Shown here piece by piece: positions 1 through 64,000 of a DNA stretch of 64,000 nucleotides. The notes below the pieces were generated by a model. The model saw only the letters and a list, made by a program, of their open reading frames with translations. It did not search any database and had not been told where the DNA came from. Each line of letters opens with the position of its first letter. Position 1 is the first letter of the stretch. Location of the stretch: positions 154,661 through 218,660 of the IMG/VR virus record IMGVR_UViG_3300046513_000348; one strand, 5' to 3'. The position numbers were made by a program, and so were the translations under genes.

Positions 1-2
1 TG

Positions 3-1580
3 GTCAAGAAGTTCTTCACTCGTGCATTCGCCGAGATGGTCGAGAAGGATCTGATCGACCGCGTGAAGAACGGCCAGTACGACAACGGCGTACAGCTCGG
101 TAGCAACGAAGACTTCTACTGGCTGATGCTCACTCGCTGCATGAAGGGTCAACGTACCCAGCTGCTGTGGGTTCCGGAAGAGTTCCTGGTGTATTTCGCC
201 ATGGACTACGACGAACTGGGCTTCGGTAAGTCGCTACTCGACGACATCCGCAACATCACCAGCATGCGTATCATGCTGATGGTCGCAGGTATCCAAGCGT
301 CGCTTCGTAACTCGATCGGCCGTACCAAGGTCACGATTAAGCTGGACGAAGAAGACCAGGATGCAGGTAAGACCATCGAAGACATCCAGGACGAAATCCT
401 GAAGTCCCGAATGAATCCGATCCCGTTCGGCATCAACAACGTGGCGGATATCTCGAAGTACATGCAGCGTTCGTGCTACGAGTTCGAGATCTCGGGCAGT
501 TCGGCTTTGCCGGACATGCAGGTGTCCTTCGACCAATACAACACGCAGTATCCGAAACCGGATGAAGATCTGCAGAATCAGCTGAAGGATCTGTCGATCC
601 AGCACTTCGGCCTGACTCGCGACATGATCGATGCTGCCGAAGGCGTGGAATTCGCTATCCAGGCTGCAACCAATAACCTGATGACCATGAAGCGCGTCAT
701 GCGCTGGCAACGCAAGGTCGTCCCTCAGGCTTCGGAATTCATCCGCAAGATCTCCCTGAACAGTGAATCGCAGCTGAACAATCTGCGCGACATCATTCAG
801 AACAACTTCAAGAACTTGCAAGTTGAAAAGGTCAAGCGTTACTTCGGTATCGAAGACGAAGCCCTGATGCAAGATGAAGACTTCAAACGCCTCGTGACCG
901 AGCAGTGCCTGAACGCTTTCATCAACAACCTCTACATCGAGCTCCCATCGCCTGCGGCAAGCACGCTGGAAGCACAGAAGCAGATGTTCGAAGATGCGGC
1001 CGAGTTCTACAAGTCGGCACTCGAGTACATCGTCAACGAATCGTTCTTCGATACGTCGATCCAAGGCGAAGGCCTGTCGGACCACGTCGACATGATCAAG
1101 AACATCCTGCTGTCGCACTACATGCGCGACTACATGGCCAAGAACGGTATCCTGCCAGAACTGGCAGAGCTCACCACGATCGGCGAAGACGGCAAGACCG
1201 GTATGAATGTCATGGACTCCTTGGAGAAACACATCAAGGCTCTGGGCATGAGTACCGAGAACTTCTTTGCCCGCTTCAAAGATTTCGCCATTAAGCAGAC
1301 TGCTCTCATGCAGGCTGTTCCAGACGGTAGCACCAGTGGTGAAACCGAAACCGGTGGTGGTGGCGGTGGTTCGGATGGCGGCTCCGGCGGAGGCGATGAC
1401 TTCGGCGGTGGTGGCGATGACGATCTGTTCGGTGGTGGCGGCGGCCTCGACGATGATCCATTGGCTGGTGGCGATGGTGCTGAAGGCGGTTCGGGTGATG
1501 ATCTGGATGCTGAACCTAACGGCGCCGCTGGTCCCGACGCTCCATCGGGCGGTTCCAAGTCGGACGACGCACCTGAGTAA
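3..1580 (+). CDS. Putative portal protein (phiKZ gp129-like), 5'-truncated by the window edge
   Basis: The frame is open from the window start. Helical protein with a Gly/Asp-rich acidic C-terminal tail; resembles phiKZ-family portal C-terminal halves from memory, and context fits. Confidence 0.6.
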   Translation, partial: VKKFFTRAFAEMVEKDLIDRVKNGQYDNGVQLGSNEDFYWLMLTRCMKGQRTQLLWVPEEFLVYFAMDYDELGFGKSLLDDIRNITSMRIMLMVAGIQASLRNSIGRTKVTIKLDEEDQDAGKTIEDIQDEILKSRMNPIPFGINNVADISKYMQRSCYEFEISGSSALPDMQVSFDQYNTQYPKPDEDLQNQLKDLSIQHFGLTRDMIDAAEGVEFAIQAATNNLMTMKRVMRWQRKVVPQASEFIRKISLNSESQLNNLRDIIQNNFKNLQVEKVKRYFGIEDEALMQDEDFKRLVTEQCLNAFINNLYIELPSPAASTLEAQKQMFEDAAEFYKSALEYIVNESFFDTSIQGEGLSDHVDMIKNILLSHYMRDYMAKNGILPELAELTTIGEDGKTGMNVMDSLEKHIKALGMSTENFFARFKDFAIKQTALMQAVPDGSTSGETETGGGGGGSDGGSGGGDDFGGGGDDDLFGGGGGLDDDPLAGGDGAEGGSGDDLDAEPNGAAGPDAPSGGSKSDDAPE

Positions 1581-1599
1581 ATAAAAAACGAAAGCATAC

Positions 1600-1628
1600 T
1601 CCTACTCCTGCCTTTCGGCAGGAGTAGG
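1600..1628. terminator. Bidirectional intrinsic terminator
   Basis: CCTACTCCTGCC-TTTC-GGCAGGAGTAGG perfect hairpin between convergent genes. Confidence 0.85.
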
Positions 1629-1642
1629 TTTTATGCCGTCTA

Positions 1643-2461
1643 TTAGCCAGGGAATGCGGAAGTGGGTGGAGCAAAGTTACCACGAGCTCGTGCTACACCT
1701 TTCGTATATCGAACTTCATCGAAGTACAAATCTTTCGATTGAAGTGTCAAGGTGTAATTGTTACCGAGGTCCAGCTGACTGCTATATTGCGCACCGGTCC
1801 AATTAGGATTCGGAATCGAGAACTGACGAACGCCATTGAGGTAGCCTTCGAAGTTCTTTTTTCGCATCTGGAACAGCAGATGGACCATTCGCGTAGTCGA
1901 TAGCTGATCCCAGTAATTAACGCCTGTAGTTAAGTACGTATTCCACCATGCGGTCGGAGAGACGCCAGACAGACCTTGCATGGTGTAACATAGTGTCTTG
2001 TTCGGATCGATGTAGAAGTAAAACGACATCGGACGACCACTCGTAAAACCAGATGGCGGATAACCAGCCGTCGGGAAGGACGTAGTGAGGTCAGCAGAAT
2101 AACGATCCGTTGCAAGTGGATTGAGTGCCGTCATTGCGGCATTCTTTTTAGCGACATAGAACTCGAGAGTAAAGTCGTCATTATGGTTATTGATGTTGGG
2201 TTTCGTCGGATTACAGAAGGCGACAGCGGTCGCAGCTGCTGAAACATCGACGGCCGTGGAGCCATAGGCGACGACGGCATTAACGAATTTTGCCGAAGAA
2301 TAAATTCCAGCCGAAGCCGAGTTGCCGGTAACTTCAGCGACACCGATCGAGGCCGTGCCAGCACCCGCCTGTTGGCCAGGTGTGCCGTCCCAATGGAGAA
2401 GAAGCGAAGCTGGCGAAGAATTGTTGTAATTCTTCTGCGTTATTAGTGCTGTTTCAAGCAT
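1643..2461 (-). CDS. LamG/concanavalin A-like domain virion or tail-associated protein
   Basis: Motifs LLLHWDG, DFTLEFYV and YFDEVRYTKGVAR..NFAPPTSAF are typical of phage LamG-like domains. Confidence 0.7.
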   Translation of the reverse strand: MLETALITQKNYNNSSPASLLLHWDGTPGQQAGAGTASIGVAEVTGNSASAGIYSSAKFVNAVVAYGSTAVDVSAAATAVAFCNPTKPNINNHNDDFTLEFYVAKKNAAMTALNPLATDRYSADLTTSFPTAGYPPSGFTSGRPMSFYFYIDPNKTLCYTMQGLSGVSPTAWWNTYLTTGVNYWDQLSTTRMVHLLFQMRKKNFEGYLNGVRQFSIPNPNWTGAQYSSQLDLGNNYTLTLQSKDLYFDEVRYTKGVARARGNFAPPTSAFPG

Positions 2462-2530
2462 ATGTGCCCCGTTAGTATTTTTGAACCACAGTATCTGCCC
2501 TCATCAGCAAAGCAAAAAAAAATAAGACAT

Positions 2531-2556
2531 ACTGGATGGGCTCGCGCCCATCCAGT
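2531..2556 (-). terminator. Intrinsic terminator after the ligase gene
   Basis: ACTGGATGGGC-TCGC-GCCCATCCAGT hairpin followed by a T-tract on the minus strand. Confidence 0.85.
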
Positions 2557-2564
2557 GTCATGTG

Positions 2565-4628
<2,064 letters not shown>

Positions 4629-4647
4629 TTAGGGGTGAGTCACATGA

Positions 4648-4666
4648 ATGATATATTCGTGAAAAA
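4648..4666 (-). promoter_or_regulatory. Putative early (virion RNAP) promoter
   Basis: Minus strand TTTTTTCACGAATATATCAT. Resembles the phiKZ early consensus TATATTAC and recurs at nine intergenic sites. Confidence 0.65.
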
Positions 4667-4727
4667 ATTATGCGGCATAAAGGAATACCACGACTACGCC
4701 TTCTGGCGTAGTCGTAGATCCGGCGTA

Positions 4728-5243
4728 TTACACCGTCGGCGTTTCAGCCTTCGGCAGGGCGCTGTAGCCCATTTGCAGGACGCGGTGGAAGCGTTCCAGG
4801 TCGCGGAAGCCGGCGACCAGCAGTGCTTCTTCGTTCGTCGTTTCATGGACTTGCTTGTCGCGATTGGCGACGATCACTTCCATGACTTCGTCCAGCTTTT
4901 CGATCATGCTCGGGAACTTGTTCAGGAATTCCGGCTCGGTCTCGTAGTCGATGACAGTGCGGGAAGCGATGATCAGGTCGGTCAGACGATTGATCGAGCG
5001 GTCCAGGAACTGCAGGCGCATCTGGATTTCGGCGCCGGCTGGCGGCTGGCCCGGCAGCGGGGCGATCTTCGATTGCAAGGCCTTGGCCATTTCTTGCATT
5101 TGCACGAAGCGCAGGTCGACGGCTTCTTCCAGGGTCTGGATATAGACCGGCAGGACTGCTTTCACGTCGGCGACGGTGGTCTTCTTTTTGATGATCGGCT
5201 GCGGCTTAGCGGCGGACAGATCGATGAGGCTGCTTTGAGTCAT
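4728..5243 (-). CDS. Hypothetical protein
   Basis: ORF with phage codon bias; likely start MTQSS after AGGAG. Confidence 0.7.
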   Translation of the reverse strand: MTQSSLIDLSAAKPQPIIKKKTTVADVKAVLPVYIQTLEEAVDLRFVQMQEMAKALQSKIAPLPGQPPAGAEIQMRLQFLDRSINRLTDLIIASRTVIDYETEPEFLNKFPSMIEKLDEVMEVIVANRDKQVHETTNEEALLVAGFRDLERFHRVLQMGYSALPKAETPTV

Positions 5244-5508
5244 TCTGAGGCTCCTGTTGCTTTTGAAAGTGTCGCATTCTCTTGATGAGTTTGCGGTTGA
5301 AACGTCCGAGTACGGCTGCCCAGTGTTCATTGGGAACCATCTCGAACATTAAACGTGTCGCTTGAGCATGCTGATGCAATGCCGCTGCGACGGTGGGTGC
5401 TTCGTGAAATGGAAAGCGTCGGAGGATCGTGTGTTCCTGATCCGAATTGTGAATCTGCTTGAGAGTCACATCCAGATCAGGAATGCCTCCAATAAGGCCG
5501 CGCTTCAT
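5206..5508 (-). CDS. Hypothetical protein
   Basis: Fills the gap in a minus-strand operon. Confidence 0.5.
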   Translation of the reverse strand: MKRGLIGGIPDLDVTLKQIHNSDQEHTILRRFPFHEAPTVAAALHQHAQATRLMFEMVPNEHWAAVLGRFNRKLIKRMRHFQKQQEPQNDSKQPHRSVRR

Positions 5509-5511
5509 GGC

Positions 5512-6249
5512 TTAGTGGAACACCGGCTTGTCGTCGGCTTCAGCCGGCTTGACTTCGTCGGCGATCAGCTTGGTGCCTTCTTCCAGACGCTTGTTGTGGA
5601 ACGGGATGTCGACCAGCAGGAACTCGATGATCGAGTCGCGAATGCGGTTGACGATGAAGGTCTTCATGTAGCCTGTGCGCCTCGATACGGCGCCCCATTC
5701 TTGTGCCAAGCTCTGGAGATGCTCGGTCAGTTCGAACGAACTGCGCGGCGGCAGCTTTTTATTCGGAATGACGACGTTGATGTCTTCGTAGATCGTGTCG
5801 ACGTAACGATGGCGGTACGATTCCAGATTGAATTGAATCATATCGATGTTCCAGCGCTCGACTTCTTCCGGCATCATCGACTCGAAGTAGTACATGAAGT
5901 TCGACACCGACAGAACGACCACCTGACGGATACGACGCAGCTCGGCGTTGATCATCTTGTCCGTGGGGTACTTCGGATCAGTGGTCTCGCCTTCGGCCGT
6001 CAGGTAGGCCTGACTCAGGAAACCCTTGAACTGCATTTCGGCCATTTTAGCCATGCGCTGAGCGCTCTTCGGACCTTGGGCCAGCAGGGTAGCGTTGTAG
6101 CGGCTACCGCCTTCCTTGTTCTGATCGTAGATGCGTTTCTGCCAGTAGAAGTTCTGGCGGATTTGCTCGAGGCCGAACAAAGCCTTTTCTTCGAGCGTAC
6201 CGTTGGCTGGGTACGGATCGTGGTTGTCGAGATCGGGAGGACCAAACAT
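5512..6249 (-). CDS. Hypothetical protein
   Basis: ORF with AAGGA Shine-Dalgarno and phage codon bias. Confidence 0.75.
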   Translation of the reverse strand: MFGPPDLDNHDPYPANGTLEEKALFGLEQIRQNFYWQKRIYDQNKEGGSRYNATLLAQGPKSAQRMAKMAEMQFKGFLSQAYLTAEGETTDPKYPTDKMINAELRRIRQVVVLSVSNFMYYFESMMPEEVERWNIDMIQFNLESYRHRYVDTIYEDINVVIPNKKLPPRSSFELTEHLQSLAQEWGAVSRRTGYMKTFIVNRIRDSIIEFLLVDIPFHNKRLEEGTKLIADEVKPAEADDKPVFH

Positions 6250-6258
6250 GTTCGTTCC

Positions 6259-6609
6259 TTAAAAATAGTTTTCAAAAGGGAATTCGTGCATCGGATGGGA
6301 TTCAACCTGGACGGCCTTTTCCTTGATGAATGCAACTTGACCATCCGGCAGAACAATGTGTTCATTCGAATCGTAGACGGCGATGTGGAAGCCGTACTCA
6401 CGCAGAAGAACAAAGCTCTGAATCGCACCCATCAGAAGTTCAGGCGATTCGAAAGCGTAATGGTGCGGTGCGCCGCAGCGGAGCCCTTCGCACATGTCTT
6501 GCGGCTCCTTCAGGTAGACCATTGCATCAGATGCGAAACGGCCTGGCCCTGCATTGTGGGTGAAGGGACCCTGACCCGAGACCGGATGTTCAATCCGGAA
6601 GACCTTCAT
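6259..6609 (-). CDS. Conserved phage hypothetical protein (VFRIE..GQGPF type)
   Basis: Likely start MKVFRIEHPVSGQGPF overlaps the upstream stop codon (ATGA). Confidence 0.65.
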   Translation of the reverse strand: MKVFRIEHPVSGQGPFTHNAGPGRFASDAMVYLKEPQDMCEGLRCGAPHHYAFESPELLMGAIQSFVLLREYGFHIAVYDSNEHIVLPDGQVAFIKEKAVQVESHPMHEFPFENYF

Positions 6610-7142
6610 GAGTTCAAAGCTCGTTTCGATCTTCTTGGGTTTTGTTGCACCTGCATTGTGTTGCTGGGATCTTGCAGCTGCCTGGCGGCGGAGACGACCT
6701 CGGAGTCCACGCATAGCTGCTCGGCGTTCAGCACGATTTCCTTCCATGTTTTCAAATCCTCACTTAAGATGAAGCAAAGCGGAAGTTGCGCAAGGCGCAT
6801 CTTGGCGTCGTGTAACGGAACATAAATGTCCGAGTACACAAACTGCACGTTCTTCCCATTCACTTCGAGCACAGACGACAACAGGTGATAGACCTGGATC
6901 TTTTCCTGCGGTTTGCCGTGCATGTTCGCCAGGGCGTAACGGTTCTGAGAAATCAACTGATGGCGGGCCAACAGTGCGTTCATCATGATGACGCGGTTAT
7001 CATCGTCGCCGTGTCGCCGGGCTACTTCGTTGTATAAATCCTGCAAGAGCTGGTGGCCCCAGTCATAAATGCCAAATGGCAAGCAGGCGATGCTTTGTTG
7101 AAATGGACTGATGTCCAGTAGTTGAACTGTTTTGTTTGTCAT
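6606..7142 (-). CDS. Hypothetical protein
   Basis: ORF with GGAG Shine-Dalgarno. Confidence 0.7.
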   Translation of the reverse strand: MTNKTVQLLDISPFQQSIACLPFGIYDWGHQLLQDLYNEVARRHGDDDNRVIMMNALLARHQLISQNRYALANMHGKPQEKIQVYHLLSSVLEVNGKNVQFVYSDIYVPLHDAKMRLAQLPLCFILSEDLKTWKEIVLNAEQLCVDSEVVSAARQLQDPSNTMQVQQNPRRSKRALNS

Positions 7143-7197
7143 GTCAGTCCGCTCCGAAATGAGGAGACACAGGCCTCCTCATTATTCCTTTCAGTTG

Positions 7198-8436
7198 TTA
7201 ATTTTTATCGTTTTTCTCCCCGTCGAGGCGAACTTGGGTAACGTTCAGTTCCGCTTGGGGAACGATCACGTTATTGTAGTGTTCGAGTTGCATCTCTTCG
7301 TTCTGTTTGAAACGGAACTCTTCACGCATGCGAATGTTCCCGCCGGTTTGCAGGAGATGTTCCACGACCAGATACTCGTAGTAGCCGAGATGATGCCAGA
7401 TCGCAACAGCGTCCCATGCAGCGTTATGCTGTTTGGCATCTTTGAGTCGGGTCGGATAGCCGTCGACGTAATCGATGTGGAATTGGAACTTCTTCATGCA
7501 ACCGATACGGACACCCATGCCCAAGTGCAGCAGAGGGGCGATGTAGCCGACATCGGTGGGGAAATCGACGTGGACAACAACATCGTCGCAGCCCTTCGTG
7601 CATTCGTGACCGATGACGAATTGCAGGAAGTTCTGGAAAGTATCGTTCTTGGCAGCCAGATCCCAGACAGTGGTACCCGGAGGAACGTCGAGCAGAACGC
7701 TGTTGACGTTTTGCTGGATCCATTCGTTCTTGGTTTTCTCTGCTTCGCGCGAATCGAATGCATAGTAAACCTTGCCTTCCTTGGACACAATGCCCAAGGA
7801 GATGAGTGAACGCGTTTCGTCGTCGAACTCGCAGTCAGCGAACAGATGGACCGTCGTGATTGCCGTCTTTGGACGAATGACTTCACCATCGACACCGAGA
7901 TACGCCCAGCCCACGATCTTTCTCACTTCGTGAGGCATGAAGTAGCGCTCGCGCTCGATGTCGTCCCGACCGAATTTGACGCGACCTTTAGCCGTCAGAT
8001 CGCCCAGGAGATGAGCACCGCGCAACAGTTCCAGGAAAACAATCTCGGTTCTCGTACCACCGCCTTCGAAAGACATTTCGTGTTTGACGAACATCCCTTC
8101 AGCTGGAGTAGGACGACCTTCGAAACAGACGACGATCGGAGTGTCGGTCGGCGGCCAGTAATCGAGGATGACTTCTTTCGGGTTCGCATTGGAACGAATG
8201 ACCGCCCAGTCCTTCTGCATTTCTTCATGCTGCATGACGTTCATCGGCGTCTTGCCCATGAGATACAAACCGTATGTCACGCCGTGGAATTCTTCGGGCG
8301 GAAACACGACCGGATGTTTCTGTTCCAATGTGAAGACGGGCTTCCGGTCACGTTGTGGATCAGAGATCTTCAGCACGAAGTCGGGATGCGGTACTCCCGA
8401 CATTTGTTTGAATGCCTGTAATGCATTTTTCAACAT
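7198..8436 (-). CDS. DEDDh 3'-5' exo(ribo)nuclease (RNase AS / Rv2179c-like) with an unknown N-terminal domain
   Basis: C-terminal half has LFADCEF..LISLGIV, W+..NV and HNAAWDA motifs; likely start MLKNAL. Confidence 0.75.
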   Translation of the reverse strand: MLKNALQAFKQMSGVPHPDFVLKISDPQRDRKPVFTLEQKHPVVFPPEEFHGVTYGLYLMGKTPMNVMQHEEMQKDWAVIRSNANPKEVILDYWPPTDTPIVVCFEGRPTPAEGMFVKHEMSFEGGGTRTEIVFLELLRGAHLLGDLTAKGRVKFGRDDIERERYFMPHEVRKIVGWAYLGVDGEVIRPKTAITTVHLFADCEFDDETRSLISLGIVSKEGKVYYAFDSREAEKTKNEWIQQNVNSVLLDVPPGTTVWDLAAKNDTFQNFLQFVIGHECTKGCDDVVVHVDFPTDVGYIAPLLHLGMGVRIGCMKKFQFHIDYVDGYPTRLKDAKQHNAAWDAVAIWHHLGYYEYLVVEHLLQTGGNIRMREEFRFKQNEEMQLEHYNNVIVPQAELNVTQVRLDGEKNDKN

Positions 8437-8500
8437 TGTAAAAAATCCCCAAGTAATAAAAATAAAAGCAGAGGTGGGTTTCCCCACCCCTGCCGCCTTC

Positions 8501-9958
8501 TTACTGCTGTTCTGCTGCTTCCTGCAGGCTGTCGAGAATCTCAGCGACGTCTTCTTCGGTGAGATAACCGTAGTCGTGCAGGTTCTGTACCAGGTCGCCC
8601 CAGTAAACAGTCGGCTCGTATTCGGCCTTTCCCGAGATCTGCACGTTGGGCATACCGAACTGGCGATAATCGATCAGGTAATCGATTTCGGTGTCGTTGA
8701 AGTTACCCTGCTTTTCCTTGTCGACCAGATCGACGTCTTCATCACGGATGACACCGTCGGCCCACATTGCACGACAGGTGCCTTCCGGATTGCAGCCAGC
8801 GCCGTTCAGGAAGTCGAGCATTTCCTGACGCTCCTGGCCTTCGCGGAAGGTCAGCAGGAAGATGCGGTGGCCGTTCTTCTGGAGTGCCTTCAGCACGCCG
8901 ATGGCATACGGCGATTCAGGTCCGATGTTCGGACGCTGGTTCTCGACGATAGTGCCGTCGAACGACACGAGGAAAACAGCCGGCTCGTTATCGTCGGCAG
9001 CCAGGTCGGCTTCTTCAGCGCCTTCCAGACCGCTCAGTTCCTGGATTGCAGCAGCACGGCCGAGGTTTTCGAATTCCTCGCCGAAGTGCAGCTTGACCCA
9101 GTCGAACAGGTGCATGTCCGTCTTGCCTTCCTTGACCGCGGCCGAGTGGTATGCCTGGGCTTCGGCCTTCTTGAAGGTGACCATGGCTTCGACATATTCG
9201 TCGTCCGGCAGGGCGTCGATGCCTTCCAGATCATGCAGTGCCTTCATGTGCACGCCCTGGACTTCGGTCATCCACTGGTCGAACGAAGCGGTGTCGACAT
9301 GTTCCCACTTCTTGTACAGTTCTTCCAGTTTGTCGCGGTTCTCCTCGATGGTGTTGCGAACCAGCTGGCGACCTGCACGAGTGGTCAGTGGGATGTCTTT
9401 CAGCTGCACGCGCGGCTTCTCGACTTCCGGCTCGATAGGATCGACGTTGTCGGTCCAGTTGACCATGTCGTAGTCCCACTTCTTCAGGACATTCGTTTCG
9501 GCAAATTCCTGATTGGTCACGATGGTCAGGCGCCCGGCCAGTGTGTTATGGGCGAACAGGTCCGGATTCGACAGCAAGGTCATGCGGAGCACCGGCAGAT
9601 CCGGGTTTTCCTTGAACTGGTCGTCGATGAATGCCTGCAGGTCGCCGAAGATCACTTCGAGGACTTGCTGATTCAAGGCGATCATGACGCCGAAGCGTTC
9701 GGTTGCGGTATCGTGACCACCTTTCATGCCGACGTAGGTGATGGCGTTGTTCTCGACCAGGTAGAACTCTCTCGGCTGGTTTTCACCGAACAGGCGCTTC
9801 AGGTCGGACTGGCGGAATGCCGCCAGAATGTGGCGCTGGCTGTATTCGGGTTCCTGGATCAGCAGGGAGATGTGTTGCTGGATCTTGATGTGTTGATCCA
9901 GTGCTGCGGCCGGGCACATGACCTTGGCGCGGGCGAGGACGACGGGTTGGTTGTTCAT
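8501..9958 (-). CDS. Multi-domain protein with a C-terminal degenerate HAD (BT0820-like) domain
   Basis: VSFDGTIVEN.RPNIG..AIGVLKAL..GHRIFLLTFR..YLIDYR; catalytic Asp residues are substituted. Confidence 0.7.
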   Translation of the reverse strand: MNNQPVVLARAKVMCPAAALDQHIKIQQHISLLIQEPEYSQRHILAAFRQSDLKRLFGENQPREFYLVENNAITYVGMKGGHDTATERFGVMIALNQQVLEVIFGDLQAFIDDQFKENPDLPVLRMTLLSNPDLFAHNTLAGRLTIVTNQEFAETNVLKKWDYDMVNWTDNVDPIEPEVEKPRVQLKDIPLTTRAGRQLVRNTIEENRDKLEELYKKWEHVDTASFDQWMTEVQGVHMKALHDLEGIDALPDDEYVEAMVTFKKAEAQAYHSAAVKEGKTDMHLFDWVKLHFGEEFENLGRAAAIQELSGLEGAEEADLAADDNEPAVFLVSFDGTIVENQRPNIGPESPYAIGVLKALQKNGHRIFLLTFREGQERQEMLDFLNGAGCNPEGTCRAMWADGVIRDEDVDLVDKEKQGNFNDTEIDYLIDYRQFGMPNVQISGKAEYEPTVYWGDLVQNLHDYGYLTEEDVAEILDSLQEAAEQQ

Positions 9959-9961
9959 GCT

Positions 9962-10708
9962 TTATACCTCTTCGTTATATTTGGCAAAGTTGACTTGCAA
10001 CGGGGGATAGTGATTTTGGGAATGGTAGAACATTGTGACCGCATTCCAAGCGGGACGGAAACGCGCGATTGCTTTCGGATCGAATCGCTGGAACTGCACT
10101 TGGTAGTGCAGCGTAGTCGTCTCGTCTTCGAGACCAATGCTGCGCCGCTTGATGTCGACTTCATCGGTTACCGTGACGAGGATCATGCCCATCACGTTAC
10201 CGTAAGCGACCATCCAGGCCGCCTGGTCTTCGTTCAGATGCTGCAATGGTTGCTGCATGTGCATCTTGACGACTTCTGCCATGTCGGCGAAGCATGGGTA
10301 GAAGTGTTGCGGATACTGCTCCTGTTCTTCAGGCGTCAGCGATTGACGGCCGGTACCAGGATCTGCGCCGATGTAACGGAAGAAGAAGTCCGGGTCATCC
10401 ATCGCCATCATGCTGATGGTTTGGAATTCAACGAACTGGTCTTCCGGATGAAGCCACTTCAGATCGGTACCGAAGTCCGGTCCCAGTACCGATTCAGGCT
10501 CAGGGAGCCCAACCGCAAACGGTACTTTCTTCTGAAGTTCTTCGACAACCTTCGGATTACTCAGGTCGAGTTCGGTAACAATTGCCGGATCGACAGGTCC
10601 GGTCTTTCCATGGACGTTTCCGTTGCGATGAACGTGACGTTCGAAATCGTTTTGCTTTCCCCACAAGCGTTGGAAAAGTTTGCTCAGTAATGCGGTGAGC
10701 TTTTTCAT
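9962..10708 (-). CDS. Hypothetical protein
   Basis: ORF in operon with ATGA overlap. Confidence 0.7.
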   Translation of the reverse strand: MKKLTALLSKLFQRLWGKQNDFERHVHRNGNVHGKTGPVDPAIVTELDLSNPKVVEELQKKVPFAVGLPEPESVLGPDFGTDLKWLHPEDQFVEFQTISMMAMDDPDFFFRYIGADPGTGRQSLTPEEQEQYPQHFYPCFADMAEVVKMHMQQPLQHLNEDQAAWMVAYGNVMGMILVTVTDEVDIKRRSIGLEDETTTLHYQVQFQRFDPKAIARFRPAWNAVTMFYHSQNHYPPLQVNFAKYNEEV

Positions 10709-11115
10709 GCAGTATTCCTTTTCAGATACTTTTTGATGTTGTCCGGCAGATCGTAAATGAATTGACCATTCTTGATCCCGGTGATGTGGATATTGCTGTC
10801 ATGACACAGCGCGAACAAATCCCAATAATTGTTCGCCCAATTGTAGAAGACTGTCTCCAGAGCTTTCTGCGCTTCAATGAGCGCTTCTCGTCCTTCCGAC
10901 GGCGGACGAAGCTCTGCCAGTTTTTCAGTCAGAAGCTTCTCGAGCTCGGTAGCCGATTCACGACGTTTCGCATTGTCGCGATCGATCCGAGATTGAACCT
11001 GCTTTCTTTTTTCCCTGTCGCTTTTAGATCCTCGGATAGAACGAACTATCAGCCAGATCGACCCTACCCCTACGGTCGCAAAGCAAAAACTAACTGCATA
11101 ATGCAGGTTGGACAT
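10705..11115 (-). CDS. Hypothetical membrane-anchored protein
   Basis: N-terminal hydrophobic helix followed by a basic coiled segment; GAGGA Shine-Dalgarno. Confidence 0.65.
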   Translation of the reverse strand: MSNLHYAVSFCFATVGVGSIWLIVRSIRGSKSDREKRKQVQSRIDRDNAKRRESATELEKLLTEKLAELRPPSEGREALIEAQKALETVFYNWANNYWDLFALCHDSNIHITGIKNGQFIYDLPDNIKKYLKRNTA

Positions 11116-11209
11116 CTCTTCCTCTTATTTAGTCTCGTATTGTAAAAATGGCTACCATTGGGCATGGAAAAACCTTGATGACCTAACATTGGGACTGAAG
11201 GTCATAAAG

Positions 11210-11229
11210 ATGATATATTGATGTAAATT
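11210..11229 (-). promoter_or_regulatory. Putative early promoter
   Basis: Minus strand AATTTACATCAATATATCAT. Confidence 0.65.
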
Positions 11230-11286
11230 TATACGTGACGAGAGCCTGATCGTATGTCATGTAACAATAAACTGGACCTTACGGCT

Positions 11287-12366
11287 ATGAAACTCACCAA
11301 ACTTTCAGCAGCACTCAACAACCTGGTAGGCTGGGCCCGCGCTGGCTTCAATGCCCACAATACTCGCATTGTTGCGATGGAACAAAATAAACCGAACATC
11401 ATCTTCGGTAACTTTGCGGCCGATACGACGGAACAAAACAGCCTGATGAATTCGGCGCCGACGCAACAGGACATTTTCAACACCTGGTACCGCTTCAGCC
11501 ATTCTTCCGGTATGCTCTTCCCTGCCGACGTGAATGAGGTCAATTCGTGGGCCTATGATTCGGGCACCAACTCAATTACCAATACTACCAATAGCGGAAG
11601 TTTCATCGGTGTGGTGTCGAAAGAAGTCTACGACAGTTATAACCTTACGATGAAATTGTCTTCTGTCGATGTGGACGACGATGTTATCGGTGTTCTGTTG
11701 GCCTGGTACAAGGATCCTTCGACAGGGCGAGAATACACAATCACGGCATTGCGCTCGCCTGGTGGTTTCCAGCCGCTTTACGCCGTGGTCTACAACTACA
11801 ATCAGGGAGCCCCGGGCGGTCAGAAAACTCTGTTCGATGGCAACTCCAAAGTCACTTGGGGTAACGGTGCTTCTGGTGCTTTGGATATCACTGCGGCAGG
11901 TTACCAAGGCAATACACCAGGCTGGGGCGGACTTGCAGCCCAGTACGGCACGGACGGCAGTGTTCGAATCCGTGTCGAACGTACCGGTGACATCATCAAA
12001 GTCAAGACCTCACAGTTCGCAACGCCCGGTGTGTTGGATGAGAATACCCTGGCCACGATCGACCTTTCGAAAGACCCTGATCTGGAAAAGTTCCGTGGAC
12101 CTTCTTCCTACGGAATGGTTGCGATCTCGCAGATGAATAGCAAGTGGTCCGTGGTCGACTTCTCGAACGCAAAAGACGGTATTTACAACCTGACAACTGG
12201 CGAGGTTTGGACGAATGTTAATGGCAGCTGGTCCGTCAGCAGCGATTACAGCCTCGCCAAGCTCGGCAACAATGTCATCATGATCAACCCGACTACCGGG
12301 AAGTTGTTCATGATGTACACGCCAAGCAAGATCGTGCAGTACAATGGTACCCTTCTTCCCAAGTAA
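11287..12366 (+). CDS. Putative virion or tail-fiber-associated lectin-like protein
   Basis: Beta-rich and G/S/T/N-rich; WYRFSH and DDDVIGVLLAW motifs recall jumbo phage fiber proteins. Confidence 0.6.
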   Translation: MKLTKLSAALNNLVGWARAGFNAHNTRIVAMEQNKPNIIFGNFAADTTEQNSLMNSAPTQQDIFNTWYRFSHSSGMLFPADVNEVNSWAYDSGTNSITNTTNSGSFIGVVSKEVYDSYNLTMKLSSVDVDDDVIGVLLAWYKDPSTGREYTITALRSPGGFQPLYAVVYNYNQGAPGGQKTLFDGNSKVTWGNGASGALDITAAGYQGNTPGWGGLAAQYGTDGSVRIRVERTGDIIKVKTSQFATPGVLDENTLATIDLSKDPDLEKFRGPSSYGMVAISQMNSKWSVVDFSNAKDGIYNLTTGEVWTNVNGSWSVSSDYSLAKLGNNVIMINPTTGKLFMMYTPSKIVQYNGTLLPK

Positions 12367-12377
12367 ATAGCATAAAG

Positions 12378-12413
12378 CATATACCACCTGGCCGTGAGGC
12401 CAGGTGGTATATG
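12378..12413. terminator. Bidirectional terminator
   Basis: CATATACCACCTGGCC-GTGA-GGCCAGGTGGTATATG between convergent genes. Confidence 0.9.
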
Positions 12414-12426
12414 TCGGTATCGATTA

Positions 12427-13566
12427 TTAGTCGAGGGTCAGGTCCCACTTGCGGCCTTTGTCGTCACGTTGGACGGCATTGACCATGTACGAAGTACCAG
12501 GAGCTTCTTGCGGCGATGCTTGGGTCGAACCCAAGTTCACGCGCTTGTTCATGTACGACAGCGGGTTTTCGTAAATGAGTGGGAAACTCACGTCGGTTTC
12601 CACGCCTAGGAAAGAAGCGATGTCCGTACCACCGAAGTACGCGAAGTTCTTCAGTGCTTGCGGTGGAGCACCAGGCAGCTCGAAACCATCGGTGAACGAA
12701 ACGTTGACCCAGTGTTCTTCCGAATACATGGTGTCGTTGATCAACTGCACGATGACGTGACGGTTGTTCTTGAACGCTTCGCGGCCACGATCGGTCGCCA
12801 GCAGGTCACGGATGACATACTTGCCGTACGGTACGTGGATCTCGATTTCGTCCTGTGCGATACGCTGGACGGCATCGCCGATCGGTTGGAAGATGTTCAG
12901 GTTGCAGATCGCGAAGGTCGTTGCGAACGACGGCATGAACTGGCCGCGCTCCATGCACAGCAGTGCGATGAAGTACAGGAACATGTGATCGAAGATGTCG
13001 TAGCGTTCCTTGTCGGTCAGCGGGTAGATATCCGGACGAGCCTGGTACAGAGCCCAGCGGTGTGCGCTGATGAAAGCCTGCTCGAAGACCTTGCCGACAA
13101 TGCTGATGCGATCGATCGAGTTCATGTCGGCTTTGAACTCTTCCAGTGCCGACATCGGATCGTCGAACGACTGGCGAACGATTTCCGAATAGGTCAGGGC
13201 GTGGATCGACTCATTGTCCGAAATGCGCTGGTAGCCCGTGAAGATTTCACTGGACGACACGATGCACGACGTGATGCCGGCGATGGTGGATGCGGCAGTG
13301 CTGTCGGTTTGCCACTGATAGGCCAGGGCCTGACGCATGCTTACCGCATAAGGACGCAGCTCGGGATCGGCAAATTCGACCTTGCACTGTTCAAATACGA
13401 ATTCGAATTCCGTCCAATCCTGTCCGCGCAGCTTGCGGTACAGGCCGGTTTGGTCTGGGTATTGCTGAGTAATGGAATCGACCAGACCACGAGCCTGGCC
13501 AAGAATGATCGGAGTTTTTTCATAGTCCGTCTTACCGGAGTTGAAGATTACGGGATTGATGGTCAT
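12427..13566 (-). CDS. nrdB: Class I ribonucleotide reductase beta subunit
   Basis: Ferritin-like metal ligands: TDS, NESIHALTY (with the radical Tyr), MERGQF, DEIEIH; C-terminal PQE...SY. Confidence 0.93.
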   Translation of the reverse strand: MTINPVIFNSGKTDYEKTPIILGQARGLVDSITQQYPDQTGLYRKLRGQDWTEFEFVFEQCKVEFADPELRPYAVSMRQALAYQWQTDSTAASTIAGITSCIVSSSEIFTGYQRISDNESIHALTYSEIVRQSFDDPMSALEEFKADMNSIDRISIVGKVFEQAFISAHRWALYQARPDIYPLTDKERYDIFDHMFLYFIALLCMERGQFMPSFATTFAICNLNIFQPIGDAVQRIAQDEIEIHVPYGKYVIRDLLATDRGREAFKNNRHVIVQLINDTMYSEEHWVNVSFTDGFELPGAPPQALKNFAYFGGTDIASFLGVETDVSFPLIYENPLSYMNKRVNLGSTQASPQEAPGTSYMVNAVQRDDKGRKWDLTLD

Positions 13567-13628
13567 TTCATTTCAATCGAGAAGGGGTTAAACGGGAGAC
13601 TACAGAATAGTCCCCCGCCCATTTCTTT

Positions 13629-16600
13629 TTACGACGAGCAGCCTTCGCAGACTTCGCGTTCGTTTTCGTCTTCGAAGACGATGCCCAGGGCAGCCATTTC
13701 GTCAACGAGTTCAGCCTGACCATCGTGAACGACATTGGCTTCCGAAGGCACGAGGTCTTCCGGAGAAGGCAGAACGCTCAGGACCATGCCAGCTTCATCA
13801 GCCAGTGCAGCCCAGTCATGACCAGAGGCCACGATCTGTTCTTGCAGACCGGCGATGCCTTCGGCGAAGTCCACGATGGAACCTGCGAAGAATTCCTTGG
13901 CCAGCGCATCTTCATACGCTTTCCGGAACGCATCGCTGAACACCTGCCAGGCGTAGTCGTGTGCCGATTTCGAGATCTTCATCGCATCGTCCGTTTCCGG
14001 CATCAGGATGTTGACGTAGTAGCGGGTTTTGACGCCTTTCTTCACACGGTCGATCTCGGCGTCCAGCAGATCCGACGAACGAATCACCACGCGATTGGTG
14101 AAGTCCATGTACCAGTCGGCCGAAACCGTCTGATCGCAGAACTTCTGAGCCAGCGCGTACACACTGTTCTGATCCAGCAGGCTGAGCTGCCACATCGACT
14201 GATACTCGTAGGCCGGATCGTCACCATACGGAGCTGCCCAACGCAGAACGTTGTTGGCATCCGTCTTGATCATGATCGGCTTGCGGATGCCGTAGATGCT
14301 GTTCGTTGCACCCAGAGCCTTCGAAGACGATTCGCCCGGCATGAAGTTGATCAGGCAGCTGTGTGCGAGACCGCCATTGGCGATGATGCGCTGACGCTGT
14401 TCTTCATGGTCGTACTGGTAGACGAAGTCCGCCAGCTTGTCGACTTCCTTGCGGTAGGTCTGGAGTGGAGTCCAGCCTTCAGGCCACTTGGTACGGTTGA
14501 TCCACGGCGCCAGGCCGCGTTCCTTCGAGATCTCGAGAGAAGCCTCGATCGCGTAGTACAGGTGGCGCTCGAACACACGGTGCAGTTCTTCCAGGCCGGC
14601 TTTCTCGTTGAACTTCAGACGCTTACGCGCCATGTGGGTTGCCAGACCCATCATGCCAACGCCGGCGTTCATGCGAGCCTTGGCGGTTACACCCATGTGA
14701 GCCAGGATGTAATCGTTTTCCATGATGCAGTAGTCGATCATCTTGTACGCGTAGTACATGACGTCGCGATACTCGTCTTCGCTGATTTCGTCGGTGACGT
14801 TGATCGAGGCGAGCGAGCACAGCGCAACTTCCGGTTCCTTCTTGACGCTGATGACGTTCGACACCGTGAGGGTACCATCGGTCTCGGTCCAGAACTTGTT
14901 GCCGACCTTGACGGTTTGAGCAACCCATTTCTGACCAGCGATCGGCTTGAGGACATCGGATGCCTTGAGGCCGAAACGGATCACCTTACCGTTCGTATCG
15001 GTTGCTTCGAAGATGGCGTGGCCAACTTCTTCGCTCGACTGCAGATCTTTCATTGCGTCGCGGCCTTCGTACGGCATGGTCGGTTCCGACACTTCCAGGC
15101 ACTGGCCGGTAACGATGCCGTTGAACATCGCTTTGTGACGTTTCGGTTCGTTGAAGCAGTAGGTCGAGTTCTCGACGCCCAGGTCTTCGATGTCCAGGAT
15201 ACGAGCATTGATCGGCGTGGTCGGATCATTGATCTCGAAGAAGTCGGCGAGGAACATGCCTTTCTTCAGTTCGTGGGTACGAACTTCCTTCTCGATACCA
15301 CCTGGGCCGATGATGTACCACTTGTGGTACAACGTGCAGTCCAGATAACCCTTGCCGTGGTTGACGTAGACGCGAACCAGCTTCTCGCAGTCCGAGGTCT
15401 TACGCACGGTAACGCCCGACCATTCGAAACCGTTCCAGATTTCGACGTAGCGGTCTTGATAGACCGAGATAGCTTCGGCACCTTTACGGGTGTGGATAAG
15501 CGTTCCTGGAGCCACACACAGGTTCGAGCTGTGGATCGCATCGATGAACGGCGTATTGCGGTTCATCTCGTCGATCGAGGCGGCATAGATCGTGCCGGTC
15601 GACAGACCTTGGGTCAGTGCGAACAGCAGCAGTTCGCGAGCATCGAAGTAGACCTTCTCGAAGTTCTCGTCTGCTTCCAGGCGGGTGTAGATTTCGGCGA
15701 ACTTGTGGATGTCACCGCTATAGAACGCTTCGTGCAGTTCAGGAGCAGTGTAGCAGTTCCATGCGAACACCATCTCTTCGTTCGCTGCTTTCATGGTCAG
15801 GAAACGATTCGACATGAATGCATAGTGCGCATCACGGTTGCGTTTGGTCTCGACGGCGCGGGTATCGCGCAGGCCGAAAATCATGCGTGCTTCCGGATCG
15901 TACAGGTTGGCGTAGAAGGTACCGGCGCCACCACGACCACCTTGCAGGTTGGCACGGATGTTCTTGCCGAACACGTCGATGTATGGTTTCTTGCCGCGGT
16001 GCAGGAAGCGGCCCTTCTGGACGGCGTCACCGATCGAACGGCACATGATGTTCAGACCGATACCAGCGGACTGGGTAGTCATCATGTACGTGATGTGGTC
16101 AGCAGCTGCCAGCGAGAAGCGATCATCGCCGGCGGCGATCAGGCAGCACGATGCAAAGCCGCGGTGATAGGTACCCAGGTTGTTGTAGTTCGGAGTCGGC
16201 GCCGACAGACGCTTCTTCGCGAAGTGGTTGTACATGCGAGCAACGTGCTCGAGACGGCTGCGCTTGCCCGGTTCGCTTTCCCAGGTCGGAGTCTGCGGGG
16301 ATTCCGGGTGCGTTTCGAAGATGGTCATCGCCATGCGCATGTAGACGAACTGCATCGTTTCGAATTCGAGCTTTTCGGCGAAGTCCTGGAGCGAGTACTT
16401 CAGGCGAACCTGCTCGAGTGCGAAGTGCGGAACGACCAGATCCTGGTCATGATCGATGATGTCTTCGAGTGCAGCCCACTCGTATTCGCTGTAGTTCAGC
16501 GGACGCATCAGTTTCTTTTCGGCCAGACGACGCTGTACTTCACGGATCGTCGGGATCTGCTTGCTGCCGAAGATTTCGATGCGGATGAGGACTGCCATCA

Positions 16601-16835
16601 GCTTACCGGCCAGCAGATAGTGAGTCCAGGTCTCGCGCTTCAGGAACTTGTCGATGAGGCTCGACATGAGTTCTTGAACAGTGCATTCGGATGGCAGCTC
16701 AGCGATGGTCTCCTGAGCGATTTCGGACCAGTCCTTGATCTTGATCTTGCCCACGGTGTCCTGCACCCAATGGTTCAGTTTCTTGGCGTCGAATGGTTCG
16801 CGCTCGCCATTAAGTTGAATAACGGTTTCGATCAT
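13629..16835 (-). CDS. nrdA: Class I ribonucleotide reductase alpha subunit, intein-containing
   Basis: SAPTP, ASCC, SNL[intein]CLE, ALCSL, MPGESSS, KTRYY and C-terminal CEGC motifs; ATP-cone-like N-terminus. Confidence 0.96.
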   Translation of the reverse strand: MIETVIQLNGEREPFDAKKLNHWVQDTVGKIKIKDWSEIAQETIAELPSECTVQELMSSLIDKFLKRETWTHYLLAGKLMAVLIRIEIFGSKQIPTIREVQRRLAEKKLMRPLNYSEYEWAALEDIIDHDQDLVVPHFALEQVRLKYSLQDFAEKLEFETMQFVYMRMAMTIFETHPESPQTPTWESEPGKRSRLEHVARMYNHFAKKRLSAPTPNYNNLGTYHRGFASCCLIAAGDDRFSLAAADHITYMMTTQSAGIGLNIMCRSIGDAVQKGRFLHRGKKPYIDVFGKNIRANLQGGRGGAGTFYANLYDPEARMIFGLRDTRAVETKRNRDAHYAFMSNRFLTMKAANEEMVFAWNCYTAPELHEAFYSGDIHKFAEIYTRLEADENFEKVYFDARELLLFALTQGLSTGTIYAASIDEMNRNTPFIDAIHSSNLCVAPGTLIHTRKGAEAISVYQDRYVEIWNGFEWSGVTVRKTSDCEKLVRVYVNHGKGYLDCTLYHKWYIIGPGGIEKEVRTHELKKGMFLADFFEINDPTTPINARILDIEDLGVENSTYCFNEPKRHKAMFNGIVTGQCLEVSEPTMPYEGRDAMKDLQSSEEVGHAIFEATDTNGKVIRFGLKASDVLKPIAGQKWVAQTVKVGNKFWTETDGTLTVSNVISVKKEPEVALCSLASINVTDEISEDEYRDVMYYAYKMIDYCIMENDYILAHMGVTAKARMNAGVGMMGLATHMARKRLKFNEKAGLEELHRVFERHLYYAIEASLEISKERGLAPWINRTKWPEGWTPLQTYRKEVDKLADFVYQYDHEEQRQRIIANGGLAHSCLINFMPGESSSKALGATNSIYGIRKPIMIKTDANNVLRWAAPYGDDPAYEYQSMWQLSLLDQNSVYALAQKFCDQTVSADWYMDFTNRVVIRSSDLLDAEIDRVKKGVKTRYYVNILMPETDDAMKISKSAHDYAWQVFSDAFRKAYEDALAKEFFAGSIVDFAEGIAGLQEQIVASGHDWAALADEAGMVLSVLPSPEDLVPSEANVVHDGQAELVDEMAALGIVFEDENEREVCEGCSS
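15102..15518 (-). mobile_element. 139-aa mini-intein at the RNR active-site cysteine, ending in Gln
   Basis: Starts CVAPGT, has block B CTLYHKW and block F YCF.EPKRH, ends FNGIVTGQ/C; no endonuclease domain. Confidence 0.92.
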
Positions 16836-16852
16836 TTTAAAGTTTCCGGTGG

Positions 16853-17101
16853 TTAAGCAGGTACGGCGACACGGGCCTGCAGGATCTTGTTGAAGTTGGT
16901 GGGCGTGAAACCCATCATCCAGTTTCCGTTGTCGTTAATCACGGGGAGTTGGCGCATCCCTTGTGCATGGATGTCGGCCACGGCTTCCGGCGTTTCGTGG
17001 AGATTGATCTCCTTGAATTCAACACCTTTGATCTTCAGCGCGCGCTTCAGATTGACGCAGTTTGGGCAGGTGTTGTTGCTATAAACGACGAGGGCTTCCA
17101 T
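16853..17101 (-). CDS. nrdH: NrdH-like glutaredoxin
   Basis: VYS..TCPNC, RQLPVI and WMMGF motifs; adjacent to nrdA. Confidence 0.88.
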   Translation of the reverse strand: MEALVVYSNNTCPNCVNLKRALKIKGVEFKEINLHETPEAVADIHAQGMRQLPVINDNGNWMMGFTPTNFNKILQARVAVPA

Positions 17102-17283
17102 TTTTGAGTACTCCGTGATTAAACGCCAGTTGATCAGGCAAATTGGTAAAATTTAACAGATTCGAAATTCGGGAACATAAGGTGCAGCTCTCCAGACGAC
17201 TCGAAGTTCGTCTGGAGTACGCATTTTAGAAATGGGTTTTCTCTCTCTGTCCAGAGTATAGATGAGCCGACAAAAATAAATAG

Positions 17284-17307
17284 TCAGAGTGGCTTTCGCC
17301 ACTCTGA
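17284..17307 (-). terminator. Intrinsic terminator
   Basis: TCAGAGTGGC-TTTC-GCCACTCTGA hairpin with a T-rich tail. Confidence 0.8.
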
Positions 17308-17354
17308 TACTATTGTTTTTGCTCTCTGGAAATGTTTTCCCCCTAAGGGATTTT

Positions 17355-17987
17355 TCAGCAATACCGCTTGTAGTAGTAACCTGGCTTGGTGTACGGAGTC
17401 AAAATCGACATCTCGATCACCAATTCGGTTCCTTCTTTATCTTCAGGATCATCCAGCCTCAGGTCACGGAGGGACTCCATGATGCCCTGCACGGTGCGGC
17501 CCACGAAATAAAGCGGCAAACAACCACTCTTCTTAGTCTGTACGCCGATCTGGAAGAAGTTGCGAGGACATTTCGGATCGCTCGAATCGAAGTGGGTACC
17601 ATGCATCTTGTAAAACAGCTGTTTCAGGATGTCGATTGCCTTGTACAGATTCGGATCTGCAATGTGCACAGGAAGATGCACCGTCTTGCAGTAGAGAATC
17701 GCTCCGTGTTCCAGAGCATGACTGCGAATCTTGGGGCCAGCGACATCGATATCTTCGACGAGTTCCGACATGACCGCGAAGGCAATCTTCACAGCGTCGA
17801 GGTCTTCCTTACGGAAACTCTTGCCCCAGTGATCGAACTGGTACTTCAGGATTGCTTTGGTGAAATAGCTTTGGAACATTCGGGCGAGGAAGGACCGATA
17901 GAAGCTCTTGAAACATCCCCAGATTGCCCAGAGAAGGAAACACAGCAGGGTGACTTCGATCATGTCATGTACTTTAGCGGCAAACAT
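17355..17987 (-). CDS. Hypothetical protein with an N-terminal hydrophobic segment
   Basis: ORF between two terminators; start codon uncertain. Confidence 0.65.
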   Translation of the reverse strand: MFAAKVHDMIEVTLLCFLLWAIWGCFKSFYRSFLARMFQSYFTKAILKYQFDHWGKSFRKEDLDAVKIAFAVMSELVEDIDVAGPKIRSHALEHGAILYCKTVHLPVHIADPNLYKAIDILKQLFYKMHGTHFDSSDPKCPRNFFQIGVQTKKSGCLPLYFVGRTVQGIMESLRDLRLDDPEDKEGTELVIEMSILTPYTKPGYYYKRYC

Positions 17988-18028
17988 TGCAATCTTTCTT
18001 ATCGTTAAGCAAAAAAAATAAAGAGACA

Positions 18029-18055
18029 GAGATGATGGGTTTCCCCATCATCTCT
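18029..18055 (-). terminator. Intrinsic terminator
   Basis: AGAGATGATGGG-TTTC-CCCATCATCTCT hairpin plus T-tract. Confidence 0.85.
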
Positions 18056-18071
18056 ACTCACGTAACGGTCG

Positions 18072-20219
18072 TTACTTGATCACACGCAGCAGCACGGCCT
18101 TCTCGTTCAGGAAGGAACGCGATGCTTCGATCACGCGCAGGTCCGAGGTCTGGATGAAGAAGCGGCCGTAGTCATCGGCGCCTTTCGTCAGCAGTTCTTG
18201 GGCCAGGTCGTGGAAGAACGGATTGGCTTCCGGCAGGATCTGCGATGCAACGTCCGGGACCATGTCGATGTCGAGATTGAACCCGACTTCGTTGATGTAC
18301 ATGATCTTGGTCGGCATTGCCACCACGAACGGCTTGATGCCAGTCGGGCTTTCCGGCAGCTGGGTCATCACGTAGATCTCGGCTTCCGTATCGGTGTTCA
18401 TCAGGTTGCGGAGTTCGCGTTCCTGATGGGTGCTGATCGCATCGCGATAAGCTTCACCGTACTGCGAAGTGATCAGGGCGAAGAGTTCCAGCCAGTCTTC
18501 GGTGAACGAACCGACGCGCAGTGCCGGGATCGACAGGTTCTGACGCAGCATGCGGTTGACCGAAGTCGTCAGGTAACGATCCAGTTGCAGGAAGAGTTCC
18601 TTGCGGATCTTCTTCGAGTACAGACGCAGCTTCTCAGCCATCTTGGTGAAGGTCGAGATGCTACGCAGCTCTTCCAGCAGGCCGGCTTCTTCGTCCGTCG
18701 TGATGAACGGTTCGATGATGCTCGACTTGCCGACTGCGATTTCAACGGGATGGTACTTTTCGCCGTTGGGTTGCTGGCGCTCGATGCCGAAGCGACGGAT
18801 ATTCATGCGGAGCATGACTTCCTTCAAGCCGTATGCCAGGTACTGGTGTTCGCTGAAGTCCACACGGTTGTGGTAAGTCACCGACTGATCCGAACCTTCG
18901 ACATTGAAGTCTTCGGACGGATTGATCAGTGCCGTGTGCAGGTCGTTCAGGCGCTTGCCGACACCGCCGTCTTCGAAACGGCTGAAGTCACGCGGCGAGT
19001 TGCCGAACGCCATCGATGCGTGGTCGTAGTAGTTCACGATACTGCCCTTGTTGACAACACGCGGGACGACGGTACCGGCGGTCAGGTCCATCTCGTAGAA
19101 CAGATCCTGCGTGTGGTTGAAGACGAACGGATGCGGGTGTTTGGCGCTCGGGACCCATGCATCCAGATTTTCGAACGCTTGCAGCGTCGGGTTGTTGGTG
19201 TCCGCCAACTGGCTGCGAACATCGATATCGTTGTTTTCCATGCGATTTCCTTGGTTGGAACCTGCTGCATTTTCACGCTCGAGAGCGTCGGTGATGTCGG
19301 AGTCACGGCTCGAACCCGGCAGACGCTGGATACGAGCGGGACGTGCTGGAGCTTCTTCGTCACGACGACGAGTCTGGGTGCTCGGCAGCGAATCGGCGTA
19401 GCGGTCGTTCATGCGGCTGCCACGATCGCTGGCACCGTCACGACGATCTTCGTCACGGTCTTCACGTTCATTGCGGTTGCTGCTGCCAGAATGATCTTCG
19501 AAGCGGTCGGACTGGTCCGTATTACCGAAACGATTCTCACGGGTTTGCACGGAACGCTGAGGCGAACCATGAACACCGCCACGCACTGCACCGCGCTCCC
19601 AGCGATCACGACGGCTGTTGCCGCCACGACCACCACGATCGCCGCGATCGCTGCCGACATTGGCGCGGCCACCGCGATCACGATCGTCGTAACGTTCATC
19701 ACGGTCGCGGTCACGACCACCACGGCCACCGGAAGGCAGGCGATTGCCATTGCGACGATATGCATCCACCGCTGCACGATACTTCTCGAACAGACGCACT
19801 GCACGCTCGATGTCGCGGTCTTGGCTACGGCCGACGAAATCCATCAGATCCGGATAATCTTCGGTCATGTAAGCGATGTGCAGTGTGATGACGTCTTCGA
19901 CGACAGGGATGACTGCGTCACGAACGTCGCGGAACTTGCCTTCGGTCACGCCGATGTCCACGATGTCAGCGATCATGCCGATCAGGTCTTCGAAGTCGCG
20001 ATTCTTGTAGTCGCGATCCGACATCAGGTTGTAGTAGAAAGTACGCAGCTCGTTGTCACGAGCGCGCTCCTGGATGGTATCGATTGCGTTGTAAACGATA
20101 TCGTCCATGCGATCGTCAATCTCACGGATCGCGTGACTGAAGCTCACGGGCAGTCGATCGTTACGGAGATTGACGTCATGACCTTCGAGCCGGTCTGCGC
20201 TAAAGGGGAGTCGTGCCAT
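18072..20219 (-). CDS. Jumbo-phage hypothetical protein with an R/D/G-rich disordered linker
   Basis: 715 aa, immediately downstream of the RNAP subunit gene; central RGG/RD-rich region. Confidence 0.8.
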   Translation of the reverse strand: MARLPFSADRLEGHDVNLRNDRLPVSFSHAIREIDDRMDDIVYNAIDTIQERARDNELRTFYYNLMSDRDYKNRDFEDLIGMIADIVDIGVTEGKFRDVRDAVIPVVEDVITLHIAYMTEDYPDLMDFVGRSQDRDIERAVRLFEKYRAAVDAYRRNGNRLPSGGRGGRDRDRDERYDDRDRGGRANVGSDRGDRGGRGGNSRRDRWERGAVRGGVHGSPQRSVQTRENRFGNTDQSDRFEDHSGSSNRNEREDRDEDRRDGASDRGSRMNDRYADSLPSTQTRRRDEEAPARPARIQRLPGSSRDSDITDALERENAAGSNQGNRMENNDIDVRSQLADTNNPTLQAFENLDAWVPSAKHPHPFVFNHTQDLFYEMDLTAGTVVPRVVNKGSIVNYYDHASMAFGNSPRDFSRFEDGGVGKRLNDLHTALINPSEDFNVEGSDQSVTYHNRVDFSEHQYLAYGLKEVMLRMNIRRFGIERQQPNGEKYHPVEIAVGKSSIIEPFITTDEEAGLLEELRSISTFTKMAEKLRLYSKKIRKELFLQLDRYLTTSVNRMLRQNLSIPALRVGSFTEDWLELFALITSQYGEAYRDAISTHQERELRNLMNTDTEAEIYVMTQLPESPTGIKPFVVAMPTKIMYINEVGFNLDIDMVPDVASQILPEANPFFHDLAQELLTKGADDYGRFFIQTSDLRVIEASRSFLNEKAVLLRVIK

Positions 20220-20225
20220 TTTGTA

Positions 20226-21914
20226 TTACCGCCTTTTGAATTTTTCGTTGGTATGTTGGAGAAGCGGAGCGAATTCCGGCGGTTCCATCGTAATGAAGTC
20301 CGGCGTGATCGTTCCATAGACGTTTAGTCGCGTCCTGCCTGTCGGGGTTTTCTTCTGGATGTTCAGATAACCACCGATCGGTGCGATAGATGCATCCAGG
20401 ACTTTGGACGAACCCTGAGAATTGCTATCGCGCCTTGCCCCTTTACTGCTGCTGCTGGTTTGTGGAACCAAGAGCGTGGTCAACTTGAATGCCATGTTAT
20501 CGCCAGGGATGGCGATGGACGAGACACCAGGACGACCATTAGTGATCTTGAAGATCGGGCCAGGTTTGAGTTTCTTTTTGAAGATCTCCTCGATCGTCTT
20601 CCGCGTCAGTGGCCGTTTCGGGTCCGTCAGCGAACGACGATATGCCGTATGGATGGCAAAGTTTGTCTCTACGATTGCATGGGTGATGTCGTAAAGGACG
20701 TAGTTCAGGACACTCAGTTCCTTGCCATACATACTGCTGATCCGGTCAGAGTCCTGCAGGATCCAGGAGTTGCAATACTTCATCACATGCACGAAGAAAT
20801 CGTACGTGCTCGTGACGTCAATGCCAATGGACTTCAGCTTTTGCTGCGTAATCAGGTCCATGTACTGGTCGATTGACTTGAAGTGGTCACGCACTTTATC
20901 GTGCAGAAGCCCTTCATTCATATCACCCGTCCAGAGAATGTGGCCCATCAAGACTTTCCACAACCAGAGATTGTCGATGTCTCGCAGGATCATCCGCTTA
21001 GGGAAGTGATCGACCAGATAGAAGAATGCCCCAACGAGGCTTTCCACTTGCTGGGTAAACTGATTACGAGGGATGGCCACTTTGATGCGGCTACGTACCC
21101 AGTCCATGCGCGGGTTACTGCTGGGTTGTACCCCACGCGATTCGCAAATCACCCAGTCTTCAGTAGGATACAGATCCATTTCCATGGAGTCGTCCCCAAA
21201 GTGAGGAGTGACGCCATAGTACCGCTTGAATGTTTCCGTGACACCATACTTGCAGAACAGGTAGTGCGCCAGCGACGTTTCCATCTTAATTGTCGGCTGG
21301 AGCGCCTTCATGTCTGCCGTCTTGTTGTAGATATTCGACCAGACCACTTGGGTCGAACGGTTACGACCATCGACCTGGAAGACGTAGTCCAGGCGACGGA
21401 AGATCAACTTGATGCACAGCAATTGTGCAAAGACATTGTCGTCATCGGGGGAGATAACGATGTCCTGCAGAATCGGACTGATCGCAAAACGCGAACCTGC
21501 GATCGTGATCAAGCCGCCCTTCGTGACGAAAGGCAGATAGATGAACCGGGAAGGCAAGTCCTCGAACTTGTTGCTGCCCGGCTCTTTGAAACGGAAGAAA
21601 AACTTCACCAGGAACACATCCGAGCGGGCTACGTCGAATGCGGTCTTGGGAGCTTTCTTGAGTTTGGTCTCGACCCGTTTCGTGGTCTTCGTGGGAGAAC
21701 GCTTGCGCGCACCCTCACGATATTCTTCAGGCGGAGTACATCGTTCATACCCAGCATACACCAGGCAATCTGGAAACTCTCGCGAGATGCTCTTCCAGAC
21801 CTGATCGATGAACTTGAGCGCCGAAGGGATATGCTTGGTTGCGATACCACTCGCAATCGCATCGTTGAACTTGCCAACGAGGCGACTCCGGAGCTCAGCG
21901 AAAGTTGGATCCAT
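20226..21914 (-). CDS. Non-virion RNA polymerase beta N-terminal subunit (phiKZ gp123-like)
   Basis: GYERCTPPEEY, DVFLVKFFF, IYLPFV..GG.ITIAGS.F.ISP.L.D (beta-like) and GRTRLN motifs; syntenic with capsid and helicase genes. Confidence 0.82.
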   Translation of the reverse strand: MDPTFAELRSRLVGKFNDAIASGIATKHIPSALKFIDQVWKSISREFPDCLVYAGYERCTPPEEYREGARKRSPTKTTKRVETKLKKAPKTAFDVARSDVFLVKFFFRFKEPGSNKFEDLPSRFIYLPFVTKGGLITIAGSRFAISPILQDIVISPDDDNVFAQLLCIKLIFRRLDYVFQVDGRNRSTQVVWSNIYNKTADMKALQPTIKMETSLAHYLFCKYGVTETFKRYYGVTPHFGDDSMEMDLYPTEDWVICESRGVQPSSNPRMDWVRSRIKVAIPRNQFTQQVESLVGAFFYLVDHFPKRMILRDIDNLWLWKVLMGHILWTGDMNEGLLHDKVRDHFKSIDQYMDLITQQKLKSIGIDVTSTYDFFVHVMKYCNSWILQDSDRISSMYGKELSVLNYVLYDITHAIVETNFAIHTAYRRSLTDPKRPLTRKTIEEIFKKKLKPGPIFKITNGRPGVSSIAIPGDNMAFKLTTLLVPQTSSSSKGARRDSNSQGSSKVLDASIAPIGGYLNIQKKTPTGRTRLNVYGTITPDFITMEPPEFAPLLQHTNEKFKRR

Positions 21915-21932
21915 TAACTTCTCCGCTAAGTG

Positions 21933-23081
21933 TTATTTTGAAAAGAGGCCTTTAAGTGCTACGAATGCTGCTCCTGCACCAATGATCAGGCCTGGAATGA
22001 ACTTCACGAACTCTGACGTATCTTTCCGCACAGTCGAACGACCTTCGTAGAAATCTCTAATCCTCATTTGCTCGAGTTTGGCCTCGTGTTCTTCACGAGC
22101 GAAGCGTTGTTGTTGCTCGACCTCATACAGCCGATGCTTACGCTCTTTTTCCTCAAGCTCCCTTTGCAGCGCACCATTCTGTCGTTCAAGCTCAAGCTTT
22201 TCCAAATCCTGGCTCGACTTCGTCAATGTTGTCTCTGCGGAAATTTTTCTTGTTTCTAGATCAAGTTCCTTTAATTCTAGACTCGCTTCTATCTCTCTTT
22301 CAGGAGAATTACGCGCTTCTGCAAACGTTGTAAAAAGCCAACCAAGCTTGTCAATTTCCTCTGCTGGCGTAAAGTCGATGAAGTCCCTGAGGTCTGCTCG
22401 GGGATTATCCATCAGGCCGCGATATGCGGTATAAACGCCATCTGGTTTTAGACCATTCTTGATTGGATCGATTCTTACTACTTTTCCCATCATTCGAATG
22501 TAGCGTGCACCGATCGTTTCTTTGTTGTCAACAATGAATACGCCTAGACCGCCCTCAGTTACAGTTCGGACACTCTTCGGAGTATGGCTCATCGCTTCTA
22601 ACGAAAACGGATGAAGTGGTATATTATCCTGTTTTGTCGATAAGATAATATCTAGTTCAGTTAGATAGATCGTTCCGCCTTGGTGATTTATATCGCCTGC
22701 TGAAATACGATAATCGAACTTTAGCGTTACTCCATGCGCTTGATCTCGATAAGTCTCTAAGAACAGCTTCTTGAACGCCCTCAAGTCGCTACTCTCAATT
22801 CCTTCATGACTTAACAAGCGATCTCTAACGGATGCCTTGAGATTATCGGTCAGGTTGAGTTCTTGCCTGATGATAAAGTCTTGACGATGTCGATCGGACC
22901 TTGGCTGTAGGTCATAGATGACTCCGTTACGCGTCCCCATCCTTATTGTTCTGCCTGAATAATTCAGGAACTTCGTGTGGATGGATAGATCGCAATGCTC
23001 GTGCACCGAATACTGGTGAGCTGGTGATTCAATTAGCGGTACCGAAATAACGGCCGCTAGTTTCCCCCTTTCAGCTTCCAT
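21933..23081 (-). CDS. Coiled-coil protein with a C-terminal hydrophobic tail
   Basis: Lies between the capsid and RNAP genes; long E/K/R-rich helix and terminal IPGLIIGAGAAFVAL; AT-rich codon usage. Confidence 0.75.
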   Translation of the reverse strand: MEAERGKLAAVISVPLIESPAHQYSVHEHCDLSIHTKFLNYSGRTIRMGTRNGVIYDLQPRSDRHRQDFIIRQELNLTDNLKASVRDRLLSHEGIESSDLRAFKKLFLETYRDQAHGVTLKFDYRISAGDINHQGGTIYLTELDIILSTKQDNIPLHPFSLEAMSHTPKSVRTVTEGGLGVFIVDNKETIGARYIRMMGKVVRIDPIKNGLKPDGVYTAYRGLMDNPRADLRDFIDFTPAEEIDKLGWLFTTFAEARNSPEREIEASLELKELDLETRKISAETTLTKSSQDLEKLELERQNGALQRELEEKERKHRLYEVEQQQRFAREEHEAKLEQMRIRDFYEGRSTVRKDTSEFVKFIPGLIIGAGAAFVALKGLFSK

Positions 23082-23173
23082 GTGCAGTTCGTCCTACGTT
23101 ATTGATTCTTAACATCTTATTCGACCCTACCTTTTTACAGCTGAGTCTCCTTAGCCCTGGGAACTTCAAGCTA

Positions 23174-23192
23174 ATGATATATTCTTAAAAAT
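23174..23192 (-). promoter_or_regulatory. Putative early promoter
   Basis: Minus strand ATTTTTAAGAATATATCAT. Confidence 0.65.
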
Positions 23193-23212
23193 AAATAGAC
23201 AGCATAAACCCT

Positions 23213-23241
23213 CTCTCCTACCCTTGCGGGTAGGAGAGAGG
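23213..23241 (-). terminator. Terminator after the major capsid gene
   Basis: CTCTCTCCTACCC-TTGC-GGGTAGGAGAGAG hairpin. Confidence 0.85.
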
Positions 23242-23287
23242 AGTCTGCCTTTAGTTAGGCTTAGCTAGGTCACGAAGACGAAGCTAA

Positions 23288-25507
23288 TTACGGCGCCGGC
23301 GCCGGCTCGGTCGTGTTCTCGATCGAGAGCACGGCCTTCTGGGTCAGGGCCTGCTGCAGGTTCTTCACGGTCACCACGCCCAGGATCGGGGTCAGCGGGA
23401 TGTGACGGAACGACGGGTGAACGATCAGTTCACGCGAGTGGCTGCCACGGCTCAGGTTCAGAGCGGCGACGACTTCCGGCTTGTTGATCATCATGCCGTG
23501 ATCCAGAGGGTGCGGAACACCCGGGTTGGCCGACGGGTAGCCCAGGGCGATGAAGATCTTGTCGTAGACGCGGCGGTCCGGGGTCGAAGCTTTCTCGTAG
23601 GAGAAGTCCGGGCCCATGGTGCGGGTGTCGCCGTTGATCTTCAGGTACTGGGTCAGCACCATGTCGGTACCGAGCTTGACGACCGGCAGGGCGGCTTCCG
23701 TGCCTTCCAGCAGGTTCGCCGCAGCTTGCCAGTTCGACTTCTGCCACAGCTTGTAGGCCACGATGGTGCAGGTGTCGGTCAGGATCGAGGTGATGTCGTC
23801 GTAGCGCTGATGCTGCGCGGTCGTGGTAACTTCCGCGGCCAGGTCCAGTTCGACTTCTTCCAGGACCGGCTCGACCAGGTAGGACGAGATGCCCATGATT
23901 TCCGGCTGACGGCCGACGATGTCCGAACGCTTGCTGTACTGGCGCAGGCTTTCGACTTCGCTCAGCAGCTGGGTCACGGCCAGGTTCGACTGGCGAACCT
24001 TGCACAGGTACGACAGCGCAGCAGCGTGCAGCGCGTCTTGTGCATCGCCGTTGGTGATCGGACGCTGCACGGACAGCGGCGAACCCAGCGACACGCCGTA
24101 CACCTGGCGGTAGGTGTTGAAGTCAGCCAGCTGGCCCAGTTCACGCAGCGAGCTGTTGACCTTACGTGCGTCGATGTCGACGCCGATGATCTTGGCAGTT
24201 GCGAACAGCTCGACCATCGCGGCATTGCCGGCGGCCGACAGGTCGACCGGCTGGCCCAGGGCGTTCTTCACGGTGTTGGCGAAGACGGAACCGGTGATGA
24301 TCTCGTAGGACGAATCCTGCAGGTTGATGTCGCCGTTGATCTTGAAGGTCAGCCATGCGGTCGAAGCGTTGTCGCCCTGGAAGGCGGTCAGCAGTTCGGA
24401 CACGCCGCCGTTGAACAGCGAGGTGTTCTTGCCGATGGTTGCAGCGTCGGTATTGAACGCCAGGTCCATACGACGGGTCAGACCCTGCTGGCCTTCGACG
24501 AACTGGTTCATCGGGCTGTTGCGGGTGTCGATACGGACGACTTCCTTCTTCGTACCGTCGGCGTTCTGGAACTGGATGTACACGCCGGTCAGGACAGCAC
24601 CCGGGTCCAGTGCGTCGGTCTGGTCCAGCACGCCCTTGGCCAGCTGCGCGTCGGTTTGTGCCAGGCGGAACAGCGAAGCGCGGTAGTTCACCTTCAGCGG
24701 TGCGGTCTGCACGCCGGTGCCGTCTTCGAGGGTCACGGCGTACGGCGCCACCAGGGCCGGGTCGACGAACGCATCCTTGGTCTGCTCGCGGACGATCGGG
24801 ACGATCTTCAGCGTGTCGTTCTTCAGGATGGTGTGGTCGATTTCAGCGTTGACGATGTTGCGACGGTTGAAGTCGGTCAGGCGCTTTTCCAGCTCGTGAC
24901 GGACCTGGTCGTGCACGGAAATCAGCGGGATTTCCATTTCGATCGCGTACTGGTCCGGCGACAGGTTGACGGTCTTGTAGAACATCTCGCCGAACTTGTT
25001 CTGGGTGGCGGTAGCCAGCGCGAACGCAGCGGTGAAGTTCAGGGTTTCGTCGTTCGGCTTGGTGTCGTACGCTTCCAGCGACTTCTGGCCCAGCTTGGTC
25101 GGATCGACGCCGCTGTGGTCCGGAATGAACACGTCGAACGGGCCGCTCGACTTGTGCTGGTTCTTGTTGCCCTGGCGCAGGATGTGCGCTTTCGGGTTCA
25201 TTGCCGAAGCCAGCGCGAAGCGGACGGCTTCCTGCTGCTGCGGGGTGATGTCGCTGGTGCCGGCTTTCGGGTGGATGCGGGTGAACGACTCGATCGACAC
25301 TTGCAGGGTGTCCAGCATGCCGGCGGCGTCGTCTTCCTGGCCTTGGGTGAACGACTCGTTCGAGATCAGGACCATGCCCAGATCCGAGTTCGGCGTCAGG
25401 CTGCCTTCGGTGCGCAGCTGTGCGACCAGGTTGAATGCCGCATTGGCGACGTTTTGTGCTTCGACGTCAGCGCGCTTGGTGTACTTCGATTTGGAAACAA
25501 AAGCCAT
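23288..25507 (-). CDS. Major capsid protein (phiKZ gp120-like)
   Basis: About 739 aa with extreme codon bias; propeptide with SNE/SIE/SLE|AYD cleavage motifs; Q..FGEMFYKTV, GTD...YL and HPSFRHI motifs; synteny. Confidence 0.9.
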   Translation of the reverse strand: MAFVSKSKYTKRADVEAQNVANAAFNLVAQLRTEGSLTPNSDLGMVLISNESFTQGQEDDAAGMLDTLQVSIESFTRIHPKAGTSDITPQQQEAVRFALASAMNPKAHILRQGNKNQHKSSGPFDVFIPDHSGVDPTKLGQKSLEAYDTKPNDETLNFTAAFALATATQNKFGEMFYKTVNLSPDQYAIEMEIPLISVHDQVRHELEKRLTDFNRRNIVNAEIDHTILKNDTLKIVPIVREQTKDAFVDPALVAPYAVTLEDGTGVQTAPLKVNYRASLFRLAQTDAQLAKGVLDQTDALDPGAVLTGVYIQFQNADGTKKEVVRIDTRNSPMNQFVEGQQGLTRRMDLAFNTDAATIGKNTSLFNGGVSELLTAFQGDNASTAWLTFKINGDINLQDSSYEIITGSVFANTVKNALGQPVDLSAAGNAAMVELFATAKIIGVDIDARKVNSSLRELGQLADFNTYRQVYGVSLGSPLSVQRPITNGDAQDALHAAALSYLCKVRQSNLAVTQLLSEVESLRQYSKRSDIVGRQPEIMGISSYLVEPVLEEVELDLAAEVTTTAQHQRYDDITSILTDTCTIVAYKLWQKSNWQAAANLLEGTEAALPVVKLGTDMVLTQYLKINGDTRTMGPDFSYEKASTPDRRVYDKIFIALGYPSANPGVPHPLDHGMMINKPEVVAALNLSRGSHSRELIVHPSFRHIPLTPILGVVTVKNLQQALTQKAVLSIENTTEPAPAP

Positions 25508-25611
25508 GGTTATTACCTCTTTATTCCTAGGAAAAAGGTGATGGGACAAAATCTAACTCAAAACCGGTTTTGATGGCAAATACCACCAAAGTATAGATTC
25601 AAGTTCGAAAC

Positions 25612-26247
25612 TTATTTCAGGCGCGACAATTCGATCAGATACCAATCGAACCAGCAGGTCTGATGCACGACGTTGAGGTCGTAATACGATTGCAGCTTCT
25701 CTACGATGCTTCGCAGAATCGAAAGACGCAGTTCAGGATGGCGGTTGAGAATCACCGGCGAAAGGATTCCTTGGTTGAGGGCCACTACAACCAATTTGTC
25801 CGATGCCGAATAAACGCTATAAGATTGATGAAGATCGATCTTGTTTGCGGGTGCTTCCTTGAATGGGTCCAGGATGTACTGGTTCACCATCTTGGCTGCG
25901 TATTCTTTGTTGTCGCCCAGTTTGCTGATCTGGTTCCTGACATATACATCAGTATCGGACTTGATCTCCGACTGTCCAGCGCCTTCTGGGAAGTACCAGC
26001 TGTAACCGATCGAGCGCGTGCTGCGCTCATTGAAGTCGCCAGGCTTTGGCATGTTGCCGCCATTCCAGAGAATGGACAAACCGTTGTGCGAGAACTTGTC
26101 GATAGCCACCAGTTGTTCCTGAGTGAACCATTGACGCATCTTCGAGAAGTTGACGAGATCTTCGATTTGGCCCTTACGAGCCAGCGTACGATAGACCCAG
26201 TCGGGGATCACATGGACTTGATCCCCCGGCATACTCTTTAAGAACAT
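25612..26247 (-). CDS. Conserved hypothetical protein (phiKZ gp119-like position)
   Basis: Lies between the helicase and capsid genes, as in phiKZ-like phages. Confidence 0.7.
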   Translation of the reverse strand: MFLKSMPGDQVHVIPDWVYRTLARKGQIEDLVNFSKMRQWFTQEQLVAIDKFSHNGLSILWNGGNMPKPGDFNERSTRSIGYSWYFPEGAGQSEIKSDTDVYVRNQISKLGDNKEYAAKMVNQYILDPFKEAPANKIDLHQSYSVYSASDKLVVVALNQGILSPVILNRHPELRLSILRSIVEKLQSYYDLNVVHQTCWFDWYLIELSRLK

Positions 26248-26343
26248 AACCGTGTCCTATCTGGGTTGAAAATAAAATATAAAACTTAGCGGCTCTTATT
26301 TGAACAATTCACCGAACCCGACCAACAACAAGTAGGTCTCAAA

Positions 26344-27867
26344 ATGACCCCAAGACTTCTTCTTCTTAAGATCATCACTCTCTTGCATCTCGAATCGCAA
26401 ATTGCGGGCGAAAATGCAAAGTCAGTCGATTTGGCAACGGAACTTCTCGCGACCGTCAAAATCCCTGAGGCCGACGTAGGTCTCATAGATAGTGAGCGCG
26501 AGATTATTGGAGCGCTCTACAACATATGTCGCAAACTGGCAAACGCCCCTGCTGGCGATGAGCCTGATAAATCGGACCTGCTTCAAGAGGTTCGTCTGCA
26601 CTGCTCGACCGAGATCGACCTGTTCGAATCATTCAAGGAAGGTGTCATCCTCGAGTTGTCGCAAGAAGGTCTGAAAAAGCGCGTTGGCGTGATTCGAAAG
26701 GACCTGAAAGAATACCTGAACTTCGAAGCAACGAAGAAGCGTCTGTTCGATGCAGCACATACCCTTCGTTTCAAGAGCAACACGATCGAAGACATCTCGA
26801 CTTATATCCGCGAGTTGTCGACTGATCTGGAGTCGTCTGTTACCAAGTCGTCCAAGAAGGACTCGGCCATTCTCGGCGAGATCAACATGGACGATAAGGA
26901 ATCTGTCGTCAAGGCAGCTACTGCTGTTTCCAATGAGCAATCCGGTGTTGGCAAACTGAAGTATCACCTTCAGGATCTGAACGACATGTTGAACGGAGGT
27001 CAGCGCCGTGGTGAATTCGTCTTGGCGTCGGCTCTGCCGCACAACAACAAGTCGGGTTTCTCCCTGGACATCTTTGCTGGCATTGCCGTATATAACGAGC
27101 CGTATCTGTTCGATGTGACCAAGAAGCCCATGCTGCTTCGTATCTCGTTCGAAGATGACGTCGAGATGAACTTCAACCACCTCTACAAGCACTTCTGGGA
27201 ACAGGAGCATGGCGAGGTGGCAATCATGACTGGCAAGTCGACCGACGAGATTGCTCAGTACGTCATGGACAAGATGACGGTCAACGGTTGGCACGTCAGG
27301 ATGATCAAGGTCGATCCATCGCTCTGGACTATCTTCGATCTGTTTGCTTATGTTCGTGATCTGGAAGCTGAAGGTTACGAGATCGCAATGTGCATGCTGG
27401 ACTACATGCGTAAGATGCCTACTACGGGTTGCGTACAGGGCGTTGCAGGCGCTGACATCCGTGACATGGCCCGTCGTTGCCGTAACTTCTTCAACGCTCG
27501 TAAAACGGCTTTCTACACCCCGCACCAGATCTCGACTCAGGCAAAGGAAATCCAACGTTCTGTCCCGAAAGACTTCGTCAAGATGCTTCCGGGTGGTGGT
27601 TACTACGACGGCTGTAAGTCCCTGGATGCCGAAGCAGACATCGAGATCTTCCAGCACATCGAGAAACAGAACGGGTTCAGTTATCTGACCCTGCACCGTG
27701 GCAAACACCGCGGTGCTCCTGTTCTGTCTGAAGACCAGAAGTACCTCGTCTACCAATTCCACGACATCGGTGGTATCCCTCCGGACATCGGTAAGGATCG
27801 CACTGGTCTTCGTAAGGTAGGCGGTAAGCCTGCTGGTCAAGCGGACGCTGACTTCGACTGGATGTAA
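26344..27867 (+). CDS. DnaB-like replicative helicase (phiKZ gp118-like)
   Basis: LNDMLNGGQRRGE, variant Walker A ALPHNNKS, ISFED, MLDY, TPHQIS and RGKHRG motifs. Confidence 0.9.
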   Translation: MTPRLLLLKIITLLHLESQIAGENAKSVDLATELLATVKIPEADVGLIDSEREIIGALYNICRKLANAPAGDEPDKSDLLQEVRLHCSTEIDLFESFKEGVILELSQEGLKKRVGVIRKDLKEYLNFEATKKRLFDAAHTLRFKSNTIEDISTYIRELSTDLESSVTKSSKKDSAILGEINMDDKESVVKAATAVSNEQSGVGKLKYHLQDLNDMLNGGQRRGEFVLASALPHNNKSGFSLDIFAGIAVYNEPYLFDVTKKPMLLRISFEDDVEMNFNHLYKHFWEQEHGEVAIMTGKSTDEIAQYVMDKMTVNGWHVRMIKVDPSLWTIFDLFAYVRDLEAEGYEIAMCMLDYMRKMPTTGCVQGVAGADIRDMARRCRNFFNARKTAFYTPHQISTQAKEIQRSVPKDFVKMLPGGGYYDGCKSLDAEADIEIFQHIEKQNGFSYLTLHRGKHRGAPVLSEDQKYLVYQFHDIGGIPPDIGKDRTGLRKVGGKPAGQADADFDWM

Positions 27868-27889
27868 ACAAGCAAAAAAAAAATAAGAG

Positions 27890-27914
27890 TCTCCTACCCC
27901 GCAAGGGGTAGGAG
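27890..27914. terminator. Terminator between convergent genes
   Basis: CTCCTACCCC-GCAA-GGGGTAGGAG hairpin. Confidence 0.85.
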
Positions 27915-27923
27915 TTCTCTGCC

Positions 27924-28277
27924 CTATGCTGTCTTCTTAGGACGATTCAACCAATGCTTCTTGCAGTACTTTCCTTGTTCTCGAGCAACAAGATCGCAGA
28001 AAGACCTGGTGAGGCGATACCCCTCTTTATCATCCAGCCACTTGGTCTCGATGACGCCCTCACCGATGAACTTGTGCAGGATAGGCGGGAACATACACAG
28101 ATTGTTTCCACTTACCCCGAAATGCCCTGCGATTTCGAGCATGGTCTGCCATACTTCGCGATTGTTGTTCAGGAAACGAAGCAACTTAATCTCGTCATAG
28201 GAAGTTTGGTCTTGGAAGACCATTGGGGTGAAGATGGCTGTTGCCAACTCCACCCGCTGGCTCATAGCCGCAGCCAT
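27924..28277 (-). CDS. Putative winged-helix domain protein
   Basis: KLLRFL..WQTMLEIAGHF..ILHKFIGEGVIE..GYRLT pattern. Confidence 0.6.
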   Translation of the reverse strand: MAAAMSQRVELATAIFTPMVFQDQTSYDEIKLLRFLNNNREVWQTMLEIAGHFGVSGNNLCMFPPILHKFIGEGVIETKWLDDKEGYRLTRSFCDLVAREQGKYCKKHWLNRPKKTA

Positions 28278-29636
28278 TTACACATCCAGGCCGTAGAACT
28301 TGGCGTTCCGCAGGAACTGCTGGGCACGCTCAGTGCCGAAGACGATGCCGTGAGATTCGAAGGTCGGCTTGACGCCAGGATTGCGCTCAGCGTAGGCCAG
28401 GAAGTCGTTCGCTGCTTGAGCGATGGTTCGGACATCGTCAACATTCAGCGACTGTCCGAACACAGCGATACTCACGCTCAAGACGGCAGGATCCGGCTGG
28501 AAGTCATCGCCCAGATCCGTACTTTCCATGAGTTTTCCGCGCGCCGTATCTTCCCCGGAGGAACCGGTTTGTCCTTGGGAAATTTTCCCATCGTTTCCCG
28601 AACGCTGATTGTCACGCAACGACATCGGAGTATCGACAGTGCTGCGGCCTTGGCTGTCCGACTGGCCCGGCGTATTACTGCGACCGGTCGTATCGCCTTG
28701 CATCATTGCCGAAGCAGTGCCGCGGGAATCAACCATGTCCTTGTTCAGTTCACGACCGGTTTCCTGACGATACTGATCGGCTGCCTGTCCAGTACGGCGT
28801 TCATTCGTCCCGCCTTCGTCACGACGGTCCTGCTGGCCACGCGGTTGCTGTTCGGAAGAGCCTTGTTTGTCACCCTGCTTGACATTTTCCATCAGCTGAC
28901 GGAACGGCATGGTCACGACGTACAGGTCACCATTCGATGCCGGGATCTTGTCGATGACGCCGCGTTGTTGCAGGTCCTTGGACAATGCCATGAACAGGGA
29001 AGCCCGATCGCCGCGAACATCGAACTTGTTCGAGATGGTATCGAAGTTGACGCCCTGAGCGTTCTGATCGTAGATAGCACGCACGAGATTGACTTCTTCG
29101 TCCATGGAGCTGACTTCGCCGCCGACCACGTTCTTGGCCAGTTCCATGTTTTCCTTCGTGCTGATCTTCTCTACATGCTCTTCGAACTTACTGCGGGTCG
29201 TTTTGTTCTGGTCCTTGTTACCAGTCTGGTCCGATGCTTTTTGGATCGAGCCCTGGTTGGTTGCGTCTTGACGATTACCTTTGTCCATGTCGTTCTCCTT
29301 CGTTTCGTTGTTGGCTGCCTTGAGGTCCGGATTGTATTCACGCATCAATTCGATCATGTCCGGCGTGAAGCGGATGCGATCGATCGAACCGAACTCGTAC
29401 TTGTCGATGATGCCGTTCGTCTGCAGCATGTCGATGCCCGACGAGATCATCTCAGTGTCGAAGCCTTGATTCTGGAAGTGTTGAGAAAGCTCCTTGTAAC
29501 TGACGCTACCGCACTCCAGGATTTCCTTGCCGTATTTCACGACAGTGGCCGGTAGTAAGTGAGTGTCTTCGGTTGCGAGAGCGCTGGCAAGAGCACAGAT
29601 CTGAGGGTCTTGTTTATTGAGTGAGTTTTTATTCAT
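28278..29636 (-). CDS. Protein with two putative winged-helix domains, low-complexity linkers and a C-terminal domain
   Basis: VSYKELSQHF..IDMLQTNGIIDK and VNFDTISNKF..KDLQQRGVIDK..LYVVT, separated by Q/N/D/G/R-rich spacers. Confidence 0.65.
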   Translation of the reverse strand: MNKNSLNKQDPQICALASALATEDTHLLPATVVKYGKEILECGSVSYKELSQHFQNQGFDTEMISSGIDMLQTNGIIDKYEFGSIDRIRFTPDMIELMREYNPDLKAANNETKENDMDKGNRQDATNQGSIQKASDQTGNKDQNKTTRSKFEEHVEKISTKENMELAKNVVGGEVSSMDEEVNLVRAIYDQNAQGVNFDTISNKFDVRGDRASLFMALSKDLQQRGVIDKIPASNGDLYVVTMPFRQLMENVKQGDKQGSSEQQPRGQQDRRDEGGTNERRTGQAADQYRQETGRELNKDMVDSRGTASAMMQGDTTGRSNTPGQSDSQGRSTVDTPMSLRDNQRSGNDGKISQGQTGSSGEDTARGKLMESTDLGDDFQPDPAVLSVSIAVFGQSLNVDDVRTIAQAANDFLAYAERNPGVKPTFESHGIVFGTERAQQFLRNAKFYGLDV

Positions 29637-29683
29637 CGTCTTCCTTTATTAAAAAGTGGTTTTGTACTCTCTCAGGACTTCTT

Positions 29684-30205
29684 TTAAAACAACCGCAGTT
29701 CGCGGAGTTTCTTGAGAAGCTCTTCGGCCTCTTCTTTTTCCAAAGGAACCGGCCCAACTTTGAAGTTCGTTATATCGGGCAGGTTTCGTACGACAGTTGA
29801 AGTCGTCTTATAAAAATCGATCAGCTTCTCAATTGGGACTTCATAGCCCTTTATCTTTACCGTTATTTCCAGAAGAGACTCTAACGATTCGAAAGGGACA
29901 CTGAAGTACTCGTAGAAGGGCGTCGTGATGCGATAAGTCGCCGGTCTGATACTGGCCTCAGCGGCCTGCTCGACTATACCTTGCATAATGAGACTTTCGA
30001 CTGCCCTCTGGATCTTCTCGGCTTCGCTGCGACTGGGACCAAAAATTCTATCGGTCAGATCGCGAACCGATTGAGGTTCGTTTGCTTCCCGATAGAGAAT
30101 CTGAACCACGATCATTTCAGCATTCCATTTCATGCCGAAAGTACCGTGGCGGGCCGCTCGCTTAAAACCAGTGGACTGTTGGGAACCTGGTTCGATCGCG
30201 TTCAT
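29684..30205 (-). CDS. Putative winged-helix protein with a C-terminal domain paralogous to that of 28278-29636
   Basis: PQSVRDLTDRI..IQRAVESLIMQGIVE..TYRIT pattern. Confidence 0.65.
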   Translation of the reverse strand: MNAIEPGSQQSTGFKRAARHGTFGMKWNAEMIVVQILYREANEPQSVRDLTDRIFGPSRSEAEKIQRAVESLIMQGIVEQAAEASIRPATYRITTPFYEYFSVPFESLESLLEITVKIKGYEVPIEKLIDFYKTTSTVVRNLPDITNFKVGPVPLEKEEAEELLKKLRELRLF

Positions 30206-30594
30206 GGCATCTCAACGAACGGCGTTTCCTTCACTTCTTCCACCAGCGCCCTCATGTCTTCCGTCAGTTGATAGCCCTTGCCCTTGACGCTCGAGATCAC
30301 GCCTTCGCCGACCAATTCGAGCATCAGGCGGGTGATGAGTTCGTACGGCGTGAAGACCTTGTTCTCGCGCATGCGCTTGAGAATCAGGTTTTCGGAAACC
30401 GGTTTCTGCGATTTGTGAATCAGATTCACGACGAACTGCGAAGCCGTGAAGTCGGACCATTTGACTTCTGCGGTTTCGTTCAGGAGAACCTTCTTCGGGT
30501 TCTCATGGGCGTATTCCATTTTGAGCCACGCGCGTTCAGCGATACGCTTGATACGGTTGAAGGAACGTGCTTCGCGATCAATTTTGCCCCACAT
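30202..30594 (-). CDS. Putative winged-helix protein
   Basis: KPVSENLILKRM..ITRLMLELVGEGVISS..GYQLT pattern; AAGGAG before MWGK. Confidence 0.65.
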   Translation of the reverse strand: MWGKIDREARSFNRIKRIAERAWLKMEYAHENPKKVLLNETAEVKWSDFTASQFVVNLIHKSQKPVSENLILKRMRENKVFTPYELITRLMLELVGEGVISSVKGKGYQLTEDMRALVEEVKETPFVEMP

Positions 30595-30634
30595 TTTGAA
30601 ACTCCTTATGACATTGTAAAAGTACTTCACTGCG

Positions 30635-30653
30635 GTAATATGTGTCTGAAAAT
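30635..30653 (-). promoter_or_regulatory. Putative early promoter variant
   Basis: Minus strand TTTTCAGACACATATTAC. Confidence 0.5.
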
Positions 30654-30704
30654 AAACAGCATAAGACCAGACCTGGGCTTATCGCCCAGGTCTGGTTTCT
30701 GACG

Positions 30705-31028
30705 TCAATAGACGGGTACTTTGTTCCGCACCATCATGTCGATGATGACTCGAGTGTGGTAGCGGGACGATGCTTCGTTGTAGAGACGCTTGTGGTTAAT
30801 GGCATAAACACGGCGCTTTACCAAATAGTCAGGGAGTGTTACGTCCCGTACTTTCAGGTAACCTTTCCGAACGAGACCGTCCAGAATACTGACGACCTCA
30901 CTCGAATTGATTTTTGTTTTGGACTTGAGAAGGACGTCAGACGAAGTCATTTCGACCCCGTACGGCAGCAGAACAATTTCCACTACCAGCTGTTCCAATT
31001 CCGATAGTTGGTTTTTATCCGGTAACAT
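30705..31028 (-). CDS. Putative winged-helix protein
   Basis: MTSSDVL..EVVSILDGLVRKGYLKV..RVYAIN pattern. Confidence 0.6.
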   Translation of the reverse strand: MLPDKNQLSELEQLVVEIVLLPYGVEMTSSDVLLKSKTKINSSEVVSILDGLVRKGYLKVRDVTLPDYLVKRRVYAINHKRLYNEASSRYHTRVIIDMMVRNKVPVY

Positions 31029-31171
31029 TTTTGTTTAACGATTGGAAGGTTTTTTAAAATGCATGGTTAATGCATGACTTGGCTTTTCTCTCTCAGAGCT
31101 ACCACCATAAAATTTCTCTGCGGCAACTAAAAAAAAAATCCTACTCCGAGTTATGGAGTAGGGCTGTAGGC

Positions 31172-31342
31172 CTATGCCTTTTTCTTTCGGTCAGATTTCA
31201 CGGGAGGTTTGGTTTCATACTTCTCCGCGTCTTCCATGAGTTTCCGAGCTTCACCTGTGGTCATGTTATTCTTCCGAGCAATCTCTTCGCTGTGAGCGGC
31301 TGCTCTGAAAAGGCGTTTCTGTTTCTCAGTGTATGGGGGCAT
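31172..31342 (-). CDS. Small basic protein (MPPYTEKQKRLFRAAAH type)
   Basis: 56 aa; perfect AAGGAGG Shine-Dalgarno lying inside the HNH gene 3' end. Confidence 0.7.
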   Translation of the reverse strand: MPPYTEKQKRLFRAAAHSEEIARKNNMTTGEARKLMEDAEKYETKPPVKSDRKKKA

Positions 31343-32120
31343 TTCGAACCTCCTTATCACGGTCAATAATACCTAACGCTATTGCGTCAAGAATACCTAG
31401 TCCTCTTTCGATCCGTAGATGAAGAGTCCTTCGTTTGATATTGAACTTTCGAGCACATTGAGGAACGCTAAGAAGCTCACCTGCCACGTCGTATAACCTT
31501 ATCGCCGGTTTCGTCAAAGCTCTCTCGATACTCCATCCCTTATTTACGCGTTCGAGAACCAGCTGCGGATTCTGATTGTATTTTCTTGCCAACTGAGAAA
31601 CCGTTAGACTTTCGCCTTTGTACTCGATCACGCGATTATTTCTACGGTTGTTCTGCTGCTCTTCTTCAGTCGCCCAACGGCAATTATTCGGTTCGTAATT
31701 TCCGTCTGGATTCTTCCGGTCCAGTGTATGGCGTGGAGTGGGCTTTGACCCCATGTCTTTGAAGAACTCTTCAAACGAATTTCGCCACCTCTTACAGACC
31801 TTAATACCCCGCCCACCGTAAGCACTATAGCCAATGGTCTTAGGATTCAAGCAACGGTTCTTCATATTGACCCAGGACGAATATTCCGAGCTTTTTATCT
31901 GTCCGTGGATGAACTTGGCATCGCTCGTTCTTTCTTTCTGGAGACAGCCGCAGCTTTGAGTTATGCCGCCTTTGAGACGATACGTTGGTACGAAAACGGG
32001 ATTACCGCATTCGCATTTGCATAGCCAGTATGCCTTTTCGTTTTTAATTTCCTTGAACTCAATGACGGTCAGGCGGCCAAACTTTTCACCTACCAACTCC
32101 GCCCGTTTGTTAAACGTCAT
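31326..32120 (-). CDS. Free-standing HNH homing endonuclease
   Basis: FGRLTV, WLCKCECG, SCGC, W.NMK.RC, YGGRGIKVC.RW and TLDR..PDGNYEPNNCRWAT motifs; AT-rich. Confidence 0.88.
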   Translation of the reverse strand: MTFNKRAELVGEKFGRLTVIEFKEIKNEKAYWLCKCECGNPVFVPTYRLKGGITQSCGCLQKERTSDAKFIHGQIKSSEYSSWVNMKNRCLNPKTIGYSAYGGRGIKVCKRWRNSFEEFFKDMGSKPTPRHTLDRKNPDGNYEPNNCRWATEEEQQNNRRNNRVIEYKGESLTVSQLARKYNQNPQLVLERVNKGWSIERALTKPAIRLYDVAGELLSVPQCARKFNIKRRTLHLRIERGLGILDAIALGIIDRDKEVRNAPIH

Positions 32121-32204
32121 TTTACTTTCCCTTCCAATAAGGCATGATACCCTCCGACCAAAAAGAAAAACCCCAGTCTCCGAAGAGACCGGGGAGCTTA
32201 GGAC

Positions 32205-32549
32205 TTAGCGATTCCCGCCGCGTCCACCGCTATTACCACCACCACGATTACCGCCTCCGCGGTTACCGCCATCGTTACCGCCGCGATTACCTCCACGGCG
32301 AGTTTCTTCGTTACGGTTACCGGACTGACGGCTGTCTCGACCCCTCACGGAATCTTCCATGTTTTTACCGCGGTTGTGCACCGTGTCTTCCACATCTTCA
32401 CCGCGAGTGTGGATAAAGTCGGCGACACCGTCGCGCACCCTGCCCACTGCTCTCCCGATGCCGCCGAAGATACCGCCATTGTCACCACCGTTGTCACCAT
32501 TGTCACGGCGACCATCATCACGATTGTCGTTGTTGGTATTACGAGCCAT
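32205..32549 (-). CDS. Small intrinsically disordered RGG/NG-rich protein
   Basis: GGAGG Shine-Dalgarno; flanked by hairpins; GGNRGG repeats. Confidence 0.75.
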   Translation of the reverse strand: MARNTNNDNRDDGRRDNGDNGGDNGGIFGGIGRAVGRVRDGVADFIHTRGEDVEDTVHNRGKNMEDSVRGRDSRQSGNRNEETRRGGNRGGNDGGNRGGGNRGGGNSGGRGGNR

Positions 32550-32668
32550 TTTAAACCTCCGTAGGTAGTTTGTGAAAATCTCCCCAGGACTCCCTTGTAA
32601 TGGCTAAACTAAAACGACATAAAGGCCGAGACTACCTAGTGGCGCGAGCCACTAGGTATCGTCACGTT

Positions 32669-32968
32669 TTATTGGGTACTGAGTGCCTGAATGCCAAATC
32701 GAGCCGACTGCCATGGATACGGCTCGAGGTTCACCTTATGCTCGATGCACAGGGTGTTCGCGAGTTCAGTGGCGTCGCGTTCGAAGTCCCTGTCGTCGAC
32801 ATGCTTCACATCGCCGTTCTGGAAGCGGAGGAACACCGAATAGAACTCGGTATCTTTATCTGCACCCATCACCTGCGTTTCCACAGTACGCTTCTTCCCT
32901 GCTTCTTCGGGTTCGACCCATTTGGCAGGGAGGACTTGAATCGAAACTACTGTACCTTTGTTGCTCAT
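32669..32968 (-). CDS. Hypothetical protein
   Basis: ORF between hairpins; AAGG Shine-Dalgarno. Confidence 0.65.
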   Translation of the reverse strand: MSNKGTVVSIQVLPAKWVEPEEAGKKRTVETQVMGADKDTEFYSVFLRFQNGDVKHVDDRDFERDATELANTLCIEHKVNLEPYPWQSARFGIQALSTQ

Positions 32969-33022
32969 ATTGTTACCTTGTAAAAGCGGCCAGATCCGAA
33001 GACCCGGCCTTATGGTTGCTGA

Positions 33023-34840
33023 TTATTTCTTGCTTGCTGCTTTGCTGGTCGAACGCTTTGCCGGTGCTTTGACGGTCGTAACTTCAGCCTTCTTCGCCGC
33101 CGGTTTTTTGGCCGCCGTGGTTTTCACAGCAGCCGCTGCACGCGGTTTGCGGGCAGGCGCTTTCGGCTGGCTGGTCTTTGCACGATGTGCATCGAGGCCT
33201 GCTTGCATGTGCTTCGTGGTGGCCGGAACGGCGACTTCGTCCGGTTCGAACTTCACGTACTGGCCGATCAGGCGTTCCAGGAAGTCGTCGGAAAGACCCA
33301 GGGCTTGTGCCGTGTAGTAGGTCTTGCTGAAGCGGTGATCCGGGGTAGCCTTCGCGATGAAGTTTTCCCAGCCGTCCGAGAACACATCCGAGTACAGGAC
33401 ATCGCGCAGGAAGGTAATGTCTTCTTGCGGAACCTGATAGGTCGCTTCGCCGAACCAGCCTTGAGCAGCCGCACGAACGTAGACCTGGATGTCGTCGAAG
33501 TACGCGCGCTGTTGTTCAGGCGACAGCTCGTCGTATTCCTTTTTGGTCAGAACCTTCGGATAGTTGCTGCCAGTGCTCGGACCCGTTTCACCACGCGCAC
33601 CCATATGCTTCAGGTCGGGACGCAGGATCTTCAGTTCTTCCAGCTTCAGGAACTTCGGCACACTGCCCAGGCGTTCGAACATCGCGTCGAACATACCCAC
33701 ACTGCGAGCAGTGTAGTAAGGCAGCGTACGCAGCTCGTGGTACATGCTGTCGGCCTTGGCGATGTAGTTCTTCTTCCAGTTGTCCAGGAAGATCCCCGAT
33801 TCGACGAAGCGCTTCAATAAGTCGATCAGCTTCTGATAGGTTTCCGAATCGTCCTTCTCGATCGAGAACCCGTTGCCCATCGTCAGCTTGACGATGTTGT
33901 CGATCTGACCGAGGTATTGGTTCTTTGCTTCGTTGTTCAGGGCGTTGAACTCTTCCGCGATCAGAACCTTCGGCAGCACAACCCGCATGCCCTTATACAT
34001 CACTTCTTCGACAGCGCCGGTACCGGCAGTCGCTTCCATGATTTCCTTCTCGACCTGGCCGATCCGGCTGAGGCTCATGCGGTTACCAGCCAGGGACGGG
34101 ATAGAAGTCAGGCCAGTGTCCGCGTAACGATCGTTGATCGATACGCTACCCATGGCAACTGCGGACGTGCCCTCGGTAGCCGACGACATCGAATGACGCA
34201 TACTCTCGCTATCCTTGATGGCATCGCCCAGCGACTTCTCTTTGCCCGGCTTGTAGACCGTGTCCTTGAAGATCACGGCAGCGACCGTACCACGCGGCCC
34301 CATGTCGACGAACTGCACACGTTCGATTTGCTCGTAGCCAGGATTCGAGGAACCTTCCGAGACGCGGATGATTTCGACGTTCTTGCTGTTGTAGCCGACC
34401 CAGGCAGAAGTACGACGAACCTTTTCCAGCGGATCGGCAGCCGTTTCGCGCTCGCTGTGTTCCACCACCGTGACGTCGTGCTCGAATGTTAGGCTGCGTT
34501 TCCAGTAGGCAATGGTTTCGGTCTCATCGCCGACCTTGGCTTCGCGCAGCGCCGGCGGGCAGATCTCGGAGACAACCGATCCGGCCAGTGCCTGCATGAT
34601 GAATGCATAGTGCTGGTCTTGCGGATTGCGGGCTTGGCCACGGAAGACGGTGCGATCTTCGTGATGGTATTTGATTGCGTATCCGAGATACGGGACACCC
34701 TTTTCATCGAGACCGACAGTCGACGAGAGCGTCATGCCGTTATACAGTGCAGCCTGCGTCATGCGACCCTGCATCGACTGAACGACCATGAAAGCAACGA
34801 TGCGAGCCTGGTCGGAAATGTTCTTGTCTAACGATTTCAA
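33023..34840 (-). CDS. Hypothetical protein with a histone H1-like K/A/P-rich C-terminal tail
   Basis: TTG start after GAGGAG; tail KAPARKPRAAAAVKTTAAKKPAAKK. Confidence 0.75.
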   Translation of the reverse strand: MKSLDKNISDQARIVAFMVVQSMQGRMTQAALYNGMTLSSTVGLDEKGVPYLGYAIKYHHEDRTVFRGQARNPQDQHYAFIMQALAGSVVSEICPPALREAKVGDETETIAYWKRSLTFEHDVTVVEHSERETAADPLEKVRRTSAWVGYNSKNVEIIRVSEGSSNPGYEQIERVQFVDMGPRGTVAAVIFKDTVYKPGKEKSLGDAIKDSESMRHSMSSATEGTSAVAMGSVSINDRYADTGLTSIPSLAGNRMSLSRIGQVEKEIMEATAGTGAVEEVMYKGMRVVLPKVLIAEEFNALNNEAKNQYLGQIDNIVKLTMGNGFSIEKDDSETYQKLIDLLKRFVESGIFLDNWKKNYIAKADSMYHELRTLPYYTARSVGMFDAMFERLGSVPKFLKLEELKILRPDLKHMGARGETGPSTGSNYPKVLTKKEYDELSPEQQRAYFDDIQVYVRAAAQGWFGEATYQVPQEDITFLRDVLYSDVFSDGWENFIAKATPDHRFSKTYYTAQALGLSDDFLERLIGQYVKFEPDEVAVPATTKHMQAGLDAHRAKTSQPKAPARKPRAAAAVKTTAAKKPAAKKAEVTTVKAPAKRSTSKAASKK

Positions 34841-34867
34841 AGTTTTCTCCTCTTGGAGTTGTTGGAA

Positions 34868-35200
34868 TTAATAAACGAGATCGGTAACCGGAACGTAGCT
34901 GTTTCGGAAACCGACATCGGTGGCGATGATGGTACGACCTTCGGGGTCGATAATGATCCAATCGCCGTTCCTGCATTTTTCAATACGACGCGGTTCTAAG
35001 GCAGCCTGAGTTTCAAACTCAATCTCCTCATGGTAACCACGAAGTGTCCTACGCCCGATTAGGTCTTTCGTGAAGACATGGGGGATCTCATCGGGATATC
35101 CCTTGTAACGAAATGCGTACGTTTTTTGAAATTTCGATGGAACGTATGCGTACTTCAGCAATTCGTCTTCTTCACGACGCGTTGTCGAACCTTGTGACAT
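34868..35200 (-). CDS. PGDYG-like small phage protein
   Basis: GDWIII.PEG....F..SY motif. Confidence 0.6.
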   Translation of the reverse strand: MSQGSTTRREEDELLKYAYVPSKFQKTYAFRYKGYPDEIPHVFTKDLIGRRTLRGYHEEIEFETQAALEPRRIEKCRNGDWIIIDPEGRTIIATDVGFRNSYVPVTDLVY

Positions 35201-35427
35201 CACTCTCCTTTTAAAATAGCAGACGTCTTTCCGTTCAGTTGCTGGGTCGTGAGATCCAGCATTTGTTCGGTGATGTCGTGCATGTACCACATCAGGTACA
35301 CCGTCGATACCAAGACGATAATACCCAAAGCGGAAACGCGTTTGCGGTAGTAAAGCTCATTACCAAACATGATAAGAGCCACCAGGATCAGAAGTCCCAT
35401 AGCCACGAGAGCGAATCCTGCCGTCAT
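35200..35427 (-). CDS. Small two-transmembrane protein
   Basis: Two hydrophobic helices; AAGGAG Shine-Dalgarno before MTAGF. Confidence 0.65.
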   Translation of the reverse strand: MTAGFALVAMGLLILVALIMFGNELYYRKRVSALGIIVLVSTVYLMWYMHDITEQMLDLTTQQLNGKTSAILKGE

Positions 35428-35489
35428 TTTCAAACTCCTTCTTTCAAAAAACAATAACTGTAATTCGATTTACTGTCATTGTCAATGCG

Positions 35490-35508
35490 GTAATATATTT
35501 ATAACAAT
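35490..35508 (-). promoter_or_regulatory. Putative early promoter
   Basis: Exact TATATTAC on the minus strand. Confidence 0.65.
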
Positions 35509-35555
35509 TTCTATAACAAGATACGACAGAGACCTTGCGGCCCCTGTCGTTATCG

Positions 35556-36596
35556 TCACCACATGTCTTCGGAAAACAACGCGACATCTGCAACGCGATA
35601 CCCACCAGCTTGACGATCTTCCTCTCGGATGATCCCGCCCATGTCCCGTTCGATTTCGCGATACATCTTTTCTTCACAGCACGTCAAACCAACCAAGAAA
35701 GGAGGAGTGTCGACGATCATGTTGTTACGCACCGCAAGCAGCATGCCGCGATAACGATTTACGAAGTTGCCGTGGTTTGTCAAGAACCCTTGTACTTCTT
35801 CGCCATTACCTTCCTTCAGTGAGCGCTTTACATCCAGATACTCTTTCGAATGAATGACGTGGTGATGGCGACCCGGACGATCGACGTACCAGACCACATC
35901 ATCGAGGTATGAGGCCGCAGCTACCGGATACTCGAGTTCTGGACGACAGGTCTGGAAAAGCGCTTCGATGATGCACTGGCCATATTCGTAGAAGGCTGCG
36001 CCATTGCCCGGAAGACCAGCTGCGCGATGCAGGCGCTGATTGTTTTCAGCCTCAGTCAAGTCCGGGTCGTATTGGAAGATGATCGGGAAACTAACCGTGT
36101 TGTTCAGGTGGTAAACCTTACCCGTCTTCACCAGCTTACGTTCCGCCAACTGAATCGCGACGACTGGTTTCGTACCCTGCCAGAGCACATTGACGAACTG
36201 GATATCCAATCCGAAGGTACGAGTTGCGACCGCATCTGCCCAGTTAGTACCGTCGATAATCGTGAACGGTACCTGATGCAGCTCAGGATGGTTCCTCAGA
36301 ACGTATATAACGGCCGCCAGAGCCTTTTTACACAGTACTTCGGGAGTTTCTAAGGACGGCATCTCAACGGGCTTGGAGAGCCCCGCAATGCGGAACACGA
36401 TCGCCGTGTTTTCGTTGAACTCCACGAGGGAATGTGCGACACATGGGTTCAGGATCGTACTGCGGACGTGAGCTGGGTTTGCGAATGCCTTCTTCTTTAC
36501 CAGGCCTACGACCATTTCATCTTCATTTGCCATAGGGCTGTCCCAGTTTAAGGGCTTTGCAGAAAGCCTCGTAAGCGATTTGTGCACCGAAAGCAT
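35556..36596 (-). CDS. Hypothetical protein with a C-terminal RH..QGF..R..LFSED domain
   Basis: GRHHHVI, QGFLTNHGNFVNR and LFSEDMW motifs, a pattern common in uncharacterised phage proteins. Confidence 0.65.
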   Translation of the reverse strand: MLSVHKSLTRLSAKPLNWDSPMANEDEMVVGLVKKKAFANPAHVRSTILNPCVAHSLVEFNENTAIVFRIAGLSKPVEMPSLETPEVLCKKALAAVIYVLRNHPELHQVPFTIIDGTNWADAVATRTFGLDIQFVNVLWQGTKPVVAIQLAERKLVKTGKVYHLNNTVSFPIIFQYDPDLTEAENNQRLHRAAGLPGNGAAFYEYGQCIIEALFQTCRPELEYPVAAASYLDDVVWYVDRPGRHHHVIHSKEYLDVKRSLKEGNGEEVQGFLTNHGNFVNRYRGMLLAVRNNMIVDTPPFLVGLTCCEEKMYREIERDMGGIIREEDRQAGGYRVADVALFSEDMW

Positions 36597-36981
36597 ACTT
36601 ACCGTCGGTAGTTCGGGTGAGAGAGCAGCGGCCTTTCATCAGGCTTTCGAACAGTGCTCGGATCTCACCATCTTCCATTGCATTCGGTTCGAACTTCACG
36701 AGGCCCAAGCGCGTGACCATGTCGTGGACGAATTCGACGAACTCAGTTTCAGGATAGGCGCCTCGCTTTGCGATTTCCATCAGGATATCGGGACGCCACT
36801 TCCAACCCATGAAGTACGCCATCGCATACATCGATTCAGCCGTGTCCGTATCCACAACGTGTGCACCATTAATGCAAACGGCTTTATGGCACAGGTTAGC
36901 GAACTCGTAAAGGAAACGAGCACGTTGCTCCTCGGTCAGAGGAGGATTTGTTTTACTTACCGTGGCTTCTCTGAAAATCAC
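36523..36981 (-). CDS. Hypothetical protein
   Basis: ORF in operon. Confidence 0.6.
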   Translation of the reverse strand: MIFREATVSKTNPPLTEEQRARFLYEFANLCHKAVCINGAHVVDTDTAESMYAMAYFMGWKWRPDILMEIAKRGAYPETEFVEFVHDMVTRLGLVKFEPNAMEDGEIRALFESLMKGRCSLTRTTDGKYAFGAQIAYEAFCKALKLGQPYGK

Positions 36982-37029
36982 GATAACTCCAAAAATAGGG
37001 AGAGGACAAAGCCTCTCCCAGTTACGCCG

Positions 37030-38433
37030 TTAAGCGCGAACGAAAGCGTTCAGCGAGTAGAAGCGATACTCTTCGCTGAAGCTGCCGGCCAGGGTGCCGA
37101 TTTTCCAGCGATCGTTCAGCGGGATCTTGGCGACGGCTTCCGCGGTAACCGGATGGTTGCCCGTGGAGCGCATCGATTCGCGAACGAACTTGCTGGTCAG
37201 CATGACGTCTTCGGCCTTGTTGGTTTCCAGGAAGTGGATGGTGTCGTACAGCGAGTCGACGACCGAACGGCTCCAGTGTTCCAGGCGGGTCGGCAGGGTT
37301 TCGGCATCGTTGTCCAGCCACAGTTCTTCGAGGTCACGGAAGCCCACGTCGATCAGTTCGGCTTCGTTGGTCACGACGTCGTAGTGCTGCGGCAGTTCGA
37401 TGGCGATCGACATGGCCAGGTGATGACGCTCGACCTCGGTTGCCTTGAAGTCCAGGAAGAACGTGGTACGGTTGTGCAGCCAGTATTCGTAACCCTGGCC
37501 TTCCTTCAGTGCCGATTCGGCGATGTGGTCTTTCAGGCTGACGACCTGGCCGGTTTCGGTGTTGGTGATCTTGACTTCTTCGTCGCCTTCACGGAACACG
37601 TTCAGCAAGATGCCGGCCCAGAAGCTGTCGCACAACAGGCGCGAGGTGATCGCGTCGAACTGGTAGTCCTTGTTCGAGGTTTCGATGTTGGTCATACGAC
37701 CCTGCACCGACAGGAAGTCGATCGGGTTGATGTGACCACCCACGCCGACGGAGCAGTTCATTGCCAGACGCTCTTCGCCGACACCTTTACCACGCTGGTA
37801 GGTGAACAGCTGGATGCGGTCGCCGACTTTCTTCCAGAAGGTGATGTACGGCAGCAGCTGAATGAAGCGTTCGTCCTTCTCGCACCAGCCACGGCGCAGG
37901 TAGGCCAGGTTCGAGTAGACTTGGGTATGCAGATCGGGCGGGAAGGCTTCGCCGGCCGGGTTCAGCATTTGCGACAAGAAGTCCCAAGCTGGAACAGCCA
38001 GCACCTGCTCGACGGGCTTTTCCTGACCCTGTGCCGATTCCAGGTAGTCCTTGAAGTTCGGCATGCGGCCGAAGTCCATTTCTTTGGCCGGGTCGTGTTC
38101 AGCAGCCGGCTTCTCGTCGATCATGACGGGGAACTGGTCGTAACCCATCACTGCGTTGTCCCACGGCGGCGGCGCCGGAACGGTGCGGACGTCGCCCATG
38201 ACGCCTTGCGTAACGGCGCCCATCGGGACGCGGCCGCCGATCGGAGTCATGACGAATTCGTCGCCGTCTTCTTGAGCGGCTGCCAGGGCGATGACCTTGT
38301 GGTCGACCGGCGACAGTTGTGCGTATTGGCGGATCGAAATCGGCAGGTTGTCGGCAGGTTTGTCCAGGGCAATGCGCGGGGTAATCAGTACGCGTTCGTT
38401 ATCGACAGCTTCCATACGTTCTTCGAGCGACAT
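37030..38433 (-). CDS. Nudix-like phosphoesterase (YmaB/COG4112-like) with an N-terminal extension
   Basis: E.D.RF.QLLPY, YQRG.G.GEERL...SVGVGGHIN, REGDEE and VE.HHL motifs. Confidence 0.8.
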   Translation of the reverse strand: MSLEERMEAVDNERVLITPRIALDKPADNLPISIRQYAQLSPVDHKVIALAAAQEDGDEFVMTPIGGRVPMGAVTQGVMGDVRTVPAPPPWDNAVMGYDQFPVMIDEKPAAEHDPAKEMDFGRMPNFKDYLESAQGQEKPVEQVLAVPAWDFLSQMLNPAGEAFPPDLHTQVYSNLAYLRRGWCEKDERFIQLLPYITFWKKVGDRIQLFTYQRGKGVGEERLAMNCSVGVGGHINPIDFLSVQGRMTNIETSNKDYQFDAITSRLLCDSFWAGILLNVFREGDEEVKITNTETGQVVSLKDHIAESALKEGQGYEYWLHNRTTFFLDFKATEVERHHLAMSIAIELPQHYDVVTNEAELIDVGFRDLEELWLDNDAETLPTRLEHWSRSVVDSLYDTIHFLETNKAEDVMLTSKFVRESMRSTGNHPVTAEAVAKIPLNDRWKIGTLAGSFSEEYRFYSLNAFVRA

Positions 38434-38551
38434 GGTGAATCCTTTTTCGAAAAAAAATAGCACGAGGGTGCTGTGGTTGAGATCAAACCATACGCTCTGG
38501 GGATAAAAAAATAAACAGCAGAGACAGAGGTGGGAAATCCCACCTCTGCTC

Positions 38552-39148
38552 TTAATTCTCTTTCGGGAACGTAGCTGTTTGTCCATTCTCACGCTTCTTC
38601 AGGTATTCCCTGAAGTTGAATACCTGGCTAGCCAGGCGAGAACGAAGTTGCTGAGTTCCTGCAAAACGAACAGCGATGTTCGTCAGTTCATTTACATGCT
38701 CGCGATAATCGCCATCGTAACGCTTGTCACTCAGAGCCGCATTCAGCTTAACGACATTCGAAGTATCGCCTTCCCTTTTAGGACGCGGACGAGGTACAGG
38801 ACCATTCACGAATCCTGCCGAGTTGCGTCCTGCCTGATAACCCATCTCGTAACGACCGTCCCAGATTTCCAAGGCTTCCTGCCCATTCATCAGAACCACC
38901 ATCGAAACGCGATCTTGCATTGTCGCCAATGCACTTGGCGTCAGTTCAATGTTCCAGACCATGTGCCTGTCATCCATGTAGGATTTCAACACTTCGTTTT
39001 GGTGGAGCAAAGTCTGGTAATACGCTTCCTGGTGCCACTTCTCCATCTTGAGCTTACTGACCTTCTTCTCAAGGCTGATGTTGCGGATGATGAAGCCGAT
39101 GACGATAAGGATCAGCAGCCCTTCGAAAAAGAATGAAAAGTATTGCAT
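38552..39148 (-). CDS. Membrane-anchored hypothetical protein
   Basis: N-terminal transmembrane helix followed by a coiled segment. Confidence 0.65.
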   Translation of the reverse strand: MQYFSFFFEGLLILIVIGFIIRNISLEKKVSKLKMEKWHQEAYYQTLLHQNEVLKSYMDDRHMVWNIELTPSALATMQDRVSMVVLMNGQEALEIWDGRYEMGYQAGRNSAGFVNGPVPRPRPKREGDTSNVVKLNAALSDKRYDGDYREHVNELTNIAVRFAGTQQLRSRLASQVFNFREYLKKRENGQTATFPKEN

Positions 39149-39224
39149 CAGTGAGTCTCCGTTAAAACATTGTAAAAGACAAGTACATCACGCTAGTGGG
39201 CATTGCCCACTAGCGATCAGGTAT

Positions 39225-39662
39225 TTAGTGCGTCAGCGCCGATTCGATTGCACGTTCAACGCGACTGCCTTGATTCGTGAGCTCGGTGGCGGTAATCATG
39301 ACGTGCTTCAGGCGGACCATTGCGCAATGCGCGCCGGTACGACCAGGGATGATGATGACGCTTTGCCAGCCCTGGTTCGTGAAGTAGTCGTGCATGATGG
39401 TACTGACCTGACGTTCATCAGGCAGCTTGTGGAACACGTTCAACGCCGCGGGGAACGAGATGATGATTTCGCCGAGGGTCGGATCGTAGGAGTAATTTCC
39501 CAGTTTCATCAGGTGCTTGAATTGCGACGAGATGAATTTTTCGACTTCTGCTTCATTGCGGAACTTGCTCGGGTCCACCATCTTGGAAAGGTTTTCCATG
39601 ACGATGCTTTTCGCGAGATCGAGCGAGTTGAAGGTAGCCGTATCGTTGTGTTTGGTTGCCAT
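39225..39662 (-). CDS. Hypothetical protein
   Basis: ORF with phage codon bias. Confidence 0.7.
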   Translation of the reverse strand: MATKHNDTATFNSLDLAKSIVMENLSKMVDPSKFRNEAEVEKFISSQFKHLMKLGNYSYDPTLGEIIISFPAALNVFHKLPDERQVSTIMHDYFTNQGWQSVIIIPGRTGAHCAMVRLKHVMITATELTNQGSRVERAIESALTH

Positions 39663-39663
39663 T

Positions 39664-39915
39664 TTAATCTTCCTGTTTCACACAAATATGCTCTTTGTCT
39701 GGATATTCAGGCAGCGAGTTTTGACCATCGCATTTCAACACGGCACGCGCCCTGTTGACATAGATGGAACGAAGGACGATTGGCAGCTCTTGGAGGCTGC
39801 TGACTTCAATGAGGTTGTTGCGAAAATCTCTTGCGACGTTTTGTGCGGCTGCCCGCTTGACGGCTTCTTCAAGCGGATAAAACTTCTGCTCGATTTTCAA
39901 AATTGCTTCGGCCAT
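39664..39915 (-). CDS. Hypothetical protein
   Basis: AGGAG Shine-Dalgarno. Confidence 0.6.
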   Translation of the reverse strand: MAEAILKIEQKFYPLEEAVKRAAAQNVARDFRNNLIEVSSLQELPIVLRSIYVNRARAVLKCDGQNSLPEYPDKEHICVKQED

Positions 39916-39985
39916 AATTCTCCTGATTGTTAAGGGGACACAAACTAGAGGACCCTCCTTTTATGTTTTATAGTTGGTTGAACTT

Positions 39986-40549
39986 CTAAAACAACAGACG
40001 ATGCTTGATGATGAACTGGTTAAATTCCTGTTGGAATTCCTGACGTTCGTAAACCCGACCATTGAAGTATCGCTTGTGATCGATCGGTCCCTCGGAAGGA
40101 TCCTTTCGATAAGCCGATACCAAGATCTCGAGCGCAACGTGTCGCACGAGCCCAAGGAAATGCTGGGTATAGGGGGCATTGAGACCGAACGCATCAACGA
40201 TCGCCAGCCACATGTTTACCGAAGCCGCGTATTCGTCAGCGGACTGCGGCAATGGAAATACGCCCCAACGATCACTGGATGGAGTATCTTTCCAGACCTC
40301 ACGTAGTCGATCGAAGAAGTAAGCAGGTCCTTTCCACGAATCGACTTTAACGATCGCCGAGCCAGCCGAAGCAGAAGTCTCGAAAGGACGCCAGCGAGTG
40401 TCGAGGAATGAATCTTCCATATTCTCTCCGCAGAATCCTTTTGCAGGAGTTCCCGATACTTCCAGATGAACAATCAGTTCAACCCTGTTCATTGGAACTA
40501 CCTTTCTCTTCCTCGGGTTTCTGTCCGAGCGTCTGCTCGGCGTAGGCAT
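39986..40549 (-). CDS. Hypothetical protein
   Basis: ORF; start probably MNRVEL. Confidence 0.6.
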   Translation of the reverse strand: MPTPSRRSDRNPRKRKVVPMNRVELIVHLEVSGTPAKGFCGENMEDSFLDTRWRPFETSASAGSAIVKVDSWKGPAYFFDRLREVWKDTPSSDRWGVFPLPQSADEYAASVNMWLAIVDAFGLNAPYTQHFLGLVRHVALEILVSAYRKDPSEGPIDHKRYFNGRVYERQEFQQEFNQFIIKHRLLF

Positions 40550-40745
40550 TCCACTGATCGATCAGGACGTTGATCGGATTGCGCCTTCCGATATTCAAAC
40601 CGACCTTCTCAAGACCTTGGGTGGCCTGGAGTTCACGAACCAGATGTCCTGGCCCATTGAGTGCGTTCAACACTTCGTAAAGTGCTTCAGCATCGACCTC
40701 GATCATGCGTCGAGGTTGTTCTGGCTTTTGTTCTTGCTCCGACAT
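40479..40745 (-). CDS. Hypothetical protein
   Basis: GGAG/AGGA Shine-Dalgarno after a TTTTACAATG motif. Confidence 0.65.
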   Translation of the reverse strand: MSEQEQKPEQPRRMIEVDAEALYEVLNALNGPGHLVRELQATQGLEKVGLNIGRRNPINVLIDQWNAYAEQTLGQKPEEEKGSSNEQG

Positions 40746-40790
40746 TCCTACTCCATTGTAAAAGTTGGGATACCCGTAGGTATCCCGTTG

Positions 40791-41321
40791 TCACTTGGTT
40801 TTTGGATACAGATAGAAGGCAGCCTTGAGTTCGTAATTCGTGGAAAGACGAACTGCCCGGTTACCGAGGAAGAGCCTGGATGCATTTTCAAAACCACGAC
40901 TGCATGCCGAAACATAATCCGATTTCATCATGACGATGTTACCGAACGATTCCGTATCCACGAATGCGTCTTCCGCTGCGTCCGTTAAGAGATTGAGCGG
41001 GCAGATTTTCTGATCGATGGGTTCGGTACCCATGTAGATCGGACAGATCCAGTGCGAACCCCGATGATCCTGGACGACCAGGAATGCTTCGAGGTCTTTC
41101 ACTTTGCCATCGCGGCGATCGGTGTATTCCACGAGATCGCCTTTGTCGCGTGCGTCCAGGATGTGTTCGTAAAGAATACCGAACGTATCGTTGTCCTGGA
41201 TAACCTTGCTGAAATAGTTCAGCGGGTTTTGTAATGCTTCGGGATCCTCCTTGGTTAGGAGAGAATTTTTCCAAGCGCGAGCGCTGGTACTCGAAGCAGC
41301 TTCCGATTTCTTAGAAGGCAT
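40791..41321 (-). CDS. Hypothetical protein
   Basis: AAGGT Shine-Dalgarno. Confidence 0.65.
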   Translation of the reverse strand: MPSKKSEAASSTSARAWKNSLLTKEDPEALQNPLNYFSKVIQDNDTFGILYEHILDARDKGDLVEYTDRRDGKVKDLEAFLVVQDHRGSHWICPIYMGTEPIDQKICPLNLLTDAAEDAFVDTESFGNIVMMKSDYVSACSRGFENASRLFLGNRAVRLSTNYELKAAFYLYPKTK

Positions 41322-41426
41322 GTTGTCACCTTTAATTGTAAAAGTACTATACGGTCTCTACTTAGTGGTTGTAAAAAGAAACGACGAACTCGGCCATTCA
41401 GGGCATTTGCGATTCAGTTCACAGAG

Positions 41427-41445
41427 ATGATATATTTCCAAAATA
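41427..41445 (-). promoter_or_regulatory. Putative early promoter
   Basis: Minus strand TATTTTGGAAATATATCAT. Confidence 0.6.
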
Positions 41446-41497
41446 ATCCATAACGGCATAACGCCCTACTCCCTTTCGGGAGTAGGGAGCTAGTCTT

Positions 41498-42100
41498 TTA
41501 CGAAATAACCACGATGCCAACATCCTTGATGAACAGTTCTCCGCTGGGCGGATAGACCATTACGTGGGGAACATTGGCTGCGTACTGCTTGAGTGTGTCT
41601 GCTGCATCTGGACGCTGACGAGAAACCTCAAAGTACTGTTTTGTTTTCCCCAAGTACTTCTGGCACTTGGAGATCATCTTCTCGGTACCGTGACCCATAA
41701 GGCCACGAGCACGTTCCTCTTTGTAATAAGCGGCCAACGCGACCTGCCGCTGATACTTGTCCATGTTGTACCAGTCGAACCGATCCGACCAAACATCCAT
41801 TTCTGGAGTTTCAACGATCTCGTACCCCATCTCTGGAGGGAAGTCGTTGGAGTCGACGATGTGCATGTACAGCCTGTTACCAGATTTCCAGAACTCGTGC
41901 TTGTGCTCGAAGATTGCCGCAATACTCTTTTCAGGTATTGGTTCGATAAACAGAGAAATGTGATCGTAGTAACCTCCAGGGCGATTGAACTTCTCCCTGT
42001 CGCTTTTATCCTTCTCGATTGCCTCTTTGGTCAGACTGTGCGTCAGTCGACTACACTTGAGACTTGAGAACTTATGTTTCGAGTAATGATAGAAGAGCAT
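41498..42100 (-). CDS. Conserved jumbo-phage hypothetical protein
   Basis: FYHYS, Y.DHIS.F.EPIP and YAANVPHVMVYP motifs. Confidence 0.65.
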   Translation of the reverse strand: MLFYHYSKHKFSSLKCSRLTHSLTKEAIEKDKSDREKFNRPGGYYDHISLFIEPIPEKSIAAIFEHKHEFWKSGNRLYMHIVDSNDFPPEMGYEIVETPEMDVWSDRFDWYNMDKYQRQVALAAYYKEERARGLMGHGTEKMISKCQKYLGKTKQYFEVSRQRPDAADTLKQYAANVPHVMVYPPSGELFIKDVGIVVIS

Positions 42101-42105
42101 TTAGG

Positions 42106-42576
42106 TCATTTGATGTTGAAAGTCTTCGTACCGTTGTCAGGTTCGTCCAGGGGATCTAGGATTTCCCATTCGACGAAGAGTTCGCGCAACTTCACCCAGT
42201 CAACGCAGGGTTTGCCGTTCGAACCAACCTTCAGAGGCGTGCCTGCCCCTTTGTCGTCGATGTAAACATTCGCATGGATCTTGCGCGAATCGTTCCAGTC
42301 CTTCTGGTCCGGATTTTCGTTCACGCCCCAGAAGTCGATGTAGTTCTTGTTGCAGTAGACGAGTGCCTGATTCAGCATGTCTTCGGTGCGCAAGGTATTG
42401 AGGATGAGTCGATAACCTTTGGCCATCAATTCACGCATCACTTCAATTGCACCAGGGTTCGGATTGCCGATCGATGGGAACTCATCTTCCACGAGCGTTG
42501 CATCGAAGTCGATTGCAAAGACTGCTTTCGGTTTCTCTTCGGGTTCTTTGAAACTATCGGTTTGAAGCCAGCCCAT
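42106..42576 (-). CDS. HAD-superfamily phosphatase (BT0820-like)
   Basis: AIDFDATL motif I, ILNTLR and RKIHANVYIDDK motif IV. Confidence 0.85.
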   Translation of the reverse strand: MGWLQTDSFKEPEEKPKAVFAIDFDATLVEDEFPSIGNPNPGAIEVMRELMAKGYRLILNTLRTEDMLNQALVYCNKNYIDFWGVNENPDQKDWNDSRKIHANVYIDDKGAGTPLKVGSNGKPCVDWVKLRELFVEWEILDPLDEPDNGTKTFNIK

Positions 42577-42654
42577 AATTACTCCAGTGTACGTTGTCAC
42601 AGGATCAAAAAAAAAGAGACATAGACATGCAGGGCCGAAGCCCTGCATGCTATT

Positions 42655-42912
42655 TCAGATCGGCTTGAGGCCGTTGTTCTCGATCCACTGCACGAGTCCG
42701 AAGAAGTCGGTCGTCATGTATTTTTCATCGGGGAACAAAATCACAAAGCCTTCGGAAGGACTGCGATTGCCCTTCGTCAGCTTCATCATTTCGGCTGTGT
42801 CAATTTTCAAATCGACGCCAATTCTGCAATGCTCCAGAATTGCCATGCAGGCCCTGTAGTTCGGCGAAGCGTGATGGGTACTAACGCCTCTGACGATAAC
42901 GACTCTGAGCAT
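42655..42912 (-). CDS. Hypothetical protein, possibly thioredoxin-fold-like
   Basis: Small alpha/beta ORF with GGAG Shine-Dalgarno. Confidence 0.55.
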   Translation of the reverse strand: MLRVVIVRGVSTHHASPNYRACMAILEHCRIGVDLKIDTAEMMKLTKGNRSPSEGFVILFPDEKYMTTDFFGLVQWIENNGLKPI

Positions 42913-42922
42913 GGTGATCTCC

Positions 42923-43378
42923 TTAATGAACCGTCATCAAAACGTACTCGGTCTGATCGGCCCCGATGAGACACTTCTCTTCACCGTACTTGTAGGAGAG
43001 AGTGCGCTCCCACAGGGTCGACATGGAGAACAGTTCGTCGACGAGGACCAGTGCGTCACGAACGGTCGCCGCTTGTTCATCGTTGATACGGCGGAGATCT
43101 TTCTTCGCCTGCGGCCGATAGCCGTTGACGACGATCAAGGCGTCCTTCAGCATTTCTTCGCCGCCGTCTTGATAGAAATCTTTCAGACGATCGATTCCTG
43201 CGTGGAGTCGGATCATCAGCGTTTGGCGATCGGCGTGGATCGCGTCTCCGGTTTTCATGCGCTCGAGGCGGAGGTAGCCGTCGATTGCGAGTCGATCGAA
43301 ATCTTCGTCTCCGAGAGTGAGGTGTCCCTCAACGTTGCTGAGGAGATCGGTCGACTTGGTAGCTTTGTTAGTTTGCAT
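42923..43378 (-). CDS. Hypothetical protein
   Basis: ORF overlapping the upstream stop codon. Confidence 0.65.
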   Translation of the reverse strand: MQTNKATKSTDLLSNVEGHLTLGDEDFDRLAIDGYLRLERMKTGDAIHADRQTLMIRLHAGIDRLKDFYQDGGEEMLKDALIVVNGYRPQAKKDLRRINDEQAATVRDALVLVDELFSMSTLWERTLSYKYGEEKCLIGADQTEYVLMTVH

Positions 43379-44261
43379 TTCGTTTTGGAAAGATAGATAC
43401 AACGTTTTGAATTGGCTGAGTCAAGTCGTAGTCCGACATATCGTGGAAGACCTTGTTCAGCATTTTGGCCGCCCAGTGATAAACACGGGTGGTTTTCTCC
43501 TCGACATAATCTCGAGGAATGAAGATGCCACAGTTTGCACTGATGGCCATCGCGCACTGCTTGTAAAAACTCACGTCCATGAGACCATCGTTCTTAGCCT
43601 GGTTCTCGGGATGAGGGAAGAACCCTTCCAATGAGGCCTGATGGATTCGGAAAAGAACCCGGTCCAGTTCAAGCTTATTGAAAAGCGTATCCGGAAGTAC
43701 CGACGTGTACGTTTCGTCCGTCTGGTACACTACCTTGTCACGCTGCGTCAGAACGCATGTGCAAAGAATGTCCAGTGTCTCGAGAGACTCGAAATTGAAA
43801 CGCTTGGGAATCGGAGTACCGAAATACATACTGCTTGCATTGAATGCCCAGATCACGGCGATCTTGTCCATCATCGCTTTCGTGGCATTGCTGATGCTTT
43901 CCTGGTTACGCTCCGAAGGGTTCGTCTGGAAATGAATGAGATTGGATCCCATCAAGTCCTTGATCTTCGGAACGGCCAAGAGTGTTTGCTCCAACTTCAG
44001 GAGCTGTCCAGGGAAATACGTTTCAGCGTATGCCTGGATGTCGGGACTGCCGAATGTGCGATGTTCGACGACCCCGTCATTGTTTTGTTTTACCGCCTCG
44101 AGTACAAGTGGTACAGTCTCAGTACCTCGTAACCACTCATGAACGCGAACGGCATTTTGTGTTGAATAAAACTTTCCAGCGTTGTCTTGAAGACAACCCT
44201 CCACGGAAGGAACACCATTTTCTTCTGCTCCGACATTAACCTGTAAACGTGTTGTGTGCAT
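43368..44261 (-). CDS. Hypothetical protein
   Basis: TAATG-coupled operon. Confidence 0.7.
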   Translation of the reverse strand: MHTTRLQVNVGAEENGVPSVEGCLQDNAGKFYSTQNAVRVHEWLRGTETVPLVLEAVKQNNDGVVEHRTFGSPDIQAYAETYFPGQLLKLEQTLLAVPKIKDLMGSNLIHFQTNPSERNQESISNATKAMMDKIAVIWAFNASSMYFGTPIPKRFNFESLETLDILCTCVLTQRDKVVYQTDETYTSVLPDTLFNKLELDRVLFRIHQASLEGFFPHPENQAKNDGLMDVSFYKQCAMAISANCGIFIPRDYVEEKTTRVYHWAAKMLNKVFHDMSDYDLTQPIQNVVSIFPKRNAN

Positions 44262-44794
44262 TAATAGCTCCGAATACGCGGACGCTGAAGCCCGCCAGTG
44301 TTTTGAGGAAGGTCAATCGGGTCATCGATATGCCGTTCCGTAATTTCAACCTTGAAGCTGAAAGTACCGACTCGACGGACATCTGGAATGGCCGTGACAT
44401 CGGTCTCGAAGTCTGGATCTTCTTTCCAGCCGCGAGGAAATCTTGTTTCAGGCAGGTAGTACCCGTTGGCGGTCATCGCCGACATCACCTCCCGCCCAAT
44501 CAACAGTATCAGATCGGCTAATCTGTTTTTATCCGAATGACTGAGGTAGAACTTGCCAATGCCCAGATCGTTGTACATTCCGTACGCAAGATCGTTCAGG
44601 TTGTCTTCACATATCGAGTAGCTGCGCGGGTACATCACGCAAGCCGTAAATACTTGTTCCATGAAGTCCTGGAATCCCAGAGTCTTCAGGAATCTGAAGT
44701 ATTCCCAATAGGGAGCCTCATTGGCCTTTTTCATTTCGTCTTCGAATGCATCGAAGGCGCGTCTAAGACTGATAAGGAAAGTTAACTTTTCCAT
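44261..44794 (-). CDS. Hypothetical protein
   Basis: TAATG-coupled operon. Confidence 0.7.
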   Translation of the reverse strand: MEKLTFLISLRRAFDAFEDEMKKANEAPYWEYFRFLKTLGFQDFMEQVFTACVMYPRSYSICEDNLNDLAYGMYNDLGIGKFYLSHSDKNRLADLILLIGREVMSAMTANGYYLPETRFPRGWKEDPDFETDVTAIPDVRRVGTFSFKVEITERHIDDPIDLPQNTGGLQRPRIRSY

Positions 44795-45228
44795 TACTCC
44801 CTCGTCGACGGTCTAACCACAATTGCGAAGTTGTTGCTCGAAACGCGGATGACCTTTGGTTGGTCCCTGTAGTAGGATCTACAGAAATTGTAAAAGCCTG
44901 TATCCAAGAAGAGCTCCGATAGAGTCTCACAGATCGAATACAGAATAGAGTGGATTTTCAAATACGAATCTTCACTCTCGATAATCGAACGCCCAAGAAT
45001 CCCTCTGTCGCAGAGTAGATCTATGAGGTAATCCATTTCATTGAGGCGGCTATAAATCGCACCTGGACCAGTATCGAGAGGTTCTTCATCTTCAGTTAAG
45101 AAGCGAACAATCTCATTCAAAAGCTTTTCCAGGTCAGTGTCCTGAAATACGCCCGACGGATCATTCCTCCTCAGATAACGTTCGAAGTTGAAGATGATGC
45201 CAAAACGGTATCTCATAACTGGACTCAT
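44794..45228 (-). CDS. Hypothetical protein, possibly leaderless
   Basis: ATG embedded in TTTTACAATG directly after a terminator. Confidence 0.65.
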   Translation of the reverse strand: MSPVMRYRFGIIFNFERYLRRNDPSGVFQDTDLEKLLNEIVRFLTEDEEPLDTGPGAIYSRLNEMDYLIDLLCDRGILGRSIIESEDSYLKIHSILYSICETLSELFLDTGFYNFCRSYYRDQPKVIRVSSNNFAIVVRPSTRE

Positions 45229-45239
45229 TGTAAAAGGGA

Positions 45240-45336
45240 AAACCCAGCTAGGCCCGAAGGCCTAGCTGGGCATGATGCAGTTAATGACGGCTCGAATAAT
45301 CATTAACCACGACCTAGGGAGGATTAGGTCATAGCA
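45240..45336 (-). ncRNA. Candidate early small RNA with three hairpins and a CCUCCC loop
   Basis: Early-promoter motif at 45337-45353; hairpins at 45309-45332 and 45280-45307; terminator at 45243-45270 plus T-tract; no sizeable ORF. Confidence 0.45.
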
Positions 45337-45353
45337 ATGATATATCGATGAAA
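45337..45353 (-). promoter_or_regulatory. Putative early promoter
   Basis: Minus strand TTTCATCGATATATCAT. Confidence 0.6.
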
Positions 45354-45357
45354 CTGT

Positions 45358-46656
45358 TTACACCGCAGCGCGAGGATAGACGATCTTCGGATGGGATGCG
45401 TAGTGAACCACCAGCTGTTTGTGGTCGAAGTCCTCGAGGTTCTTAAGTTCCTGTACCACTTCCACACAGCACGGCGCCATCGGCGTGCGTTCCAGTTGTT
45501 CCTTCACCTTCTCGACCTGGTTCGAGTAGATGTGGTGGTCACCCATCAGGTGGGTGTATTCCCACGGCACCATGTTGCACATCGAGGCCAGCAGGTGGGT
45601 CAGCAGCGAGTACATGCCGACGTTGAAGACGGTGCCGAGTGGGACGTCTTGCGAACGAGCGAAGCACAGCAGCGACAGGGCGCGAGTCGGCAGGTCCTTT
45701 TCCTTGTGGATCGCGAGAAGCTTCTTGCCTTCTTCCGTGATGTTGAAGGCGTAGTCGGCCACGATGTCGTAAGGCTTCTTGGTCGGGTTGCGCTGCATGT
45801 CCTGCCAGGACATCGGGATCGGATGTGCCGATTCGACCCAGCCCATGTTGTTCATCCAGACGTTGGCGAACGCCACGATCTGTTTGTTCAGCTCCATGCA
45901 GGACATGCCGTTCTCGGCGTTGATCAGTTCTTTGACCTTCGTCTGGAAACCGATGTGGCTGTAAGCCCACTGACGCAGGATTTCCATCTCGGTCATGTCG
46001 TGGGATTCAACCTGCCAGGTCGAGTGGCATGGCGCCAGTGCCATCTTGCCGTTGTCGGCGTTTTCCTTCGGCGACATGGAAAGATCCGGCAGCAAGCCGG
46101 CGTGCCAGACGTTCACGACCAGGCGACGCGAGTCCGGGTTGTTGCGCAGTTCATCGGCGATGTATTGCAGCTGGTCGACACCACCGCGGCCGCCGTCCTG
46201 GTACAGCTTGGTCTTTTCCTTGACGAAGGCCTTGACTGCTTCGATGGCGGCGCTGATGCTGATGTAGTCTTCTCCGCTGACTGCATCCGACAGGATTTTG
46301 TTCAGACGCTCTTCGTCTTCGCCGGCAATCTCGCGAACTGCCGCGCCGAAGTTACGCCACTGCTCGCCATACATCGGGCCGATGGTACCGGACTTGTCGC
46401 CAGCCCATGCATTCCAGATGCCGTTCTTGCGTTCCTTCAGCCACTGGACCGAGACGATGCCTTTGAGCATCCACTCCAGTTCCGACGAGACTTTCTCGTG
46501 GTCCACTTCACGAGTAGTCGGGATCGGCCAGAAGCCATGTTGCAGCGAGAACTTCATCATGCCGCCGAAATCCGAAATCGTGCCAGTGCCAGTACGGTCA
46601 CCTTTAACACGACCATTGTCCAGCAGATGCCGCATCAGGTCTTGATGTTGTTTCAT
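45358..46656 (-). CDS. thyA: Thymidylate synthase with insertions
   Basis: DRTGTGT, IWNAW, GPMYGEQWR, PDSRR, MALAPCH, RSQDVPLG..FN and DHHIYSNQ motifs. Confidence 0.96.
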   Translation of the reverse strand: MKQHQDLMRHLLDNGRVKGDRTGTGTISDFGGMMKFSLQHGFWPIPTTREVDHEKVSSELEWMLKGIVSVQWLKERKNGIWNAWAGDKSGTIGPMYGEQWRNFGAAVREIAGEDEERLNKILSDAVSGEDYISISAAIEAVKAFVKEKTKLYQDGGRGGVDQLQYIADELRNNPDSRRLVVNVWHAGLLPDLSMSPKENADNGKMALAPCHSTWQVESHDMTEMEILRQWAYSHIGFQTKVKELINAENGMSCMELNKQIVAFANVWMNNMGWVESAHPIPMSWQDMQRNPTKKPYDIVADYAFNITEEGKKLLAIHKEKDLPTRALSLLCFARSQDVPLGTVFNVGMYSLLTHLLASMCNMVPWEYTHLMGDHHIYSNQVEKVKEQLERTPMAPCCVEVVQELKNLEDFDHKQLVVHYASHPKIVYPRAAV

Positions 46657-46713
46657 GTTTTCCTCAATGAAAGACGAAAAAAAAATGTTACCACTAACTA
46701 ATCGTTGCTTGCG

Positions 46714-47100
46714 CTATTTGTTTACAGTCAACAGCAAGACTGTTCCATAAGTTCCTTCTTCTGCCCACATGGACTTAGGCATTGGAAAACATTCGAGGCA
46801 TCGAAGGTAGTACTTGAACAACTTCAATGCATTCTCGATGTCATCCAGATATTCTTCAAATTCGTTTCTGTACTGTTGAGATCTTTCCTGGAGTTCCGTT
46901 TTAAACTCATACAGGAATTCCGCCACCGAGTGATCGAAGTCATCAGCTGTCTCGGACCCATTATCGTAGAGTCGTTCAATCAGCGAATTGCAGAGGTACG
47001 CGTATTCAAAGCTTACGTTGCCGGGGAGATTGTTAAAGAGTAGCCTTTCGACATCTCTCTTTTCATTTCTCGTTCCGACTAAGTATTTTTGTTCTGCCAT
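46714..47100 (-). CDS. Hypothetical protein
   Basis: AT-rich ORF downstream of an early-promoter motif. Confidence 0.6.
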   Translation of the reverse strand: MAEQKYLVGTRNEKRDVERLLFNNLPGNVSFEYAYLCNSLIERLYDNGSETADDFDHSVAEFLYEFKTELQERSQQYRNEFEEYLDDIENALKLFKYYLRCLECFPMPKSMWAEEGTYGTVLLLTVNK

Positions 47101-47170
47101 AATCGGCCAAAAAAAAAGATGCGTTATAAGACAGGGAAATGTTGGTATGAAACCAACTTACAACAAAGTT

Positions 47171-47191
47171 GTAATATATAGCTGTTGAAAT
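47171..47191 (-). promoter_or_regulatory. Putative early promoter
   Basis: Exact TATATTAC with upstream TTTCA on the minus strand. Confidence 0.65.
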
Positions 47192-47219
47192 CTAGAGTGA
47201 AACAGACGACATAAAACAA

Positions 47220-47247
47220 ATACGAGTAGGCCGAAGCCTACTCGTAT
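47220..47247 (-). terminator. Intrinsic terminator
   Basis: ATACGAGTAGGC-TTCG-GCCTACTCGTAT on the minus strand plus T-tract. Confidence 0.85.
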
Positions 47248-47359
47248 CCTCACTCACTCTGATTGAGCGGTTTTTATTTGGCGGGCGGAGTCCAGGCCGA
47301 ATACCACACCTGGATTGCCACCTGCCACCAGATTCCCACTGCGACAGGAAGGAACATGG

Positions 47360-48475
47360 TTAGCCGATGCTGGAGGCGCCGACGGCTTCGTCTTCAGCCA
47401 TCTGCGTGCCGACATCGCCGGCGGTGATTGCTGGAACGATGAACATGTCGACGCCCGGCAGGATGGTCGCGAATTGTTCATCGGTCAGGTCCACGAGCTT
47501 CGACAGGTAGTACGGCAGGGTCACCTGCATTTCGGCCGTGCTGTTGTACGAAGCGACTTCTTCGGCGAGGATGCCCGATTCCAGGAACTTGGCCACCAGT
47601 GGCGTTGCGGCCGACTTGGACCAGGTCGCGATGGTGCTGATGTAGGTCGCTTTGGCCTCGTCGTCCAGGGCGCTGAATTCGTCCTTGTTCAGAACGTTGA
47701 ATTCGTTCTTGCCGCCTTCGGCTTTCTTCTGCTGCTTCTGCTTCTTGCTGGCGCCGTTCTGCTGGCTGCCATGCTTCTCGGTCAGTTCCTGCAGACCACG
47801 GCCGACGTAGTTGTCGAACTGGCCTTCGGCGAACACGATCTTCGGGGTGTGCGCGATCAGTGGCATGTTCTGCTTGATCTTGGTCAGCACTTCCTGCATC
47901 AGGCGTTCCGAGCTGATGAAGTCAGCCAGGTTGACGACCGGCGACACGATGGTGAAGCTGAAGCACTGGTCGGCGTCCGACGATTCGTTCAGCCACAGCT
48001 TGCCCTTGATGCCCGGGACCTTGGGGACGTCCAGCACGCCGCGGTAGGCGTTGAAGAAGGTCAGGTTGCCCAGGGGGACGATCAGCGTTTCCAGCAGCGG
48101 CTTCTGACGACCATGGTGGATCGTGCTGTAGTCGACGCGGTTGGTGTTCAGGCCGAGCAGGTTGCGGAACTGGGTAGCCAGCTGGGTTTCGGTCTGGATG
48201 TCCGGCGACTTGGCCAGGCCGTAGTGGTTCAGGAACGCGTCCGAGTTCACCAGGGCCTTGAAGGCCTGTGCCAGGCGCACGGCGATGTCCTTGACGTTCT
48301 TGCGGTTCTTCTTCAGCTCGGTCAGGTTGCGATGCAGGCGCCAGTAAGCGGTTTCGCCATTCGGCAGCTTGACTGCACCCGACGGCAGGTCGCTCGACAG
48401 GCTATTGAAGATACGCGGCAGTGCCAGGAATTGGATGGTTTGGCTGTCGACAGCACGTTGCAGTTTGGATGACAT
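47360..48475 (-). CDS. Hypothetical protein, probably highly expressed (371 aa)
   Basis: Codon bias similar to the major capsid gene; monocistronic between terminators; long structured UTRs. Confidence 0.8.
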   Translation of the reverse strand: MSSKLQRAVDSQTIQFLALPRIFNSLSSDLPSGAVKLPNGETAYWRLHRNLTELKKNRKNVKDIAVRLAQAFKALVNSDAFLNHYGLAKSPDIQTETQLATQFRNLLGLNTNRVDYSTIHHGRQKPLLETLIVPLGNLTFFNAYRGVLDVPKVPGIKGKLWLNESSDADQCFSFTIVSPVVNLADFISSERLMQEVLTKIKQNMPLIAHTPKIVFAEGQFDNYVGRGLQELTEKHGSQQNGASKKQKQQKKAEGGKNEFNVLNKDEFSALDDEAKATYISTIATWSKSAATPLVAKFLESGILAEEVASYNSTAEMQVTLPYYLSKLVDLTDEQFATILPGVDMFIVPAITAGDVGTQMAEDEAVGASSIG

Positions 48476-48698
48476 GATGATGCTCTCAGAGTGAGTGTTT
48501 TGGATGCCTGTGAGACAAAGCTCCAGGCGCACATAGGCAGAATGTCTACATAGAATGCAGAACACTTTCTCCACGGATGGAGTGGTTTTGTATCAACGTT
48601 GTGCAGATGGAGGCTGCTACGTCAAAGCATAACGCGAGGTCACTAGAAATTAACATATGGCATAAGGTCTGGTACTGGGTTGCCCCAGTACCATTTCG

Positions 48699-49130
48699 TT
48701 ATAGGCCAAGATTGTGGAAGAGACGAACGGCACCATAGATGATGGCGCGTTTCCAGATCGGCGTTCCAGCGACCTTCATGGCAGCGTAGAAGATGTCATC
48801 GATCTCTTTCTGCATCAACAGACGGATAGGTTCTTGACCGTAGCTCGTGAGCTTTCTGCTGACGCACAGGTAGTCGTGAACGATTGCTGCTTGGCCGTAA
48901 ATTCCCCATGGCGGGAAGATGGACCAGAACATGCGAGGAACCGAAGCGCCATCAGTTTGGAAACCTTTGGGAACGGTTACGTATTTGTTGTCCGTGATAG
49001 GACCAATGTAGAAAGTGAAGTCTGCATCGGTGAACCAAAGATCTTCTTTGTTTTGTACAGACGGCGCAAGGGCATACAGAATTCCCACTACTCGGTCGTA
49101 CGATCCAACAATTTCCATACTAGCTCTCAT
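48699..49130 (-). CDS. DUF1353 family protein
   Basis: VPKGFQTDGASVPR..W..P.G.Y..AAIVHDYL motif. Confidence 0.85.
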   Translation of the reverse strand: MRASMEIVGSYDRVVGILYALAPSVQNKEDLWFTDADFTFYIGPITDNKYVTVPKGFQTDGASVPRMFWSIFPPWGIYGQAAIVHDYLCVSRKLTSYGQEPIRLLMQKEIDDIFYAAMKVAGTPIWKRAIIYGAVRLFHNLGL

Positions 49131-49198
49131 GGTGGTTAAACCACAAGATCATAAATCAGGATAGGGCTTTCGCCCTATCCTGATTTACGTTTCGTTAT

Positions 49199-49921
49199 TT
49201 ACATGGTCTCAGCAGGTGCCGGGCTCAGCATGGTTTCCCAGCCGTGCGGCAGTTCCAGCTGCGCCGGGATCACGGGCATTTCGTCCATGGTCTGTGCGGC
49301 AGTCACTGCGTCCTTCAGATCCCATGCGGTCTTCTTGAAGATCAGGAACGCGTCGTACGCCTGGTCCGAGAGAAGCTGCATCTGCTCCGGAGTGCACATG
49401 TAGGTGTTGTTCTCGTAGGTGCGCATCGGCAGGATCGGATCGACCACACCGGCCGCTTTGAGGCGGTCAGCTTTCAGGCCGGAACCGGCCACGTTGGTAC
49501 GATCTTCACCGCGCAGCTGCACATGCTCGGTCACGGTTCCGCCGTCGACGATGAAGTCGAACGGGAAACCCACTTCCAGAGCCGAAGCCAGGCGTTGCTC
49601 GATCAGGGTCTCGGCTTCCGACTTTGCCGTTGCCAGCTTGGAGGAAGTTTCGATTTCCGTGAAAGAGCGGGCAACCCAGACCTGCTGCCAGACACCACCT
49701 TCGAAGATCGGCGCGCCTTCGGTAACGACGTCGCCTTCCGGTTTGTCGACCGGATAGACGGCAAAGTAGCCGAGTTCGTTGAGCGTTGCTTCGTCTTGCG
49801 GGTCGGTGAAGGACCAGTCCGGGTTTTCACGACGGACTTGCGACATGTAGACGGGGTAGACGTTGTCAGCGCCGTCTTTGCCGAGTTTGACCAGTGCGGT
49901 CGAGTTATCGATAGTCGACAT
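49199..49921 (-). CDS. Tail fiber assembly or chaperone-like protein (DUF4376-like C-terminus)
   Basis: Directly downstream of the fiber gene; G.WQQVW and R..D..N..R..EN..LK..V..A patterns. Confidence 0.65.
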   Translation of the reverse strand: MSTIDNSTALVKLGKDGADNVYPVYMSQVRRENPDWSFTDPQDEATLNELGYFAVYPVDKPEGDVVTEGAPIFEGGVWQQVWVARSFTEIETSSKLATAKSEAETLIEQRLASALEVGFPFDFIVDGGTVTEHVQLRGEDRTNVAGSGLKADRLKAAGVVDPILPMRTYENNTYMCTPEQMQLLSDQAYDAFLIFKKTAWDLKDAVTAAQTMDEMPVIPAQLELPHGWETMLSPAPAETM

Positions 49922-49938
49922 TTTTGTTTAGCTCCTAA

Positions 49939-52900
49939 TTAGTTCGGCACAGAGCCGACCATTTCCTGACCGTCCCAGTTGAAGACGACGGTGGTGGTAT
50001 CGTTGGCGAAGGTCGGAGCAGCACCATCGAACCAGCGGATGGTTTTGCCGTTGTCCAGCGTCCAATTGAAGGCCGCGACTTTACCGTACACCTTGACGAC
50101 CACGGTAGCAGCGCGGTTAGCGCCCGGGATGTTCGTCAGCGCGATGGTGCGAGCACCAGCGACGGCGTTGGTGATACGGAACTGACGCGCCAGCTTCCAG
50201 TCCACGGTGTTTGCGGCATCCATCACCTTGAGGGTATAGATGTCGAAAGCGACCCAGGCGCCGTTGACCATCTGGTAGACCAGACCGTCGTCAGCCGGAG
50301 GCAGGTTGTTCAGCAGAGGAGCATCCACCCACTGACCGTCCAGCATCAGTTTGCGCTTGCCATCGGCCGTCGGAGCGTTCAGGTTACCGCCGCCGATGTA
50401 GCCCAGAGGAGTCCAGGTCACTTGGTCGGTCTTGCGGAAGAACTGCTGGGTCAGGCGGTTGAAGAAGTAGTCGTTGATACGACCATCGACTGCCTGTGGG
50501 TCACGGTCGAAGACGATCCAGATGGTACCGATCTCGCCTTTCTCACCCTTATCACCCTTCACGCCTTGCAGGCCGCGAAGACCTTGGTCGCCCTTCGGAC
50601 CTTGCGAGCCGACGACGTGACCGAGGTTGAACCAGCTGTTGGTGGTATCGAGCCACACGAAGCAGTTGAACGTACCCGGGGTTGCCGGATCCGGGATCGC
50701 GTAGCCAGTGCTGACCTGACCAACGGCAGGCAGTGCAGCTTCGTTCGCCACAGTACCCAGGATACGGATTGCGGAACCCGTATCACCCTTCAGACCCTGT
50801 TCGCCTTCCGGACCTTGCGGACCAGTGATCAGCGTCAGGAAGTCTTCGAAAGTAGCGCCCTCTCCGAGCAGACCTTCAGCAATTGCTCCTTGGTAAGCAG
50901 AATCGCCGGTGGCGCCTTTTTGGGAGAGGACGAAGTCTTCGAGCGTGCCCGAAAACAGTCCGCTATCGACGGCGTCCTGGTAGAGGGACTTTCCGGTATC
51001 GCCTTTGTCACCTTTGAGGCTGGCGAGGTAAGCGGCGAGGTCACCAACGAACCCTTGTTCAACTGCGAGTTCATAAGCGCTCTTACCCTCGTTACCCTGC
51101 GAACCAACCGGACCGGTTTTAACCCAGGCCGCACCGTTGTGGATGTACACGAAACCAGCTGCGGTAGCCACCTGCGAGATGGTACCCAGAGGAAGTGCAG
51201 CTTCCGACGCGAAGTCGCCCACGAAGCTGAGGCTCGTACCTGCCGGACCACGGAAAGCCGGGAACTGCGCGTACGCGGCACCCGTCCAGGTATGGAAGGT
51301 TTCACCGATCAGGTAGGTGTCTGCCAGCGCGGCGTTGGCCGGGAGCTGGTTGACTGCGTCGAGGACGCCCTTGAACAGCATCGGTTTACCAGCAGCGCCG
51401 GTCGGACCAGCAGGACCTTGGGCACCAGCAGGACCTGCATCGAACCATGCGCCTTGAGACCACAGCCACAGGTGCGGTGGGTCGGTCATGACGACGGCCG
51501 ACTTGCCGGTCTGATCGCCAGCAGGCAGGTTGCCCGAGTTAGCGAACTGGCCGATGAACTCGAACGAGACGCCGTCCTTGCCTTTCAGCGACGCCAGCCA
51601 TTCAGCTTCCGTACCGGCGTAACCACCGGCTTTAGCCGACTGGAATGCAGTCTTGCCGTCCAGACCATCGCGACCGGCCGGGCCGCGCCACTGACCCATG
51701 CGGAGCCACTTGTCGCCATCGAAGACGTAAATGTATCCGGCGATCTCGTAAGCCCAACCCTGTGTCGACAGATTTGCAGGCGGCAGAATGCTTTCGGCAA
51801 CGAGCTCGCCTTTCGGAATCACGGGCAGACCGACAGGGCCGCGAGGACCTACGTCACCTTTTTCGCCCTTGAACAGACCGAGGTCCAGCCACATGACGCC
51901 ATCCCACGCATGGAAGTGGCCGTTGATCGAGTAGTAGTCGCCCACCACGTTGTTGGCAGTCGGCAGTTGGTTGGTACCAGCCAGTTCGCCCTTCGGGGTC
52001 ATCGAACGGCCGACCGGACCTTGCGGACCAACCTTACCTTCGGGACCAGCAGGACCCACGTTGTTACCCAGGTTAGCCCAGGCACCATCGACGAAGACGT
52101 GGAACTCGTAGCCATCGGTTTCGTTGCCGACCAGATAGCCATTGCCATCGGTTTCCGACGCAGGCAGATCGCCTTCGGTAGCCACGATACCGACCGGAAT
52201 GAACGCGATCGCCGGATCACCCTTGTCGCCTTTCAGGCCACGGATGAACTCGACGTATTTCGACATCGTGTCGACTTCCGGGTATGCGGTACGGACGGTA
52301 TCGAAAGCCGACTTGCCTTCTTTACCTTCCTTACCTTCAGGACCCTGTTCGCCTTGCAGGCCTTCTTGGCCCTGCTTCTGCCAGCGGGTGCTGTTCCAGA
52401 CATACATCGATTCGCCGATCAGCCAGGTGTCGCCCAGCTTTTCGCCTTCAGCCGGCAGGTATGCGGTCGACGGCAGTTCGCCGAGGATCGTCAGACCGGT
52501 GCCGTCTTTACCAGGCAGACCCTTGAAGTCGCCCATGTTCGTCCACTCACCGTTCAGGTTCATGTAGACGTTGGTGCCGACGAAGAAGTAATCGCTCTGT
52601 GCGAAGTCCTTCACGTCCGGCAGTTCTTCCGGCGTTACGACGGAGCCGACCAGGTTACCCAGGACAGCGGTCGGGCCAGTTGCACCCGTGTCACCTTTGG
52701 CGCCCTTCAGGGAAGCGAGCCAATCAGCCTGGGTCCCAGCGTAGCCACCGGCGGCCGCGACTTCGAATGCCGACAGGCCGTTAGCACCTTTCAGCGATGC
52801 CAGCCACTCGGCTGCAGTACCAGCGTAACCGCCGGCTTGAGCGATGGCATAGGCGGAATCGCCTTTGTCGCCCTTGTCGCCTTTCAGCGAGGTCAGGTAA

Positions 52901-53406
52901 TCGCCGAGAGTGCCCTGGAAGCCCGCATCTTTCGCGAGTTCGTAGGCATTCTTGCCATTGGTACCGTCTTTACCGTTGGTACCGTCTTTACCTTTCAGGC
53001 TGGCCAGGTACTCGGCTTCGGTACCGACGTAACCACCGGCTTTGGCCAGCTCGTACGCGCTCTTGCCGTTCGTGCCATCCTTACCGTTGGTGCCGTCCTT
53101 GCCTTTCAGCGAGTCGAGGAACTGAGCTTGGGTGCCGACGTAACCGCCGTCCTTTGCCAGTTCGTACGCCGACTTGCCGTCGGTGCCGGAGATGAAGTTG
53201 ATGAAGTCGGCATCGGTGACGACTTCCGGGTGAGTGAGTTGTACAACCTCTTTCGCCGACAGACCCTTGACTGCCAGAACACTGAGGGGGACGCGCTGGC
53301 TTGCAACCTGACCAACGATGTGGATTTCGATGTAGGACTTGTCCTTATCGATCTCGCCGTTGACCAGAGCCAGCTGGAGGATAGTTTTACCTACCGGATC
53401 AGCCAT
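49939..53406 (-). CDS. Collagen-like repeat tail fiber protein
   Basis: Repeated GKSAYELA..GY.GT..E.L.SLKG units, G-x-y triplets and ELP...GD.Y....Y.W.G..W...G beta modules. Confidence 0.85.
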   Translation of the reverse strand: MADPVGKTILQLALVNGEIDKDKSYIEIHIVGQVASQRVPLSVLAVKGLSAKEVVQLTHPEVVTDADFINFISGTDGKSAYELAKDGGYVGTQAQFLDSLKGKDGTNGKDGTNGKSAYELAKAGGYVGTEAEYLASLKGKDGTNGKDGTNGKNAYELAKDAGFQGTLGDYLTSLKGDKGDKGDSAYAIAQAGGYAGTAAEWLASLKGANGLSAFEVAAAGGYAGTQADWLASLKGAKGDTGATGPTAVLGNLVGSVVTPEELPDVKDFAQSDYFFVGTNVYMNLNGEWTNMGDFKGLPGKDGTGLTILGELPSTAYLPAEGEKLGDTWLIGESMYVWNSTRWQKQGQEGLQGEQGPEGKEGKEGKSAFDTVRTAYPEVDTMSKYVEFIRGLKGDKGDPAIAFIPVGIVATEGDLPASETDGNGYLVGNETDGYEFHVFVDGAWANLGNNVGPAGPEGKVGPQGPVGRSMTPKGELAGTNQLPTANNVVGDYYSINGHFHAWDGVMWLDLGLFKGEKGDVGPRGPVGLPVIPKGELVAESILPPANLSTQGWAYEIAGYIYVFDGDKWLRMGQWRGPAGRDGLDGKTAFQSAKAGGYAGTEAEWLASLKGKDGVSFEFIGQFANSGNLPAGDQTGKSAVVMTDPPHLWLWSQGAWFDAGPAGAQGPAGPTGAAGKPMLFKGVLDAVNQLPANAALADTYLIGETFHTWTGAAYAQFPAFRGPAGTSLSFVGDFASEAALPLGTISQVATAAGFVYIHNGAAWVKTGPVGSQGNEGKSAYELAVEQGFVGDLAAYLASLKGDKGDTGKSLYQDAVDSGLFSGTLEDFVLSQKGATGDSAYQGAIAEGLLGEGATFEDFLTLITGPQGPEGEQGLKGDTGSAIRILGTVANEAALPAVGQVSTGYAIPDPATPGTFNCFVWLDTTNSWFNLGHVVGSQGPKGDQGLRGLQGVKGDKGEKGEIGTIWIVFDRDPQAVDGRINDYFFNRLTQQFFRKTDQVTWTPLGYIGGGNLNAPTADGKRKLMLDGQWVDAPLLNNLPPADDGLVYQMVNGAWVAFDIYTLKVMDAANTVDWKLARQFRITNAVAGARTIALTNIPGANRAATVVVKVYGKVAAFNWTLDNGKTIRWFDGAAPTFANDTTTVVFNWDGQEMVGSVPN

Positions 53407-53456
53407 GGAATTCTCCTGCTTCCTGTAAAAAATTACTTAGTTGATTCGAAAAAAAA

Positions 53457-54524
53457 TTACTCGGCCGGTTCGTACATGCGGTAATCGTCACCACCACTCG
53501 AGCGGTAGGTGCCGTCACCAACGAGACGAACGTTGACCATTTTGAGTTCTTCCGGCTCGACATTCAGCATGTAAATGCCCGGCAGCCAGGCGAGAGACGT
53601 CTTCTTGAACTTGATCGGATATTGCTTCTGACCAGGAATGTAAGTCGTGTTCTCGATGTCATCCGCAGTGAGGTGCAGGTGCAGAACTTCATTGATTTTG
53701 TCGATGATGCCGTACGTCGTGAAGATATCACGAGGCACGATTACTTTCGGGATAACACCGTCAGCAAACTGATCGTTGATCGTGGCAGGGTCATTGCGCA
53801 TGAAGTACAGCCACTGATCGACGTAGCCCGGTTTATTGGACTTGACGTAGATACGAGTGTTGCGACCACTTGCGCCGACAATGTCACTTTCCATGTTACC
53901 GAATTCGAAGTCGGTTCCATAGACCCACGACTTGGTATTGTCGTGGTTAGCGATCTGGGTCAGCTGAGCTGTTTTATCTGCCAGAACCTTGGTGGCCGAC
54001 GGGAAGCCGTCCAACATGTAGTTCGGATACAGAAGATATTTCTTTCCGCCGCCGAGAACGTTGATGAAACGACCTTCCACCCACACGCGGGAAGTGGGTT
54101 TAGCGGTGATCGTAAAGTCATCGTCCATCGTCGTATAGACGGTGTTCTCGAGGTCGTCTTCAGTCAGCCTGGTGCCCAGTTGCTTATTGATCTGGTCCAG
54201 AATGTCGTACGTTTTGAAAGGGATTGCCAGTGGTTGAATGATGGTGTTGTCCTTCACCGCCAGCATGCCGAGAGGGATGCGGGTATAAAGGAAACCAGTT
54301 TCATCTGGCTTCAGGCGCGCGTCGTACTTGGGTAAGACCTTTGCCGGAATGTATGCGTTTGGATCGTCTTCAATGTCTGGGCGTGGGTCCAGTTTCATCG
54401 GAGTGAAGAACGTAACCACAGTGGGTTCGAGCTTATACTTCGTGGAACGATAGACCAGATCGCAGAGGATCTTGGTTTCCGGACGATCGAAGTTGTATGC
54501 CCTTACGAATTGAAATAGTGACAT
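53457..54524 (-). CDS. Virion structural protein (baseplate or fiber anchor-like, duplicated domain)
   Basis: Two copies of Y.R......TY.I.D.IN..L...LT.DD.EN; adjacent to the fiber gene. Confidence 0.7.
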   Translation of the reverse strand: MSLFQFVRAYNFDRPETKILCDLVYRSTKYKLEPTVVTFFTPMKLDPRPDIEDDPNAYIPAKVLPKYDARLKPDETGFLYTRIPLGMLAVKDNTIIQPLAIPFKTYDILDQINKQLGTRLTEDDLENTVYTTMDDDFTITAKPTSRVWVEGRFINVLGGGKKYLLYPNYMLDGFPSATKVLADKTAQLTQIANHDNTKSWVYGTDFEFGNMESDIVGASGRNTRIYVKSNKPGYVDQWLYFMRNDPATINDQFADGVIPKVIVPRDIFTTYGIIDKINEVLHLHLTADDIENTTYIPGQKQYPIKFKKTSLAWLPGIYMLNVEPEELKMVNVRLVGDGTYRSSGGDDYRMYEPAE

Positions 54525-54631
54525 ATACTCCGTCCTAAGGAAGGTTGAACAAAAAAATAATGCCCCGCTCAAACGATTAATCCGCAAAATATTATCTAGG
54601 GCCGAAGCCCTAGATAATACCCTTGCTGAGA

Positions 54632-54951
54632 TTACAACTGACGAGTGGCTTTCGCCAGGCCATCGTAAGAATAGACATGGCTGATCACAATACCAGCCAT
54701 ACCGGCGTGGTAGTAGAGTTCCTGCATCAGATACAGATCGAACTTCGGAGGAACCGTGAAGCCCTTGAAGAAGAAGGTGATGTTGATCGGATTGTTGCGG
54801 CCTTCCTTAACCCAGGTGCCGACGATTTGACCGTGCTCACCATGACCAGCTGCTTCCCTGCCGAACAGGATCTCGTATTGGTGCTGTGGACGCATGCCGC
54901 CATTAACGATCCAATCGATTAGGTTACGCAGGGCGATGTTCAGTTGTTTCA
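54632..54951 (-). CDS. Hypothetical protein
   Basis: GGAG Shine-Dalgarno before MKQL; start position approximate. Confidence 0.55.
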
Positions 54952-55015
54952 TTTTGATGCTCCAGTACATTTTAAAAGGGTGGGATTGAATCCCGGGTAT
55001 TGCTGCTTGAAATTA

Positions 55016-55447
55016 TTAATCGCTGTTCGGATGGAATTTCACTTCCTTCAGAGTTTTGAGGGAAGCTTCTAAACCCGCGATCATCTTCTCGACACTTTCT
55101 CGTTCAGACTCTTTCAGATGGAAGCAGCCGTCATCCTGGCGTTTGCCTCCGTAGGCATGGACCTCCAAGAAGCCGTCAGGGATCTTATCGTAATCGATAT
55201 TGATCGACAGCGATACTTCGTGATCGACATCCGGATCATTGGCTTTTTCGAGGAAGCGTTCGATCTCCGGATAACCGAACTGTTCTTCGTACAGAAAGTC
55301 GCTGAAGTAGTAGGACAGGATGGCTTTATTGTTTTCGAATTCTGTATTCGGCAATAGGTGGGAAATAACGAAAGAGCCTTCGCTGATAATTAAATCTTGA
55401 GACATGTCATACTCCTTGATGCATTTTAAGCGGACGGTAAAGTCCAT
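55016..55447 (-). CDS. Hypothetical acidic protein
   Basis: Downstream of an early-promoter-like TATATAAC at 55478-55487; start may be MSQD. Confidence 0.65.
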   Translation of the reverse strand: MDFTVRLKCIKEYDMSQDLIISEGSFVISHLLPNTEFENNKAILSYYFSDFLYEEQFGYPEIERFLEKANDPDVDHEVSLSINIDYDKIPDGFLEVHAYGGKRQDDGCFHLKESERESVEKMIAGLEASLKTLKEVKFHPNSD

Positions 55448-55554
55448 TATGGTAAATTACGTAACTACTTCAATTTCGTTATATATTGCTGAAATTATCT
55501 ACATACGGACATAAACCAGGATAGGGCGAAAGCCCTATCCTGATCTACTTTTGT

Positions 55555-56937
55555 TTATTCCAGACCCAGCAAGCCAGAGTCCTCACCTTCGCCGGCCTTG
55601 ACAAAGACCACCAGCACGCAGAACGAACGGTAGCCGGTCGCCAACATGCCTTGACCATTCATCTTGGTCTGACGGTGACACTTGATAAGAACACCAGTGA
55701 TCTCTTTCACCTCGCCTTCGTTCAGATACATGATCTTCACGTTGATGCCAGGTTCGATCAGTTCGGGATCTGCGTTCTCCCATTCCACCATGAAGAAGTG
55801 ACCTTGGGAGCGAGCCAGTCGGGAAGTCGCAACGAATGGATTGGCGGTGATTCCTTCTGGACTCATCCTGACATTATTCTTGCCGGTGTCCATCTTCTCG
55901 CCAACGAACTCGCTGTTGTTCTTACCACGCTTAGCAACTGCGACATTGCCTTTGACATCACTGAACCCTGCGACCATTTGATTCGCATCTGCAAACATCA
56001 CGCCGTTACCAGCGTTATCTTGGATTTGACTCTTGTCGCTGATGATCTTCTTGTTGCCGGTAGCCAGAATGGTGACGATGCCATTCTCTTCCAGGAAGGT
56101 CTTCTCCACCTGCGGATACCGTTTTGCAGGTACCGAGATGATTACGATCTTCCGCTGAGCTTCGTCGAAACCCGTGGTGTCGTAAGGCGGATACAGATAC
56201 CAGACCCGGTTGTGGATGAACTGCGCCATGCCGGATGGGAACACGCCGCCACATTTCAGTTGCAGGTAGTCCGCCAGATCGGCAAGCAGGGTTCCATGGT
56301 CCACTACGATCGAATCGAAAACCTTCTCTGAGGCAGTGGCATGCATGTTCACGCCAACCAGTTTCAGGTCGTCGTCCAGTTCCAGGTCATTGCAGTAGAA
56401 CATCAGGAGATTACGAAGCAAGTCAGCATTGCTTGTTTCCAGGAAGTGACCACCGACGGTAATCTTGCTGATATCGTCAATCAGCTTTGGTTTCAGTTGG
56501 AGATCGACCTCAACGAGCGACATCAGGTTCTGAGTGTCTTTCGAGGAGTTCTCCGCGTTGTTGTCTTCCGACATGAAAGGACGGACATCCGGGTGCAATG
56601 AAACGTTGAACACCTTGATATCGATCGAATCTTCTTGGTCAGAAGCTTCCAGGGTTTTGTAATTGACCTTCTCGGTCTTCAGGATGAACTCGAGGTTTCC
56701 TTTAGCCGGGAAGATTTCCGTGGTGTAGTCGCCCAGTGGCATGACAATGCGACAGGTCATCACTGCCCCGTAGTTCAGTTCGTAATCCGACTCTTCATCG
56801 ATATCAGTAATACGCATGACGTCGACTACTTTATCGCCGATCTTGAACTGACCGGTGTAACCATAGAGGTTGGGACTGAAATCCGAATCGAGTACTCGAC
56901 GGATCTCGAAGTCCAATGGAGTGCTATCGATAATCAA
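55555..56937 (-). CDS. Putative baseplate hub or tail structural protein (phiKZ gp101-like)
   Basis: Size, synteny after gp98/99/100-like genes and beta-rich hub-like architecture. Confidence 0.6.
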   Translation of the reverse strand: MIIDSTPLDFEIRRVLDSDFSPNLYGYTGQFKIGDKVVDVMRITDIDEESDYELNYGAVMTCRIVMPLGDYTTEIFPAKGNLEFILKTEKVNYKTLEASDQEDSIDIKVFNVSLHPDVRPFMSEDNNAENSSKDTQNLMSLVEVDLQLKPKLIDDISKITVGGHFLETSNADLLRNLLMFYCNDLELDDDLKLVGVNMHATASEKVFDSIVVDHGTLLADLADYLQLKCGGVFPSGMAQFIHNRVWYLYPPYDTTGFDEAQRKIVIISVPAKRYPQVEKTFLEENGIVTILATGNKKIISDKSQIQDNAGNGVMFADANQMVAGFSDVKGNVAVAKRGKNNSEFVGEKMDTGKNNVRMSPEGITANPFVATSRLARSQGHFFMVEWENADPELIEPGINVKIMYLNEGEVKEITGVLIKCHRQTKMNGQGMLATGYRSFCVLVVFVKAGEGEDSGLLGLE

Positions 56938-57641
56938 AAGCGACCTCCGTTTCCATTACCTTCCATGTAGGACATGAAGAGGTCTCGCATGCTTGGACGA
57001 GCCGGCAATTCCGCCCGCTCTTCATCGGGTTTCTTCTCGAGCTCGACTTTGCGCATTTGTTGCGGCGAGTAAATGTTGTTGACGGTGTAATGATCATCCT
57101 TGGCCTTTGCCTTCTTCGAAATGCGATTATCGATCGCAGCGAACATGGCATTGAGGTCAACGATATCTTTCATCACGTTCTCTGGGAGGAACGTACGGGC
57201 GAAGTCTTCACCGTATTCGTGACCAGCGTACTGATACACGGCTTCGGCAAATTCATCAATCTTTATCAAGTCACCGAACGGTGCATCATGGGCGAACACA
57301 TCCTTGTTCAAGCGGTCAGCAAAGTCGAACGTGTAGTTCTGGCAGATCTCATACACCGCCTTTACGTCTTCCTGCTTGACGATGGAGATGCGCTGACTTT
57401 GATGGTAGTGCTCGATCATGTCATTGATCGTGATGTAAACGGCTTGGGGTTGTTTCGCGAGCTCACGATCCACATTCCGATTGCCCGAAGTGTGCATGCC
57501 GTATTGCTCAAGGTACGCCGTACTGTAGAAAGCAATACGAGGTACCTTGCACAGAAACAGTCTGCCCCAGATCGGATAACGCGGGTCGTTAAATGGAATC
57601 GAACTCGGCGACGGGTTAACCCTATTGGGGCTTTGGTTCAT
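56934..57641 (-). CDS. Conserved jumbo-phage protein (phiKZ gp100-like position)
   Basis: Overlapping start and stop codons within the structural operon. Confidence 0.6.
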   Translation of the reverse strand: MNQSPNRVNPSPSSIPFNDPRYPIWGRLFLCKVPRIAFYSTAYLEQYGMHTSGNRNVDRELAKQPQAVYITINDMIEHYHQSQRISIVKQEDVKAVYEICQNYTFDFADRLNKDVFAHDAPFGDLIKIDEFAEAVYQYAGHEYGEDFARTFLPENVMKDIVDLNAMFAAIDNRISKKAKAKDDHYTVNNIYSPQQMRKVELEKKPDEERAELPARPSMRDLFMSYMEGNGNGGRF

Positions 57642-58990
57642 AGACGCCTCAGGTTATAACGGATCAGCATCAGGACGATCGGGAAGTAGTAGAATTTCTC
57701 CACCGGTCCCCAGTCGTAACTGTCTTCGCAAAGTTGCAAAACATTGGTTGCATCGATAATTTTAAAGTCGAGGTAATCGAGAGTGAGTTTCTCGAGCATC
57801 GACAGGCCCGTATTGTCACGGGTATAGAAGGCTTTGGAGAGCACATAGCTTTCAGCCATGTCAACGGGCTTGATAAGGGGCATCAAGCCCACCTGGCCCT
57901 CTTGAGGAGGTTCTGGAGGTACGTACGCAGGCATTGTGGACTTGATGTTGTCGTCCATCACGCATTTCTCGTATTCACGACCGTAATGGAAGTCCACTCC
58001 GCGTTTTGCATCGAGCGGATACACGATTCGTTCAATGCCGGTGTAGCGCATTCCTGCCATCAGGGCCGAGCGATGGAAGGCTTTACGGCCAACCAGACCC
58101 GTCTTGGTGTAGATGAACTTCATCAGTTTCGGATCACGGCGATCGAGCATGGTCCACAGACTCGGCGAAGTGATCGTGCCATCGTCGCCAATGTTCAGTT
58201 GACGGATAGCAGTAATGTGAACGTCGTCGAACGAGTTCATGATTGCCTTCACGAAATCGGTCAGGCCATGATCGTACGTGTAACCACTTTGTTCAGGAAC
58301 AACGATGGTCGACGTCTCACGGCTGAAGTACTGAGTGAAGTACAGATGGATCATGTCGTAGTAGAACACCTCCAGCTTCTTGCTAGCGTGGTAGGTTGCT
58401 TCTTCGAGAACCGGATTCTGCAGGTTCAGCAGGAAGTCCTTGACGAAGTAGTACGTAGCGATGGTCTTGTGTTCCAGATCCCAGACACGAGTCGGATCGT
58501 TCGCACCAACAAGCTGATACTCGATGACGTGAACGGTCTCGGCGCTCATCTGGCGGCGTTCGACGCGGGTGACCTTGAAGATACCTTCGCGGCCATCCAG
58601 GATACCGGCACGGAACATGTCGCCGACCTGAGGAATCAGGAACGGGTACACATTGGCGGAACCTTGCAGGACCAATTCCTGATTGGTATTGTCAGGCTGC
58701 GATACCTGACTCAAGTCTTGTACGACTTTCAGTTCCATGGACCAGATGCGCTTGTACTGACGCAGTGGTGCTGGAGCGGAAGTGTCTTGACCATTCAGCT
58801 CGTCGTTGGTGTCGAGTACTTGCGAGTAGTAGTCAACAATCCAACTGGAGCCTTCGATGTATGCGATCTGATCGGATTGCGGTTGGTAGCGCGTATCGAT
58901 CACCGCGGTCTTAATGGTGGGTTTGAAGGCCTGCACGACGTCCTGTACGGGATTAGTCGGCGCGGCTTCAGTGTCTTCGTAAAGCGGCAT
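57638..58990 (-). CDS. Virion structural protein (phiKZ gp99-like)
   Basis: IEGSSWIVDYYSQ, P.VGDMF.A...DGR.G.F.VT and FYY.PI motifs. Confidence 0.7.
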   Translation of the reverse strand: MPLYEDTEAAPTNPVQDVVQAFKPTIKTAVIDTRYQPQSDQIAYIEGSSWIVDYYSQVLDTNDELNGQDTSAPAPLRQYKRIWSMELKVVQDLSQVSQPDNTNQELVLQGSANVYPFLIPQVGDMFRAGILDGREGIFKVTRVERRQMSAETVHVIEYQLVGANDPTRVWDLEHKTIATYYFVKDFLLNLQNPVLEEATYHASKKLEVFYYDMIHLYFTQYFSRETSTIVVPEQSGYTYDHGLTDFVKAIMNSFDDVHITAIRQLNIGDDGTITSPSLWTMLDRRDPKLMKFIYTKTGLVGRKAFHRSALMAGMRYTGIERIVYPLDAKRGVDFHYGREYEKCVMDDNIKSTMPAYVPPEPPQEGQVGLMPLIKPVDMAESYVLSKAFYTRDNTGLSMLEKLTLDYLDFKIIDATNVLQLCEDSYDWGPVEKFYYFPIVLMLIRYNLRRL

Positions 58991-58999
58991 GTAAACCTC

Positions 59000-60550
59000 T
59001 TAGGGCTTCAGGTTGTAAACAGCATTCATTTTGGTATTCTGTACCGTGCGCAGACTGGAGATCTGACGGCGGCCAGATTGCCAGTTGACGATATTGTCAA
59101 ACGTAGGTTCAGTGACGCGACCACGAACTACTTCGTAATTCGGGATCAAGGCACCGGCAGGCGTTACGTACTGCAACACGTTATCCAGCACGTCGGGATT
59201 GTTACGCAGATCGAGCTGCGCTTGTTCCGACAGCAGACCGATATTCTTCGCGATCGACAGACGGATATGGTAGTACTTGCGCTTATTCAGAGGACGAGTG
59301 CTCCGGACGTTTAAGTTCTCATCCAGTTCGAGCCACGAACCGTCCATGAGATTGCGTCCCATGTACAGACTCAACTGGAAAGCACACTCGCGCGGGATCG
59401 TCGTCTTCTCGTGATACTTACTCATGAAGGCCTTGACGACGTCGTTGAGACGGAAGCCGTACTGCGGACCTTCGAGATCATTGATGTTCATCAGGAGATT
59501 TGGATCCGGATCATCGACTTTATCCGAGACCAACACAAGCGTCGTAAAGACGCGCATGCTGTTATCGGCGATGTTACGCGGCATGAACTCGTCATACAGC
59601 GGGAAGTAGCGACCAGGGAAGTTGACATCCACCTTACCAGCATCACGAATGGAAGCGATGTTGGCCAGCGTACCGATCGATTTGGTCATCGATTGCTGCG
59701 TGTCTTGCAGACGAGTCATCCCCGTCTTGCCACGGTATCTCGAGCTCAGGACGGAATTGTGGATGACGATCGGGTAGGAGAAGTAAACATCCTTCGGCTT
59801 CTCATAACGGATCACGTAGGGGATTTCAATCTCCCACACGTCCGTATCGTCTTTCTTACCGCCGAAGTCAGGCAGGTCAGGGAATTCGAAGAAACCCATG
59901 ACACGACTCTGCGTTTCCGACCAGACGTTGTAACTGTTCTTGCCCGCCTGGTCCGTGAGAGCTCCCCAGCGAGGATTGATCCACTTCGTCAGGAACATCT
60001 CGAAGTCATCGCCATATCCTTCCTTCAGTTCAGTCAGGCGATGGATCTCCTGCAAGATCGCCATGAAGACTTCAGGCATGCCGTAGGAGTATTTGAGTTC
60101 ATGCAGCCACATGTCTTCACGCTTTGGTACCTTCATTGCCATGAGGTCGTAGAAGCGCCGTGCATCGGTTTTGCCCTTGGCACGATAGACGATGTTGATA
60201 CGCATCTCCATACTGACATAAATGGGACGCATTTCCAGTTCCAGATCTTTGTTCAGGAACAGAGGGATGTGTTCGGGCTGATTGGTTTGTGCGGAAGGCA
60301 GCCAATCTTTCACTTCCTGTTCCGTCACCTCGATGGTGAGTTTGTCGGTACTGGGAAGGCGGTTATCTTCGTAAGGGTTCGAGATCAAGCCTTTCGGCTG
60401 TGCGATCGCTTCAGTGTAACCAGGGAAGTTGATCTGGATTGTCGATGGCAATCCCAAGCGGTCAACCAGGATCTCCTGAATTACGCCAAGAGCGATGGGA
60501 CGCACGACCAGCTGATCGGATTCTGGTATCGGTCGTTCGAGCTTCGGCAT
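59000..60550 (-). CDS. Virion structural protein (phiKZ gp98-like)
   Basis: RP.A..V, H.L.Y.Y..P, E.Q..V.G.F and Y.KP....YP.VIHN motifs. Confidence 0.65.
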   Translation of the reverse strand: MPKLERPIPESDQLVVRPIALGVIQEILVDRLGLPSTIQINFPGYTEAIAQPKGLISNPYEDNRLPSTDKLTIEVTEQEVKDWLPSAQTNQPEHIPLFLNKDLELEMRPIYVSMEMRINIVYRAKGKTDARRFYDLMAMKVPKREDMWLHELKYSYGMPEVFMAILQEIHRLTELKEGYGDDFEMFLTKWINPRWGALTDQAGKNSYNVWSETQSRVMGFFEFPDLPDFGGKKDDTDVWEIEIPYVIRYEKPKDVYFSYPIVIHNSVLSSRYRGKTGMTRLQDTQQSMTKSIGTLANIASIRDAGKVDVNFPGRYFPLYDEFMPRNIADNSMRVFTTLVLVSDKVDDPDPNLLMNINDLEGPQYGFRLNDVVKAFMSKYHEKTTIPRECAFQLSLYMGRNLMDGSWLELDENLNVRSTRPLNKRKYYHIRLSIAKNIGLLSEQAQLDLRNNPDVLDNVLQYVTPAGALIPNYEVVRGRVTEPTFDNIVNWQSGRRQISSLRTVQNTKMNAVYNLKP

Positions 60551-60602
60551 AGTGTATCCATGGGTCGGTTAGGTTTCAAGTCAAAAGATCGAGCAAAAAC
60601 AA

Positions 60603-60634
60603 CATACCACCGTCCCTCACGGGACGGTGGTATG
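60603..60634. terminator. Perfect hairpin terminator
   Basis: CATACCACCGTCCC-TCAC-GGGACGGTGGTATG. Confidence 0.8.
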
Positions 60635-60641
60635 CTTGGAC

Positions 60642-60962
60642 TTAGTCGTCGATTGCGCGGCCGGACTTGTGCTGCATGCGATGCTTCAGGTCACGGTTGG
60701 CCAGAGACGTCGCGCCTTTGGCATGACCCAGAGCCGTCTTGCCCGCATCCTTGGCATGATCGGCCAGAACAGAACCGACTTCTTTTGCTGCGTGGTAAGC
60801 GCTGCTCACGACGTTGCTGGCGTGACCGCCGACGGCCTTGGCTGCATGACCTGCTGCATGGTAGACGTGGCCAGCGGCAGCTTTCGTATGCTCGCCAGCT
60901 CCGCCCCACGAGTTCAGGGAAGCCTGTACCCGCGGACCCTTCACTTTGTTTTCGAAACCCAC
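60642..60962 (-). CDS. Small His/Ala/Gly-rich amphipathic repeat protein
   Basis: GTG start after AAGGAG; repeated HA units (HAAGHAAKAVGGHAS..YHAAK..DHAK..GHAK). Confidence 0.6.
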   Translation of the reverse strand: MGFENKVKGPRVQASLNSWGGAGEHTKAAAGHVYHAAGHAAKAVGGHASNVVSSAYHAAKEVGSVLADHAKDAGKTALGHAKGATSLANRDLKHRMQHKSGRAIDD

Positions 60963-60972
60963 GGGGTTCTCC

Positions 60973-62367
60973 TTAACGACGGTTTTTCTTGGCTTCCTGG
61001 ATCGTGCGCTGACGACGTACGATATCGTCTTCGCGCTGATCGCGCTTCGGTTCTTCTTCGGCTTTCAGTTCGACATGATTGCCGTTGCGGCGATTGAATG
61101 CCATGACGTACGCTGCCAGGTTTTCGATGGCCGTGATGACGCCTTCGACGTGGCCGTAGTAGAACACAGCAGGTTGATCCATGACTTTCTTGAAGTACTT
61201 GAGGTAGTACGTCATTTCGTCACGTTCGGCTTTCTTCTCTTTCGAGGAGAACAGGCCGACGCCTTTCTTTTTGATCAGCGCTTCGAACTCTTTCAGGAAA
61301 CGCTCTTTGGCGCTCTGGAAGGTTTTCAGTTCGTCGGTCTTGGTCATCAAGAACTTGTTCAGCGACTTCATCATTTCCAGCAACTTGTCGCCATTGGCGA
61401 AGTCGCCTTCCAGAACACGGAACTTGTCCAGGTCCGGAGTACGGCCAACGGCTGCAGTACCGATAGTCAAGCCATCGGCCCAGGCGATACTGGCACGCAG
61501 ATAGTCGCGTTCATCGCTGCTGCTGGTAGGCATACGAACTGGCGGGACGACGATGTAGATATACTCGCCACCACCGAACTCCATCGAAGCGAAGACCTTG
61601 GCGTCCTTGTCGCGGGCCACCTGCTTCTTCAGTTCATCGTTCTGTGCCGCATGGAACGGGACTTCGTAATGCTGGGAGTCAGGCTTGGCGCCGTTCATCA
61701 CCTGCATTGCACGGGCAACGTTCTTCGGTTGCAGCTGGAAGACACGAGCGAGTTCGCCCATGTATTGGTTCAGCTGTTCCTGGTTCATCAGGCCCTTGGA
61801 AGTGACCAGTTTCTTCAGCACGCCAGGACGATCCAGCGTAACTTTGGTAAACCAGCCGTCGGCATCGCGAGGGAATGGAGCAGCTTTCTTCTCCTCCTCG
61901 GTCATCTCCTTGACCTTCTCCTTGACTTCTTCAGCCTCGGCAGTCAGCTTAGCGGCCGTTTCTTCGTGATCCTTGCCACGACCAAACAGGCGCTTGATCA
62001 GTCCCCACATCCATTCGAACGCTTTCTTGATTGCGTTGATGATGGACAGGAAGACGTTCTTGATACCTTCGCCGATGCTCTCCAGCGTAGCGTGGGAGAT
62101 ATCGTAGTTACGACCGAACGATTCGTTCGACGGCACGATGCTCTTGGAAGGCTTGCCGATGCGCGCCAGCTTCAGGAAGCATTCGACAGATTGCTCTGCC
62201 AGCTTCAGACTGGTTGCATCCAGATTCGAATTTTCGTCGGTCAGGATATCCTGGGTTTGCATGATCGATTCCATGCCCTGGATTGCCGTGTCGACTTGTT
62301 GGCTGTCGTTTTGATACGATTGGAGATCCAGTTCCAGATCGTCGTTATATCGCAAAGATTGGCTCAT
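60973..62367 (-). CDS. Internal head protein (phiKZ gp93-97 family paralog)
   Basis: Acidic propeptide with GME/SVE/SNE/TLE protease motifs, then II.AIKK..EW...L amphipathic helix. Confidence 0.8.
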   Translation of the reverse strand: MSQSLRYNDDLELDLQSYQNDSQQVDTAIQGMESIMQTQDILTDENSNLDATSLKLAEQSVECFLKLARIGKPSKSIVPSNESFGRNYDISHATLESIGEGIKNVFLSIINAIKKAFEWMWGLIKRLFGRGKDHEETAAKLTAEAEEVKEKVKEMTEEEKKAAPFPRDADGWFTKVTLDRPGVLKKLVTSKGLMNQEQLNQYMGELARVFQLQPKNVARAMQVMNGAKPDSQHYEVPFHAAQNDELKKQVARDKDAKVFASMEFGGGEYIYIVVPPVRMPTSSSDERDYLRASIAWADGLTIGTAAVGRTPDLDKFRVLEGDFANGDKLLEMMKSLNKFLMTKTDELKTFQSAKERFLKEFEALIKKKGVGLFSSKEKKAERDEMTYYLKYFKKVMDQPAVFYYGHVEGVITAIENLAAYVMAFNRRNGNHVELKAEEEPKRDQREDDIVRRQRTIQEAKKNRR

Positions 62368-62471
62368 TGTTCTAATTCCTTAAATATGCGTCATAAGAGC
62401 ACGGCCCAGGAGCCCGAAGGCTCCCGGGTCGCGTCTTACTCAGGCATCAACCTGTACGGCCGGAAGGAGGA

Positions 62472-63791
62472 TTAGTCCTTCTTTTCGTACTGGCGGGCCG
62501 ACAGTTCTGCGTACTGCAGGACCGCCGACATCGCGCGGATCGAGTGCGAAGCGAACGAAGCTGCCGGCTCGTCCATCAGCTTGCGGAAGATGGTGGCGGT
62601 TGCCTTGGCCTTCTTCTCGGCATCGCCTTTCGAGTCGTCGGCGTTCTTGCCTTCGCCCTTGCCCAGGAACTTCTCGAGCTTGCCGATGAACTTCGTTTTG
62701 TTGTTGTTCACTTCGGTCAGGCCGCGCTTGTACTCGGACACTTCGCCGGCGAACTTCTCGACTGCTTCCGCGAAGCCGCGGATCTCGTCGATGCCCAGGA
62801 CCTTCAGGTTCTTGCCCTCGTCCTTCTTGTCGGCGACGTTCACCGAACCAGCACGCACCTTGTTGGCTGCGTCTTGCGCGTCCTTGGCCGAGGCGCCGGC
62901 GCCGGATTTTGCCACGGTCAGGTAGACGACGCTTTCACCCGGGAAACGGCTGGTCTGGTAGACCTGGACGTCGCTTTCGGCGGTCACGCGCTTGGCGATG
63001 GCTGCATCGGCGTTCTTCATGCCGTAGCCGACCGGTGCCGGTTGCGGCGGCGTCGAGGTGCCGGTCAGTTCCATCTTCGCGAATTCGTCGGTCAGCTTCT
63101 TCTGCTCAGCGAAGATCTTCTTCGCTTCGCCCGACAGGCCCTGGATGTCGGAGACCTTGACCGGCTGGCCGTTGACGCGAACCGCGTTGTACAGGCTGTC
63201 GTTCTCGAGGTTGCCGTCTTCCGGCTGGCCGGTCAGCGAGGTGGTCGAGTCCTTCAGCGCTTTAGCGCGGCGTTCCAGGCGTTCGGCGGCGCCGAAGATC
63301 TTGTTGAAGAAGTTGCGGACCCATTCGATCGACTTCTTGATCGCGTCGACGATCGATTGCCAGATCTTCTTGGCCGAGACGTCCAGGGCTTCGACGGTTG
63401 CCTTGCCCAGGGCGATGCGGTTCGAGCGGACCGAGAACGATTCCGACGACGGGATGCCCAGCTGCTTGTACTTGACGCCGATGCGGGCGACTTTCAGCAG
63501 CGATTCGACCGATGCTTCGACGATGGCGGCGGTGTTCTCGTCGATGCCTTCGCCTTCGTTGGCGGCGGAGACTTGCTCGGCGATGGTTTCCAGGCCGTCA
63601 GCTGCAACAGCGGCTGCGTCGATCTGGTCGTTGCCGGCTGCCAGGGCGGCTTCGTCCGAGTTGATTTCGCTGACCGCAGCGGCCAGGGTATCGGTTTCGT
63701 CCGGAGCGATTGCGTCAGCGCCGTTCATGTTGGCGGTTGCATCGAAGTTTTCGTTCGAGTGCAGGATACCGGAGATAGGGAGGAAAGACAT
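62472..63791 (-). CDS. Internal head protein (phiKZ gp93-97 family paralog)
   Basis: SNE/GLE/ANE/SVE/SSE motifs and IW..IV.AIKK..EW..FF.K helix; strong codon bias. Confidence 0.85.
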   Translation of the reverse strand: MSFLPISGILHSNENFDATANMNGADAIAPDETDTLAAAVSEINSDEAALAAGNDQIDAAAVAADGLETIAEQVSAANEGEGIDENTAAIVEASVESLLKVARIGVKYKQLGIPSSESFSVRSNRIALGKATVEALDVSAKKIWQSIVDAIKKSIEWVRNFFNKIFGAAERLERRAKALKDSTTSLTGQPEDGNLENDSLYNAVRVNGQPVKVSDIQGLSGEAKKIFAEQKKLTDEFAKMELTGTSTPPQPAPVGYGMKNADAAIAKRVTAESDVQVYQTSRFPGESVVYLTVAKSGAGASAKDAQDAANKVRAGSVNVADKKDEGKNLKVLGIDEIRGFAEAVEKFAGEVSEYKRGLTEVNNNKTKFIGKLEKFLGKGEGKNADDSKGDAEKKAKATATIFRKLMDEPAASFASHSIRAMSAVLQYAELSARQYEKKD

Positions 63792-63926
63792 GGGAATTAC
63801 TCCATTGCAATGAAGGTTACTAAGAGGCCCTTAGTTGAAACACCCTACTATTCGTAGGATACTGGAAACCGTGCGGTTCTAAACTATAAGGGAAAAATCG
63901 CACGGTTGTGATTCTCTACCAACTGA

Positions 63927-64000
63927 TTAGGAACCGAACAGAACGCGCAGTGTGAACAGCATGTCGGAGATGCCGTCGCGTTGACCCAGCCAGGAGCGGA
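63927..64000 (-). CDS. 3' end of an upstream (probably head-associated) gene, truncated by the window
   Basis: Frame reads RSWLGQRDGISDMLFTLRVLFGS*. Confidence 0.5.
   Translation of the reverse strand, partial: RSWLGQRDGISDMLFTLRVLFGS

What the first reader, a model, noticed from the sequence alone, without database searches (positions are those of the whole stretch)
27924..31028. Tandem array of five divergent winged-helix genes (six wHTH domains) beside the replicative helicase
Seen: five consecutive unannotated minus-strand ORFs each show the same pattern of helix, 'x-S/T-x-x-E/D-L/I' helix, recognition helix ending 'L..xG(V/I/Y)(I/V/L)', then a wing ending 'Y-x-L/I/V-T/N'. Examples: AVESLIMQGIVE..TYRIT, MLELVGEGVISS..GYQLT, LDGLVRKGYLK..VYAIN, LHKFIGEGVIE..GYRLT, plus two copies in the 452-aa protein. 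The 173-aa and 452-aa proteins also share an apparent C-terminal domain (LEITVKIKGYEVPIEKL...EEAEELLKKLRELRLF vs LSVSIAVFGQSLNVDDV...ERAQQFLRNAKFYGLD), which implies local paralog expansion. Inference: this is a dedicated multi-component module. Options include a phage nucleoid/chromatin organiser, a Z-alpha-like nucleic-acid-shape sensor set, or kite/ESCRT-II-like winged-helix scaffolds or decoys against host defence. I do not recognise it as a described phiKZ core system.
Basis: partly seen in the sequence, partly recalled or inferred. Interest (0 to 1): 0.8.

Follow-up and report, generated by a model that had tools for sequence, protein, structure and literature searches.

The report
Winged-helix paralog array in jumbo phage
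Five neighbouring genes of a soil jumbo phage all encode winged-helix proteins; four are diverged copies of one family found only in this phage lineage, swapped as cassettes between close relatives and probably switched on early in infection, but what they bind is still unknown.

Summary
The window is a Chiangmaivirus-like (RSF1/RSL2/FLC6) phiKZ-type phage from a rhizosphere metagenome. The five minus-strand ORFs beside the divergent DnaB helicase are real genes: dN/dS against the nearest relative is 0.05-0.16 for B, D and E. All five are winged-helix (wH) proteins, six wH domains in total.

A117, both domains of B452, C173 and D142 belong to one sequence superfamily. Transitive BLAST, hhalign and a converging iterative HMM with no off-target hit all agree. 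E107 is a separate PadR/BlaI-like wH protein. B452 and C173 share a small C-terminal domain with beta-beta-alpha-beta-beta-alpha topology.

The family is tiny (19 clusters among 1.84 billion representatives). Every copy whose surroundings could be read lies in this same genomic slot, with one to six wH domains per protein. A and C are cassette replacement and indel variants between close relatives (flank 96.6% identical).

D-C-B-A form one operon behind a putative early-promoter motif. E is monocistronic.

Most domain cores are acidic or neutral, which is unusual for DNA-binding wH domains.

Best reading: an early accessory host-takeover or conflict island of modular wH binders plus one regulator (E). 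The function is inferred, not shown. The Z-alpha, chromatin-organiser, kite and TubR readings are unsupported or only faintly hinted.

The parts
30705..31028 (-). E107: monocistronic PadR/BlaI-like winged-helix protein, pI 9.5. Present in every Chiangmaivirus-like locus examined except the short fragment L008. Not a sequence relative of A-D.
   Evidence: ESM Atlas structure hits to Penicillinase_R, PadR and IclR clusters at TM 0.60-0.68; phrog_38069 E 1.6e-22; homologs in 11 GenBank records, all Ralstonia or Burkholderia jumbo phages; dN/dS 0.05; never recruited by the A-D HMM.
31105..31116 (-). GAAATTTTATGG element upstream of E107. Conserved in W, L007, L014 and L015 and unique in the window. 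Contains TATG, the phiKZ late-promoter core. Candidate promoter or operator.
   Evidence: the phiKZ late TATG motif is from PMC7598289. Function is inferred.
31140..31162 (-). Terminator-like hairpin plus T-run upstream of the E107 unit.
30667..30695 (-). Hairpin directly after the E107 stop codon. It separates E from the D-C-B-A unit.
   Evidence: Read from the sequence; conserved in position in L007, L013 and L015.
30627..30643 (-). Putative early (virion RNA polymerase type) promoter of the D-C-B-A operon: ACATATTACCGCAGTGA.
   Evidence: One mismatch from ATATATHA, a motif with 8 exact sites against 1.18 expected, all intergenic and all on the minus strand. 15 of 17 bases identical to the site at 35498. 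The orthologous position in L013 and L015 reads ATATATAA. The promoter class is inferred from PMC7598289.
30202..30594 (-). D (130 aa from ATG 30594; the ORF runs to GTG 30630 = D142): basic N-terminal helix followed by a wH domain. First gene of the operon.
   Evidence: ESM Atlas: residues 59-142 match WHD_RNase_R and FCD/GntR wH clusters at TM 0.51-0.73; phrog_31738 E 1.7e-18; HMM iteration 2 E 5e-5; hhalign D~f6 94% and D~B domain 1 56%; dN/dS 0.11.
29876..30127 (-). C173 N-terminal wH domain (about residues 27-110).
   Evidence: HMM E 3e-4; hhalign 88% to f9 and 76% to B domain 1; Pfam ScpB E 0.0014, below threshold. Its own AlphaFold2 model has low confidence.
29687..29869 (-). C173 C-terminal domain (residues 113-173), topology beta-beta-alpha-beta-beta-alpha.
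   Evidence: AlphaFold2 pLDDT 68-81; homologous to the B C-terminal domain.
29684..30205 (-). C173 whole gene. Its start overlaps the D stop (ATGA). It is a cassette absent from the closest relative.
   Evidence: A 536-nt skip with 35 other letters in the L007/X3 contig.
29334..29609 (-). B452 wH domain 1 (residues 10-101), pI about 4.5.
   Evidence: AlphaFold2; hhalign 97% to f9; charge.
28857..29189 (-). B452 wH domain 2 (residues 150-260), pI about 5.0. Paralog of A117.
   Evidence: AlphaFold2. The L008 117-aa ORF links it (E 5.9e-14) to A117 (E 2.5e-12). hhalign A~B domain 2 96.9%.
28281..28469 (-). B452 C-terminal domain (residues 390-452), topology beta-beta-alpha-beta-beta-alpha.
   Evidence: AlphaFold2 pLDDT 66-82. 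The B-type domain occurs in exactly one protein in each of the six W-clade loci. No PDB or Pfam match.
28278..29636 (-). B452 whole gene: wH, 45-aa disordered linker, wH, 130-aa G/S/D/Q/R-rich disordered region, C-terminal domain. Net charge -17.
   Evidence: dN/dS 0.16.
27924..28277 (-). A117: single wH domain plus a basic tail. Its start abuts the B stop (TAAATG). Last gene of the operon. Cassette-replaced in relatives.
   Evidence: ESM Atlas MarR, HTH_5 and PadR clusters at TM 0.57-0.70.
27891..27914 (-). Strong hairpin terminator closing the operon. It lies between the operon and the convergent helicase gene.
26344..27867 (+). Divergent DnaB-like replicative helicase. Context gene, convergent with the array.
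   Evidence: Pfam divDNAB E 1.4e-114; phrog_3213 E 3e-179.

Best explanation
This is an accessory island that is specific to one phage lineage and reshuffled by recombination. It holds one expanded winged-helix (wH) family plus one unrelated wH regulator.

Shown:
- A, both B domains, C and D are diverged paralogs.
- B and C carry a common small C-terminal domain.
- The family grows by tandem gene duplication and by duplication of the domain inside a gene, giving one to six wH domains per protein.
- The genes checked for dN/dS (B, D and E) are under purifying selection; A is too diverged between the two phages to measure, and C has no counterpart in the closest relative.
- Whole genes are exchanged as cassettes between near-identical phages.

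Inferred:
- D-C-B-A are one operon, with coupled or overlapping stops and starts and a single terminator. A promoter of this phage's AT-rich early class, the type read by the virion RNA polymerase, drives it, so the proteins are made at the onset of infection.
- The wH cores are mostly acidic or neutral, and the 'recognition' helices of B and C lack basic residues. I therefore propose that the family acts mainly as modular binding units for proteins, or for non-duplex nucleic acid, rather than as classical operator-binding repressors.
- B and C would be multivalent adaptors: wH beads on disordered linkers, brought together through the C-terminal domain. A and D would be single-module partners with basic tails.
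- The likely role is host takeover or counter-defence, with specificity diversified by cassette exchange.
- E107 is basic, the most conserved of the five against the closest relative, and has its own conserved upstream element. It is most likely a sequence-specific DNA-binding regulator.
For: - Fold.
- Paralogy.
- Shared C-terminal domain.
- Restricted distribution and fixed location: 19 clusters in 1.84e9 representatives. Contexts L007, L013, L014 and L015 lie beside a divDNAB-type helicase gene; L008 is a 2.4-kb fragment with no helicase in view. D and E occur only in 11 Ralstonia or Burkholderia jumbo-phage records.
- Variable domain number: P0008 and P0011 have 2 domains, P0003 has 3, and P0015 has 6 plus the C-terminal domain.
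- Real genes under purifying selection, but mosaic: dN/dS 0.05-0.16; dS of B is 0.57 against 0.17-0.26 in its neighbours.
- Sharp breakpoints at 27923/28286 and 29675/30212.
- Operon anatomy and terminators.
- Promoter class: ATATATHA has 8 sites against 1.18 expected, all intergenic. One lies upstream of the operon containing the RNA-polymerase beta-like gene. The D promoter is 15/17 identical to the site at 35498. The rule that a conserved AT-rich motif marks early vRNAP promoters in these phages is from PMC7598289.
- Charge: B pI 4.9 (domains 4.5 and 5.0) and C 5.65. Of 65 domain copies, 29 have pI below 6, 23 lie between 6 and 8, and 13 are above 8.
- No iterons or repeated operators in or around the array.
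Against: - No direct functional evidence exists. No RNA data were found for this phage.
- The nearest structural neighbours are overwhelmingly DNA-binding regulators: MarR, ArsR, PadR, BlaI, TubR.
- Whole-protein pI of A, D and E is basic, 8.8-9.5. Family f6 in the cultured relatives is strongly basic.
- D and E are present in every fuller locus examined (not in the L008 fragment), which could mean a genus-core role rather than an accessory one.
- The early-promoter assignment is by motif analogy only.
- No known anti-defence or defence family is matched.
Confidence: 0.4

Rival explanations
1. All five are conventional sequence-specific DNA-binding transcription factors. They would time phage gene expression together with the phage's own sigma-less RNA polymerases, or repress host genes.
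For: The wH fold has MarR, PadR, BlaI and ArsR as nearest structures. A, D and E are basic overall. About 92% of jumbo phages encode 1-15 specific transcription factors, mostly HTH or wHTH, possibly working with their own RNA polymerases (PMC7824862). E has a conserved upstream element and a unique ATGCAT pair.
Against: The B and C domains are acidic and their third helices lack basic residues. 52 of 65 domain cores have pI of 8 or below. No repeated operator-like sites were found. Gene presence/absence and copy number vary between near-identical phages. No Pfam transcription-factor family reaches its threshold.
Confidence: 0.3
2. Replication-initiation or helicase-loading module. The wH proteins would be origin binders or replisome organisers that recruit the adjacent DnaB-like helicase, as lambda O, DnaD or RepA do.
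For: The array sits next to the helicase wherever enough flank could be read. Weak hits exist for E107 to DnaD_N (E 0.032) and an O-like replication-initiation PHROG (E 0.093). Low-probability BFVD matches of B452 to 'replication initiator' and 'replisome organizer' models, probability 0.23-0.44.
Against: The array is convergent with the helicase and separated from it by a terminator. No iterons were found. The family is absent beside the helicase of a 65%-identical relative, L006. A, B and C are not conserved even within the genus. All hits are far below threshold.
Confidence: 0.08
3. Kite-like tandem-wH mimics. They would bind or titrate a kleisin or SMC-type complex of the host (MukBEF, MksBEF, Wadjet or ScpAB).
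For: Sub-threshold hits from three different members: C173 to ScpB (Pfam E 0.0014; TIGR00281 E 0.0068), the L014 598-aa protein to MksE (E 2.8e-4), and P0003 to DUF4194 (E 0.031). From memory, DUF4194 is the JetB/MksE-like family. The proteins have several wH domains and are acidic.
Against: Only 3 of 52 members hit, and all are below the gathering thresholds. Foldseek top hits are not kite proteins. The B wH domains are separated by a 45-aa disordered linker rather than packed in tandem. No SMC or kleisin gene was seen among the flanking genes examined.
Confidence: 0.07
4. TubR-like adaptor. A wH protein would coat phage DNA, or a nucleus component, and couple it to the PhuZ tubulin filament.
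For: TubR is the single best PDB match of the B452 model (3m8e, E 0.035, probability 1.0, TM 0.57-0.61). Chiangmaiviruses encode PhuZ (PMC11898562).
Against: The margin over the MarR and ArsR hits is negligible. No tubulin gene was found among the flanking genes scanned against Pfam or PHROGs. No centromere-like iterons were found. The family is hypervariable and partly dispensable.
Confidence: 0.03
5. Phage nucleoid or chromatin organiser, or Z-alpha-like sensors of nucleic-acid shape.
For: The wH fold only.
Against: The domains are acidic or neutral and variable. The family's conserved residues lie in H1 and the wing strand, not where I recall the Z-alpha N/Y/W signature.
Confidence: 0.03

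Closest known systems
MarR, PadR, BlaI (Penicillinase_R) and ArsR-type winged-helix regulators
   Same: Same fold and size. They are the nearest structural neighbours of A117, E107 and the B452 domains. The 'L..L...G-h-h ... Y-x-L-T' end of helix 3 plus wing is the common wH signature.
   Different: No Pfam or NCBIfam model reaches its threshold. The B and C domains are acidic, with no basic residues in helix 3. There are multi-domain beads-on-a-string forms and an extra C-terminal domain. No operator repeats were found.
TubR (pBtoxis type III partition, PDB 3m8e/3m8f/3m9a)
   Same: Best PDB Foldseek match for a B452 wH domain. Also a small wH protein of a mobile element.
   Different: No adjacent tubulin gene or centromere repeats. 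The similarity is barely better than to MarR proteins.
Kite proteins (ScpB, MksE, MukE, and JetB/DUF4194)
   Same: Several wH domains in one chain, acidic, protein-binding wH use. Faint sequence hits from three members.
   Different: The hits are sub-threshold. The domains are separated by long disordered linkers. There is no SMC or kleisin partner gene. Domain number varies from 1 to 6.
Specific transcription factors and lineage-specific expansions of jumbo phages (Iyer et al. 2021, PMC7824862)
   Same: Jumbo phages commonly carry 1-15 HTH or wHTH proteins. Expansions of small nucleic-acid-binding domains are known, for example about 35 zinc-ribbon copies in Bacillus phage G.
   Different: This particular family, its C-terminal domain, its fixed location beside the helicase and its cassette exchange did not appear in the papers searched. 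PHROGs lists D and E as 'unknown function' and has no family for A or B.
Small wH proteins of archaeal viruses (SSV1 F-93) and Sso10a
   Same: Among the top structural matches. They are small viral wH proteins; from memory, their functions are largely unknown.
   Different: No sequence relationship. Different virus realm and context.

Membership tests
Winged-helix (wHTH) fold superfamily | Topology H1-(b1)-H2-H3-b2-b3 (wing) with a hydrophobic core | tested here: met
   B452 domains 1 and 2 by AlphaFold2 (pLDDT 80-90) and Foldseek (probability 0.9-1.0). A117, D142 and E107 by ESM Atlas models (pLDDT 0.61-0.73) matching wH clusters at TM 0.5-0.7. C173's own model is inconclusive, but it is homologous to the others.
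One paralogous family (A, B domain 1, B domain 2, C, D) | Statistically supported sequence homology among the members | tested here: met
   A to the L008 117-aa ORF, E 2.5e-12; that ORF to B residues 173-275, E 5.9e-14. hhalign: f9~B domain 1 97%, A~B domain 2 97%, C~f9 88%, D~f6 94%, f6~B domain 1 79%. The iterative HMM converges with no off-target hits. E107 is not a member by sequence.
MarR/PadR/BlaI/Rrf2-type transcription regulators | Match to a family model at the curated threshold | tested here: not met
   Best hits are Rrf2 E 0.0047, Penicillinase_R E 0.074 and PadR E 0.1, all far below the cut-offs.
MarR/PadR/BlaI/Rrf2-type transcription regulators | Basic DNA-contacting helix 3 and wing, with palindromic operators nearby | tested here: inconclusive
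   E107 is basic and has an ATGCAT pair upstream. The B and C domains are acidic. No repeated operators were found. DNA binding itself cannot be tested here.
Kite proteins (ScpB/MksE/MukE/JetB) | Family-level sequence match | tested here: not met
   ScpB E 0.0014 (18.7 bits; cut-off 27.4), MksE E 2.8e-4 (21.7; cut-off 27), DUF4194 E 0.031. Only 3 of 52 members hit.
Kite proteins (ScpB/MksE/MukE/JetB) | Encoded with SMC-type ATPase and kleisin partners | tested here: not met
   None of the flanking genes scanned is SMC- or kleisin-like.
TubR | wH gene in an operon with a tubZ-like tubulin gene and centromeric iterons | tested here: not met
   No tubulin gene among the flanking genes scanned and no iterons. 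There is only a fold match.
Z-alpha domains | Conserved Asn/Tyr in helix 3 and Trp in the wing (signature recalled from memory) | tested here: not met
   The family's invariant positions are an Arg in H1 and Y-x-L-T..F in the wing and C-terminal helix. No N..Y/W pattern is conserved.
Phage replication initiators and replisome organisers (lambda O, DnaD-like) | Origin iterons, plus co-conservation or co-transcription with the helicase | tested here: not met
   No iterons. The array is convergent with the helicase, with a terminator between. It is absent beside the L006 helicase. Only weak hits.
Known anti-phage defence components (PADLOC) | Match to a defence-system protein model | tested here: not met
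   Only one weak hit: C173 to a CARF model, E 0.012.

The most novel reading that the evidence does not exclude
The wH-plus-C-terminal-domain proteins (B452, C173 and the six-domain 941-aa relative) are early-made, multivalent protein decoys or adaptors. Either they are kite-like mimics that titrate host SMC/kleisin-type complexes (Wadjet, Mks or MukBEF-like) or other wH-recognising host factors before the phage nucleus is built. Or they are the missing TubR-like link between phage DNA or the nucleus and PhuZ. In both cases the cassette exchange would track host or competitor diversity.
Probability: 0.1. Interest if true: 0.75.

Novelty: new variant of a known kind. Interest (0 to 1): 0.4.

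Why it matters
Nucleus-forming jumbo phages carry a large pool of unexplained accessory genes. This analysis turns five 'hypothetical proteins' into a defined family with several useful properties:
- a recognisable fold;
- a new small C-terminal domain;
- a fixed genomic hotspot beside the helicase;
- clear evidence of domain and gene duplication and of cassette exchange;
- a probable early expression class.

That makes the family a tractable candidate for host-takeover or counter-defence functions in phages being considered for biocontrol of Ralstonia and Burkholderia plant pathogens. It also gives a bioinformatic handle, the ATATATHA motif, on the early promoters of this phage clade. If the proteins turn out to be ordinary transcription factors, the result is still a useful annotation but not a surprise.

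Tried and rejected
- Direct pairwise BLASTP among the five proteins found nothing significant (best E 0.06). Paralogy appeared only through intermediate sequences and profiles.
- Word-indexed homolog searches for A117 and C173 found only the proteins themselves. B452 gave two relatives.
- Profile searches of the D, E, C and C-terminal-domain families against PDB sequences gave only weak hits: TBPIP E 0.013, Cdc53 WHB E 0.026, BlaI E 0.24, ExbD E 0.027.
- The AlphaFold2 model of C173 was poor in the N-terminal domain, and its Foldseek search gave nothing usable.
- HMMER iteration from the B C-terminal domain did not recruit the C173 C-terminal domain. hhalign with deeper profiles and a shuffle control did link them.
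- GAAATTTTATGG, TTTATTTTCAGA and ACATATTACC were tested as general promoter motifs and are not enriched. ATATATHA is enriched.
- Repeat search for iterons or operators found only shared ribosome-binding-site and start regions.
- PADLOC and NCBIfam gave no meaningful hits.
- No RNA sequencing run was found that holds this phage.
- Five papers opened on RSL2/RSF1/FLC6/S13 or on jumbo phages in general say nothing about these genes.
- The 533-aa plus-strand ORF antisense to A and B (27954-29555) is rejected as a gene. The minus-strand frame is conserved, folds confidently and has dN/dS 0.16.

Full report
**Identity of the window.** Megablast places the helicase end of the region at 80-84% identity to Ralstonia phages RSF1 and RSL2 and to Burkholderia phages FLC6 and FLC8, genus Chiangmaivirus. 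These are phiKZ-type jumbo phages that, according to the S13 paper, encode PhuZ and a nuclear-shell protein (PMC11898562). The window itself is IMG/VR contig UViG_3300046513_000348, 218,660 bp, from a rhizosphere metagenome. The flanking genes are a phiKZ-type major capsid protein at 23288-25549 (Pfam PhiKZ_MCP, E 1e-182) and a divergent DnaB-like helicase at 26344-27867 (divDNAB, E 1.4e-114).

**The observation.** D most likely starts at ATG 30594, giving 130 aa. That start has an AAGGAG site and the same start-region sequence as three other genes, and the ESM Atlas record begins there.

The genes are real. Against the closest relative, a 40-kb Logan contig (L007), dN/dS is 0.16 for B (0.06 and 0.13 in the two folded domains), 0.11 for D and 0.05 for E. 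The helicase has 0.06. A 533-aa plus-strand ORF antisense to A and B is therefore spurious.

**Fold.**
- AlphaFold2 on B452, with seven sequences in the alignment, gives three ordered parts separated by disordered linkers. Residues 10-101 and 150-260 each show the helix-helix-strand-helix-helix-hairpin-helix order of a winged helix, at pLDDT about 80-90. Residues 390-448 form a small beta-beta-alpha-beta-beta-alpha domain.
- The top Foldseek PDB hits for that model are TubR, MarR-family proteins, SSV1 F-93, Sso10a and ArsR/SmtB. Probabilities are 0.9-1.0, but E-values are only 0.035-0.18 because two fifths of the query is disordered.
- In the viral library the best hit is a 104-aa RSL2 protein (TM 0.73). 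A 213-aa RSF1 protein also ranks high (probability 0.97). By host phage and length these are probably array proteins of the cultured relatives, but I did not map the accessions to genes.
- The ESM Atlas holds models of A117, D142 and E107 (pLDDT 0.61-0.73). Their structural neighbours are MarR/HTH_5/PadR clusters for A, RNase-R-WHD and FCD/GntR clusters for D, and Penicillinase_R/PadR/IclR clusters for E, at TM 0.5-0.7.
- C173's own AlphaFold2 model is poor in the N-terminal half, and its fold search was uninformative. Its wH assignment rests on homology.
- The sub-threshold Pfam hits of B, C, D and E are nearly all to wH families at the helix-3 region: ScpB, TBPIP, Rrf2, MCM5_C, DnaD_N and Penicillinase_R. 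The exception is B452's best hit, Sigma70_r1_1.

**Paralogy.** Direct BLASTP among the five proteins shows nothing. Intermediates do.
- A 117-aa ORF on a 2.4-kb contig (L008) matches A117 at E 2.5e-12 and B452 residues 173-275 at E 5.9e-14.
- Profile comparisons give f9~B domain 1 97%, A~B domain 2 97%, A~f9 95.5%, D~f6 94%, C~f9 88%, f6~B domain 1 79% and C~B domain 1 76%. Families f6, f7 and f9 are array genes of the cultured relatives.
- An HMM seeded on the A/f9 family and iterated over all 1133 six-frame ORFs of 14 loci picks up C173 in round 1 (E 3e-4) and D142 in round 2 (E 5e-5). It converges in seven rounds and hits nothing outside the arrays.
- In the full 64-kb window it hits only A, B, C and D.
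- E107 is never recruited. It is a wH protein by predicted structure, but not a detectable relative.

**The shared C-terminal domain.** AlphaFold2 predicts the same beta-beta-alpha-beta-beta-alpha topology at the extreme C-terminus of B452 (390-448) and C173 (115-169). HMMER alone does not link them. hhalign with deeper profiles does, end to end and in register with the predicted elements: 69.8% probability, E 4e-5, score 27.4. The column-shuffle null is 9.7 +/- 1.9 with a maximum of 17.7. By eye, the 941-aa relative P0015 carries an intermediate version of the sequence. The domain has no PDB or Pfam match.

**Distribution and dynamics.**
- A full HMMER scan of 1.84 billion cluster representatives finds only 19 clusters at E <= 1e-3. 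They include proteins with two (P0008, P0011), three (P0003) and six (P0015) wH domains.
- The contexts retrieved with enough flank lie in the same place: between the D and E genes and a divDNAB-type helicase gene of a Chiangmaivirus-like contig. L008 is too short to show its surroundings.
- D and E homologs occur in 11 GenBank records, all Ralstonia or Burkholderia jumbo phages.
- A relative whose helicase is 65% identical (L006) has unrelated small ORFs in that position.
- In cultured Chiangmaiviruses the order is helicase, a variable gene or genes, D, f6, f7, C, (an extra gene), E. In the window it is helicase, A, B, C, D, E. In L007 it is A', B, D, E.
- Every genome carries at least one wH protein with the C-terminal domain, of the B type or the C type.
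- Between the window and L007 the flank is 96.6% identical up to the A stop codon. A has no nucleotide similarity (38-41% amino-acid identity, depending on the alignment). B is 83% identical, with dS 0.57 against 0.17-0.26 next door. C173 is a clean 536-nt indel. The remainder is 89% identical.
- Contigs from independent rhizosphere and soil samples show the same breakpoints.
- This is cassette exchange by recombination, not relaxed or positive selection.

**Transcription units (inferred from sequence).**
- Strong hairpin terminators lie upstream of E (31162-31140) and after A (27914-27891), and a hairpin follows the E stop (30695-30667).
- The D stop overlaps the C start (ATGA). B has its own ribosome-binding site. 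The B stop abuts the A start (TAAATG).
- D-C-B-A therefore look like one operon, and E looks monocistronic.
- The octamer ATATATHA occurs eight times in the window against 1.18 expected. No shuffle out of 100 reached eight. All sites are on the minus strand and all are intergenic.
- One site lies upstream of the operon that holds the gene annotated as an RNA-polymerase beta subunit in FLC6.
- In RNAP-encoding jumbo phages, a conserved AT-rich motif of about 10 nt upstream of early operons is the early promoter read by the virion RNA polymerase (PMC7598289).
- The D operon carries ACATATTACCGCAGTGA, one mismatch from the octamer and 15/17 identical to the site at 35498. The orthologous position in L013 and L015 reads ATATATAA.
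- I therefore infer early expression of D-C-B-A.
- E instead has its own conserved GAAATTTTATGG element, which is unique in the window.

**Physical chemistry.**
- B452 is acidic: pI 4.9, domains 4.5 and 5.0, net charge -17. It has 45-aa and 130-aa disordered regions rich in G, S, D, Q and R. C173 has pI 5.65.
- As whole proteins A, D and E are basic, pI 8.8-9.5. For A and D this is largely due to their tails.
- Of 65 family domain cores, 29 have pI below 6, 23 lie between 6 and 8, and 13 are above 8. The basic ones are mostly family f6.
- Helix 3 of B domain 1 contains no Lys or Arg (with the boundaries).
- No iterons or operator-like repeats surround the array.

**Interpretation.** The structural and evolutionary statements are well supported; I would put them at about 0.85. 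The function is inference.
- I favour an early accessory island of modular wH binders used in host takeover or counter-defence. B and C would be multivalent adaptors joined through the C-terminal domain, and E a DNA-binding regulator (0.4).
- The main rival is that all five are ordinary transcription factors for the phage programme (0.3). Jumbo phages do carry many wHTH transcription factors (PMC7824862).
- A replication-initiator or helicase-loader role is unlikely (0.08). The array is convergent with the helicase, there are no iterons, and it is not co-conserved with the helicase.
- A kite-like decoy (0.07) has only faint sub-threshold hits to ScpB, MksE and DUF4194 in 3 of 52 members.
- A TubR-like role (0.03) rests on one marginally best fold hit.
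- Chromatin-organiser and Z-alpha readings are disfavoured.

**Novelty.** wH proteins and lineage-specific expansions in jumbo phages are known kinds. This family is not described in Pfam, in PHROGs (D and E are 'unknown function'; A and B have no family) or in the papers I could search. That covers its C-terminal domain, its variation from one to six domains, its fixed hotspot and its cassette exchange. I class it as a new variant of a known kind, of moderate interest.

Noticed in passing
window 4649-4656, 11211-11218, 23175-23182, 35491-35498, 41428-41435, 45338-45345, 47172-47179, 55479-55486 (all minus strand): ATATATHA occurs 8 times against 1.18 expected, always intergenic and upstream of minus-strand genes, often 20-30 nt after a (T)TTATG. 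It is probably this phage's early (virion RNA polymerase) promoter motif. One copy precedes the operon with the RNA-polymerase beta-like gene.
   Followed up: partly
window, 12 of 36 intergenic regions (e.g. 1630, 23208, 47215, 49155, 55515): TTTATG is about 10-fold enriched in intergenic DNA, and many of the intergenic copies sit directly after a GC-rich hairpin. It could be part of a phage-specific terminator, or a TATG-type promoter core re-initiating right after termination.
   Followed up: partly
window 31326-32120 (-): HNH homing-endonuclease gene (phrog_374, E 3.9e-71) just upstream of the array. It overlaps the start of the small f3 gene. It is present in L007 at only 77% amino-acid identity, absent from all cultured relatives, and replaced by other sequence in one soil-sample variant (X4).
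   Followed up: partly
window 32205-32549 (-): 114-aa protein made largely of G/N/R/D repeats (RGG-like low complexity, pI 10.8). Conserved in L007 at dN/dS 0.11, so it is probably a real gene. No family match was sought.
   Followed up: no
window 32669-32968 (-): 99-aa ORF that corresponds only to the N-terminal 85-90 residues of the 346-534-aa proteins at the same position in cultured relatives. The gene is truncated or split in this lineage.
   Followed up: partly
window 27954-29555 (+): A 533-aa ORF runs antisense to A117 and B452. It is almost certainly a by-product of codon composition, because the minus-strand frame is conserved, folds well and is under purifying selection.
   Followed up: yes
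window 31059-31075 (-), upstream of E107: Two ATGCAT palindromes 11 nt apart, the only such pair within 25 nt in the window. L007 keeps one copy plus a near copy, and L014 has two copies 43 nt apart. Possible operator for E107.
   Followed up: partly
window 30627-30639 and 35482-35494 (-): The D-operon promoter and the promoter upstream of a small membrane-protein gene share an extended 13-nt element, ATTACCGCAKTGA, with exactly two perfect copies in the window. This suggests co-regulation.
   Followed up: partly
L013:10001-12826 (P0015), L014:1272-3068, L015:3215-4498: Relatives of B452 with 2-6 wH domains plus the same C-terminal domain. Domain number changes from genome to genome.
   Followed up: partly
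P0019 (526 aa): By my reading of its sequence, a DprA-like protein with three tandem C-terminal wH repeats. It matched the phage family profile at E 1.2e-5. Probably generic wH similarity.
   Followed up: no

What the first reader, a model, noticed from the sequence alone, without database searches (positions are those of the whole stretch)
45240..45353. Candidate stand-alone early small RNA presenting an anti-Shine-Dalgarno loop (AUCCUCCC)
Seen: an early-promoter motif (TTTCA..ATATATCAT) sits just after the thyA stop. It is followed on the minus strand by hairpin 1 ATGACCTA-ATCCTCCC-TAGGTCGT, hairpin 2 GTTAATGA..TCATTAAC, and a strong UUCG-loop terminator with T-tract, about 90 nt with no sizeable ORF. 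Established: C-rich CCUCC loops in bacterial sRNAs (S. aureus RNAIII/RsaE, alphaproteobacterial cuckoo RNAs) pair with ribosome-binding sites. Inference: a virion-RNAP-made sRNA that could silence Shine-Dalgarno-led mRNAs early in infection. Notably, the gene immediately downstream looks leaderless.
Basis: partly seen in the sequence, partly recalled or inferred. Interest (0 to 1): 0.75.

Follow-up and report, generated by a model that had tools for sequence, protein, structure and literature searches.

The report
Conserved early jumbo-phage small RNA unit
Right after the thymidylate synthase gene of an uncultured phiKZ-like jumbo phage sits a conserved promoter, three-hairpin, terminator unit that should produce a non-coding RNA of about 92 nt early in infection; its first loop could pair with ribosome-binding sites, but that role is untested.

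Summary
On the minus strand, a recurrent phage promoter motif (window 45368-45329) overlaps the thyA stop codon. It is followed by stem-loop 1 with an 8-nt loop AUCCUCCC, stem-loop 2, and a 13-bp UUCG-loop terminator with a U-tract. There is no conserved ORF.

The motif occurs 23 times in the 218.7-kb genome, always on the coding strand, including upstream of the RNAP beta and beta-prime-like genes. It recurs in RSL2 and RSF1. The likely start is G45330, giving an RNA of about 92 nt.

The same order, promoter then structured RNA then terminator then the same downstream gene, is kept in four lineages: the window clade, Chiangmaivirus, L031 and L032. Stems show compensatory changes. The region is single-copy and matches no Rfam family. 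It is the only one of the 23 promoters with a strong terminator inside its leader.

The pyrimidine-rich loop, with a CCUC core, is kept in two lineages and absent in two.

Best reading: a short early transcription unit nested between thyA and the next operon. It is both a 3'UTR/5'-leader-derived small RNA and an attenuator. Trans-acting anti-Shine-Dalgarno silencing stays plausible but unproven, and no RNA data could be obtained. The "leaderless" remark is unsupported.

The parts
45358..46656 (-). thyA (thymidylate synthase, 432 aa). Its stop codon at 45360-45358 lies inside the upstream part of the promoter.
45329..45368 (-). Early-type phage promoter: TGTAAA (about -30), TTTCA (45353-45349), ATATATCAT (45345-45337) and a conserved TGA (45331-45329) at the predicted start.
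   Evidence: The matrix score is 40 bits, in the top 6 of 23 genome sites, all on the coding strand. There are 8 sites in the window against 0.06 expected. The motif is kept in all relatives and recurs 8-9 times in RSL2 and RSF1.
45239..45330 (-). Predicted primary transcript of about 92 nt, from G45330 to the U-tract.
   Evidence: Start inferred from the conserved TGA and the -10 rule (PMC7598289). The fold is -48.2 kcal/mol with three hairpins. The covariance model finds it once in the genome. No Rfam match.
45311..45330 (-). Stem-loop 1: a 6-bp stem GACCUA/UAGGUC at the very 5' end, with the 8-nt loop AUCCUCCC (45324-45317).
   Evidence: The stem changes C-G to U-A in L028, L029 and L030, and the loop stays all-pyrimidine with CCUC. 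The loop's unpaired probability is 1.0.
45277..45310 (-). Stem-loop 2: 11-12 bp, with the 10-nt loop UAUUCGAGCC.
   Evidence: RNAalifold finds only wobble-preserving one-sided changes. The loop core UCGAGCC is invariant in 5 sequences.
45242..45271 (-). Intrinsic terminator hairpin, 13 bp with a UUCG loop, followed by UUU at 45241-45239. It is also the first terminator after thyA.
   Evidence: Two pairs show compensatory changes in the window clade. A terminator sits at the same place in all relatives.
45227..45235 (-). TTTTACAAT element between the terminator and the next start codon.
   Evidence: TTTTACAA occurs 23 times on the coding strand against 4 on the other. It lies 9-24 nt upstream of ATGs, and 8 copies are in early leaders. 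It is also found in RSL2 and RSF1. Its function is unknown.
44797..45216 (-). g1, a 140-aa protein of unknown function and the first gene of a five-gene operon that runs to the terminator near 42650. The alternative start at 45228 is not conserved.
   Evidence: relatives start at the second ATG. No Pfam or PHROG hit. Operon end.

Best explanation
This is a short early transcription unit nested between thyA and the next operon of a phiKZ-like jumbo phage.

How it is laid out:
- A phage-specific early-type promoter overlaps the thyA stop codon.
- Transcription starts at about G45330.
- The nascent RNA folds into a 5'-terminal stem-loop with a pyrimidine-rich loop, a second stem-loop, and a strong intrinsic terminator.
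- Most transcripts therefore end after about 92 nt.

What it does:
- The short RNA is the main product.
- Read-through of the same terminator supplies mRNA for g1 and the four genes after it, so the terminator works as an attenuator.
- The same terminator also closes the thyA operon.

The element is thus at once like a type I 3'UTR-derived small RNA (own promoter, terminator shared with the upstream mRNA) and like the 5'UTR premature-termination RNAs seen in phiKZ and 201phi2-1.

Shown here: the promoter motif and its recurrence; structure conservation and covariation; single copy; non-coding nature; linkage to g1.

Inferred: the start site, which polymerase acts, the termination efficiency, and any trans activity of the loop.
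For: - Promoter. There are 23 coding-strand sites in the genome and this one is in the top six. Eight lie in the window against 0.06 expected. Sites lie directly upstream of the RNAP beta-like and beta-prime-like ORFs, as expected for early genes. The same motif recurs in RSL2 and RSF1.
- Order of elements. 7 of 23 promoters have a strong GC hairpin 14-38 nt upstream (terminator then promoter). Only this one has a strong terminator inside its leader.
- Conservation. The order promoter, structured RNA, terminator, g1 is kept in the window clade, six Chiangmaivirus phages, L031 and L032.
- Covariation. 13 of 55 pairs have compensatory changes in Chiangmaivirus, and the stem-loop 1 inner stem shows several pair types per position, up to three at one pair, below an invariant loop. 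Three pairs have compensatory changes in the window clade.
- Constraint. RNA-region identity to relatives is 81-85%, against 67-80% for the adjacent coding DNA.
- Linkage. L029 keeps the unit and g1 although the upstream gene is an I-TevI-like endonuclease rather than thyA.
- No other early-type promoter lies before g1 and the four genes after it; the next strong terminator is near 42650.
- Precedent. phiKZ and 201phi2-1 produce abundant RNAs under 250 nt by 5'UTR premature termination, with some read-through (PMC10914365, PMC11512511).
Against: - There are no transcript data. Only DNA metagenome runs hold the sequence, and no RNA run was listed for it or for RSL2.
- The start site and the polymerase are assigned by analogy. 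RSL2 and RSF1 need host RNAP (PMC5468394).
- The U-tract directly after the stem is short (UUUU, then CCC) and is degenerate in L030, so termination efficiency is uncertain.
- Middle or late promoters of this phage group are unknown. g1 might have its own promoter, and the unit would then be purely stand-alone.
- Sequence, as opposed to architecture, is poorly conserved between lineages.
Confidence: 0.55

Rival explanations
1. One reading: the short RNA acts in trans. Its exposed CU-rich loop pairs with Shine-Dalgarno sequences of host mRNAs, or some phage mRNAs, early in infection and blocks their translation.
For: - The loop is fully single-stranded.
- It stays pyrimidine-only with a CCUC core while the closing stem covaries, in the window clade (AUCCUCCC, UCCCCUC, CUCCUCC, UCCCUCC) and in Chiangmaivirus (UCUCCUC invariant).
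- Chiangmaivirus also carries an invariant CAUCUCC internal loop.
- Duplexes with GGAGG-type sites are about -8 kcal/mol and reach -15 for a full match.
- Only 4 of about 212 crude phage gene starts have GGAGG upstream, so phage mRNAs would largely escape.
Against: - L031 and L032 keep promoter, hairpins and terminator but have no CU-rich loop.
- No phage ribosome-binding site has extended complementarity.
- The best phage match, the g2 site GAGGGAG, is absent in Chiangmaivirus g2.
- A 5-6-nt seed matches almost any Shine-Dalgarno sequence, so specificity is undefined.
- The host is unknown, there are no expression data, and there is no other such loop elsewhere in the genome.
Confidence: 0.2
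2. It is a purely cis-acting regulated leader, either a ligand- or protein-sensing attenuator or a put-like antitermination RNA. Stem-loops 1 and 2 would decide whether the terminator is read through into g1.
For: - The order promoter, structured leader, terminator, gene is the classic attenuator layout.
- This is the only early-type promoter available for the five-gene operon starting at g1.
- TTTTACAAT precedes the g1 start as in other early leaders.
- The stem-loop 2 loop core is invariant in the clade.
Against: - No convincing alternative antiterminator pairing was found by inspection.
- No sequence core is shared across the four lineages, as an aptamer would require.
- No Rfam riboswitch or leader matches.
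- L032 has a much shorter leader.
Confidence: 0.12
3. It is only the thyA 3'UTR with its terminator. The promoter-like motif would be inactive or coincidental.
For: The terminator is the first one after thyA, so thyA transcripts must contain this sequence.
Against: - The promoter match is among the best in the genome.
- It is kept in every relative, down to about 50% thyA protein identity.
- L029 retains the ATATAT element, the TGA, the RNA and g1 with a different upstream gene.
- Elsewhere in this genome, terminators precede promoters.
Confidence: 0.08
4. It encodes a micro-protein: the 13-codon ORF inside stem-loop 2, or a plus-strand ORF led by GGGAGG.
For: An ATG or GTG-started 13-codon frame exists in 4 of 5 clade members. 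On the plus strand, GGGAGG precedes short ATG frames.
Against: - Substitutions show no third-position bias.
- L029 has a 2-nt deletion that shifts the frame.
- Chiangmaivirus, L031 and L032 have no equivalent ORF.
- The plus-strand frames run for 4 or 32 codons, the longer one antisense to the thyA 3' end, and are not conserved.
Confidence: 0.03

Closest known systems
5'UTR premature-termination short RNAs of jumbo phages: phiKZ P112/T102 (71 nt upstream of PHIKZ221), the 141-nt RNA upstream of PHIKZ302, and the 201phi2-1 sRNAs (PMC10914365, PMC11512511)
   Same: The phage group is phiKZ-like. A phage promoter is followed within 250 nt by a terminator upstream of a gene. The expected products are a short RNA plus minor read-through. 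Function is unknown in those cases too.
   Different: No sequence or Rfam relationship. This unit is predicted, not observed. It uses an early-type promoter overlapping the stop codon of the upstream gene, and it carries a conserved CU-rich 5' loop.
Type I 3'UTR-derived bacterial sRNAs, with their own promoter near the end of a gene and a terminator shared with the mRNA, such as DapZ and MicL (from general knowledge of the class)
   Same: The promoter sits at the stop codon of thyA. The small RNA shares the thyA terminator. A seed-like single-stranded region lies near the 5' end.
   Different: It is a phage promoter, and Hfq dependence is unknown. The terminator also sits 25 nt before the next gene, so the unit doubles as a leader.
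C-rich-loop sRNAs that pair with Shine-Dalgarno sequences: RsaE/RoxS, RNAIII, and the CcsR 'cuckoo' RNAs
   Same: An unpaired pyrimidine-rich motif (CCUCC or CUCCUC) sits in a hairpin loop. In Chiangmaivirus a second CU-rich internal loop is present.
   Different: No homology: Rfam finds nothing even at E = 10. The window RNA has one motif only. No target is known. The motif is absent from two related lineages.
phiKZ-type early promoters (AT-rich motif centred near -10; PMC7598289, PMC8244752)
   Same: A roughly 10-nt AT-rich core, further conserved blocks upstream, strict strand bias, and location before early operons including the RNAP subunit genes.
   Different: The consensus is specific to this lineage (TTTCA, N3, ATATATTAC, N5, TGA). 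Use by the virion RNAP is untested, and the cultured relatives are rifampicin-sensitive.

Membership tests
phiKZ-like early (virion-RNAP) promoters | A conserved AT-rich motif of about 10 nt centred near -10, recurring upstream of early operons on the coding strand | tested here: met
   23 sites, all on the coding strand. 8 in the window against 0.06 expected. Also present in RSL2 and RSF1.
phiKZ-like early (virion-RNAP) promoters | Precedes the non-virion RNAP subunit genes and other early genes | tested here: met
   The sites at G000 41819 and 54014 lie directly upstream of ORFs carrying the Rpb2_6 and Rpb1_2 domains.
phiKZ-like early (virion-RNAP) promoters | Transcribed by the injected virion RNAP, independently of host RNAP and of protein synthesis | not testable with these tools
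   No RNA data. RSL2 and RSF1 are rifampicin-sensitive (PMC5468394).
Promoter-proximal (5'UTR) premature-termination short RNAs of jumbo phages | A start site followed within 250 nt by a termination site upstream of the gene | tested here: met
   At the sequence level only: the predicted start at 45330 and the terminator at 45271-45242, 25 nt before the g1 ATG.
Promoter-proximal (5'UTR) premature-termination short RNAs of jumbo phages | The short species is observed as a primary transcript by cappable-seq or Northern blot | not testable with these tools
   Only DNA runs hold the locus.
Type I 3'UTR-derived sRNA | Own promoter at or near the end of the upstream gene, with the terminator shared with that mRNA | tested here: met
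   The promoter overlaps the thyA stop. The next terminator upstream is at 47249-47218, before the thyA operon promoter.
C-rich-loop anti-Shine-Dalgarno sRNAs (RsaE, RNAIII, CcsR) | An unpaired C/U-rich motif complementary to GGAG/GAGG in a hairpin loop | tested here: met
   Loop AUCCUCCC, unpaired probability 1.0. Conserved in two lineages.
C-rich-loop anti-Shine-Dalgarno sRNAs (RsaE, RNAIII, CcsR) | Sequence and structure homology to the described families | tested here: not met
   No Rfam hit at gathering score. At E up to 10 there are only chance-level matches to unrelated families.
C-rich-loop anti-Shine-Dalgarno sRNAs (RsaE, RNAIII, CcsR) | Demonstrable pairing with the ribosome-binding sites of defined targets | tested here: inconclusive
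   No extended phage targets. The g2 match does not co-vary across clades. The host is unknown.
Riboswitch or ligand-sensing leader | A conserved aptamer core across lineages, with an alternative antiterminator | tested here: not met
   Only the architecture is conserved between lineages. No Rfam cis-regulatory match.

The most novel reading that the evidence does not exclude
A lytic jumbo phage fires, from one of its first promoters, a dedicated RNA of about 92 nt. Its 5'-terminal loop mimics the 16S anti-Shine-Dalgarno sequence. It preferentially masks strong GGAGG-type host ribosome-binding sites, while the phage's own mRNAs, which mostly carry weak or short sites, escape. That would be an RNA-based host translation shut-off.
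Probability: 0.12. Interest if true: 0.8.

Novelty: new member of a known kind. Interest (0 to 1): 0.5.

Why it matters
Small RNAs of virulent phages are only beginning to be catalogued, and almost none has a known function. This candidate is conserved and supported by covariation, and it has a defined promoter, a defined end and a testable seed. Its homologues occur in cultured phages of Ralstonia and Burkholderia glumae (RSL2, RSF1, FLC8, SURPRISE13), so transcription, termination efficiency and loop function can be tested directly. The locus also yields the early-promoter consensus and the terminator rules for this little-studied branch of phiKZ-like phages.

Tried and rejected
- Rfam at gathering score over the whole window, and at E up to 10 over the locus and its FLC8 homologue, found nothing meaningful. 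ARAGORN found no tRNA or tmRNA.
- Megablast and blastn of the locus against phage records gave no DNA-level match to the intergenic region.
- A pattern scan of IMG/VR returned only RSF1 and RSL2. The metagenome pattern scan gave 16 unrelated chance hits. A protein-profile scan of IMG/VR with g1 again returned only RSF1 and RSL2.
- RNA evidence: only DNA metagenome runs hold the window. Read laying showed relatives about 92% identical but no RNA. No RNA run was listed for the RSL2 homologue.
- Paralogues: the covariance model finds the unit once in the genome. The hit at 54580-54659 is just another UUCG terminator.
- 5'-terminal hairpins are not a general feature of early transcripts: 10 of 23 have one, against 27% of controls, so this does not explain stem-loop 1.
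- CU-rich loops are not enriched elsewhere in the genome: 17 on the coding strand against 13 on the other.
- Cis pairing of the loop with the g1 or thyA ribosome-binding sites: no complementarity. The g2 site matches in the window clade only.
- The micro-ORF and the plus-strand ORF were rejected.
- g1 function: no Pfam, PHROG or Atlas lead.
- An antiterminator pairing between the 3' side of stem-loop 1 and the terminator was examined by eye. It is weak and not conserved.

Full report
**Context.** The window is the last 64 kb of a 218,660-bp IMG/VR virus record, about 97% complete, assembled from a rhizosphere metagenome. Its nearest cultured relatives are the phiKZ-like Chiangmaivirus jumbo phages of Ralstonia and Burkholderia: RSL2, RSF1, FLC8, FLC4-4C, RsoM3USA and SURPRISE13. 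thyA is about 50% identical to theirs at the protein level, and the next gene (g1) is 40-47% identical. The genome encodes split RNAP beta-like and beta-prime-like proteins.

**The observation.** On the minus strand the thyA stop codon (45360-45358) is followed by these elements:
- TTTCA at 45353-45349 and ATATATCAT at 45345-45337;
- a hairpin with the loop AUCCUCCC;
- a second hairpin at 45310-45277;
- a 13-bp GC-rich hairpin with a UUCG loop and a T-tract at 45271-45239.

The stretch folds far better than shuffles, with z = -9.3. An independent scan calls the terminator. No ORF longer than 13 codons is present. The description is therefore accurate.

**The promoter is real and recurrent.**
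- The motif with up to 2 mismatches occurs 8 times in the window, all on the minus strand, against 0.06 expected.
- A 45-nt weight matrix finds 23 sites in the genome, all on the coding strand. Shuffled genomes give about one low-scoring hit. The thyA-proximal site scores 40 bits and is among the six best.
- The consensus is an A/T-rich T(A/G)TAAA block, then TTTCA, N3, ATATAT(T/C)A(C/T), N5, TGA.
- Sites sit immediately upstream of the RNAP beta-like and beta-prime-like ORFs. This fits the phiKZ scheme, in which non-virion RNAP genes are early.
- RSL2 and RSF1 carry the same motif 8-9 times, again only on the coding strand, with none in the control.
- Jumbo-phage early motifs are centred near -10 (PMC7598289). 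The invariant TGA therefore marks the likely start, at about G45330.
- Assignment to the virion RNAP is by analogy only. RSL2 and RSF1 are rifampicin-sensitive (PMC5468394).

**Anatomy of the RNA.** From G45330 the transcript folds as follows, at -48 kcal/mol in total:
- stem-loop 1, 6 bp with an 8-nt loop, beginning at +1;
- stem-loop 2, 12 bp with a 10-nt loop;
- a 5-nt linker;
- the terminator.

The stem-loop 1 loop is unpaired with probability 1.0.

**Relatives and covariation.** Homologues of g1 led to Logan contigs that span a gradient of divergence:

| Locus | g1 protein identity to the window |
|---|---|
| L026 / L027 | 99% |
| L028 | 81% |
| L029 | 73% |
| L030 | 71% |
| L031 | 57% |
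| L032 | 51% |

- All of these, and the six Chiangmaivirus phages, keep the same order: promoter at the stop codon, a 5' hairpin beginning at the start G, a middle domain, a strong terminator (mostly UUCG-capped), and then g1 within 15-30 nt.
- In the window clade, the stem-loop 1 stem changes GACCUA/UAGGUC to GAUCUAG/CUAGAUC. Stem-loop 2 changes only through wobble pairs. The terminator has compensatory pairs.
- In Chiangmaivirus, 13 of 55 predicted pairs show double-sided changes. The inner stem of stem-loop 1 shows several pair types per position, up to three at one pair, beneath an invariant loop.
- The RNA region is as conserved as the flanking coding DNA or more so: 81-85% against 67-80%.
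- The covariance model finds a single copy in the genome and only weak hits across lineages. Architecture, rather than sequence, is what is shared.
- Rfam has no matching family.

**The loop.** The loop sequences are AUCCUCCC in the window and L026, UCCCCUC in L028, CUCCUCC in L029 and UCCCUCC in L030. Chiangmaivirus phages have UCUCCUC plus an invariant CAUCUCC internal loop. All of these contain CCUC and are complementary to 5-6 nt of AGGAGG. L031 keeps the first ten nucleotides of the RNA but has a stem extension in place of the loop, and L032 has a different short hairpin. Neither has a CU-rich loop. The motif is therefore selected within two lineages, but it is not essential to the unit.

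**Stand-alone RNA, leader, or 3'UTR?** Three facts bear on this.
- In this genome the normal order is terminator then promoter: 7 of 23 promoters have a strong hairpin 14-38 nt upstream. Only this promoter has a strong terminator inside its leader. The reversed order is conserved in all relatives, which argues that the short RNA, or regulated termination, is the point of the arrangement.
- L029 keeps the unit and g1, but its upstream gene is an I-TevI-like endonuclease rather than thyA. The unit therefore travels with g1 and is not merely a thyA 3'UTR.
- No other early-type promoter precedes g1 and the four genes after it, which run to a terminator near 42650. The terminator is also the first one after thyA, whose own promoter and upstream terminator lie at 47187 and 47249-47218.

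The most economical reading is a nested unit. The short RNA is the major product, read-through feeds the g1 operon, and the terminator is shared with thyA. This matches what cappable-seq shows experimentally in phiKZ, where more than 90% of transcripts stop at T102 to give a 71-nt RNA, and in 201phi2-1 (PMC10914365, PMC11512511). It also matches the layout of type I 3'UTR-derived sRNAs.

**Test of the anti-Shine-Dalgarno idea.**
- Pairing energies are ordinary for a ribosome-binding-site interaction: about -8 kcal/mol with GGAGG and -15 with a full 8-nt match.
- No phage gene start is preceded by GGGAGG.
- Among about 212 crude gene starts only 4 have GGAGG upstream. Phage mRNAs would therefore be poor targets, which is compatible with a host-directed role but does not prove one.
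- The best in-operon match, the g2 site GAGGGAG, is missing in Chiangmaivirus.
- There is no family of such loops in the genome.
- With no host and no RNA data, the model can be neither supported nor excluded. I give it about 0.2.

The 'leaderless' remark is unsupported. Between the U-tract and the conserved start codon (the second ATG, 45216-45214, which aligns with the relatives' start) lie 25 nt, including a perfectly conserved UGAGUCCAGUUAUG and the recurrent TTTTACAAT element. phiKZ itself showed no leaderless mRNAs (PMC8244752).

**Verdict.** This is a real, conserved, non-coding early transcription unit, and a new RNA family of a kind already seen in jumbo phages. The trans-acting anti-Shine-Dalgarno function is an attractive but untested minority hypothesis.

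Noticed in passing
Whole genome; window 45227-45235, 41343, 40763, 39177, 32985, 30621, 11147, 8443 (minus strand): TTTTACAA(T) occurs 23 times on the coding strand against 4 on the other. It lies 9-24 nt upstream of start codons, often just after a hairpin, and 8 copies are in early-promoter leaders. It is also enriched on the coding strand of RSL2 and RSF1. It may be a promoter, a terminator flank or a translation enhancer; which one is unknown.
   Followed up: partly
Whole genome, for example window 48693, 41487, 30696, 23242, 12413, 4717 (minus strand): Most strong GC-rich tetraloop hairpins on the coding strand are followed within a few nt by YTTATG(Y), often with a T-run further on. This parallels the phiKZ terminator motif (hairpin plus TTAT) and contains the phiKZ late-promoter TATG (PMC10914365, PMC7598289).
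   Followed up: partly
L029:1-351: In one relative, the gene directly upstream of the RNA unit is not thyA. It is an ORF with an I-TevI DNA-binding domain, a free-standing homing endonuclease. It ends 14 nt before the ATATAT element and replaces the TTTCA block.
   Followed up: partly
window 45361-46656 (minus strand): thyA is 432 aa, against about 264-320 aa for solved thymidylate synthases. It has insertions of roughly 45 aa (about residues 107-156) and 110 aa (about residues 216-325) between conserved blocks. Chiangmaivirus phages share this long form.
   Followed up: no
window 47164-47100 (minus strand): The leader of the weaker early-type promoter at 47187, which drives the 128-aa ORF and thyA, also contains a hairpin followed by CTTAT and a T9 run before the start codon. 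This is a second possible promoter-proximal termination signal.
   Followed up: no
window 45289-45298 (minus strand) and homologues: The stem-loop 2 loop core UUCGAGC(C) is invariant in the window clade. In L030 it is closed by G-C, like a tRNA T-loop (G-UUCGAGC-C). ARAGORN finds no tRNA-like gene here.
   Followed up: no
window 44200-46700: Closely related phages, about 92% identical over this stretch, are present in other rhizosphere and soil metagenome runs, including a 40-kb contig. This phage lineage therefore recurs in plant-associated soils.
   Followed up: partly
window 45391-46701 (plus strand): A 436-aa open frame lies antisense to thyA. Similar long shadow ORFs occur opposite most large genes in the window. 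They were taken as compositional artefacts of the roughly 53% GC coding strand and were not examined.
   Followed up: no

What the first reader, a model, noticed from the sequence alone, without database searches (positions are those of the whole stretch)
47251..48497. Orphan gene enclosed by complementary UTRs that would sequester its own ribosome-binding site
Seen: CACTCACTCTGA at 47251-47262 is the exact inverted repeat of TCAGAGTGAGTG at 48486-48497. The pairing extends by GAGC/GCTC across a 2-nt bulge (16 bp total). In the mRNA, the 5' arm (CACUCACUCUGAGAGC) lies 7-22 nt before the AUG and covers the likely Shine-Dalgarno; the 3' arm lies immediately before the terminator. The 371-aa ORF is monocistronic and has capsid-like codon bias. 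Inference: a closed-loop 5'-3' long-range interaction, as in hok or aapA type I toxin mRNAs, permitting translation only co-transcriptionally or after 3' processing. This would matter in a phage with uncoupled nuclear transcription. Alternatively it is an RNase III-type processing or circularisation stem.
Basis: partly seen in the sequence, partly recalled or inferred. Interest (0 to 1): 0.75.

Follow-up and report, generated by a model that had tools for sequence, protein, structure and literature searches.

The report
Phage mRNA whose two ends pair
In a giant nucleus-forming-type phage, the stretch just before one gene's start codon is complementary to the stretch just before its transcription terminator, and related phages keep this pairing through matching changes on both sides. 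The finished mRNA therefore probably folds into a closed loop that hides its ribosome-binding site, as a few bacterial mRNAs are known to do.

Summary
On the minus strand, CACUCACUCUGA-GAGC lies 22 to 7 nt before the AUG at 48475. It pairs with GCUC-AA-UCAGAGUGAGUG, which ends 2-3 nt before a terminator hairpin.

A helix of this strength is weak evidence on its own: about 0.17 are expected by chance across the genome's leader and pre-terminator pairs. The comparative evidence is stronger.
- The window belongs to a Chiangmaivirus-like jumbo phage (family Chimalliviridae).
- Three deep lineages keep 8-16 bp between the same two places: the window, a metagenomic clade (L009), and the RSL2/RSF1/FLC/SURPRISE13 clade.
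- The pairing persists where an extra ORF moves the arms 0.3 kb further apart.
- Three helix columns show changes on both sides.
- Each leader pairs best with its own 3' arm (best of 120 permutations).
- Full-length folds give the helix a probability near 1 and cut Shine-Dalgarno accessibility about tenfold.

Five other lineages lack it, so it is not essential.

The unit is not monocistronic: a conserved 27-33 aa micro-ORF sits between the main gene and the 3' arm. The gene is not an orphan.

Best reading: a cis 5'-3' UTR lock of the icaR, hbs or hok-fbi kind, not a type I toxin-antitoxin system. There are no RNA data, so function remains inferred.

The parts
48628..48654 (-). Promoter-like block GTTAATTTCTAG-N10-TTATG. 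The putative transcription start is the G at 48628, giving a 153-nt 5'UTR.
   Evidence: The block is conserved in all homologous loci while the surrounding intergenic sequence diverges. It is unique in this genome. Its TATG matches the phiKZ late-promoter core T(-3)ATG(+1) described in PMC7598289. The start site is inferred, not mapped. Other TATG motifs end at 48661, 48549 and 48532.
48506..48528 (-). Local 5'UTR hairpin, followed by the A-rich spacer AUCCAAAA (48498-48505)
   Evidence: The hairpin appears in the MFE folds. Every homolog has a hairpin plus YUUNAAAA directly 5' of the arm. A relative in run X2 replaces 48502-48539 with 6 nt.
48482..48497 (-). 5' arm CACUCACUCUGAGAGC, at -22 to -7 from the AUG. 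It includes the Shine-Dalgarno-like GAGAGC (48482-48487).
   Evidence: The core ACUCA...GAGAG is conserved even in lineages that lack the 3' partner.
47360..48475 (-). Main CDS, 371 aa, function unknown (PHROG 34631)
   Evidence: Codon-bias rank is 3 of 202. The AlphaFold2 model has mean pLDDT 76.8. Its N-terminal domain resembles uncharacterised 215-aa proteins of the jumbo phages Psa21 and Noxifer. There is no match in PDB or AlphaFold DB.
47274..47357 (-). Conserved micro-ORF, 27 aa (MFLPVAVGIWWQVAIQVWYSAWTPPAK). It starts 2 nt after the main stop codon. Its own stop lies 5 nt before the 3' arm.
   Evidence: An ORF of 27-33 aa, rich in Trp and hydrophobic residues, is present in nearly all lineages. 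It either abuts the preceding stop codon or carries its own strong Shine-Dalgarno.
47251..47268 (-). 3' arm GCUC-AA-UCAGAGUGAGUG, built on a (GAGU)n-like repeat
   Evidence: In all pairing lineages it lies 0-4 nt before the terminator.
47208..47249 (-). Intrinsic terminator: a 14-bp stem with a UUCG loop, then UUUGUUUUAU, which contains a TTATG
   Evidence: and (pair I7). The same hairpin sequence occurs in L009 and nearly the same in L012.
47171..47178 (-). TATATTAC, an early-promoter-like motif for the next gene. It marks the 3' boundary of the unit.
   Evidence: Seven copies occur in the genome, all on the minus strand in AT-rich intergenic DNA. The motif is conserved after the terminator in the homologs.

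Best explanation
The unit is one mRNA of about 1.4 kb: 5'UTR, a 371-aa gene, a 27-aa micro-ORF, the 3' arm and the terminator. In the finished transcript, the leader from -22 to -7, including the weak Shine-Dalgarno GAGAGC, pairs with the 18 nt just upstream of the terminator hairpin. This closes the whole mRNA into a loop.

I propose that this is a selected, cis-acting RNA lock. It lowers access of 30S subunits to the start site. It probably also shields both ends from nucleases, because the helix lies one nucleotide from the terminator stem and could stack on it.

The 3' arm is the last sequence transcribed, so the lock forms only when the transcript is complete. In a nucleus-forming phage the mRNA is finished before it meets ribosomes, so it would reach the cytoplasm already locked. 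It would then need to be opened by 3' trimming, a helicase, RNase III-type processing, or ribosomes at the nearby micro-ORF.

Shown here: the complementarity, its position, its conservation and covariation, and its dominance in thermodynamic folds.

Inferred: that it forms in vivo, that it represses translation or stabilises the mRNA, and how it is opened.
For: - The repeat is exact and correctly placed.
- The duplex energy is -27.3 kcal/mol, z = -6. It is the strongest of 271 leader and pre-terminator pairs in the genome.
- Full-length folds give every pair of the 16-bp helix a probability of 0.91-1.0, for five assumed 5' ends.
- Mean unpaired probability of the Shine-Dalgarno falls from about 0.25 to 0.02 only once the 3' arm is included. 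Scrambling the arm restores it to 0.26-0.28.
- Homologs (loci) show the same leader-to-pre-terminator pairing:
  - L009: 13 bp, -21.6 kcal/mol.
  - RSF1: 15 bp with one 1x1 internal loop, -22.2.
  - L014: 10 bp plus a new 7-bp helix next to the AUG, -25.6.
  - Other Chiangmaivirus genomes: 8-10 bp.
  - Full-length fold probability is 0.99-1.0 in all five homologs tested.
- The 3' arm stays next to the terminator in phages that carry an extra ORF between the main gene and the micro-ORF.
- Covariation: column +4 is U:A versus A:U. Column +5 is G:C, A:U or G.U. Column +6 is A:U versus G:C. G.U wobbles in the mRNA sense occur in L009, RSF1 and L018.
- Each of the four most divergent leaders pairs best with its own 3' arm. 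The true assignment is the best of 120 permutations for 5 lineages, and 8 of 5040 reach it for 7 lineages.
- Precedent: distant anti-Shine-Dalgarno sequences repress in vivo over hundreds of nucleotides (PMC12697547). 5'/3' UTR pairing is known for icaR (PMC3868564) and hbs (PMC5737220).
Against: - There is no RNA evidence of any kind. No RNA run was listed, and the transcript ends are inferred.
- Five other lineages show no significant pairing: L011 (only 6 bp), L012, L013, L016 and L017. Folded at full length, L011, L012 and L013 give probability 0; L016 and L017 were not folded. The element is therefore dispensable, or was gained or lost several times. The basal tree is unresolved.
- The 5' arm is conserved even without a partner, so part of the conservation has another cause.
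- The 3' arm is a slippage-prone (GAGU)n repeat.
- FLC and RSL2 carry two mismatches in the covarying columns.
- Independent compensatory events number only about 2-4.
- In a single genome, chance expectation is about 0.17.
- Repressing a gene with top-ranked codon bias is counter-intuitive.
- Equilibrium folds ignore folding kinetics, ribosomes and proteins.
Confidence: 0.55

Rival explanations
1. Chance complementarity kept by shared descent. The leader motif ACUCA..GAGAG is conserved for translation. The (GAGU)n run before the terminator is conserved or generated by slippage for reasons tied to the terminator. Their complementarity has no function.
For: - About 0.17 such pairs are expected genome-wide by chance.
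- Five lineages lack the pairing.
- The 5' motif is conserved without a partner.
- FLC and RSL2 carry mismatches.
- Few independent events are available.
Against: - Three columns change on both sides, and G.U intermediates occur.
- The cognate assignment is the best of 120 permutations.
- L014 creates a new 7-bp helix through a leader insertion plus changes in the 3' spacer.
- The pairing survives an ORF insertion between the arms.
Confidence: 0.2
2. The 3' end is released as a 3'UTR-derived small RNA: single-stranded seed UCAGAGUGAGUG, terminator hairpin and U tail. It acts in trans on the leader of its own mRNA as negative feedback, or on other targets.
For: The architecture of a seed directly 5' of an intrinsic terminator resembles 3'UTR-derived sRNAs (established knowledge). 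Complementarity and covariation fit trans pairing as well as cis pairing. sRNAs have been reported in a chimallivirus (PMC11512511).
Against: Intramolecular pairing is favoured and is predicted with probability near 1. No processing site or separate promoter was identified. No RNA data exist.
Confidence: 0.1
3. The helix exists mainly as a double-strand-specific nuclease (RNase III-type) site. Stacked on the terminator stem it would give about 30 bp, and cleavage would trigger decay or maturation of the mRNA, as in icaR.
For: The helix is 16 bp and lies 1-3 nt from a 14-bp terminator stem. The arm is 0-4 nt from the terminator in all pairing lineages. There is a precedent in icaR (PMC3868564).
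Against: Helices in the Chiangmaivirus clade are only 8-10 bp, which is short for RNase III. Nothing here tests cleavage.
Confidence: 0.1
4. The repeat acts at the DNA level, for example as sites for inversion or recombination flanking a gene cassette.
For: The inverted repeats flank a whole gene unit next to tail-fibre genes, and DNA sites would also co-vary.
Against: - The arms are only 8-16 bp.
- Some homolog pairs are G.U, which are valid only in sense-strand RNA.
- The unit is syntenic and in the same orientation in all 20 or so loci.
- No strand-changing joints appear in four metagenome runs. Contigs would miss rare variants, however.
- No recombinase gene is adjacent.
Confidence: 0.02

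Closest known systems
icaR mRNA of Staphylococcus aureus: a 3'UTR anti-SD motif pairs with the 5'UTR (PMC3868564)
   Same: A cis element in the 3' region of an ordinary, non-toxin mRNA pairs with the Shine-Dalgarno region of the same molecule. The predicted result is blocked initiation.
   Different: Here the arm is not a UCCCC anti-SD mimic. It is a gene-specific complement of the leader. It abuts the terminator, and the unit is bicistronic with a micro-ORF ending 5 nt upstream. The host is a jumbo phage. RNase III cleavage and repression are untested.
hok/sok mRNA fold-back inhibition (fbi-tac) and aapA1 of Helicobacter pylori (type I toxin mRNAs; from established knowledge)
   Same: The extreme 3' part of the full-length mRNA pairs with the 5' leader. 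The lock forms only when transcription is complete, and it gives a closed, inert and stable molecule.
   Different: The locked start site belongs to a 371-aa gene with strong codon bias, not to a small toxin ORF. No antisense antitoxin RNA was found and no Rfam family matches. The terminator lies 3' of the arm. Activation by 3' trimming is unknown.
Bacillus subtilis hbs mRNA 5'/3'-UTR interaction (PMC5737220)
   Same: Pairing between the two UTRs of a highly expressed gene, linked to protection from ribonucleases.
   Different: In hbs the pairing hides an RNase Y site and leaves the strong Shine-Dalgarno free. Here the pairing covers the Shine-Dalgarno-like sequence.
Long-range anti-SD-like sequences that pair with the RBS in B. 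subtilis (PMC12697547)
   Same: This work shows that pairing to the RBS from hundreds of nucleotides away works in vivo and lowers translation and stability.
   Different: Those sequences are selected against in genes. Here the complement is conserved and co-evolves.

Membership tests
Type I toxin-antitoxin mRNA (hok/sok, aapA1/IsoA1) | The regulated ORF is a small (<60 aa) hydrophobic toxin | tested here: not met
   The sequestered start site belongs to the 371-aa main gene. A 27-aa hydrophobic micro-ORF lies in the same mRNA. Its start site is not the one covered by the helix, and its toxicity is unknown.
Type I toxin-antitoxin mRNA (hok/sok, aapA1/IsoA1) | A cis-encoded antisense RNA antitoxin | tested here: inconclusive
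   No Rfam family matches on either strand. No convincing opposite-strand promoter was found, but phage RNA polymerase promoters are poorly defined. No RNA data exist.
Type I toxin-antitoxin mRNA (hok/sok, aapA1/IsoA1) | A 5'-3' fold-back in the full-length mRNA that occludes translation signals | tested here: met
   Predicted with probability near 1. Unpaired probability of the Shine-Dalgarno falls from about 0.25 to 0.02. This is prediction only.
Type I toxin-antitoxin mRNA (hok/sok, aapA1/IsoA1) | Activation by 3' exonucleolytic processing | not testable with these tools
   This needs mapping of RNA 3' ends.
5'UTR-3'UTR base-pairing regulators (icaR type) | A segment of the 3' region complementary to the Shine-Dalgarno or leader of the same mRNA | tested here: met
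5'UTR-3'UTR base-pairing regulators (icaR type) | Pairing maintained in evolution | tested here: met
   Three deep lineages keep it. Three columns change on both sides, and the permutation test gives 1 of 120. It is absent in five other lineages.
5'UTR-3'UTR base-pairing regulators (icaR type) | Pairing lowers translation and/or creates an RNase III site | not testable with these tools
   This needs reporters, toeprinting and cleavage assays.
Intrinsic (Rho-independent-type) terminator | A GC-rich hairpin followed by a U-rich tract at the end of the unit | tested here: met
   The stem has 14 pairs and a UUCG loop, followed by UUUGUUUUAU. It is conserved in the homologs.
Chimalliviridae (nucleus-forming jumbo phages) | Genome relatedness to classified members | tested here: met
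   The locus is 72-75% identical in DNA, and syntenic, with RSL2, RSF1, FLC6, FLC8 and SURPRISE13. Chiangmaivirus is classified in Chimalliviridae. Chimallin was not searched for in this genome.

The most novel reading that the evidence does not exclude
The mRNA is a translation-gated closed loop. It is made inside the phage nucleus and reaches the cytoplasm already locked. Ribosomes on the conserved 3' micro-ORF open the lock.

The micro-ORF's stop codon lies 5 nt before the 3' arm in the window and in L009. It lies inside the pairing in RSF1 and in the helix-B lineages. The closed loop could also hand terminating ribosomes straight back to the start site.

This would be a self-sustaining on-switch for an abundant late protein, and a prokaryotic analogue of eukaryotic closed-loop translation.
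Probability: 0.1. Interest if true: 0.85.

Novelty: new member of a known kind. Interest (0 to 1): 0.55.

Why it matters
Cis pairing between the 5' and 3' UTRs that hides a ribosome-binding site is documented for only a few bacterial mRNAs: hok, aapA1, icaR and hbs. To my knowledge it has not been described for a phage gene.

In nucleus-forming phages every mRNA is completed and folded before it meets a ribosome. Finished-transcript structure could therefore be a main layer of control over timing, stability or export.

This locus offers a compact case supported by covariation. Cultured relatives exist (RSL2, RSF1, FLC6, FLC8, SURPRISE13) in which it can be tested. It also brings to light a conserved unannotated micro-protein.

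Tried and rejected
- **Genome-wide motif.** I tested whether the arms belong to a repeated motif or a general mRNA design. They do not: the heptamers are under-represented, the 12-mer is unique, and no other unit shows comparable leader-to-terminator pairing.
- **Known RNA family.** No Rfam family matches.
- **RNA-seq.** No RNA run was listed, so ends and structure could not be read from data. The metagenome DNA runs gave strain variants only, in a truncated list, and no inversion joints.
- **More relatives.** IMG/VR returned only RSL2 and RSF1. The JGI metagenomes gave one truncated contig, and GTDB genomes gave none.
- **Protein identity.** Pfam gave nothing. PHROGs gave one family of unknown function. 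Foldseek against PDB and AlphaFold DB, VIA-align and the ESM Atlas gave nothing convincing. The only hit was to uncharacterised jumbo-phage proteins.
- **Micro-ORF as key.** I tested whether the micro-ORF start site is clearly more open than the main one in the locked fold. It is not, so the result is inconclusive.
- **Shared promoter.** GCATTCTATGTAG and the GTTAATTTCTAC block are each unique to this locus.
- **Formal pair counting.** I did not use the count of structure pairs, because it would have required typing long strings. The equivalent table was computed in Python.

Full report
**1. Observation**

- The gene lies on the minus strand: CDS 47360-48475, 371 aa.
- In the mRNA sense the leader reads ...AUCCAAAA-CACUCACUCUGAGAGC-AUCAUC-AUG.
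- The 3' region reads ...UAA-AAACC-GCUC-AA-UCAGAGUGAGUG-AGG-[terminator hairpin]-UUUGUUUUAU.
- The 12-nt inverted repeat is exact (pair I8). GAGC/GCUC extends it to 16 bp, with an AA bulge on the 3' side.

**2. Is it more than chance?**

- By length alone it is not. An exact 12-mer inverted repeat within 2 kb is expected several times in 64 kb.
- By placement it is unusual. RNAduplex gives -27.3 kcal/mol, and none of 1000 shuffles reach that.
- I called 202 genes and 90 terminator-like hairpins in the 218.6-kb genome. Of 271 same-strand leader and pre-terminator pairs within 6 kb, this is the strongest.
- Only 6e-4 of 17,909 non-cognate pairs reach that energy, so about 0.17 are expected genome-wide. 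Taken alone, this is suggestive only.
- The heptamers are not a genome-wide motif. No other unit shows the same design, so it is specific to this locus.

**3. Context**

- The window is the last 64 kb of a 218,660-bp genome from a rhizosphere metagenome.
- The locus is 72-75% identical in DNA, and syntenic, with Ralstonia and Burkholderia jumbo phages: RSL2, RSF1, FLC6, FLC8, FLC4-x, SURPRISE13 and RsoM3USA. These belong to genus Chiangmaivirus, family Chimalliviridae.
- The gene order is: tail-fibre gene, a DUF4376 gene or an equivalent, a DUF1353 gene, this gene, a small early gene, then thymidylate synthase.
- The unit ends at a terminator. This is followed by TATATTAC, which occurs seven times in the genome, always on the minus strand in AT-rich spacers. 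That pattern fits an early (virion RNA polymerase) promoter.
- Upstream, a block ATGTTAATTTCTAC-N-TTATGMTTTGRC is conserved in all homologous loci. Its TATG matches the phiKZ late-promoter core, in which transcription starts at the G (PMC7598289). This gives a putative start at 48628. It is inferred, not mapped.

**4. The unit is bicistronic**

- Two nucleotides after the main stop codon, a 27-aa ORF begins (MFLPVAVGIWWQVAIQVWYSAWTPPAK). It ends 5 nt before the 3' arm.
- A related ORF of 27-33 aa, rich in Trp and hydrophobic residues, is present in almost every lineage.
- It either abuts the preceding stop codon or has its own strong Shine-Dalgarno, for example AAGGAGAU in RSF1.
- In several phages an extra ORF of 95-108 aa is inserted between the main gene and the micro-ORF. 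The SURPRISE13-type ORF is a weak paralogue of the main protein's C-terminal domain.
- In all of these the 3' arm stays between the micro-ORF stop and the terminator.

**5. Comparative test**

I obtained 11 phage records and 12 metagenomic loci.

Pairing between the leader and the 40 nt before the terminator:

| Lineage | Pairing | Energy (kcal/mol) |
|---|---|---|
| Window | 16 bp | -27.3 |
| L009 | 13 bp, one G.U | -21.6 |
| RSF1 | 15 bp, one 1x1 internal loop | -22.2 |
| L014 | helix A of 10 bp, plus a new 7-bp helix ACGAUCA:UGAUCGU next to the AUG | -25.6 |
| Other Chiangmaivirus genomes | helix A of 8-10 bp, plus a weaker helix B that includes the AUG and the micro-ORF stop | -17 to -20 |

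- Partition-function folds of the whole transcripts give these helices a probability of 0.99-1.0 in L009, RSF1, L014, RSL2 and FLC8.
- In the window the probability is 0.91-1.0 for five assumed 5' ends.
- An anchored column table shows seven invariant core pairs and three covarying columns. Column +4 is U:A in the window and A:U elsewhere. Column +5 is G:C, A:U or G.U. Column +6 is A:U or G:C.
- FLC and RSL2 are mismatched at columns +5 and +6.
- Cross-pairing every leader with every 3' arm shows that the four most divergent leaders each prefer their own arm.
- The true assignment is the best of 120 permutations for five lineages. Eight of 5040 reach it for seven lineages.
- Five other lineages show no significant pairing: L011 (6 bp only), L012, L013, L016 and L017. 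L011, L012 and L013 also give probability 0 in full-length folds. Yet these lineages keep the leader core ACUCA..GAGAG.
- The basal tree is a poorly resolved star. Ancestral presence with losses cannot be told apart from repeated gains.
- A strain about 95% identical, seen in other metagenomes, shortens the bulge by one nucleotide. It also changes the outermost pair of the GAGC extension on the 3' side. No change in the 12-bp core was listed, but that list was truncated.

**6. Predicted consequence**

- Truncated transcripts leave the Shine-Dalgarno-like UGAGAGC unpaired with probability of about 0.25.
- Adding the 3' arm lowers this to 0.02. Scrambling the arm restores it to 0.26-0.28 and costs about 12-17 kcal/mol of MFE.
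- In the window the AUG itself is unaffected. In the Chiangmaivirus clade helix B covers it.
- The Shine-Dalgarno is weak compared with the genome's usual AGGA or GGAG. The gene nonetheless has the third-highest codon bias in the genome.

**7. Interpretation**

- The best-supported reading is a selected, cis-acting helix between the 5' leader and the 3' end. It forms only when the transcript is complete, occludes the start site, and probably protects both ends. It lies one nucleotide from the terminator stem and could stack on it.
- This works like the icaR, hbs and hok-fbi mechanisms. It fails the membership test for type I toxin-antitoxin systems: the locked gene is large, no antisense RNA was found, and no Rfam family matches.
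- How the lock is opened is unknown.
- The position of the micro-ORF stop suggests that ribosomes could unzip the lock. The stop lies 5 nt before the arm in the window and L009. It lies inside the pairing in RSF1 and the helix-B lineages.
- The micro-ORF start site is not predicted to be clearly more accessible than the main one. I therefore keep this as the low-probability novel case.
- Rivals are chance plus shared descent, a trans-acting 3'UTR-derived sRNA, a primary RNase III site, and DNA-level repeats. They are listed with their evidence. The DNA-level rival is disfavoured by sense-strand G.U pairs, fixed orientation in all loci, and the absence of inversion joints.

**8. The protein**

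- Function is unknown.
- The AlphaFold2 model has mean pLDDT 76.8. It shows an N-terminal alpha/beta domain (residues 1-235), a disordered Lys/Gln-rich linker, and a helical C-terminal domain.
- The only structural relatives are uncharacterised proteins of other jumbo phages, Psa21 and Noxifer.

**9. Verdict**

The RNA-level interpretation is partly supported by covariation. It is a new example of a known kind of mechanism, in a new and interesting setting, and has not been verified experimentally.

Noticed in passing
window 47274-47357 (-); homologs in L001-L018, L023: An unannotated, conserved micro-ORF of 27-33 aa, rich in Trp and hydrophobic residues. The consensus is roughly M[WF]xP....L...[IV]..Q..W....PW. 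It directly follows the main gene in nearly all lineages. It is either coupled to the preceding stop codon or has its own strong Shine-Dalgarno. It may be a small membrane-active or regulatory peptide.
   Followed up: partly
whole genome G000; e.g. window 47208-47217 (-), 48661-48669 (-): A genome-wide composite element: a GC-rich hairpin followed within 0-6 nt by (Y)TTATGY(TGTC). Of 90 intergenic hairpins, 35 have TATG within 20 nt downstream. Half of all TTATGY copies lie in the 10% of the genome that is intergenic. This could be late promoters (phiKZ TATG core) placed directly behind terminators, or a termination tail specific to the phage RNA polymerase.
   Followed up: partly
window 47171-47178 (-) and 35490-35497 (-); five more copies elsewhere in G000: TATATTAC occurs 7 times in the genome, always on the minus strand in AT-rich spacers. 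This fits an early (virion RNA polymerase) promoter consensus. The copy after the studied terminator is followed by a conserved palindrome, ACAACTTTGTTGT.
   Followed up: partly
window 48628-48654 (-): The block GTTAATTTCTAG-N10-TTATG(C) upstream of the gene is conserved in all homologous loci, including very divergent ones. It is unique within this genome. It is probably a gene-specific middle or late promoter.
   Followed up: partly
L004:1735-2022 (-), L005:1732-2019 (-), L023:3846-4133 (+): The extra 95-aa ORF inserted between the main gene and the micro-ORF in SURPRISE13, RsoM3USA and L023 is a weak paralogue of the main protein's C-terminal domain (27% identity, E = 6e-4). The different 107-aa insert in FLC6 and FLC4-4C shows no such similarity.
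   Followed up: partly
window 48502-48539: In metagenome run X2 a related phage replaces this 5'UTR hairpin segment with 6 nt (TGGTAG). The sequence on the 5'-arm side is kept (joints table).
   Followed up: no
window 49152-49187 and 55517-55542: Two terminator-like hairpins share the same core, CAGGATAGGGC...GCCCTATCCTG. Terminator sequences appear to occur in families within the genome.
   Followed up: no
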